Below, piece by piece: positions 1-33,703 of a stretch of 33,703 nt of DNA (the first letter of the stretch is position 1; each line of letters starts with the position of its first letter). The notes under the pieces were generated by a model. The model saw only the letters and a program-made list of their open reading frames with translations. It had not been told where the DNA came from and searched no databases. This stretch comes from Hadesarchaea archaeon (lineage in GTDB: Archaea > Hadarchaeota > Hadarchaeia > Hadarchaeales > Hadarchaeaceae): positions 1 through 33,703 of the forward strand of contig JAUWXQ010000003.1 in NCBI GenBank assembly GCA_030616305.1, given 5' to 3'. The position numbers were made by a program, and so were the translations under genes.

Positions 1-162
1 ACTTGCGGTGCTTTCGGTATAATAATGCTCTCAGGGATGCCGATGTTAGGGATGTTCGGCGGCATAATGGCATTGGTAATCATATTCTGTATGCTTGCCG
101 CACTATTTGTCCTGCCATCCATACTCGTTGCATATGCAAGACGGGCAGGACGGAAAAGATGA
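1..162 (+). CDS. 3' end of an RND/MMPL-family membrane transporter (partial, starts before window)
   Basis: Frame 1 reads TCGAFGIIMLSGMPMLGMFGGIMALVIIFCMLAALFVLPSILVAYARRAGRKR*. This is two hydrophobic helices with the TxxxFxxxxxSxxPxLxxFG...LP pattern of the last MMPL/RND helices. Not in the ORF track. Confidence 0.7.
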   Translation, partial: TCGAFGIIMLSGMPMLGMFGGIMALVIIFCMLAALFVLPSILVAYARRAGRKR

Positions 163-234
163 ATGGTAAAGCCGCCTAGATTGAAGCTAACGTTTGACAG
201 TGGCCGCGTTGTTTTCACCGGTAAATTGGTGCTG

Positions 235-254
235 AAATCCCCTCCCCCGCACCA
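235..254 (+). mobile_element. Isolated tRNA 3' fragment (tRNA-Leu-like), probable att site of an integrated element
   Basis: AAAT-CCCCT-CCCCCGC-A-CCA parses as end of T-loop, 3' T-stem strand, 3' acceptor strand, discriminator A and CCA. No 5' tRNA half lies upstream. The implied 5' end GCGGGGG with A73 is typical of archaeal tRNA-Leu. Confidence 0.65.
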
Positions 255-336
255 TCAGTTGAAAACCGAGAATCGGGCTCATTTTTGATGGCTGTCGAAA
301 AGAACGATCAATAATGAAAATGATTAGAATGACCAG

Positions 337-2997
337 CTATAGGTATCTCAGTTTTTCCGCCTCTCCGGCTTTGAGTGCGGCGTGAGCCGCGGCCAGCCTC
401 GCCACTGGAATCCTGAATGGTGAACAAGAAACGTAGTTTAGACCCAGCTCATGACAGAACTCGATCGAAGCTGGATCTCCTCCGTGTTCGCCGCAGATGC
501 CGATTTCTAAATCCGGCCTCTTCTTCCGCCCCAGCTCGACTCCGATCTGCATTAGCTTTCCCACCCCTCTTCGGTCGAGTGTCTGGAATGGATCCACTTG
601 CAGTATCCCAAGTCTGATGTAATCAAACATGAATTTTCCCTCTGCATCGTCACGAGAGTATGCAAAGGTCATCTGTGTCAGATCGTTGGTGCCGAAAGAA
701 AAGAACTCCGCATACTCTGCAATCTCGTCGGCGGTGAGCGCCGCACGGGGAACCTCAATCATCGTGCCGAACTTGTAGGAAACTTCGCCATATTTACTCA
801 TCACCTCCCGCGCCACTCGCTCAAGCTGCTCCCTCACCGTTCTGAGCTCGTTAACGTGGCCCACCAGAGGGATCATTATTTCCGGCCGGGGATCCTTTCC
901 TTCCCTTTTCAGTTCACAGGCTGCCTCGAAGATCGCCCTGACCTGCATCTCATTTATATCAGGATTGGTGATTCCCAGCCTGCAGCCCCGGAGCCCCATC
1001 ATGGGGTTCGCTTCCCTCATCGCCTCCACGCGCTTCAGAAGGTCCTCCGCGGCTTTCAATTCCTCAGCTCTTCCACCGCTCATCCTACGCATAATCACTT
1101 CTTGAAGCAGCCCCTCGTATTTCGGCAAGAATTCGTGGAGGGGCGGGTCAAGGAGGCGGATTACTACGGGCAGTCCATCCATCACCTTCAGAATCTCTTT
1201 GAAGTCGCCCTTCTGGATTTCGAGCAGTTTTCCAAGAGGCTCCTTTCGTTCCTCCTCGGTCTCCCCAAGTATCGCTTTGCGGATGAGTGGCAGCCTCTCC
1301 TGTTCAAAGAACATGTGCTCTGTTCTGCAAAGGCCTATCCCCTGGGCTCCAAGCTCCCTCGCCCGCTTAGCATCGCGTGGGTAGTCTGCGTTCGCCCAAT
1401 TTTGCAGCCGCTTGAATTCGTCGCTCCACGAAAGCAGCTTCAATAGCTCCTTTGACATTTTAGGCTCGACAAGCGGGGCCTCACCGGGGATGACCTCACC
1501 AGTGGAGCCATTTATCGTGATCACATCGCCCTCTTTTACTGTGGTTCCATTTGTTTCGAATATGCGCTTTTCTAAATCTATTTTAATCCCTTCACAGCCA
1601 ACAACCGCTGGCTTCCCCAGCCCTCTCGTTACAACGGCCGCATGACTTGTCAAGCCTCCCCTAGAGGTAAGCACGCCCACCGAAGCGATTATTCCTCCCA
1701 CATCGTCGGGATTTGTCTCAGGTCGAACGAGAATCACTGCCTTCCCAGCGTTTTCCAGCTCTTTTGCCCGATCGGAATCAAACACAACTTTTCCGACGGC
1801 TGCGCCTGGGCTGGCATTGAGCCCTTTCGCAATCACCTTGACCTTGGCCTTCGGGTCGATTTGTTTGTGCAAGAGCTGCTCGGCTTGGCCAGGTTCCACG
1901 CGCAGGACGGCTTCCTGCTTTTTAATCAATCCTTCCTCGGCCATGCTCACCGCAATTCTTACTGCCGCCTGCGCAGTCCGCTTCCCGGCCCGCGTCTGGA
2001 GCATGTACAGCTTGCCCTGTTCAACAGTAAATTCAACATCTTGCATCTCGCGGTAGTGGTGCTCGAGCTTATCCGCAATGTCCAAAAGTTGTTTGTAAAT
2101 CTCTGGATATTTTTGCTCAAGCTCCGAGATTTTGAGGGGGGTGCGGATACCAGCGACGACATCCTCCCCCTGGGCGTTGAAAAGAAATTCTCCGTAGAGC
2201 CCTTTAGCACCTGTACTTGGATCTCGGGTGAAAGCGACACCAGTTCCTGAGTCTGGCCCCATGTTTCCAAACACCATGAGTACAACGTTGATTGCCGTGC
2301 CGAGGTCGTGTGGGATTTTGTAGTACTCCCGATACTCCCGAGCCCGTTTGTTGTTCCAAGACCTGAAGACCGCGCTTATCGCAAGCTCGAGCTGTTTGAG
2401 AGGGTCAGAGGGAAATTCCTTTCCGGTTTCAATTTTTACAATTTGCTTGAACTGTTCGACAACCTTTCTCATGTCCTCAACTTTCAAATCTGTGTCGAGC
2501 TTGGTCCCAATTTTTTCTTTTTGTTTTTCAAAAACATCCTCAAACTTTTTAGCATCTATCCCGAGCACGATTTTTCCGAACATCTGGATGAAGCGCCGAT
2601 AAGCGTCTTTGGCAAATCGCTCGTTTTTTGTCAACTTAGTCAGTCCCTCAACGGTCTCGTCATTTAACCCAAGGTTAAGAATAGTGTCCATCATACCTGG
2701 CATCGAGAGCATCGACCCTGAACGGATGGATACGAGAAGCGGCTTCTTGGGGTCGCCGAAGCCTTTGTCCGTGAGTTCTTCAAGCCTGCGCATGGCCGCC
2801 CCAACTTCGTCCATCAGCCCGCCAGGGAGTTTCCCGCCGTCCTCGTAGTAACGCTTACAGACCTCGGTGGTGATCACGAAACCTGGGGGAACCGGCAGTT
2901 CAAGCTGGGTCATCGTGCAGAGGCCGGCACCCTTGCCTCCAAGCAACCTTTTGTTTTTTCCGTCTCCCTCATCGTAGAAATAAAGGTTCTTCTTCAT
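337..2997 (-). CDS. ppdK: Pyruvate, phosphate dikinase (PPi-dependent)
   Basis: LLGGKGAGL, PLLVSIRSG..SMPGMMDTILNLGLN, AQGEDVVAGIRTP, phospho-His motif GGLTSHAAVV, GIGLCRTEHMFF, FSFGTNDLTQ, GICGEHGGDP. Start moved to ATG 2997 (MKKNLY), which follows GAGGGAG. Confidence 0.97.
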   Translation of the reverse strand: MKKNLYFYDEGDGKNKRLLGGKGAGLCTMTQLELPVPPGFVITTEVCKRYYEDGGKLPGGLMDEVGAAMRRLEELTDKGFGDPKKPLLVSIRSGSMLSMPGMMDTILNLGLNDETVEGLTKLTKNERFAKDAYRRFIQMFGKIVLGIDAKKFEDVFEKQKEKIGTKLDTDLKVEDMRKVVEQFKQIVKIETGKEFPSDPLKQLELAISAVFRSWNNKRAREYREYYKIPHDLGTAINVVLMVFGNMGPDSGTGVAFTRDPSTGAKGLYGEFLFNAQGEDVVAGIRTPLKISELEQKYPEIYKQLLDIADKLEHHYREMQDVEFTVEQGKLYMLQTRAGKRTAQAAVRIAVSMAEEGLIKKQEAVLRVEPGQAEQLLHKQIDPKAKVKVIAKGLNASPGAAVGKVVFDSDRAKELENAGKAVILVRPETNPDDVGGIIASVGVLTSRGGLTSHAAVVTRGLGKPAVVGCEGIKIDLEKRIFETNGTTVKEGDVITINGSTGEVIPGEAPLVEPKMSKELLKLLSWSDEFKRLQNWANADYPRDAKRARELGAQGIGLCRTEHMFFEQERLPLIRKAILGETEEERKEPLGKLLEIQKGDFKEILKVMDGLPVVIRLLDPPLHEFLPKYEGLLQEVIMRRMSGGRAEELKAAEDLLKRVEAMREANPMMGLRGCRLGITNPDINEMQVRAIFEAACELKREGKDPRPEIMIPLVGHVNELRTVREQLERVAREVMSKYGEVSYKFGTMIEVPRAALTADEIAEYAEFFSFGTNDLTQMTFAYSRDDAEGKFMFDYIRLGILQVDPFQTLDRRGVGKLMQIGVELGRKKRPDLEIGICGEHGGDPASIEFCHELGLNYVSCSPFRIPVARLAAAHAALKAGEAEKLRYL

Positions 2998-3114
2998 GAG
3001 TACTCCCTCACAGCTTTTAGCGAGATACTCAAACATTTAAAACCTTTGCTCTTCCCCTCAATAAAAGACTATCAAAGATTTGAAAAAGACCTACGGGTAA
3101 GTAATAGGATAGAT

Positions 3115-3996
3115 ATGGAACACGAACATTTGATTCCGATCAGACCCGGCTTCGGCGGCTTCGATGAGCCCTACGAGCGGGCCAATGTGGTGTTCATGGG
3201 GGTTCCGCTAGACGTCACCTCTAGCTACCGCTCCGGATACCGGTTCGCCCCCGCCAAAATTAGGGAGGCGTCAGCGAACCTTGAGACATACCTGACATCT
3301 GCGGGGTTGGACGTCTTCGAGCAGCTCAACATCTCCGACGTTGGCGACATCGTAATCACGCCCACTGACTTAAAGGCGACCGGGGAGCGAATCACCCGAC
3401 TGGTCAAGCGAGTGAGCGGCGAAGGGAAGATGCCGATTCTGCTTGGCGGGGAACACACCCTGACCTACTTCGCTCTACAAGCCTTCGATGATATCTCTGT
3501 GATACAGCTTGACGCCCACCGCGACCTTCGCGACGAGTATATGGGCGACAAGCTCTGTCATGCGACGGTGATGCGCAGAGTACTCGAACATCTACCGCCC
3601 GAGCGCCTTCTACAATTAGGCATCCGCTCGTGCTCCAAGGAGGAAGCAGAGTTCGCGCAGGAGACGGCAGTGACAACCTACACATCGGAGCAGGTGATCG
3701 GCGATGTTCAAGGAGTAGTTGCAGCAGTGAAAAAGCTCGCTGGCGACTCGCGCGTTTACCTAACGATTGATTTGGATGTCCTAGATCCTGCTTTCGCTCC
3801 TGGGGTCGCGACACCCGAGCCTGGCGGCCTCTCCACGGTGGAACTCCTGCGTTTGATTAGGGAACTCGGGAAACTTAACGTGGAGGCTTTTGACGTGGTA
3901 GAGCTTGTTCCGCCCCACGACGATGGAACCGCTGCCTTCGCTGCAGCAAAAATAATCTACGAATTACTTGCAGCAATAGCGAGCTCAGTAAAGTAG
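3115..3996 (+). CDS. speB: Agmatinase (ureohydrolase family)
   Basis: GVPLDVTSSYRSG.RFAP, LGGEHT, DAHRD and TIDLDVLDPAFAPGV.TPEPGG metal-binding motifs. ATG 3115 preferred to TTG 3046. Confidence 0.9.
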   Translation: MEHEHLIPIRPGFGGFDEPYERANVVFMGVPLDVTSSYRSGYRFAPAKIREASANLETYLTSAGLDVFEQLNISDVGDIVITPTDLKATGERITRLVKRVSGEGKMPILLGGEHTLTYFALQAFDDISVIQLDAHRDLRDEYMGDKLCHATVMRRVLEHLPPERLLQLGIRSCSKEEAEFAQETAVTTYTSEQVIGDVQGVVAAVKKLAGDSRVYLTIDLDVLDPAFAPGVATPEPGGLSTVELLRLIRELGKLNVEAFDVVELVPPHDDGTAAFAAAKIIYELLAAIASSVK

Positions 3997-4001
3997 GAGA
4001 A

Positions 4002-4520
4002 TCACTGAAGAAATTCTTGTCCCTTCTCTACGACAATCCTAGCGGGTAGAGAGAGCTTCAGACTTGCTCTTCGAAGCGCTTCCTTTGCGATGAGCGCGAA
4101 TTCCTTTGTAATCCTAACAGTTATCAGCTTCTGTCCGGCACTCACTCGCGCGGCGGTCCCTATCGGCCTGCCGAAAGCCCGTTGCATACCATCGGAGATG
4201 CGGTCTGCCCCGGCCCCTACCGCCATTGGGTTTTCGCGAAGCACCTGGTGAGGGTAGACGCGAAGCTTGAGATGATAGTTGTCCTTCCCTGCATTGACTT
4301 CAAGCAAGCGATTCGCCGCTATGCGCGCGGCCTCAAAGGCGTTGTGCCTTATCTGCCCGGCTTCCTGCGAGATTAGAGACATCTCGACTGGAAAATCGCC
4401 TTTAGGGTTGCCCATATCGAAGAAGGTCACCCGTATGCCGGGCACCCCCTTTATAAATTCCCGCCGGGTGTATGCTGGCCCACTGAAATGCCTGTATGCC
4501 CGAGCTGGTCTCAACGGCAT
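4002..4520 (-). CDS. rpl10e: 50S ribosomal protein L10e (uL16)
   Basis: [64 protein letters not shown]. Confidence 0.97.
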
Positions 4521-4588
4521 TTAAATCCCTTGTTAAGCTCTAGCTATCCTTTATAATAGTATTGAAGTCATCAAAAGATTGGGTAAAA

Positions 4589-5242
4589 ATGTATGTGGTC
4601 ATCGTAGGCGGAGGGCAGGTCGGCTCCAAGCTGGCGAAGCGACTCACGAATCGCGGACACAACGTCGTGCTCATCGAAAAGGACGAGAAGCGGGCGCACG
4701 AACTGGCGGCTGAACTGGATGTGTTGGTTATCCATGGAAGTGGTGCTGATCTGGATGCTTTGAAGGATGCCGGCATTGATAAAGCTGAGGTTCTAGTCGC
4801 CCTAGCTGAAGCCGACGAGGTCAACCTCATGGCCTGTGAGCTGTCCAAGAAGCTCGGCGTCCGGAAGGTAATCTCAAGGGTCAACGACGAGGAACACGGC
4901 AAGATGTTCGAAGGGATGGGTGTGGATATCGCTGTCAGTTTGCCGAGCGCGGCAGTTATGCTCTTCGAAAAGGCCGTGACGGGAGCGGGAGTTTACGGCC
5001 TCTTGGGTATAGGTGGCGGCAAGGGAGAAGTGGTCGAGGTCACCGTTGGCCCGAACTCGAAAGTAGTGGGGAAGGAAATCAAAAAAATAAACATCCCCAA
5101 GGGCTGCACGCTTGCTATGATCACGCGTGGGGACGAACTCATCCCTCCCAGAGGAGAGACGATAATTCAGGTAGGGGACCTCATCACGGTTGTCGGAAAA
5201 TCGAATGACGTTCTCAAAACAACGAAGTACCTACGCGGCTAG
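4589..5242 (+). CDS. trkA: TrkA/KtrA-type K+ transport regulatory subunit (RCK_N + RCK_C)
   Basis: N-terminal Rossmann motif VIVGGGQVG, L.DAGIDKA, C-terminal ITRGDELIPPRGETIIQVGD. Start at ATG 4589. Confidence 0.88.
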   Translation: MYVVIVGGGQVGSKLAKRLTNRGHNVVLIEKDEKRAHELAAELDVLVIHGSGADLDALKDAGIDKAEVLVALAEADEVNLMACELSKKLGVRKVISRVNDEEHGKMFEGMGVDIAVSLPSAAVMLFEKAVTGAGVYGLLGIGGGKGEVVEVTVGPNSKVVGKEIKKINIPKGCTLAMITRGDELIPPRGETIIQVGDLITVVGKSNDVLKTTKYLRG

Positions 5243-5247
5243 TGAAA

Positions 5248-6399
5248 TCAAGCATGCAGCTCTACTATGTCCTTATCGTGAAGCACGTAAGTTCGGGGCA
5301 CCTGCTGTCCTGGAAACCTTCCTGATCCCCAGACCCGTGCGAATTTGAAACTCTTCTCGAAATCCCTGTGCACTGCTCGTGCCACTTGAAGAACCGTGGA
5401 CCCTTTTGGCAGGACGAGCGGGCGTTTGGCGGGCCCTTCATCTGGACGCTTCGTGTACACGCGGATGAGATCAAGATTCTCGTAAATTGATTTTTTGAGT
5501 CCTCCTCCAGTATCCTCTATCGTGATGATTCGGAAAAGAGTCCCGAACTTGCTCTCCAATAGCTTCAGCTTCTCAGTGGCCTCCGGGAGGTTGTACTTGG
5601 TGAGCACGATAAAGGCGCGGCGGTATACAATGGATTCGCCAAGAACTTCCTCGATTTCCTCTCTCGTAACCGGCTCCTCCACGACTACGAAAGCGTTGGG
5701 GACGCGACGATCGTGTAGGATGCGCTTGATTTCCGCCTCGCCGCCCTCCACCATCTCAACCCCCCTAATCTCGATTCCTCCCGTTGGCCGACGCTGGATG
5801 GTGATTTTGGGTGACCGTTGGTTGAGCCTTATGCCTACTGCACCAAGTTCATCGACTAAGGTTTGAACCTGCTGTAACGCGCCGGCGGAGGCGTCGATAA
5901 CAAGGGCAATGGCGTCTGCGTTTCGGGCTGCGCTGAGAGGCTGCGCCCCGAGCCCCTTGCCAAGGCTCGAACCCTCAACAATGGCGGGCACCTCAACGAG
6001 CTGAACCTGCACATCCTCGAACTGCATCATTCCGGGCACAGGCTCCCGGGTGGTGAACGGGTAGTCTGCTACCTCGGGGCAAGCGCTTGAAAGCTTTCGC
6101 AGTAGCCACGACTTTCCTGAGTTGGGCATCCCCACAAGAGCTACTTGCGCTGCACCCTCCTTCTTGACCGCAAAACTTGGACCGCCTCCTCTGCCTACTC
6201 TGCGCTCACGCCTCTCCTGCAACTCACTTCGGAGCTTGGCTAGGCGCCGCTTGAGGGTCTTGAGGAGCTTTTCAGTTCCTTTGTGCTTTGGGGCGACGCG
6301 AATGAGTTCCTCTGTCGCTAGGATTCGCTCTTCCAAAGTGCGCGCCTGATGGTAGCGTTCTTCAGCTTTGAAATACTCTGGTGGTAGATTGGCGGGCAT
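5248..6399 (-). CDS. OBG-family DRG-like GTPase with C-terminal TGS domain
   Basis: PKHKGTEKL N-terminal region, G1 GMPNSGKS, G2 YPFTT, C-terminal LIRVYTK...VHRDF...FARVWG...LHDKDIVELH (TGS). G3 and G4 are atypical (see findings). Confidence 0.9.
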   Translation of the reverse strand: MPANLPPEYFKAEERYHQARTLEERILATEELIRVAPKHKGTEKLLKTLKRRLAKLRSELQERRERRVGRGGGPSFAVKKEGAAQVALVGMPNSGKSWLLRKLSSACPEVADYPFTTREPVPGMMQFEDVQVQLVEVPAIVEGSSLGKGLGAQPLSAARNADAIALVIDASAGALQQVQTLVDELGAVGIRLNQRSPKITIQRRPTGGIEIRGVEMVEGGEAEIKRILHDRRVPNAFVVVEEPVTREEIEEVLGESIVYRRAFIVLTKYNLPEATEKLKLLESKFGTLFRIITIEDTGGGLKKSIYENLDLIRVYTKRPDEGPAKRPLVLPKGSTVLQVARAVHRDFEKSFKFARVWGSGRFPGQQVPRTYVLHDKDIVELHA

Positions 6400-6562
6400 C
6401 TTGACACCAAATTCTCATTCACAAGACTGGAATATTTGAATATCGAAAGGCTAGAAATCATGAAAGAAAATGAATAATGGGGGAAAGTTGCTTCAGAAGC
6501 TGTCAAAAGCCGGGCTCTGACCGTTTTTGTCTATAGCTCCACTTTTGAAATATCTCCACTTT

Positions 6563-6580
6563 TAAAAAAATCTATAAATA
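6563..6580 (+). promoter_or_regulatory. Archaeal BRE/TATA promoter for the structured RNA
   Basis: A-run followed by TATAAATA (6573-6580), ending 25 nt before G6605, the first base of the closing helix. This is the usual archaeal TATA-to-start spacing. Confidence 0.7.
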
Positions 6581-6604
6581 GAGTAACCGTGCCAAGTAGA
6601 GATT

Positions 6605-6836
6605 GGCGGGAACCGAAGCCCGCAGAGGAGGTCGAACCGGAGTCTACGGACAACGGGGAGCCGCGTGAAAACCCGGGCGAAAAACCGGGGAAGAATGCGG
6701 ATAACCTTCGTGGTGGAACGAAGGAAGACACCGACTGTGGGAAAAAGATCCTAACCAGAAAAAGACAACGAGCTAGCGAAGTGGTCGAGATTTGCGAACT
6801 CGTTGAAGGAGTAAGAGAAGGATCGAAGTTCCCGCC
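6605..6836 (+). ncRNA. Candidate structured non-coding RNA of unrecognised family (~232 nt)
   Basis: Mutually compatible nested helices: 6605-6613/6828-6836 (GGCGGGAAC/GTTCCCGCC); 6619-6625/6735-6741; 6637-6639/6654-6656 capped by GTC-TACG-GAC (cUACGg tetraloop); 6661-6666/6695-6700 with 6672-6676/6685-6689; 6705-6711/6718-6724; 6747-6752/6819-6824; 6766-6772/6799-6805. Linkers are A/G-rich. Bounded by a TATA box and a T6 tract. Confidence 0.8.
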
Positions 6837-6846
6837 TTTTTTATTT
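6837..6846 (+). terminator. Oligo-T terminator of the candidate ncRNA
   Basis: TTTTTTATTT begins at the base after the closing helix and overlaps the stop codon of the convergent reductase gene. Confidence 0.6.
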
Positions 6847-8052
6847 AACGCTAAGCAAACCACGTACGTATTTCATGACCCGTTTCACTCCGAGTTCCTG
6901 GAGAAGCCCAGGTAGCTCAGCCGCGAGAGCGCGAATCAAACTACCATGATGGTCAAAATCGAAGTTCTCAAGCACGAGTTTCTTCACGCTATCCTTTTTC
7001 AGGATCCCGAGGGTGGTGTTCAAGTCCTCATCCGACATCATCTCGAAGACCCTCCGGGCACGGACTCCCAGCTCAAATTCCCGGCCGAACTTCTCCTTGA
7101 CCATTTGATCATAAATCCGAAGCGTCTTCTCATCGGGTTCCGCTTCTAGACCTCGTGTAGCCACTTCAGCCGCAAATTTCGCGCACGAGAGCCCGATGTA
7201 GATTCCCCCGCCTGTGAGTGGTTTGACGTGGGCAGCAGCGTCTCCAACCAACAACACTCTGTTGGTATATGGCTTGCGCGAGAACGGCTCTGGGATGAGG
7301 CCAGTACAGATTTCGAGCGTCCTCACTTTTTCAACCTTTTTGGATATCACGAGGTGTTTTTCGAGGAAGAAACGTAGCATTTGGAGCGGGTTCCCTTCAG
7401 TGGTGCCAAGGCCCACCCTACAGACATCGCCTGCTTGGACGAGCCAGCCGAAGAAGCCGGGAGCAAACGAGCGGCCCAGATAAACTTCAGCTGCGTCCGC
7501 TCGGGCTTCTGCTATGACCTCTACTTGGGCACACTTGAGATACCGCTCGGATTTTAACAGACCGGCCTTCCGAGCGACGATGGAACTCGGACCGTCTGCA
7601 CCTATCACCAAGCGTGCGTTGATCTCTCCCGTATGAGTGCCCCTAATCTTCACAATCGAGTCACGACCGATCTTTACATCGACGCACCTGTTCTTGAGAA
7701 GCAATGTAGCCCCGGCACTCGCGGCCTCCCGCGCGAGGACGCGGTCGAATTCAGCACGATTGATTACAAATGCTTCAACTTTTTCCCTGGTAAGTTCGAT
7801 TGGTTCGTTGGAAGGGGGATAAATTACGGCGCGGCGAAGCTTCCCCAGCACCCAGCTCCCTGGTTTAATCCCCAGCTCCTCGAACCCTCCCACGCCGACT
7901 ATTCCTGCACAACAAGCTGGATTTCCCACTTCACCGTGTTCCTCCACCACTACAACATCAAACCCACGCTTCGCTAGGCTCCCGCCGACGAAGCATCCCG
8001 CGGGGCCGCCACCCACTATCACAACGTCGGCACGCACTTCCACACCTCGCAC
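6841..8052 (-). CDS. Geranylgeranyl reductase family FAD-dependent oxidoreductase (DGGGPL reductase-like)
   Basis: DVVIVGGGPAG, P.CCAG, INRAEFDR.LA, VIGADGPSS, APGFFGW, LLVGDAAAHVKPLTGGGI. Start may be GTG 8052 or GTG 8043. Confidence 0.88.
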   Translation of the reverse strand: MRGVEVRADVVIVGGGPAGCFVGGSLAKRGFDVVVVEEHGEVGNPACCAGIVGVGGFEELGIKPGSWVLGKLRRAVIYPPSNEPIELTREKVEAFVINRAEFDRVLAREAASAGATLLLKNRCVDVKIGRDSIVKIRGTHTGEINARLVIGADGPSSIVARKAGLLKSERYLKCAQVEVIAEARADAAEVYLGRSFAPGFFGWLVQAGDVCRVGLGTTEGNPLQMLRFFLEKHLVISKKVEKVRTLEICTGLIPEPFSRKPYTNRVLLVGDAAAHVKPLTGGGIYIGLSCAKFAAEVATRGLEAEPDEKTLRIYDQMVKEKFGREFELGVRARRVFEMMSDEDLNTTLGILKKDSVKKLVLENFDFDHHGSLIRALAAELPGLLQELGVKRVMKYVRGLLSVK

Positions 8053-8093
8053 CTTTTTTAGGTCACAACCAGATAACGGTAACGAGTGATTGA

Positions 8094-8639
8094 ATGTTAG
8101 ATATTGCCGGATACGTGATACTGGGCCTGTTCCTTTTAATAGCCCCAGGTTTTCTCTTCTCCCTGATCCTCTACCCCAAGCTTGAGAGCCTTGACTTCTG
8201 GGCCCGCATGGGAATGAGTTTGGCCCTAGGGGTGATGCTCGTCATCTACGTGGGATACTTCCTCGCGAGGCCCGAGCTGGCGATGCTCCAGCTGGCACCG
8301 TTCGTGGGGCTCACTGTGGGTGTGTGCGCCGTGCTTGTCGTCATCGCATACTTTAGGGGTGGGTTTGAAGTGATAATCGCGTATACGCGGGTAGTGATGG
8401 GATTCTTCAGAAAGTTTAAACCACCAAAACCTCCCCAGCCACCAATCCCGCCTCCGCCGGAACCGTCTCAAGAGGAGCGGAAGGGAGAGCCAGAAGGACT
8501 ACCCCCAGAGCAGTCTCAAGAACCGCAAAAGGAGCAACCGGAGGAGCGGGCCACGGAGCAGCCTGACGAGCAAACCCAAGAGCAACCTAAAGAGCAAGCC
8601 CCTGAGCAACCTCCTGAACAAAGGGGCGAGGTTAGTTGA
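8094..8639 (+). CDS. Membrane protein (about 3 TM helices, DUF1616 N-terminus-like) with Pro/Glu/Gln-rich tail
   Basis: LFLLIAPGFLFS.ILYP...LDFWAR.GMSLALG hydrophobic region, then KPPKPPQPPIPPPP and EQP-type repeats. Stop overlaps the pth2 start. Confidence 0.7.
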   Translation: MLDIAGYVILGLFLLIAPGFLFSLILYPKLESLDFWARMGMSLALGVMLVIYVGYFLARPELAMLQLAPFVGLTVGVCAVLVVIAYFRGGFEVIIAYTRVVMGFFRKFKPPKPPQPPIPPPPEPSQEERKGEPEGLPPEQSQEPQKEQPEERATEQPDEQTQEQPKEQAPEQPPEQRGEVS

Positions 8640-8995
8640 TATTCAAATACAAACAGGTCCTCGTGGTAAGGTCAGATTTAAACATGAGCCCCGGGAAGCT
8701 CGCGGTACAGGTCGCCCACGGTTCGGTGGGTTCGGCTGAGAAAGCTAGGCGCGAACACCGGGATTGGTATACGGCGTGGCTTGGCGAGGGACAGAAAAAA
8801 GTCGTGGTGAAGGTTATGGGAGAAGACGAACTGCGCAAAATTCAAGAGCAAGCGACAGAAGCCAAGTTGCCACACGAGCTGATTCAAGACGCTGGCCTGA
8901 CCGAACTTCCCGCTGGTACTTCAACCGTGCTTGCGATAGGCCCGGCCCCAAGCGAGCAGGCGGACAAGCTCACGTGCAATCTTCCTCTGTTATAG
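8636..8995 (+). CDS. pth2: Peptidyl-tRNA hydrolase Pth2
   Basis: KQVLVVRSDLNMSPGKLAVQVAHG, GQKKVVVKV, IQDAGLTELPAGT.TVLAIGP. Confidence 0.96.
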   Translation: MIFKYKQVLVVRSDLNMSPGKLAVQVAHGSVGSAEKARREHRDWYTAWLGEGQKKVVVKVMGEDELRKIQEQATEAKLPHELIQDAGLTELPAGTSTVLAIGPAPSEQADKLTCNLPLL

Positions 8996-9004
8996 GTGAG
9001 TGGG

Positions 9005-9988
9005 ATGAAGCTGAGCGACGCCGGGGAGCGCGCCTTAATAGAAATCACGCGCAGGGTGTGCAGGCGAGGTCCCAATGTCAGGATTGGTATCGGGGACGAT
9101 GCCGCTGCGATCGACATTGATGGTATGTGCTTGGTCGCGACCACGGACATGCTCGTCGCTAGGACCCACTTTCCGCCGAGCACCACGCCGAGACAGATAG
9201 GGCGCAGGGCTGTCGTGGTTAACCTGAGCGACTTGGCAGCAATGGGAGCGGAACCTCTAGGGCTAATTTTTTCGGTTGCTCTCCCGAGGAAACTCGATGT
9301 CGAATTCGTAAAACAACTTGTAAAAGGGATGGACGAGGCAGCACGCGAGTACGGCACATATGTCGTCGGTGGGGATCTGGATGAGAGCGGTGAAATCACG
9401 ATCGTGGGGGCGGCGTTCGGATTGGCCCGCAGACAGGAGCTACTGAAGCGCTCAGGCGCTAAAGACGGTGATATCGTGGCAGTGACTGGAAAGCTGGGCG
9501 CGGCTTCGGCTGGCCTCAAACTCCTGCTGGAAAAACTTCCTCTCAAGGGATATCGGGCGCTCGTCAAAGCCCAGCTCGAGCCGATCGCGCTAGTAAGGGA
9601 AGGCAGAAAGCTTGCGCGGAGCGGGGCGGTGACGGCGGCGATCGATGTGACGGATGGACTGGCGGCTAATCTCTGGCAGCTTGCGAGGGAGAGCAGAATC
9701 AAGATTATCATCGATCGGGCCAAAATCCCTGCGCATCCACTCGTCAGAAAATTTGCGATTCAGCACGGTTTCAATTTAGATGATTTCGTGCTCTTCGGGG
9801 GCGAGGATTTTGAATTGCTCTTCACTGTTAAACCGATGAGATGGGAAAAAGTTCAACTAATGCTCAAACGCATTGGCACAATGGCAACACAGATCGGGCG
9901 CGTGGCGAAAGGAAGAGGTGTTTTTGTTCAAAAGGATGGAAAAACACAAAAACTGCCTGACCGCGGCTACGAGCACTTCACCGGGTGA
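9005..9988 (+). CDS. thiL: Thiamine-monophosphate kinase
   Basis: GERALI, GIGDDAA, TTDML...THF, NLSDLAAMGAEP, VVGGD, IDVTDGL, GGEDFELLFTV, GYEHF. ATG 9005 follows GGTGA; GTG 8996 is an alternative start. Confidence 0.95.
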   Translation: MKLSDAGERALIEITRRVCRRGPNVRIGIGDDAAAIDIDGMCLVATTDMLVARTHFPPSTTPRQIGRRAVVVNLSDLAAMGAEPLGLIFSVALPRKLDVEFVKQLVKGMDEAAREYGTYVVGGDLDESGEITIVGAAFGLARRQELLKRSGAKDGDIVAVTGKLGAASAGLKLLLEKLPLKGYRALVKAQLEPIALVREGRKLARSGAVTAAIDVTDGLAANLWQLARESRIKIIIDRAKIPAHPLVRKFAIQHGFNLDDFVLFGGEDFELLFTVKPMRWEKVQLMLKRIGTMATQIGRVAKGRGVFVQKDGKTQKLPDRGYEHFTG

Positions 9989-10078
9989 ATGTCCTATTTG
10001 AGACAAAGCCCTATTTAGAACGCTAGGAGCTCAGATTCGATCTTTCCTGCAGCGGATTTTATAACTCCAATTTACCTT

Positions 10079-11632
10079 GTGTTTCTGGGATTGAAGTTGG
10101 ATCTCCGCGCAATCATCGAGGGGCTGAGCTTCCAAGAGAAGAAAGTCCTCATTACGCTCCAAGAGCTCGGGGGGGGAGCGGGAGCCACAGATCTTGCTAG
10201 ACGGATCAGCCTTAACCAATCAACAGTAATGCGAGCTGCCCTCGGCCTATCAGAACGTGGACTGGTAGAAACGCAGGAGAGAAAGTTTTCAAAAGCTATC
10301 CTTCTTCTTGAGGGCCAAGAGTATGCACGCGATAGATTGCCTGAGCGACGGATGCTCGTGACATTGGCTGGCTGCGGCTCGGAATCCATCGAGGAAATAG
10401 CCGCTCGTGCGACTCTGAATGAAGAACAAAAACGTATAGCCCTCACATGGCTCAAGCGCAGAGGCTGGGCCGAATTTCTCAAGCGGGAGGGGAAGACCTT
10501 CTTGACCTTAACAAGGAGGGGCGATGCTGCCCTATCGCGAAAGACCGCCGATGAGGTGCTGATTGAGTTGCTCGCCGTTGAAGAGCGCAACGTTGACGGG
10601 CTGTCCGTGGACACGAAAGAACCACTCCGCATTTTGGTGGGACGTGGACTGGTGAAAATCGATGAAGAAACCAGACGTGAATTGGAGCTCACCCCGCTCG
10701 GAAAGCAGGTTTTAGAACAAGAGATCGAACTCGTGGAGGAGGTAAGCGAGCTAACCCATGAGCTCCTGACGAGCGGGCGGTGGCACAAGGCCAAATTTAG
10801 ACGCTACGATGTCGTTGCCCCTGGCACGCCGATTTATCCGGGGAAGGTCCACCCGCAGCAACAGGTCATAGATGAGCTTAGGGAAATATTGCTGGAGATG
10901 GGGTTCGTTGAGATAAGGGGAAAAATCGTTGAATCCGAGTTCTGGAATTTCGACGCCCTCTTTCAAGCCCAAAACCACCCCGCCCGCGAAATTCATGACA
11001 GTCTGTCCCTCTCGAGACCGGAGCAGACAAAGTTGCCCTCAACCGCGTTGGTCAGACGAGTAGCCACGGCGCACGAACGGGGCATCCCTGGGTCAACGGG
11101 CTGGGGTTACAAGTTCAACGTTGATATAAGCCGAAGACCTGTGCTGTGCTCACAGACGACTGCAGCGACCGTCCGCTACCTGGCCTCACACCCCGAGCCG
11201 CCAGCGAAGGTCTTCTGCATAGGCCGCACTTATCGTCACGAAAAAATAGACTACAAACACCTCGCCGAGTTCTACCAGGCTGAGGGCATCGTGATGGACC
11301 CGGATCTGACGTTGCGCGACATGCTCGGGTATCTGAAACAAATTGTGATAAAACTCGGCCTCCCCAAAATAAGGTTCAGGCCTGGCTACTTCCCCTACAC
11401 AGAGCCGAGTGTTGAAGCAGACGTATACTTTCCCGAAAAGCGCGAGTGGCTGGAGGTTCTTGGAGCAGGAATGTTTAGGCCGGAACTGTTAAGGCCTCTC
11501 AATATCCACCACCCCGTGCTTGCGTGGGGAATCGGGTTCTCGCGACTAGCCATGATCAGGCTCGGGATTGATGACATCCGAGACCTCTACCGGAACGATG
11601 TAGAGTGGCTCCGTAGCAGGAGGATGGTGTAA
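10079..11632 (+). CDS. pheS: Phenylalanine-tRNA ligase alpha subunit (archaeal long form)
   Basis: GKVHP, FWNFDALFQAQNHPAREIHD, GRTYRHEKIDYKHLAEFYQAEG, FPYTEPS, LAWGIG..RLAM. The start could be TTG 10097. Confidence 0.96.
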   Translation: MFLGLKLDLRAIIEGLSFQEKKVLITLQELGGGAGATDLARRISLNQSTVMRAALGLSERGLVETQERKFSKAILLLEGQEYARDRLPERRMLVTLAGCGSESIEEIAARATLNEEQKRIALTWLKRRGWAEFLKREGKTFLTLTRRGDAALSRKTADEVLIELLAVEERNVDGLSVDTKEPLRILVGRGLVKIDEETRRELELTPLGKQVLEQEIELVEEVSELTHELLTSGRWHKAKFRRYDVVAPGTPIYPGKVHPQQQVIDELREILLEMGFVEIRGKIVESEFWNFDALFQAQNHPAREIHDSLSLSRPEQTKLPSTALVRRVATAHERGIPGSTGWGYKFNVDISRRPVLCSQTTAATVRYLASHPEPPAKVFCIGRTYRHEKIDYKHLAEFYQAEGIVMDPDLTLRDMLGYLKQIVIKLGLPKIRFRPGYFPYTEPSVEADVYFPEKREWLEVLGAGMFRPELLRPLNIHHPVLAWGIGFSRLAMIRLGIDDIRDLYRNDVEWLRSRRMV

Positions 11633-11633
11633 C

Positions 11634-13271
11634 ATGCCATCAATCACCGTCAGCTACCACGATCTCTGTAGGCTACTCGGCAAGCGAGTAGAGCAGAAGA
11701 AATTGTGCAACCACTTGTCGATGATGGGAATCGAGGCCGAGGCGGCAGGCGACGAAATCAAGTTGGAGGTCTCACATAACCGCCCGGATTTGCTAAGCCC
11801 AGAGGGAGTCGCTCGCGCGTTGAGGGGTTTCTTAGGGATAGAGGTGGGGTTGCCTAGTTATGGACTTCGTGCATCTGGTGTCACGGTTGAGGCCGATCGT
11901 AGCGTCAAGTCCATCCGCCCCTACATTGCCGCGGGCGTGGTTACCGGTGTCAGGTTAACCAACGATGTGGTCACTGCGCTCATGCAGGTCCAAGAGAAGC
12001 TGCACGCGTCTCTCTGCAGAAACCGCCAGAGGGGATCGATAGGAGTCTACGACCTCGACACCATCACGCCACCCATCCGCTACACCACCACCTTGCCTGA
12101 TGGTATTCGCTTCGTCCCCCTAGATTTCGGTCGTGAGCTGACCTCCGCCCAGATCCTCCACGAGCACCCGAAGGGAATTGAGTACGGTGCGATAATACAA
12201 AATTTACCTCGATATCCTCTGCTCATCGATTCGCGTGGTGTCGTGCTTTCGATGCCGCCGATCGTCAACAGCGAAGATACGCGTGTCACAGAGAACACGA
12301 AGGAATTTTTCATCGACGTCACAGGTCAAGAAGAGCGCGTAGTCAATCAAGTATTAACGATTTTGATGACTGGACTTGCCGAGCGTGGATTCAAACTCAA
12401 GTCGGTCGTGGTTAAATACCCAAGCAAGCGAATTCGTGCACCTGATCTTACCCCTCAGAAATGGCGCTTGAGCGCACACAACGCGAACAAAACTATAGGA
12501 CTCAAACTGATGCCTGGGGAGATCGCCAAAATCGCCAAGAAGATGCGTTACGGGGTGGCCAAAACAAGGGGCGATGTTCTGACGTTGCTTGCCCCGCCGT
12601 ACCGAACCGACATCATGCATGAGGTAGATTTGATTGAGGATATAGCGATAGGCTACGGTTACGACCGCTTGGAGCCCACGCTGCCGAAGGTCTTGACGAC
12701 TGGGAAGCGGGCCCCTATTGAGAAGATTAGCGACAAGACCAGACGGGTTCTGACGGGACTGGGATTCATGGAGGCGATGACTTATACCCTCACGAACCCA
12801 CGCGTGAGCTTCGAGCTAATGCGGAAGAAAGGTGAGGCAGCAGAGATCGCGAATCCTGTGTCGGAGGAGTACACAATAATCAGAAACTCGCTGCTTCCAT
12901 CACTCCTCTCAGCCCTGCGGGAGAACCGACGCAACCCGTTGCCCCACCGGATTTTTGAAGTCGGAGATGTCGTGGTGTTAGACGAAAAGGCGGAGACCGG
13001 GACGAGGAACGTGCGTCGTGCAGCGGCGGCGGTGATAGGTGATAACCTCGGATTTACCTATATCAAGGCCGCAGCGGAAGCCCTGCTACGGGAACTCGGC
13101 GTCGCTTGGGAAGTTCACACGGCACGGCACCCGAGCTTCTTAGATGGCCGTGCCGCCGAGCTGACGGCAGGGGACAAGCGCTTAGGGGTAGTGGGGGAGA
13201 TCCACCCAGAAGTCATCCTCGGGTTTGAACTTGAGCATCCAGTAGCAGTGTTCGAGATTGACTTAGAGTAA
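11634..13271 (+). CDS. pheT: Phenylalanine-tRNA ligase beta subunit
   Basis: NRPDLLSPEGVARAL, QEKLH, LSMPPIVNS, PPYRTDIMHEVDLIEDIAIGYGY, FLDGR. Lies directly after pheS. Confidence 0.96.
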   Translation: MPSITVSYHDLCRLLGKRVEQKKLCNHLSMMGIEAEAAGDEIKLEVSHNRPDLLSPEGVARALRGFLGIEVGLPSYGLRASGVTVEADRSVKSIRPYIAAGVVTGVRLTNDVVTALMQVQEKLHASLCRNRQRGSIGVYDLDTITPPIRYTTTLPDGIRFVPLDFGRELTSAQILHEHPKGIEYGAIIQNLPRYPLLIDSRGVVLSMPPIVNSEDTRVTENTKEFFIDVTGQEERVVNQVLTILMTGLAERGFKLKSVVVKYPSKRIRAPDLTPQKWRLSAHNANKTIGLKLMPGEIAKIAKKMRYGVAKTRGDVLTLLAPPYRTDIMHEVDLIEDIAIGYGYDRLEPTLPKVLTTGKRAPIEKISDKTRRVLTGLGFMEAMTYTLTNPRVSFELMRKKGEAAEIANPVSEEYTIIRNSLLPSLLSALRENRRNPLPHRIFEVGDVVVLDEKAETGTRNVRRAAAAVIGDNLGFTYIKAAAEALLRELGVAWEVHTARHPSFLDGRAAELTAGDKRLGVVGEIHPEVILGFELEHPVAVFEIDLE

Positions 13272-13295
13272 TGCCACAACACAAAATTTTACACG

Positions 13296-13481
13296 TTACC
13301 TAACTTTCAGCGCATATTTTCCAGGCTTGGTGATATTGAGACGCTTCGCGATTTCGGAGTTATCGGGTTCAAGCACCACAACGTAACCGGTCCAATCATT
13401 TGAGAGGGATGCCCCACCACAGTTCGGGCAAGTGTTTGCTTCGGTGAGGAGGTTACAATTGCGGCATGCTTTTTCCTTCAA
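13296..13481 (-). CDS. spt4: Transcription elongation factor Spt4 (RpoE'')
   Basis: KACRNC...CPNCG...WTGYVVVLEP..SEIAKRLNI.KPGKYALKVR. TTG start at 13481 overlaps the rpoE1 stop. Confidence 0.95.
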   Translation of the reverse strand: MKEKACRNCNLLTEANTCPNCGGASLSNDWTGYVVVLEPDNSEIAKRLNITKPGKYALKVR

Positions 13482-14032
13482 GCCTTCGCCCCCTTGCGGG
13501 CCTCCTCGATCCACTCCAGTTTACCAAGCCCTGGCTGTCGCATGGTCAAGCCTATCTTCCCGCCTTTCGTGCCGCGCTTCAGGCTCACGCTCACTATGCG
13601 GGCCCTAACCTTGTCTCCCTCCTTGAGCAAGCGCTTTGACTCCTTTCCGTAAAGGGCACCTTTTTTCTTGTCATAACCAACGAAATCGTCCATCACCTGA
13701 GAAACATGCGCGAGCCCGTCGATTGGCCCCAGACGAACGAACCCTCCAAACTCCACAATCTCAACAACTTCGCCAAGCACGACCTCATTGACCTCGGGCT
13801 TGTAGATGAGCGCCTCGAAAGTTACGTCGTGGTAGCTGGCGCCATCACCCATTATCACCCTGCCGACCCCGACCTCTTTGAGCTCAGTAATCGCTAAGAT
13901 TGTCCCAACATCTTTGTCTGTCAACCCCTGGTAATCCTTGCGGATGACGTCGATAATGACCTCGTTTGTTGGTTCGGAAAACCTATTAGGGGGCACGCGG
14001 ACTGTGTCCTCCACGGTCACTATCTTGTACAT
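13478..14032 (-). CDS. rpoE1: DNA-directed RNA polymerase subunit Rpo7 (E')
   Basis: EDTVRVPP, GDGASYH, S1 domain FGGFVRLGPIDGLAHVSQ, KIGLTMRQPGLGKLEWI. GAGGTG precedes ATG 14032. Confidence 0.97.
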   Translation of the reverse strand: MYKIVTVEDTVRVPPNRFSEPTNEVIIDVIRKDYQGLTDKDVGTILAITELKEVGVGRVIMGDGASYHDVTFEALIYKPEVNEVVLGEVVEIVEFGGFVRLGPIDGLAHVSQVMDDFVGYDKKKGALYGKESKRLLKEGDKVRARIVSVSLKRGTKGGKIGLTMRQPGLGKLEWIEEARKGAKA

Positions 14033-14251
14033 CACTTCACCTCAATTTTTGTAATTTTCATCATGCGGGCTATCATCTTATGTGTAACCTCCTCGCACGG
14101 CATTGGAATACCTTTCTCCTTTCCCTTCAACTCCTTATAAACACAGAAGAAACGTGCGACTCTTTTACCAGACGGACTACCTCCAAGCCCTTTACCCGGT
14201 AAAATGAGGCGGCCTTTTATCTAGCTTTATGTCTTTCTTAATATCTATCAT
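14032..14251 (-). pseudogene. ppa: Decayed remnant of soluble family I inorganic pyrophosphatase
   Basis: Three consecutive frames give MIDIKKDIKLDKRPPHF / (Y)RVKGLEVVRLVKE / xARFFCVYKELKGKE...EEVTHKMIARMMK. These resemble the N-terminus and the C-terminal VKDL.DV...LKEIAHFF..YKELEGK motif of family I PPases. The catalytic core (DxDxxD) is missing and there are two frameshifts. Confidence 0.72.
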
Positions 14252-14252
14252 T

Positions 14253-16265
14253 TCATCCGCCCCAGACTTTTAACAGGAGTGGGACGAACAACAGGGCAGC
14301 CATTGACATCAGCTTGATCAAGATGTTGAGAGACGGACCTGAGGTGTCCTTAAACGGATCCCCTACGGTGTCCCCTATCACGGATGCCGCGTGCGTCTCG
14401 CTTCCCTTTCCACCCAAGTGTCCTTCCTCGATGTATTTCTTTGCGTTGTCCCATGCCCCCCCGGCGTTCGCAAGGGTTATCGCTAACAAGAGCCCTGTGA
14501 CTATCGAGCCCACCAGCAGGCCACCCAGAGCCTCCACACCAAGGATGAGACCAACTACAATCGGGCTGAGGATAGCCAACGCGGCCGGGAGAGCCATGTT
14601 TTTAAGGGCAGCGGAGGTGCTGATCCCTATACACCTGTTGTAATCCGGCTTCGCTTTTCCCTTCATCAACCCGGGGATAGTCCGGAACTGCCGTCGTACC
14701 TCTCCCACAATCAGGGACGCTCCCTTGCCCACCGCACGCATGGTGAGCGCGCAGAACAAGAATGGCAACATCCCCCCTATGAATATCCCAACGATAACCT
14801 TTGGGTCCATGATGTTGAGTGTTTGGATATTCACCGCTTGAGTATATGCGAAAAACAACGCTAGCGCAGTAAGGGCAGCTGAACCGATCGCGAACCCTTT
14901 ACCTATCGCAGCGGTGGTGTTCCCGACTGCATCGAGCCGTTCCGCGCGAACCCTCGTGGTCTTTCCCATCTTGGCCATTTCGGCTATCCCTGCCGCATTG
15001 TCGGCCACGGGACCGTATGTGTCTGTGGCAAGCGTTATCCCAAGCGTGCTCAACATGCCGACCGCTGCAATCGCTATTCCGTAAAGCGCTGCGAAGTAAT
15101 ATGCCACAAGGATCGCCACGGATAGCGCTATGATTGGAACCACCGTGCTCAGCATCCCTACAGAAAAACCGCTGATGATATTGGTCGCAGGGCCCGTCTG
15201 CGAGGACACGGCAATAGATTTCACAGGAGAAAATCTGTTTTCAGTGTAATACTCCGCTGAGATACCAATCAAAATCCCAGCGATAAGCCCGGCCAGCAAC
15301 GCGTAAAATATCTCAATTGCGCCAACGAAAAACCAGATAAGGAAAAACGACGCTGCCGCCATCAAGAAAGCGCTCCCGAATACCCCCTTGTTGAGGGCCA
15401 TGTGAAGGACCTTTATTCCTGCACCCTTCCCTGTCCGCACGAAAAATGTTGCCACGATCGAACAAAATATCCCGACCGCAGCAAGTAACATGGGAAGCAC
15501 CACGGCATCTGTCTGGCCCAGCGCGACGCCTCCTACGGTGACCCCCATGAAACCGATTACCATCGCAGCGATAATCGACCCCACGTACGACTCGAAAAGG
15601 TCTGCCCCCATCCCGGCGACATCCCCGACGTTGTCGCCCACGTTGTCTGCGATCACAGCTGGATTTCGCGGGTCATCCTCCGGGATTTTAGCTTCGACCT
15701 TTCCAACCAAGTCTGCACCCATGTCCGCCGATTTTGTGTAGATGCCGCCGCCTACCCGCGCGAAAATAGCTATCGAACTTGCCCCAAAGCCAAAGCCAAC
15801 GATTATCTCAGGGTTCCCAAACAGAAAATAGAAGATGCTCACGCCAAGAAGTCCAAGCCCGACAACGCACATCCCCATCACCGCACCGCTTGAAAAACCA
15901 ACCTTTAACCCCTTCCCGATGCTTTTCCTAGCGGCTTCTGCTGTTCGGGCGTTTGATTTAGTAGCTACCCTCATTCCAACGTTGCCAGCCAGCGCCGAGA
16001 AAAATGCCCCTACCACGAAAGCTATGGCGGTGGGATAGTTCACAACCAGTGCCAAAATCAATGCCACGATGACTGCGTAGACTACCATCACGCGATATTC
16101 TTTGTTGAGAAAAGTCATGGCCCCGCGGTAGATGATGTCCGAAAGTTCCCGCATCCGCGCTGTCCCGGCGGGCTGTCGTAAAATCCTGAAAGCGAGGTAC
16201 CCTGCGAACACGAGGGCTATCGCACCAGCTATCGGAGCTAGCATCGCGGGCTCGAATTCAAACAT
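14253..16265 (-). CDS. hppA: Membrane-integral ion-pumping pyrophosphatase, K+-dependent type, probably Na+-translocating
   Basis: GGGIYTKSADMGADLVGKVE, IPEDDPRNPAVIADNVGDNVGD, DTYGPVADNAAGIAEM, GNTTAA (Ala marks K+ dependence), GGAWDNAKK, GDTVGDPFKDTSGP, many TM helices. Confidence 0.96.
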   Translation of the reverse strand: MFEFEPAMLAPIAGAIALVFAGYLAFRILRQPAGTARMRELSDIIYRGAMTFLNKEYRVMVVYAVIVALILALVVNYPTAIAFVVGAFFSALAGNVGMRVATKSNARTAEAARKSIGKGLKVGFSSGAVMGMCVVGLGLLGVSIFYFLFGNPEIIVGFGFGASSIAIFARVGGGIYTKSADMGADLVGKVEAKIPEDDPRNPAVIADNVGDNVGDVAGMGADLFESYVGSIIAAMVIGFMGVTVGGVALGQTDAVVLPMLLAAVGIFCSIVATFFVRTGKGAGIKVLHMALNKGVFGSAFLMAAASFFLIWFFVGAIEIFYALLAGLIAGILIGISAEYYTENRFSPVKSIAVSSQTGPATNIISGFSVGMLSTVVPIIALSVAILVAYYFAALYGIAIAAVGMLSTLGITLATDTYGPVADNAAGIAEMAKMGKTTRVRAERLDAVGNTTAAIGKGFAIGSAALTALALFFAYTQAVNIQTLNIMDPKVIVGIFIGGMLPFLFCALTMRAVGKGASLIVGEVRRQFRTIPGLMKGKAKPDYNRCIGISTSAALKNMALPAALAILSPIVVGLILGVEALGGLLVGSIVTGLLLAITLANAGGAWDNAKKYIEEGHLGGKGSETHAASVIGDTVGDPFKDTSGPSLNILIKLMSMAALLFVPLLLKVWGG

Positions 16266-16290
16266 CACATTACCTCAGAAATTTCAACCT

Positions 16291-16671
16291 CTAAATCCAC
16301 CCGTCTATTGCAAGATGAGACTTTTGCCGTAAATAAATTACTGGGACGCCCTGGCGCCGTAGCTCCTTTCTCAGGAGCGCATCAGTAGTCCCAACCACGC
16401 ATTGCTTATGGGTGGCGAGTTTTAGGATCACCTCATCGGCCCCGCCTTTTGCTTTGATGACCGACCCTCGTTTGATTAATAGCAGGCCAACCCTTGCCGC
16501 TGCCCTCTCCTTTGGTTTGCCATGCTCCGAGATACGCTTGAGCTCCTGCACAACAGGGTTTGGAATCGCTAATTTGTAGGGGCGTTCAAGCAACCTTTCG
16601 AGTTCGCTCAAGATGTCAACACCGAACATACCTGGTATCATTAGAAAGCTAGTGTCCGCGATAACCTGCAA
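16291..16671 (-). CDS. PIN-domain protein (Fcf1/Utp24-like rRNA-processing nuclease)
   Basis: VIADTSFLM, V.QEL, ADEVI, TTDALLRK.LR..GVPVIYLRQK. Occupies the usual position after aIF2-gamma. Confidence 0.88.
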   Translation of the reverse strand: MQVIADTSFLMIPGMFGVDILSELERLLERPYKLAIPNPVVQELKRISEHGKPKERAAARVGLLLIKRGSVIKAKGGADEVILKLATHKQCVVGTTDALLRKELRRQGVPVIYLRQKSHLAIDGWI

Positions 16672-16684
16672 CCAAATTCACCAT

Positions 16685-17899
16685 TCAGCCGATAATACCG
16701 TGTCCGATCAAGCGCCACCTGCCAGCAATGCGGCGACTCAGCGCTGCTCGAGTACCACGTTCGGCGCATACCGGGAGCTTCAGCCTCACGGTGACCTTGC
16801 TCCCCCGGGCGCTCGTGATGGTCCCAACCGTCATAGCTGTTCCCACGTTCAGCATGAGGGGCTCCCCCGTCACAAGAGGCTTCACCTCTAACTCTTCCTG
16901 GAGCCCAACTACCCGCCTCATCAGATGGATCTCCAATTCCAGCGTGTCAAGTACCTCCGGAATGCTTCCTGGAGTTCCTAGGACGGAGCCCACGAGAGAG
17001 TCCCCCTTAGTCATGGACGGATCAAGTAAGGTACCCACGCCAATCAAGCCACCCGGTACTGCTTCCTCCAACGAGCTGTCCATCGCGTGCAGGCTGACTG
17101 CCTTTGAGTTCAAGTGCTGCCATGTCGTTTTACCCTCCCGGCTCACCCTTATTCCCGGGCGAAGCTCTATGTCATCACCCACACTTAGCTTACCTTGAAG
17201 TAGCGAGCCCCCCAAGACTCCTCCCACAAGTTTTTCCGGCCTTGCCCCTGGGCGGTTGACATCGAACGAACGAGCGACGTACATGCGCAGAGGTTTTGTG
17301 AGGTTCCGCTTGGGTGTTGGGATGTGCTCTTCGATCGTCTGAATCAACTTGTCTATATTTGCCCGATGGATGGCCGAGACAGGGATTATCGGGACATCTT
17401 CGGCGAAGGTGCCCGCGAGGAACTCCTTTATCTGGTTATAGTTCTCGAGAGCCTTTTCGCGCGGGACCAGCTCAATCTTGTTCTGTGCCACAACTAGATT
17501 CCGCGTCCCGATTATCTCTAGGGCCATGAGGTGCTCCTTTGTCTGGGGCTGGGGACAGGACTCATTCGCGGCAATCACAAGCATAGCGCCATCCATAATC
17601 GCGGCCCCAGAAATCATCGTGGCCATTAGCATCTCGTGTCCTGGAGCATCGACGAAGGAAACGCGGCGCAGAAACTTGGTGTTCGCCCCACAGTAAGGAC
17701 ATTTCTCCTCCGTGCTGTGACGGCCGCACTCCGAGCAGCGCATGAAAGACGTGTCAGCGTAGCCAAGGCGGATGGTGATGCCGCGGCGTATTTCTTCGCT
17801 ATGTACATCGGTCCAGACGCCAGATAGTGCCTCTGTGAGCGTCGTTTTACCGTGATCTATGTGACCTACAAGGCCTATGTTGACGACAGACTGGGGCAT
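16685..17899 (-). CDS. eif2g: Translation initiation factor aIF2 gamma subunit
   Basis: [25 protein letters not shown], Zn knuckle [49 protein letters not shown] 17899 follows GAGGTG. Confidence 0.97.
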
Positions 17900-17999
17900 C
17901 CTAAGCACCTCGTTCAAGTTTTCGGCTCAAATGATATAAAACGCGCAGGCTTTCCACAGATACAAATCAAGAAACAAATGTTGGTTTCCGTCATGGTAA

Positions 18000-18401
18000 C
18001 TAGGCCGCTTTTTCCACAGCTTCCTTCGGCGCCAAGATCTCCTCAATAGGTTTCTCCCCGCGCTTCACGATCTTCGCATTCACCTGCACGATCGCCTCGG
18101 AGATCCTAGACCCGCGCACCCGCTTCCGGCGGCGCTCTCCCCGCTTCCGCGGCGAAAAGCCTGATCCACCCGCCAGCAGGACTCTTGTTCGCCCGGTGCC
18201 TGTTATATCTGCACGCATGGGAAAGCCGTCTCGGTCAGTTCCTCCCGTCAACTGGATCTCGTAGCCAGGGAGCCCGACCACCTCTCCACCGAGCTTGTCC
18301 CCTATGCGTAGCCCAACCAACCTGCGGGCTTCCGGGTCGCGCGCCTCGAGCTTGTAGCTCTTGCCCGTCTCCGGATCTGCTACCACCACTTTGAACGGCA
18401 T
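18000..18401 (-). CDS. rps6e: 30S ribosomal protein S6e
   Basis: FKVVVADP.TGKS, LTGGTDRDGFPMR.DI.G, GERRRKRVRG, QVNAKIV. Confidence 0.96.
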   Translation of the reverse strand: MPFKVVVADPETGKSYKLEARDPEARRLVGLRIGDKLGGEVVGLPGYEIQLTGGTDRDGFPMRADITGTGRTRVLLAGGSGFSPRKRGERRRKRVRGSRISEAIVQVNAKIVKRGEKPIEEILAPKEAVEKAA

Positions 18402-20194
18402 CACATCACCCCATACGTCGAATCTTCACGTTGTTTGATCGCGATTATCTCATCCAGCACCGCGAGCTCATCCCCCGAGAGCAGGTCTCGCAGGTCTCGC
18501 TTCAGAGCGAGCACATGGTCCCTAGGGACGTCCGTGTATAAAACATCACCCTCTTGGATGTGGCGCCCAACCATCGGGCCCTCGATTGAAACTGCCAACT
18601 CATCTCCAAGCTTGGCCTCACGCACTGATTTTTTCTCCTTTTGTAGCTCTCGAACTGTACCGACAGACCTACCATCCTTGCGCATGAGAGGCGCCTTCGG
18701 CTTTAGCACGCCACCCAGCACATCCACCCCGATAATTGCTGGGTCGCTCCGTCTAAACACGTAGCCGGGCTTGAGTGCAAATTTGGCAGGCCTCACGTAG
18801 CCCTCCAAACGCTTTGCCCTCACCTCCTCTCGCTTTAGCTTCGCCCACTCCTCGTACCTCTCTATCAGTCGGTAGATTATTTCCTCTTGTAGGATCGGCA
18901 CCCCCTCGCGCTCTGCCTCCGTCTGCGCGTCAGGAAGGATCTTCGCGTTAAAGGCCAACACCACTCCGAGAAGGGGGTCGCTATTCCTAACACTCACGGC
19001 CTCGACCACGTCACGACGTGAAACATCCCCCACATCCGCACGTCTAATCGATATGTTTTTTGTCTGAAGCTGTCCCTCCAGGGCCTCAAGTGAACCCAGA
19101 GCATCCGCTTTTACAACAACCCCGTTCACGTCCGCGCTTATCCTCACCCGCTCCAGTTCCCGCTGCATCTCCTGCCACAGTTTCTCCGCCTCCCTGATAT
19201 CCCGAACCACTAACAGCGGAGCTCCGGCTACTACCCCCTCGAGGTTGGGAGCGGCTATCTTAACTCCCGCCGCCGCGTAAACCCTATTCACCAAGTCAAA
19301 TTTGTCCTCGGGATCACGAATCTCATCAAGCGGCTTGGGGCGTAAAAGCGCACGAACCTTCGACGTTATCACGTTGTCGAGGCCTCCGACCGCGAAAATA
19401 TCCCCTTTCGCAAGGGTGCCATCGTACACGATTGCATCTATCGTCTTTCCGAGCCCTACCTCCTCCTTTACCTCGAGCACCGTGGCCCGCGCTGGTCCTG
19501 TCACCTCAACCGTCAGCTCACGCTCGAGGAATCGCTGGGCAAGACCGACAAGCACGGTGAGAACCTCAGGCAGGCCCTCTCTGGTCTTGGCACTCGCCGG
19601 AACAATGCTAACCTGTCTGCGGAAATCACTCACGCGGTCGAAGCGCTCCGCCTCAAATCCGAGTTCGTGCAGCTTGCCGACCAGTTCATATATCTTCTCG
19701 TCGAGCGCCTGCTGCACTTTTGGGGGCTGCTTCGCGAAGGAGCCCAAGAAATTTGCCTTCGGTATCGACTGCCAGCCGTGGATGAGGTCGATTTTGTTCG
19801 CCACGAGCATGAAAGGCGTGTGGTAAGATTTCAAGATCGTCAGGGACTCGAGCGTCTGCGGCATGAACCCCTCGTTGATGTCCACCACAAGGGCCGCTAG
19901 GTCAGCTAAGGCCCCCCCACGCCGACGCAGATTTGTGAAAGCCTCGTGTCCCGGGGTGTCGATGAAAAGCAAGCCAGGAAGCGTCACTTCTATTTTGAAC
20001 TTTTCGAGAAGACCGCCACAAATTCTCTTGATGGTGTCCACTGGTACTTCACTTGCCCCAACATGTTGAGTTATCGCGCCAGCTTCGCGTGCGACCACGG
20101 TGGTGCCTCTGATTCCGTCCAGTAGTAAAGTTTTTCCATGGTCTACGTGACCTAGCACAGCGATCAAGGGCTGCCTAACTTTGCGCTCCCGCAT
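18401..20194 (-). CDS. infB: Translation initiation factor aIF5B (IF-2)
   Basis: RQP.IAVLGHVDHGKT, EAGAITQHVGA, IDTPGHEAF.NLRRRGG, NKID, KADALGSLEAL, FRRSDPAIIGV. No intein-sized insert. Start ATG 20194; TTG 20206 is an alternative. Confidence 0.97.
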   Translation of the reverse strand: MRERKVRQPLIAVLGHVDHGKTLLLDGIRGTTVVAREAGAITQHVGASEVPVDTIKRICGGLLEKFKIEVTLPGLLFIDTPGHEAFTNLRRRGGALADLAALVVDINEGFMPQTLESLTILKSYHTPFMLVANKIDLIHGWQSIPKANFLGSFAKQPPKVQQALDEKIYELVGKLHELGFEAERFDRVSDFRRQVSIVPASAKTREGLPEVLTVLVGLAQRFLERELTVEVTGPARATVLEVKEEVGLGKTIDAIVYDGTLAKGDIFAVGGLDNVITSKVRALLRPKPLDEIRDPEDKFDLVNRVYAAAGVKIAAPNLEGVVAGAPLLVVRDIREAEKLWQEMQRELERVRISADVNGVVVKADALGSLEALEGQLQTKNISIRRADVGDVSRRDVVEAVSVRNSDPLLGVVLAFNAKILPDAQTEAEREGVPILQEEIIYRLIERYEEWAKLKREEVRAKRLEGYVRPAKFALKPGYVFRRSDPAIIGVDVLGGVLKPKAPLMRKDGRSVGTVRELQKEKKSVREAKLGDELAVSIEGPMVGRHIQEGDVLYTDVPRDHVLALKRDLRDLLSGDELAVLDEIIAIKQREDSTYGVM

Positions 20195-20244
20195 TTTCGC
20201 CACCAAGTAATGGTGGGTGCCAAAGTTTAAGTAAGGTATTAGAG

Positions 20245-20667
20245 CTATGCGCTAAATTTTACTAAATCTGAAAAAAATAGCGGCAACTCGCGCTCAGCGC
20301 TTTCAGCTGAATCAGCGGCGTGGATAACATTCTCCGTGATGCTCGTACCAAAGTCCCCCCGGATGGTTCCCTTGGCTGCTTTCGCCGGGTTAGTGGTACC
20401 TATCAACTCGCGCATTCGCGCGATCGCGTTATCTCCCTCCACCAATATCACGACCACATCCCCCAAAAGCACATGCTCGACCAAGCGTTTGAAGAACTCC
20501 TTGCCTCGGTGAATCGCATAAATCTTTTCAGCAGTCGACCTGTCCATCTTAAGCCGCCGCATCGAAACTATTTTCAACCCGGCCCGCTTGATGCGCGCGA
20601 TTATCTCATCAGTAAGTCCCTTCACCACACCGTCGGGCTTTACCATGACGAACGTTTGCTCCCTCAA
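20245..20667 (-). CDS. ndk: Nucleoside diphosphate kinase
   Basis: EQTFVMVKPDGV, GTIRGDFG, NVIHAADS (catalytic His). Confidence 0.96.
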   Translation of the reverse strand: MREQTFVMVKPDGVVKGLTDEIIARIKRAGLKIVSMRRLKMDRSTAEKIYAIHRGKEFFKRLVEHVLLGDVVVILVEGDNAIARMRELIGTTNPAKAAKGTIRGDFGTSITENVIHAADSAESAERELPLFFSDLVKFSA

Positions 20668-20855
20668 GCCTTACCCCTCAGCTTTCGGGAGCGCTCGGTC
20701 CACTTGACGTGGTGCGGCTTCCGCCCAAGCTTCATATTTCGCTCGCACTTGCTGGAGCAGAAAAACAAGACCGTGCCATCCCGCTTGACCACCATCAGGC
20801 CGCTGCCGGGCTCGACTCGCCCGCCACAGAACGAACACTTTCGGGCGATAGGCAT
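20664..20855 (-). CDS. rpl24e: 50S ribosomal protein L24e
   Basis: CSFCG..VEPGSGLM.VKRDG...FFCSSKCE.N..LGR.P...KWT. Confidence 0.96.
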   Translation of the reverse strand: MPIARKCSFCGGRVEPGSGLMVVKRDGTVLFFCSSKCERNMKLGRKPHHVKWTERSRKLRGKA

Positions 20856-21074
20856 CTATGGCACCCTGATCTCTCTTGCTTCCCGATCGGTCTCGCGAAG
20901 CATGAGGATATCGCCAACGCGCACCGGTCCCTTTACGTTGCGGGTTATGATCCGCCCCTTGTCCCGCCCCTCGAGTACCCTACACTTAACCTGCATGATC
21001 TCGCCAGTCACCCCGGTACGAGCACGTATCTCAATAACTTCGGCGGGGAAGCCGAATCCCTCTACAGCTGGCAT
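20856..21074 (-). CDS. rps28e: 30S ribosomal protein S28e
   Basis: [47 protein letters not shown]. Confidence 0.97.
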
Positions 21075-21079
21075 TCAAG

Positions 21080-21451
21080 TCACTTTCTGAGTTCTTTGAT
21101 GCGCTCGACTATCTCCTTGACTGTATCGGTGGCCTGCCCAGCCTCGGCGATAGTTATCGCTGCACATCCAACATCTATGCCAGCCGCTGCCCCGAGCTCG
21201 CGCTTGCTGGGCACATAAGTGTATGGGATGCCCTTCTCATCGCAGAGTGCGGGTAGATGGGCGACGATCTCGGCTGGCTCGACGTCTTCCGCGATCACTA
21301 CCAAAACAGCTTTCTTCCGCTCGATCGCCTTGGTGCTCTCATTTGTTCCTTTCCTGAGCTTTCCGGTATCGCGTGCCTTCTCGACCGCTTCGTATACCTT
21401 ATCTGCTAGATCCTTGGGGACCTCAAACCTGACATAAATTGGTTTAGCCAT
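21080..21451 (-). CDS. rpl7ae: Ribosomal protein L7Ae (eL8, K-turn-binding protein)
   Basis: [57 protein letters not shown]. Confidence 0.97.
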
Positions 21452-21460
21452 TTATCTCCC

Positions 21461-21493
21461 CTCCTTCGGTTTTTCACCTCATCATTCATAGGC
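21461..21493 (-). promoter_or_regulatory. K-turn-like element in the rpl7ae 5' UTR (putative autoregulatory site)
   Basis: Minus strand reads GCCTATGAATGATGA-GGT-GAAAA-ACC-GA-AGGAGG: a box C-like ATGATGA, tandem GA/GA flanking a short stem, abutting the GGAGG Shine-Dalgarno. Confidence 0.55.
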
Positions 21494-21565
21494 TTTTTGT
21501 GACTAGTTATGGGATACGCAGCTATAGATAAAAATCTGTTGTTGTCGGGAGAGCTTGAAGCTGAA

Positions 21566-23257
21566 TCACCTATGACCATATACCGCAATCAGCTTGGGCC
21601 TCACCGCGTCAATCCTGATAAACCCATACCTCTCAAATTGCACGATGCTGCCGGGTTGGAGCCCTGCCACTGCTGGCTCTGCTAAACCGTGCTCGGTGGT
21701 GTTGTCTGGTTTTATCACCTCAAGCTTGACCGCACCTCCTGAAACCCAGTGGATCTTGGGTCCCTCAGCGACTTCCAAGCTGTGAAATTCGGCTTCGAGA
21801 GCTCTCCCCTTGGCAGTCAGCTTCACGTTCATCAGGTCTTTCAACCTAAACATCTGATCTTCTTCCAATGCAGCAACGTCCTCATTTGACACATGAAACA
21901 CCAACGCGTCACCTTCGCGCTTAAGCGGCAGAATACGTTCACCACTCTCTGGCCGGCTTGGGTGGAGGCGGAGGCACGCTTCCTTAAGGCTTGGGGCCTT
22001 GTGTACCAGCAGCTTCACGGGGTTCGCCACGAAAAAGTACCTGTTTGCTAGTTTGTCCACAAATTTCCGGTTGTACGCGTAAAGGGTCTCCCAGCTGAGC
22101 GAAGAGTCAACAAGTGTCATACCTACATCCAAAATCAGCTGCCTTATCGCTTCGCGGACAAAACCCCGCCTACGAAGGGCGGCGATTGTGGCTAGCCTCA
22201 CATCGTCATGACCAGAGAGCTCTCCGCTCTGGATGGCACGCATGGTCTGGGTCTTGCTCAGCACGACGCCAGGCATTGCCAAGCGTCCATGCTGAACTGC
22301 CGTGGGATAACGCCATCCTAAGTGATCGTAGAGCGTACGCTGGCGTTGTTCGTTCACCTCGTGCTCCTTGCCTCTTATTATGTGGGTTACCTCCATCTCG
22401 TGGTCGTCGATCGCGACGGAAAAATTGTAGAGGGGCCAGACCGAGTAGCGTCCCCCGACTCGCGGGTGGGGTTTCAACACCGCGCGAAGTGCTGGCCAAT
22501 CCCGCACAGCTGGATTCGGATGCTTTATGTCTGTCTTGATGCGCACGACCGCCTCTCCCTTCACAAGATCTCCCGCCAACATCCGCCCCCAGCGACTTAG
22601 ATGCTCCTCCGCCGGAAGCCCGCGACACGGACAAGGTTCTCCGCGATCTCGGAGCTCGCGGAATTGCTCCACTTTACACGTGCACACGTATGCCTTGCCC
22701 TCCTTAATGAGACGCTCTGCGTAGCCGTAGTACAGCTCAAGGCGGTCCGACTGTGCGTACTCTTCATCCCAGCTAAGGCCAATCCACCGCAGGTCGCGCT
22801 TAATCAACTCGTACATCCCGAGCAGCGTGTTCTCTGGGTTGGTATCCTCGAAGCGAAGAATGAACTTGCCTTTGTAGCGGCGGGCATACTCATGACTCAG
22901 GAGTGCGGTCCTAACGTGTCCTAAGTGCAGCGGACCATTAGGGTTCGGGGCAAAGCGAGTGATGACCATAGGGTATTTATCGAAATCAGGCAGATCGGGG
23001 AGACCACGTCGCTCCTCTGGCTTTGGCCGTTCCACGCGCCCAACTTTTCGTAATTGGAAAAGCTGCTCCTCGCGAGGCCAAGCATTGACCTCGGCGACGA
23101 CCTGCTCCACAGTTTCTGAGAGCTCCATTATTTTTGATCGCCATCCTGGCAGCTCCGCCACGAGCTTTCCTAAGACGGCTTTGACGTTGGCCCGCCCCTT
23201 ATGTTCAGCGGCATTGGTGAGAGCCCATCGTAGCGCTTCTCTGCGAACATCCTCCAA
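21566..23257 (-). CDS. gltX: Glutamate-tRNA ligase (archaeal type)
   Basis: RFAPNPNGPLHLGH (HIGH), LRFEDTNP, AYVCTC...CPCR, VWPLYNF..AIDDH, THIIRGKEH, VLSKT (KMSKS equivalent), QFERYGF.RID. Confidence 0.96.
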   Translation of the reverse strand: MEDVRREALRWALTNAAEHKGRANVKAVLGKLVAELPGWRSKIMELSETVEQVVAEVNAWPREEQLFQLRKVGRVERPKPEERRGLPDLPDFDKYPMVITRFAPNPNGPLHLGHVRTALLSHEYARRYKGKFILRFEDTNPENTLLGMYELIKRDLRWIGLSWDEEYAQSDRLELYYGYAERLIKEGKAYVCTCKVEQFRELRDRGEPCPCRGLPAEEHLSRWGRMLAGDLVKGEAVVRIKTDIKHPNPAVRDWPALRAVLKPHPRVGGRYSVWPLYNFSVAIDDHEMEVTHIIRGKEHEVNEQRQRTLYDHLGWRYPTAVQHGRLAMPGVVLSKTQTMRAIQSGELSGHDDVRLATIAALRRRGFVREAIRQLILDVGMTLVDSSLSWETLYAYNRKFVDKLANRYFFVANPVKLLVHKAPSLKEACLRLHPSRPESGERILPLKREGDALVFHVSNEDVAALEEDQMFRLKDLMNVKLTAKGRALEAEFHSLEVAEGPKIHWVSGGAVKLEVIKPDNTTEHGLAEPAVAGLQPGSIVQFERYGFIRIDAVRPKLIAVYGHR

Positions 23258-23340
23258 CCGGTTGCCTCCTTATCATTATCTCTAACAGCACAATAACATA
23301 AAACTTGTTGAAGAATTTTCAGTTCAAGCATTAACATTTC

Positions 23341-24351
23341 CTAAAATTCTCGCTCGACCACGAAATCGGCCAGCGCGAAGAGTATCTCCTTTGCCCTTGA
23401 CTTAGATATGGGAGCTAACTTCGATTTTGCGTCCGCGACAAACTTTCTGGCCTGTTCGGCGACATAGTCAACTGCGCCGGATCTCTTTAGTACCTCAATT
23501 GCGGCCTCTATCTCTTGCTTCGATGCGTCGCGTTTCCCGAGTACGCGGAGGAGAATAGCTCTGTCTCTCTTCGGCGCTGTTGAAAGGGCTTTAATCATGA
23601 CCAATGTTCGTTTGCCTTCCCGAATATCGCTCCCAATCGGCTTGCCAAACTTCTTCTGGTTACCTGCGACACCAAGCACGTCATCCTGCATCTGAAACGC
23701 GACACCAATCAAACGACCGTAGCTAGCGAGCGCCTCAACTTGCTTTGGCTCCCCCTTGCCCAGCAAGGCTCCGACCTTCGCCGATGCCTCTGTCAACGCT
23801 CCGGTCTTCCCGCTCACCATGCCCATGTATTCTTTCTCGCTCACGCTTCTACGATCCTCGAACACCATGTCGAAGGCCTGACCTCGACAGAGCTCAAAAC
23901 TCGCCTTGCTTATTGTGTCGAATAGCTCCACCACGCGCTCACTTTCCAGCTTGAGCCTACGAGCATTCGCCGCAACCGCCTCGAACACTTTGGCGAAGAG
24001 GGCGTCTCCTGCTATTATCGCTACGGGTTCCCCCCACAGCTCGTGTACGGTCTTCACGTTTCGCCTGAATTCGTCCCGATCCATAATATCGTCGTGGATG
24101 AGGGTGAAGTTGTGGAGCAATTCAAGGGCCGCAGCAGATTCTATAGCATCCTCAGGTCTCCCACCCACAGCCTCGCATGCTGTGAGCGCTATGCACGGGC
24201 GAAGTCTCTTCCCTCCTGCCTCGATCAAATGCCGTGTTGCCTTAGCTAGGATCTCTGGCTTGAACTTAGGGGAAACCCAGCGATCTATCTCACGCTCGAC
24301 CAAACGCGCGCGCTCCTCCAGATATCTCAACACGTCCATTCTATCCGCCAA
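23341..24351 (-). CDS. idsA: Short-chain isoprenyl diphosphate synthase (geranylgeranyl-PP synthase)
   Basis: GGKRLRP, first Asp-rich motif HNFTLIHDDIMD with Phe five residues upstream, GQAFD, KTG.L, FQMQDD, GKPIGSDIREGK.T. Confidence 0.93.
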   Translation of the reverse strand: MADRMDVLRYLEERARLVEREIDRWVSPKFKPEILAKATRHLIEAGGKRLRPCIALTACEAVGGRPEDAIESAAALELLHNFTLIHDDIMDRDEFRRNVKTVHELWGEPVAIIAGDALFAKVFEAVAANARRLKLESERVVELFDTISKASFELCRGQAFDMVFEDRRSVSEKEYMGMVSGKTGALTEASAKVGALLGKGEPKQVEALASYGRLIGVAFQMQDDVLGVAGNQKKFGKPIGSDIREGKRTLVMIKALSTAPKRDRAILLRVLGKRDASKQEIEAAIEVLKRSGAVDYVAEQARKFVADAKSKLAPISKSRAKEILFALADFVVEREF

Positions 24352-25666
24352 GCCTCAGGGAGATGCCATTTCGGAGATGGTGGAGATGCCCGCTCGAATA
24401 GCCGAGTTCTTTTCCTAGTTCAAGCATGATCCTGAGCTTGTCCGATGTGCCGTGGCAGGGAATGAGGTGCTCCGGCCGCACGAGCTCGATGAACTCAGCG
24501 GTATCGACTTTTCCAGCGTGGCCAGAAGCATGAACATCTCGATGGATGTGGGCCCCTTGAGCACGGAGTTTTGTCTCCAGAAGCTCCCGGTTTGACTCGT
24601 TGATGGGGTTCGGGATGACACTTGCGGAGAAGATGACCTCATCTCTATTGCTTACTTTCAGTGGGAACTGGCCGTCAGCTATACGGGAGAGCACGGAGTT
24701 TGGTTCACCCTGGTGCCCAGTACATATCAACACAAAATCCTCCTTCGAGCGCTGCATGTCTCGGAGTAGATTGCGCACGGCGTTAGGTCGTCCATGGATG
24801 TACAGTTCTGGCGGGAAGTCCACTAATCCTAGGTCGAGCGCCGCCGTACAGTAGTTGCGGAGTGAGCGCCCAACCAAGACCGGGGTGCGCCCCATCTCAA
24901 ACGACAAATCGACTATAGACTTCAGCCTGACGATATGAGATGAAAATGTGGTTGCGAGGATTAAACCCCCGCCCGAACTTGCCTCTTTCATGACTTCCTC
25001 TAACTGCTTCTTAACATGTGCCTCAGAAGGAGTCGGCCCCGGATTGTCCACCCTTACTGCCCCGACCATGGCCGCAAGCAATCCCTCGTTGGCCAATTGC
25101 TTCAGCCTCACGCGGTCGGTCTTGTACCCGAGCAGGGGCTCTTCGTCAAGCCTGAAATCGCTGGCACAGAGGACCGACGTGCCTCCATTGCCCACCAATG
25201 GCAAGGTCGTGTGCAGAATGCTGTGTGTGGCGCGAATGAACTCGATTTCGATACCATCCACCTTCACGGTGTCACCAGGCGTCACGGTTCTAAATTCGTT
25301 TTTGATCTTGAAACGACGCTCCTCGCGTAAGAGTCTCTTCGTGAGCTCGATGGTGAATGGCGTGCCGTAAATCGGCGCGTCGTAGGCGTGTGCTAACTTG
25401 CCCACCGCGCCTATGTGGTCCAAATGACCGTGGGTGAGCACTATCGCCCTGACCTTTCGGCCGCGGAGAATAGCGTCGTCAGGGATTCCGTTGATGTTTA
25501 TGAGCTCTTCGCGGCCCATGGTCCCTATATTTGCATCTTCAAATGCCATAATGCTGTCGAGCCTTATCCCCATATCCACGAGGATGTACTTGCCGTCGAA
25601 GCCCAGTGCGGTCATGTTTTTGCCCACCTCACCCAAGCCACCAACTGGAAGTATTTCCACCATCAT
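24341..25666 (-). CDS. rnj: Ribonuclease J (beta-CASP metallo-beta-lactamase)
   Basis: [60 protein letters not shown] 25666 overlaps the fni stop. Confidence 0.93.
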
Positions 25667-26748
25667 GACTTCCGCGCTCCTTTGAGTTTGTCCGGATTTA
25701 GACCACGAGCAAGCAACCATTCGCGAGTCCTACCTGTGACCACCACTGGCGCCTCTTGTAGGTCTCTAACACGCTTGCATCCCGTCAGGAACATCGCTGC
25801 TTTTAGCTCAGTCATGAAATCATTAAGAAACTCAACAACTGCTTTTTCACCTAACGACGCAGCGCGGAGAGCAGGAAGCGCCACGCCGACAAGGTCTGCT
25901 CCCAGCGCCAATGCTTTCGCCGCGTCGAAACCAGAACGTATCCCCCCACTAGATATGACCGGCACCTTGACAGCTGATGCTACCTCCGCCGTACACACGG
26001 CCGTCGGTATGCCCCAGTCCCAGAAGGTGATTCCTAAACGAGAACGCTTCTTCGCCCTAAACGTTTCGACCCCAGCCCAAGAAGTGCCTCCTGCTCCGCT
26101 GACATCTATCGCGGCCGCGCCCGCCCGAACAAGCCTTCGCGCAACATCTGCGCTCAGCCCGCTGCCGGTTTCCTTTGCTATCACTGGTACACTCAACCCC
26201 CTACAAACTTCTGCAAACTTAGCCAAGCCCCCACGGTACTTCGGCTCCCCTTCAGGCTGCACGAGCTCCTGTAGAGGGTTCATGTGGATTGAGAGCGCAT
26301 CGGCGTCCAGCATCTCAACCGCCTTGCGCGCCTCTGCCACTCCATAACCGTGGGTGAGCTGAGGTACGCCTAAGTTACCGACAAGGAAAACATCTGGGGC
26401 GACGCTTCGGACCTTGTAGGTTCGCGCCAGCTTGGGATTCTCGATTGCTGCCCGCTGACTACCGACGCTGAACGCTAGACCAAGTTTCTGAGCAGCTGAA
26501 GCCAGCGTTAGATTAAGTTTCATCCCACGCTGGTTACCGCCCGTCATCGCAGAAATCATGATAGGTGCCTCAAGTTTAGCTCCCAGAAAGGAGGTCCGCA
26601 GGTCGACTTCTTGGAGATCTAGCTCCGGAAGCGCCATATGGACTAGGTCCACATCTCCAAACCCGGTAGTCTTGAACATGGCCCCGATGTCCTCTTTCAA
26701 ACATATGTTCAAGTGGTCAAGTTTCCTGTCCACGGTTTTCCGGCCCAT
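25663..26748 (-). CDS. fni: Type 2 isopentenyl-diphosphate delta-isomerase (FMN-dependent)
   Basis: [66 protein letters not shown] 26748 follows GGAGGT. Confidence 0.96.
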
Positions 26749-26752
26749 TTTA

Positions 26753-27547
26753 CTACCTCCCCACCACCACGGTGCCAAGCCCTCGTTCACCTTGAACTGC
26801 TCTTTTTAAAACCCCTGGCTTCGTTGCATTCACGATCTCCGCCTCAACGCCTCGATTGGCAAGCGCCAGCAATTCCCTGACCTTGTTCTCCATCCCACCC
26901 GTGACATCTTTTTCCTCAGCCGCACCGAGCGACGCAATGAGTTCCTCATCTGCAGGAGTTATTTTCCGTATGAGTATGGCACTTTTGTCTTTTTTCGGGT
27001 TTGCCATATGCACACCGTCCACATCCACCCCTAAGATGACTCTAGAGGCTTTGAGTTCTCCCGCGAGGTATGCCACTATTTGGTCTCCAGAAAGTATGCT
27101 CATCCCCCTACTGATATCTGGTACAGCATCCCCATACAGAACTGGGATGAGCCCAAGTTCGAGTAGTTTTTTGACGGGTGCGAGCTCCATCGACTGAATT
27201 CGCCCCCCGCTGACTACCACACAGGCTGAAGGCTGTACCGCAATCGCCGGGAGACCTGCTTTTTGGAGGGCTTCGATTACATTAGCATTTAACCGCTCCA
27301 TGGCACGGTGGGTGAGCGATAAGCCCATCAGTTGGTTCTTGTTTTTGTACCCCTCCGCGATCCCATACTTTGATGCTACCGGATGTCCGAACGAGCCACC
27401 TCCATGCACAATCACTAACGGCCCCTTCGCCGCCGCTAGCTCTCGCGCAAGTCGCCTGAGGGCCGCCCGCTTGACCACAAAAGGTCTGCGCTTGTCGGTG
27501 ATGACACTCCCGCCTAGTTTCACAATCAATGGCCGCACCTTAATCAC
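26753..27547 (-). CDS. ipk: Isopentenyl phosphate kinase
   Basis: [19 protein letters not shown] (IPK His), P.LYGD, LSGD, DVTGGM..K. Adjacent to fni. Confidence 0.93.
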
Positions 27548-28383
27548 CTTGATACCGCAATTGAACCGTACCCAACAACTTGTGGCATGGGGCCCGCAGT
27601 TTCCCCGCTAGTCGCGTATTTCAGTAGCTCTGCCTTTTTTGCCCCGAGTTTTTTAGCGGCTTGCAACATCGCAGAAACTGGTCCGTAACCACACATGGTG
27701 ATTGACTCCTCCTCGACGGTGCGAATCAACCCCCCTACGTCGAGCGCCAGAATTTTATCTATTGCCCTGTGATCCTTCGTGGTGGCTGAACGTTGGGATT
27801 CATAATGGGTAAAATCAGTTGAAGCGATGATCGCTACATCCTTCCCTACCGCGGCTTTGCCAATCGCGTCCCCGACCTCCTTACTCGTTTTTGCGTCCTG
27901 TAACATCATGCATATCGGCACTATTTTGAATTCATCGCCGAAGAGATGCTGGAGAAACGGGAGCTGGACTTCGAGGGAATGCTCATGTGCGTGAGCAACC
28001 TCATCTACATCTATTATCTCCGACCCCCGCTTAATCGCCTCGCCCAACTGCTTATCCACTTGTACTTCCCCCAGAGGGGTTCTCCACTTACCTGATGTCA
28101 TTATCGACACGCCCGAACCCGCGCCCGTGTGGTTTGGGCCCAAAATTACAATTGAACCGGGCATACCGTCCTGAGCCATCCGAGCAAACCCGTGCGCAGC
28201 TACCGGGCCAGAATACATGTAGCCCGCGTGGGGCGACACCAAGCCCACTAGCCGTCTCGACCCTGGCTGCACTTTAGGCACCTCTCCCGGACCGTGTGAA
28301 TGGGTATAACACCACTCAACCTGCTCGAGAAGGGCCGATCGAGTACCTGCATAGAACTGCCCTGCGACCACCGGAGGCCTCAC
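27544..28383 (-). CDS. MEMO1-family protein
   Basis: RPPVVAGQFY, PHAGY.YSG, GPNHTG, W.TPLG, EHSLEVQLPFLQ, ASTDFTHY, TMCGYGP, YATSG...VVGY. Confidence 0.93.
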   Translation of the reverse strand: MRPPVVAGQFYAGTRSALLEQVEWCYTHSHGPGEVPKVQPGSRRLVGLVSPHAGYMYSGPVAAHGFARMAQDGMPGSIVILGPNHTGAGSGVSIMTSGKWRTPLGEVQVDKQLGEAIKRGSEIIDVDEVAHAHEHSLEVQLPFLQHLFGDEFKIVPICMMLQDAKTSKEVGDAIGKAAVGKDVAIIASTDFTHYESQRSATTKDHRAIDKILALDVGGLIRTVEEESITMCGYGPVSAMLQAAKKLGAKKAELLKYATSGETAGPMPQVVGYGSIAVSR

Positions 28384-29013
28384 CTATTCGCCTCCCGGCT
28401 TGGTCTCAAACTCCTCCACTGGAACCTCGAAAGGTGCATCGGGCGAGAGTTCCCCTCGCTCTCTGAGCACTTGGCGAGCTAGAAGCCAGTACACCAGCGC
28501 GAGAGCCTTGCGCCCCTTGTTGTTCGTGGGGATTATCAATTCCACATCCGCTGTCTCATTGTCCGTGTCACAAAGCCCAACAACCGGAATCCCAACTTGG
28601 GCTGCCTCGCGTAGCGGTTGTTCGTCCGCGAAGGGGTCAGTGACGACGAGCGTGGCTGCTTCGATGTAACCCTTGTAATGGGGGTTGGTAAAGGTCCCCG
28701 GGATAAACCTACCTACAATCGGCCGCGTCCTTGTGACCTCACCAAACCGCTGCGCCGGGCGCTGCCCATATTGCCTAGCTGAAACCACTATCACTCTTTG
28801 GGGATCGAACCGCGCCAAAAATTTGCCCGCTGATGCTATCCGCTCGTCGGTCTTTCGTACGTCGAGTACGTAGAGACCATCTGGGCGGACCCGATAGATA
28901 AAGGGTGCCATCGCGCCAGTCTTCTGCCGGGTCCCTATGTGAACACCGCTCGAGAGGTAGGTGTCGAAATCCACTAGCCCGACCACGCCTTCTCCGAACT
29001 CCGCCGCGCTCAT
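28384..29013 (-). CDS. rps2: 30S ribosomal protein S2 (uS2)
   Basis: [68 protein letters not shown]. Confidence 0.97.
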
Positions 29014-30272
29014 CTAAATCGCCCCATTTTAGCTTTTTCTCCTAACTCCTCCTCGATTCGGATTAATTCATTAAGTTTAGCTACACGCTCGCCCCCGACT
29101 GCACCCGTCTTTATGAGAGGGCACCCCCATGCCACGGCAAGGTGAGCGATCGTCTCGTCAACAGTTTCTCCTGAACGGTGGGAAATCGCTGGAACGTAAT
29201 TGTGTTTTTTCGCCAATTTGACTGCCGCGAGCGTGTCGCTGAGCGTCCCTATCTGGTTAGGTTTTATTAGCACGGCGTTCGCTGCCCCTGCTTTTATACC
29301 TTTCTGAATTCGTGCCACGTTCGTCACGAAGAGATCGTCACCACATATCAGGCAATCCTTTCCCACCTTACGTGTGAGCTCCGCAAATCCCTCGAAATCT
29401 TCCTCGTGCAACGGGTCCTCAACGTAAAAGAGCTTGTGAGTTTTAATTAAATCAATAATAAATTCGATTTGTTCGCCAGCATCGCGTGATTTCCCCTCAC
29501 GCTCGTAAATGTATCTCTTTTGAGTCTCAGCATAGAGGCTGCTCGCCGCAACGTCTAGAGATGGTCTGACTTCAAATCCAACTTCATCGCTGGCCTGTTC
29601 GCATGCCTGTGCCACTACATCCATCGCCTGGAGGCTATCGAGATTGGGTGCCCAAGCTCCCTCGTCGCCCTTCCCACCGGTAAACGTTTTGTCCTTGCTC
29701 TCAATCGCTGCCCTGACCTTTTTGTGAACTCGAGTGTTCGCGAACGCTGCATCAACGAATCTCTTCGCGCCAACCGCTACCGATATGAATTCCTGGATAT
29801 CTGGCGCCATCTTACCTGCGTGCGCTCCACCCCCCAGCACGTTGCCAATCGGGTAAGGAAGATAGAATGCCCCCTCGCCGCCGAAATATTTGTAAAGGGG
29901 CATGCCGAGTGCAGACGCCGCGGCTTTTGCCACGGCCATTGAAGTCGCTACTGCCGCGTTCCCGCCTAACTTGGAAAAATCGGGCGTACCGTCTAGCTCA
30001 TGAAGAAGCGAGTCTACCTCCTCCTGTTTTTCAGCTGAGATATCGACCAATTTTGATGCGACCGTGTTCAATACCTCAATTGATGTATCCGGTCCACCAC
30101 TGGGGAACGCCATGACTTCATGTTTTCCCTTACTCGCTCCACTGGGGGCCGCGGCCCTGCCAGATCCCACTACTTTACCATTTCCAACCGCCACATCCAC
30201 TTCAATGGTTGGATTTCCCCGGCTGTCTAATATCTTCCGTGCGACGATTTTCTTGATTACGAGTTTCTGCAA
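29010..30272 (-). CDS. eno: Enolase
   Basis: [72 protein letters not shown]...ERVAKLNEL. Start moved to TTG 30272 after AGGTGG. Confidence 0.96.
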
Positions 30273-30366
30273 ACTGCCACCTTTATCCGATATCACGCTA
30301 GGGCTTAAAATGACTTTCATCCACAGACTGATAACCAAAATGAAATTTCGAATTTTGAAGAGATAA

Positions 30367-31194
30367 CTATTCTATCCACTCATGGGTGATAAACGTCACT
30401 TCTCCATTCTCGTCGAGCGTGGCTGTGCCGTGGCCCCAGAGATCGACAGGATACTCAACATACCCATCGTAATAATTGAAGGTGTACGAGCCATCGGTTT
30501 TGACAATCCCGAATGGAACGATTTTGTTGACGTTAAAGTGGCCAAGATGGTCCTGGGCGTAAGGGGAGGTCACGTCTTTCAAGACGATAGTAGACATCGC
30601 TTGGAGCTCATCGCTCGTAGTCGCGGTGTACTCGTTTTCCACGGTTATCGTGCCCGTTGTCTGGTTGTAGATGAACACTATGGACTTTTGGTCACTCACA
30701 ACAACTCCGGTGGCAAAGTTTTCGTTCTCAACTCGCTCGGACGGGACGCAGAAGTAAACCTCCACATTGTCGGTGGAGACACTCTCTCGTGTGGCAATGA
30801 CGCTTTTGATTGCTGCCAGTGGCATCGCAACCTCTTCGGCCTTTAAGCTAATTTCACTGACTTGTAAGTCTTGAGTTCCCAGCTGAATGGTTGCGTTATA
30901 ACTTTCATAACCTGACTTGCTAACGGACAACGAATAACTCTTGTTGCCCTCCAGACCAGTAAACTCAAAATAACCATCAGAATTAGTTGTGGTCGATTCC
31001 CCGTCCAGCGTTACGGCGGCGCCAGACAGAGCGACGCCATCGGTTTTCACGTAGCCAGATATTTTGTATGTATCTGCAGTGGGCGTAACATACTGCATAC
31101 CCAAGTAAACTGCTACCACGGAAACAATTACAATGACAACAACTGCGCCTGTAACAGCGCCTATTATGCGACCGGCTATAGTTTCAACCTCCAA
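30367..31194 (-). CDS. Membrane-anchored surface protein with carboxypeptidase-regulatory/PEGA-like beta-sandwich
   Basis: N-terminal hydrophobic helix, then ISGYV...G.ALSGA.V......TTNSDGYFEF..L....Y.L.VSK.GY. The C-terminal half is not recognised and the start codon is uncertain. Confidence 0.7.
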   Translation of the reverse strand: MEVETIAGRIIGAVTGAVVVIVIVSVVAVYLGMQYVTPTADTYKISGYVKTDGVALSGAAVTLDGESTTTNSDGYFEFTGLEGNKSYSLSVSKSGYESYNATIQLGTQDLQVSEISLKAEEVAMPLAAIKSVIATRESVSTDNVEVYFCVPSERVENENFATGVVVSDQKSIVFIYNQTTGTITVENEYTATTSDELQAMSTIVLKDVTSPYAQDHLGHFNVNKIVPFGIVKTDGSYTFNYYDGYVEYPVDLWGHGTATLDENGEVTFITHEWIE

Positions 31195-31254
31195 GAAGCC
31201 TAGGGAGAAATTGTTTAAATAGTTAGCTAAGGGGCGCTCGATTCATAAAGCACT

Positions 31255-33703
31255 TTACATGTTGAATGAGTTTGCGGCGTCCCCATCGAACTCTTGAGGC
31301 GCATCGTTGCCGCTGTATGGGTAGTTCGCTGAGGCCCAGGTAAATGCCTGCTCCGCGGTGGCGAAGCCTTGGCCCACTAGCCCACGCTCCAGGAACCAAT
31401 ACGTCCAAGCACCGTTTTGATATGCGGACTGATCGTAGCCATAGCCAGCAGGCCCGCATGTAGTGTTCATGTATCGATTCGTCTTATTCGCGCCAGCTTG
31501 ATTCACAGCTGCATCCATCCCACCAGAGTGGCAGGAGTCGAAGAACACGAAGAGCTTGCCGTCGTAGCCCGACACCAAACTCTGCAGTTCCGAACCGGTG
31601 AAGTATCCGGTCCCTGACCAACCAGCATCATATGTGCAGTATGCGTGGGCGTCTCCCGGCGAGGAATCAGTCCCGTGGCCCGAAAAGATGAGGACTAGCG
31701 TGCCATCAGAGCCCGCTTGAGTTGCTGCATTCGTTATCGCCGCCCGGATATTCGCCTCGGTAGCCTGAGAATCCGTGAGGAAGGAGCTTATCGTGTATCC
31801 CTGCCCGACCAAGTAGTTCCTCCAGTCTTGAGCATCGTTCACACAATATCGTAAATCATTAATGTATGCGTAATCGTTTATCCCAAAGATGACCGCGACT
31901 TTGTTAGATGGCGTGACCGGCACCGCTGCCCCAGTCTCCACCTGGTCGACGGTGAATCCGTAATCCGTAACCGAGCCGTCAGTGACCAACCTGATTATTA
32001 CCGTGCTTCCGTCCACCCATGAGGTCCACTGGTCACGGTAGCTTCCAGTGTAGCTCTCTATGAAGTTGTTGTTCTCGTCGTAGATGTACACGTAGTCCCA
32101 GTTGCTTTCCGCATCCAGTTGAGTGAAGTGTGCCCTGATTCGACCTACCCCGGAACGGGTAATGGTCCAAGTCTGGTCGAAGTTGTTCGCGTATGGGTGG
32201 GCAGATTCCGCCAAGGCGCCAGCGGTCGATACCGAGACGTTGAGTGAGTAAGTTCCAGAACCGTTGTAGCGGTGGACACGAATGTAGTGGACGCCCGCGG
32301 AGGTCGTATCGTGGGAAACTGTGTCGGTCTGGCTCCCGCCGAGAATAGAATAATCAACCCGTGATTGGCTCGAATCGTAGAGGTAAAGGTCGAAGTCGGA
32401 GCCAGATGGAGGTACTAAGGTAGCGCTTATTGTAGCACCAACCGACCCAACTTGAACCTTGTAGTAGTCGTCCGTGTCAGTTTCATCCACATAGCCTGTG
32501 CCTGTACCAGTACTGATCATCATGGCATGGGCAAAGCTATCACCTGCGTCTTGGCCGGAGTTCCAGTCGTTCTGGGCAGCTGCTGCAGCGCCGCTGACAG
32601 TGACGGTCATCGAGTAAATCCCAGAGCCGCTCCATTGGTAAACGTAAATGTAGAAGTAGCCCGAGGCGGAGGCTGTTCCTTCAACAGAATCGGTCATGTT
32701 ACCACCATAGGTGGAGGAGTCGACATAGGACTGGTCCGTGTCGTAGAGGGAGAGGTCGAAGTCGGCACCGGAAGGTGGCGTCATGCTCACGGTCACGGTC
32801 TGGCCGCTTGAGACCGCGATCTTATAATAATCGTCTGTGTCTGTCGAGTCGATGTATCCGGTGCCCGAACCTGCTGGGATCGTCGTGGCAATGCTCAGTG
32901 AGTCACCGGCATCCATGCCCGTGCCCATATCGTTTTGAGCCGTTCCACCGGTGACAGTGACGGTCATCGAGTAGATGCCGGAGCCGCTCCACTGCTCGAC
33001 GTAGATGTAGAAGTAACCCGAGGTGGTTGCGGTTCCAGTGACTGAATCGGTCTGGCTTCCGCCGTAGGCTGAGGAGTCAACATAAGATAGACTAGAGTCG
33101 TAAAGGGTTAGATCAAAGTCAGAGCCAGAGGGTGGCGTTAGGTCTGCACTTATCGTCTGCCCTGCACCAACGTTGACTTTGTAGTAGTCTGCAGGGTCTG
33201 TGTCATCGATGTAGCCCACACCCGAACCTGCGGGGATCGTCGTGGCGGCGCTCAGAGAGTCTCCAGCATCAGTTCCCGTGCCCATGTCGTTCTGGGCCGT
33301 TCCTCCTGTGACAGTAATGTTTAGGGCATAAATTCCAGAGCCCGACCACTGCTCGACGTAGATATAGAAATAGCCGGATGAAGTGGCGGTTCCTTCAACA
33401 GAATCGGTCTGGCTTCCGCCATATGAGGACGAGTCGACATACGACTGATCCGTGTCGTAAAGGGTGAGATCGAAGTCAGAACCGTATGGAGGCGTTGAAC
33501 TAACACTAATTGTCTGGCCGCTCGAAACGCTTACCTTGTAATAATCTGCAGTGTCCGTGCTGTCGATATAACCCGTTCCTAAACCAGCGCTTATCTCAGT
33601 CGCCGTACTCAGCGAGTCACCCGCATCAGTGCCCGTGCCCATGTCGTTCTGGGTAGCCCCGCCGCCAGTGACCGTGACGGTCATCGAGTAGATGCCGGAG
33701 CCG
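31255..33703 (-). CDS. Large caspase-family (peptidase C14) protein with tandem PPC-like repeats and CUB-like domain (5' partial)
   Basis: C-terminal domain KVAVIFGINDY...LRYCVNDA...ATEANI...FSGHG...FDSCHSGG, with His at 31675-31677 and Cys at 31531-31533. CUB-like ESAHPYANN...W.I...F.....E..WDY..IYD...TDGSV..YGF. The frame is open to the window edge. Confidence 0.88.
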   Translation of the reverse strand, partial: GSGIYSMTVTVTGGGATQNDMGTGTDAGDSLSTATEISAGLGTGYIDSTDTADYYKVSVSSGQTISVSSTPPYGSDFDLTLYDTDQSYVDSSSYGGSQTDSVEGTATSSGYFYIYVEQWSGSGIYALNITVTGGTAQNDMGTGTDAGDSLSAATTIPAGSGVGYIDDTDPADYYKVNVGAGQTISADLTPPSGSDFDLTLYDSSLSYVDSSAYGGSQTDSVTGTATTSGYFYIYVEQWSGSGIYSMTVTVTGGTAQNDMGTGMDAGDSLSIATTIPAGSGTGYIDSTDTDDYYKIAVSSGQTVTVSMTPPSGADFDLSLYDTDQSYVDSSTYGGNMTDSVEGTASASGYFYIYVYQWSGSGIYSMTVTVSGAAAAAQNDWNSGQDAGDSFAHAMMISTGTGTGYVDETDTDDYYKVQVGSVGATISATLVPPSGSDFDLYLYDSSQSRVDYSILGGSQTDTVSHDTTSAGVHYIRVHRYNGSGTYSLNVSVSTAGALAESAHPYANNFDQTWTITRSGVGRIRAHFTQLDAESNWDYVYIYDENNNFIESYTGSYRDQWTSWVDGSTVIIRLVTDGSVTDYGFTVDQVETGAAVPVTPSNKVAVIFGINDYAYINDLRYCVNDAQDWRNYLVGQGYTISSFLTDSQATEANIRAAITNAATQAGSDGTLVLIFSGHGTDSSPGDAHAYCTYDAGWSGTGYFTGSELQSLVSGYDGKLFVFFDSCHSGGMDAAVNQAGANKTNRYMNTTCGPAGYGYDQSAYQNGAWTYWFLERGLVGQGFATAEQAFTWASANYPYSGNDAPQEFDGDAANSFNM
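32230..33703 (-). repeat. Intragenic tandem repeat, ~357-nt (119-aa) unit: 4 complete copies plus the tail of a fifth
   Basis: QND..(T/S)G.DAGDS starts at 33651, 33294, 32937 and 32574 (spacings 357, 357, 363). Each unit has D..DYYK, PP.G.DFDL.LYD and (Y/H)YI.V. Positions 33674-33703 are identical to 32957-32986. Confidence 0.93.

Follow-up and report, generated by a model that had tools for sequence, protein, structure and literature searches.

We report that the 220-nt spacer between hppA and rpoE1 on a contig of a Hadesarchaea archaeon (JAUWXQ010000003.1) is, taken as a whole, best explained as a pseudogene of a family I soluble inorganic pyrophosphatase gene, ppa, and we regard this identification as highly probable. 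The window, i.e., the whole stretch of DNA analysed here, comprises 33,703 nt, and the ppa relic (14032..14252, minus strand) was recognised through frameshift-aware alignment, synteny and DNA alignment to relatives. The locus is read on the minus strand, where a likely operon promoter identified by its motif (TTTATAT, 17934-17940, 23 nt upstream of the aIF2 gamma gene) precedes the genes for aIF2 gamma (16685..17917), a PIN_9 domain protein (16291..16671), the membrane-integral pyrophosphatase HppA (671 aa, 14253..16268) and, beyond the spacer, rpoE1 (13478..14032), which encodes the Rpo7/RpoE' subunit of RNA polymerase with its SHS2 and S1 domains; the first two and rpoE1 were assigned by domain matches and HppA by a full-length match to PF03030. 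The relic takes up the spacer entirely: its ATG (14251-14249) lies one base beyond the hppA stop codon TGA (14255-14253), and its terminal TGA (14034-14032) overlaps the rpoE1 ATG (14032-30) as TGATG. A frame of 40 aa on the plus strand (14080-14202) runs antisense to the relic.

In frameshift-aware protein-to-DNA alignment the spacer scored 117 against the intact Ppa of a related genome (G008), compared with 33.2 +/- 6.2 (maximum 55) for 150 dinucleotide shuffles, 34.7 +/- 6.2 (maximum 57) for 147 segments of 220 nt drawn at random from the window and 28 for its reverse complement; the original prediction that the spacer is a dead ppa is thus supported by a significant alignment. Against the Ppa of a second relative (G011) the score was 109 vs 34.5 +/- 6.1, and under stricter penalties the scores were 95 and 91 vs about 27 +/- 4. 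The N-terminal 17-mer of the relic scored 44 (ungapped BLOSUM62), the highest among 67,300 17-mers from the six frames of the window, with the runner-up at 27. At the DNA level the spacer is 0.52-0.61 identical to the intact ppa genes of relatives over 220 columns, while intact ppa genes of different genera show 0.67-0.74 identity to each other; these comparisons rest on MAFFT, pairwise runs in which end gaps were free or gap extension was very cheap having collapsed or scattered, in one case for several pairs and in another for the 5' part. The Pfam model PF00719 gave no match at E<=10 on the three frame pieces and none in a six-frame search of the whole genome, because the core covered by the model is deleted in the relic, and homology therefore depends on the comparison with close orthologues. 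Relative to these family I orthologues, the N-terminal 16 codons and approximately the last 60 codons can be aligned, including FF.VYKELEGKE, and position and strand are those of the relatives' intact genes, whereas approximately 100 codons with the Asp cluster are missing and the remainder is out of frame.

The N-terminal relic (14204..14251, minus strand), delimited by alignment and the 17-mer score, consists of the start codon and approximately 15 codons and has D-K-R in common with the Ppa of G008, the genome that the flanking genes place closest. It ends at the junction of an internal deletion of approximately 300 nt, which the alignments place at a short CCNC microhomology (14204..14212, minus strand). 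From there the C-terminal relic (14035..14203, minus strand), traced through frames and alignments, extends from approximately residue 116 to the end. The deleted portion corresponds to residues 16-115, approximately, of the 176-aa Ppa (about 100 codons) and includes the columns D67, D69, D72, D99, D104 and K106, which are invariant in the alignment of the relatives' Ppa proteins (A1) and which we take to be the catalytic, metal-binding Asp-rich core (D-x-D-P-x-D and D-D-K). The C-terminal third is in addition broken by an in-frame TAA (14194-14192) and several small indels, i.e., gaps of 5 nt at approximately 14180, 1 nt at approximately 14159-14162 and 2 nt at approximately 14114-14116, with further small indels downstream. 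Two frameshifts had been claimed: the site near 14159 at which a base had to be restored is indeed the 1-nt gap, but the frame breaks number more than two, counting the approximately 300-nt gap and the TAA. The peptides quoted at that time were recovered from the three minus-strand frames: MIDIKKDIKLDKRPPHF in frame 1, YRVKGLEVVRLVKE in frame 3, and VARFFCVYKELKGKE followed further on by EEVTHKMIARMMK in frame 2. Stops are present in all three frames and an uninterrupted reading frame of approximately 175 aa is absent; the relic can no longer act as an enzyme.

Site comparison identified an intact ppa at the same position, between hppA and rpoE1, in six related genomes (G008, G011, G026, G040, G046 and G052), as expected if the spacer once held the gene; in G011 hppA is inverted and the intact ppa is still at this site. 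The prevailing order among the relatives is aIF2g-PIN-hppA-[ppa]-rpoE1. The hppA gene is present in 40 of the 41 genomes of the class and occupies this slot in all five of its families; 21 of 30 hppA loci are colinear with rpoE1, and in 8 of the 30 other genes lie downstream. A search for family I ppa identified it in 5 of the 41 (7 of 65 genomes in a wider set), and none of the 41 has the family II marker DHHA2. The genome to which the window belongs, 89.6% complete, has neither a family I nor a family II soluble pyrophosphatase that could be detected, in line with the proposed loss; given this completeness, and the precedent of G006, which has kept a divergent ppa elsewhere in its genome, a second ppa may reside on unassembled DNA. 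On a flank-marker tree with 23 rows the state of ppa changes at least five times. Relic architectures vary among the relatives, with sizes from 312 nt down to nothing, genus g8 holds both intact ppa genes and relics, and the intact G008 sits within, or sister to, the relic-bearing clade of genus g1. We infer that ppa was lost independently several times and that the window represents one of these parallel losses.

The 3' relic may owe its survival to expression signals for rpoE1, i.e., the TATA-like TTTATAAGG, a leader and a Shine-Dalgarno site, a suggestion drawn from sequence patterns for which we consider the case evenly balanced. The candidate TATA box, TTTATAA (14135..14141, minus strand), consists of the former V-Y-K codons of ppa and was singled out by its motif and its retention in relatives; it sits 106-109 nt upstream of the rpoE1 ATG, vs 21-23 nt from promoter to start codon at the window's two clear promoters. 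A Shine-Dalgarno-like GAGGTGA (14037..14043, minus strand) falls within the final codons of ppa, separated from the rpoE1 ATG by 4 nt, and is kept in the spacers of relatives, where it presumably serves rpoE1. Relatives retain TTTATAAGG (the V-Y-K-E codons) together with the Shine-Dalgarno tail. TTTAWAW sites are concentrated outside genes in the window, where 9 of 17 fall in the intergenic 4.3%, and the heptamer occurs in 11 of 15 spacers of relatives vs 0.94 expected, although these relatives do not count as independent samples, and an appearance of conservation could arise from independent losses that were recent. The four spacers from which the strict heptamer is absent are those of G001, G005, G012 and G019, while in G002 the TATA-like element is nearly all that is left. 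The Tyr141 codon is TAT in all six intact ppa genes (naive p 0.004).

The main competing explanation, to which we give somewhat less than an even chance, is that the relic is pure junk, recently dead, and that the pieces shared with relatives stem from recent independent losses of a protein-constrained gene. The differences in relic architecture and the placement of the intact G008 beside or within the relic-bearing g1 clade both agree with this, as does the spacer of G012 and G019, which is no better conserved (0.83) than 4-fold sites (0.78-0.85), and the spacer of the window carries population variants (5 and 4 sites in 217 nt) at a density no lower than that of the flanking genes. Two observations argue against it. 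The spacers of G022 and G015, which share one relic architecture, are identical at 119 of 155 positions (0.77) vs 0.435 at the 4-fold sites of the flanking genes (binomial 4e-17), and the TATA-like element is kept where all else has gone (G002 and G006). A structured RNA was also considered and rejected as unsupported by folding (z = -1.15, not notable), and Rfam gave no match at E<=1 for 13900-14400. A broader and more tentative proposal, which we find somewhat doubtful in its entirety, is that rpoE1 has taken over the 3' end of the defunct ppa, including TTTATAAGG, as its promoter and leader and that the adjoining slot is a site where membrane pyrophosphatases are exchanged; the promoter takeover, if true, would explain why that piece was spared each time in at least five independent losses of ppa across the class.

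The exchange part of this proposal concerns the upstream gene. The hppA product matches PF03030 at E 6.2e-273 over profile positions 2-645 of 645, and its best relatives of solved structure are 4a01 (595 bits), 4av3 (563 bits) and 8b37 (469 bits). Its GNTT-A-A-I-G is identical to that of VrPPase in the alignment, giving Ala at 12.46 and Gly at 12.49, where the columns are assigned to these positions by the sequence pattern; position 6.53 is Glu. According to one study, K+-dependence goes with Ala 12.46 plus Gly or Ala 12.49, while K+-independent enzymes have Lys and Thr, and E6.53 is as in the Na+ pump (PMC10897367). The window HppA thus appears to carry the signature of K+-dependent, Na+-type pumps: with the K+-dependent Vigna radiata H+-PPase (4a01) and Thermotoga maritima Na+-PPase (4av3) it shares full-length PF03030 as well as Ala 12.46 and Gly 12.49, and with the latter also Glu 6.53, its ion specificity being predicted from this signature. 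Among the 33 genomes in which hppA was typed, three congeners have in the same slot an enzyme with K12.46, i.e., the K+-independent signature, with Cys replacing the usual Thr at 12.49, and their hppA genes fall in a different clade from that of the window. An apparently split hppA in the congener G002 proved to reflect a stretch of N in its scaffold and not a broken gene.

As to how the two pyrophosphatase genes became neighbours, a Ppa profile was used to retrieve 80 loci, and 19 of them, all Methanobacteriaceae-type records, have the order aIF2g-PIN-ppa-rpoE1 without hppA, in agreement with the original prediction of ppa just upstream of rpoE1 after aIF2g-PIN; the 80 loci include none from Thermococcales and exclude the class's own ppa loci, and the best matches are approximately 52% identical. 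Gene order and strand in these 19 loci are as in the window, but ppa is intact and no hppA lies between PIN and ppa. This arrangement makes it plausible that hppA was inserted upstream of ppa long ago, and it would most simply have entered between PIN and ppa. It had further been suggested that hppA entered recently just upstream of ppa and that a displacement is seen here mid-way. Of this, the death of ppa stands and the insertion upstream of it is plausible, but with hppA in 40 of 41 genomes, and six genomes keeping ppa as well, a displacement still in progress, with hppA newly arrived, finds no support, and we judge a recent entry improbable. The loci without hppA do indicate that it was probably inserted at some time, and the different clades of the window hppA and that of its three congeners indicate an exchange in or near this lineage. 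Nevertheless, hppA fills the slot in all five families and stands together with an intact ppa in the six genomes; moreover, the exchanged hppA is old, the 4-fold sites being only 0.37-0.40 identical to those of the nearest g8 relatives, i.e., saturated, and the N-terminal relic is native-like and not g8-like. That the exchange itself caused the ppa deletion, with donor DNA ending inside ppa, was rejected because the N-terminal relic has the D-K-R of the native-like G008 and not the g8 type.

We therefore favour an old coexistence followed by loss. In the ancestor of the class the operon would have been aIF2gamma - PIN - hppA - ppa - rpoE1, with both pyrophosphatases side by side, and the presence of the membrane enzyme would have rendered the soluble one dispensable. 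Several lineages would then have lost ppa independently, leaving relics from 312 nt to none. In the lineage of the window a deletion of approximately 300 nt at the short microhomology would have removed the catalytic core, after which the stop codon and the small indels would have broken what remained, and PPi removal would now presumably be left to HppA alone. Dispensability of ppa beside hppA is plausible: H+- and Na+-pumping membrane pyrophosphatases complement the essential soluble pyrophosphatase of yeast, IPP1 (PMC7438732). Since hppA is near-universal in the class, the correlation between hppA and ppa is itself uninformative on this point.

Non-orthologous gene displacement is a general concept owed to Koonin and colleagues. 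The present case resembles it in that two unrelated enzymes perform one reaction and one has been lost where the other is present; it differs in that the genes were long adjacent in one operon, the loss is repeated in parallel with datable relics, and the causal link is conjectural. It is a clean, ordinary gene loss and no new kind of biology.

How membrane and cytoplasmic pyrophosphatases coexist and evolve in archaea is a question raised in a 2024 review of microbial pyrophosphatases (PMC11210485). Of the papers found on Hadarchaeota or Hadesarchaea and pyrophosphatase, none concerns these enzymes, judging by title and abstract opening. The class offers a natural series on this coexistence, in which genes that were once adjacent are found with the soluble member intact (7 of 65), as graded relics or without trace. 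In the majority of these archaea, all PPi would have to be removed by an ion-pumping enzyme, and energy-starved subsurface life would thereby gain membrane potential from a reaction that otherwise goes to waste. The same series provides a concrete candidate for coding sequence reused as promoter, and two membrane pyrophosphatase subfamilies alternate at one locus within a genus. If the slot is indeed an exchange site, enzymes of the K+-dependent kind, with a Na+-type signature, and of the K+-independent kind, with a H+-type signature, would interchange among the species of one genus, and close relatives would differ in the ion pumped by their only pyrophosphatase.

That the relic still encodes a small functional peptide, be it the Ppa C-terminal helix or the product of a short frame coupled to rpoE1 via TGATG, is very improbable. 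The last frame does end where ppa originally ended, its stop overlapping the rpoE1 ATG, and G012 and G019 have a 46-codon frame from the old start, but the spacer has no minus-strand frame of at least 40 aa, frames vary from one relative to the next, those of G012 and G019 disagree at many residues in their N-terminal halves, and no Pfam family was found.

That ppa is intact in the cell and its breaks are assembly or sequencing errors would suit a metagenome-assembled draft of 58 contigs, but the chance of this is negligible, since a gap of 300 nt is atypical of consensus errors, comparable relics are present in relatives, and other assembled contigs show the same breaks. Specifically, contigs of runs from three studies, one of which may be the source of the window itself, cover 13712-14370 or more and agree across the spacer with the same sequence and 0 gaps, i.e., with no inserted or missing letters.

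In the window, the genes of the region all lie on the minus strand in the order aIF2gamma (16685-17917), a PIN_9 protein gene (PIN; 16291-16671), hppA for the membrane-integral pyrophosphatase (PPase; 14253-16268; PF03030, E 6e-273, full length) and rpoE1 (13478-14032; SHS2_Rpb7 and S1 domains). The distance between hppA and rpoE1 is 220 nt: hppA terminates with a stop codon at 14255-14253, a single base separates this from an ATG (14251-14249), and the terminal TGA of the spacer (14034-14032) has its A in common with the rpoE1 ATG. The original prediction took this spacer for the dead gene of a soluble family I PPase (ppa), and the peptides it quoted were reproduced exactly by translating three frames. 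On the plus strand, a 40-codon ATG frame (14080-14202) lies antisense to the spacer and is probably spurious.

The Pfam family I model matched neither the frame pieces of the spacer nor the window's genome. PF00719 was found in five of 41 related genomes, and in several of these ppa follows hppA and immediately precedes rpoE1. Ppa sequences of close relatives were used as probes, being better suited than the Pfam model. With a purpose-written protein-to-DNA aligner permitting frameshifts and one long gap, the spacer scored 117 against Ppa of the relative G008 at default penalties, compared with 33.2 ± 6.2 (maximum 55) for 150 dinucleotide shuffles, 34.7 ± 6.2 (maximum 57) for 147 randomly chosen window segments of 220 nt and 28 for the reverse complement. 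Ppa of a second relative, G011, gave 109 (shuffles 34.5 ± 6.1), and harsher penalties gave 95 and 91, respectively (shuffles about 27 ± 4). Moreover, the first 17 codons scored 44, ungapped, against the G008 N-terminus, which is the top value among 67,300 window 17-mers in six frames (runner-up 27). The spacer is thus a dead ppa, and this observation is statistically solid.

DNA alignments to intact ppa genes show that about 16 N-terminal codons were kept, followed by a deletion of about 300 nt whose two sides meet at a short CCNC microhomology (near 14204-14212). Alignment A1 places the invariant Asp-rich columns of family I, which we take to be catalytic, within the deleted part. The last third of ppa is present after the deletion and is interrupted by a TAA in frame (14194-14192), by gaps of 5 nt (near 14180), 1 nt (near 14159-14162) and 2 nt (near 14114-14116) and by more small indels; the 1-nt gap is at the site named in the original prediction (near 14159). 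Identity between the relic and intact ppa is 0.52-0.61 over the columns occupied by the relic, compared with 0.67-0.74 between intact genes of different genera, and hence the relic has decayed, though not far. Frame breaks caused by misassembly are very unlikely, since the spacer is covered, without gained or lost letters and with few substitutions, by contigs assembled from public runs of three studies (X1, whole stretch, one difference, from a run that may itself have supplied the window; X2, 13712-14370, nine differences; X4, 13712-14700, 16 differences), so that the same deletion and breaks are present in several populations. No RNA run was listed as containing this stretch.

Neither family I nor family II soluble PPase was found in the window's genome (89.6% complete), and the family II marker DHHA2 was absent from all 41 relatives, while hppA is present in 40 of them. 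Family I ppa was found in seven of 65 genomes of the class, all 65 belonging to one order. Among 30 hppA loci mapped by tblastn, PIN adjoins hppA in 26 and rpoE1 is colinear downstream in 21; eight have other genes downstream of hppA, e.g. S6e and aIF2gamma in genus g10 (L025, L029), where hppA lies upstream of S6e-aIF2gamma and not between PIN and rpoE1, and the locus has thus been rearranged. In the remaining locus (G011, L012) hppA has the opposite orientation to PIN and ppa; this hppA has a long branch in the hppA tree, and an A/T-rich region of its own precedes the G011 ppa.

Comparison of the PIN-rpoE1 interval in relatives revealed an intact ppa at the site of the relic, between hppA and rpoE1, in six genomes (G008, G026, G040, G046, G052 and G011). 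Spacers without intact ppa measure 312, 220, 187, 185, 174, 169, 169, 157, 116 and 100 nt, and then 64 down to 0 nt; those of at least 100 nt can be aligned with the 3' portion of ppa, each showing an individual deletion pattern. Among the 23 rows of a tree of flanking proteins, several of whose branches have weak support, ppa changed state at least five times, and within genus g8 two species kept ppa and two others have a single common relic. Both PPases have thus long been neighbours, and the soluble one was lost repeatedly.

Some loci have features of their own. The G026 ppa (L007, about 3850-3918) is intact except for a frame change at a G run near its 3' end, which puts the final ~20 codons in another frame and reflects either misassembly or an initial lesion. 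G006 has an hppA-rpoE1 spacer of only 56 nt and, at another place in the genome beside a thermosome gene, a divergent ppa (L005, 1444-1968) about 42% identical to the others, which may have been re-acquired or be of foreign origin. The 312-nt spacer of G002 (L118) comprises about 250 nt of GC-rich DNA upstream of a small ppa relic; its hppA appears split only because of a run of N. The G012 and G019 relics (L008, L009) have a 46-codon open frame in which the former N-terminus is fused to a portion of the C-terminus, and the first ~45 nt of ppa are retained in G000, G012 and G019 and absent from other relics.

A profile of the Ppa of the class retrieved 80 loci from named genomes, of which 19, all Methanobacteriaceae-type records, have aIF2gamma-PIN-ppa-rpoE1 without hppA, which verifies the gene order that the original prediction gave for this family. 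One of them (L045) is titled as a Bacteroidaceae bin despite its archaeal cluster; the contig was probably mis-binned or mislabelled. Given these loci, the simplest history would be that hppA was inserted long ago between PIN and ppa, the direction being taken from one outgroup. The proposed displacement thus holds in kind, i.e. a soluble PPase became redundant beside a membrane PPase and decayed. It does not hold in timing or uniqueness: rather than being caught mid-way, the two PPases resided together ancestrally in the class, and this loss is one of several. The case is well documented and illustrates a known process. The essential soluble PPase of yeast can be replaced by membrane PPases (PMC7438732), and a recent review counts the archaeal coexistence of membrane and soluble PPases among the open questions (PMC11210485). 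Adjacency of PPase genes also recurs outside the class, as ppa and hppA are close together in several bacterial and thaumarchaeal records (L063, L065, L069, L074, L079, L080, L095, L100 and L106), most of which have them directly side by side, with about 3 kb between them in L063 and L080.

What nearly all spacers share is the former FF.VYKELEGKE coding stretch, with TTTATAAGG inside it. The window has 17 TTTAWAW heptamers, nine of them within the 4.3% of DNA that is intergenic, including one 23 nt before the aIF2gamma start and one 21 nt before the pheS start. Sense-strand TTTAWAW occurs in 11 of 15 spacers without intact ppa (shuffles expect 0.94), 38-55 or 88-109 nt ahead of the rpoE1 ATG, and in G002 it is nearly all that remains of ppa. 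For G022 and G015, which share one relic architecture, 119 of 155 spacer positions are identical compared with 0.435 at 4-fold sites of flanking genes (binomial 4e-17). The Tyr of V-Y-K-E is TAT in all six intact ppa genes, other Tyr codons being mixed (naive p 0.004), and GAGGTGA lies within the last ppa codons, 4 nt ahead of the rpoE1 ATG. On these grounds we think that the 3' part of the relic probably serves rpoE1 expression. Against this, the heptamer is unusually distant from the ATG in long relics, the strict heptamer is absent from four of the 15 spacers, the relatives are not independent of one another, and part of the pattern could have arisen if a protein-constrained gene was lost recently and in parallel; the G012/G019 spacer shows no excess conservation over 4-fold sites (0.83 vs 0.78-0.85). 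No Rfam family matches the spacer region and its RNA folding is unremarkable. A role of the relic as promoter is a lead worth a bench test.

Finally, the hppA genes form two deep clades (branch support 100), with 33 genes typed, 30 by tree and G002, G046 and G052 by identity. The window's HppA is 83-86% identical to those of genus g8 and only 54-57% to those of its congeners G001, G004 and G005; unlike hppA, its flanking genes group with G001, G004, G005 and G008. Clade A has Ala and Gly, and clade B Lys and Cys, at the columns matched to 12.46 and 12.49, and both have Glu at 6.53. K+ independence is defined by A12.46K, usually coupled with G/A12.49T, and among K+-dependent PPases the Thermotoga Na+ pump has Glu at 6.53 (PMC10897367), whereas in the Vigna enzyme, a K+-dependent H+ pump, this Glu is at 6.57. 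With A12.46, G12.49 and Glu 6.53, the only recognisable PPase of the window is predicted to depend on K+ and possibly to pump Na+; HppA of close relatives in the same slot carries the K+-independent, H+-type signature. None of the 41 genomes has both types as full genes, and an exchange of pump types at one locus likewise merits work at the bench. In the same PIN-hppA-rpoE1 slot, genus g1 and genus g9 each include both types, the loci being the window (14253-16268), L022, L023 and L026 (G001, G004 and G005), L008 and L009 (G012 and G019), and L118 of the congener G002, whose hppA is of the window's type.
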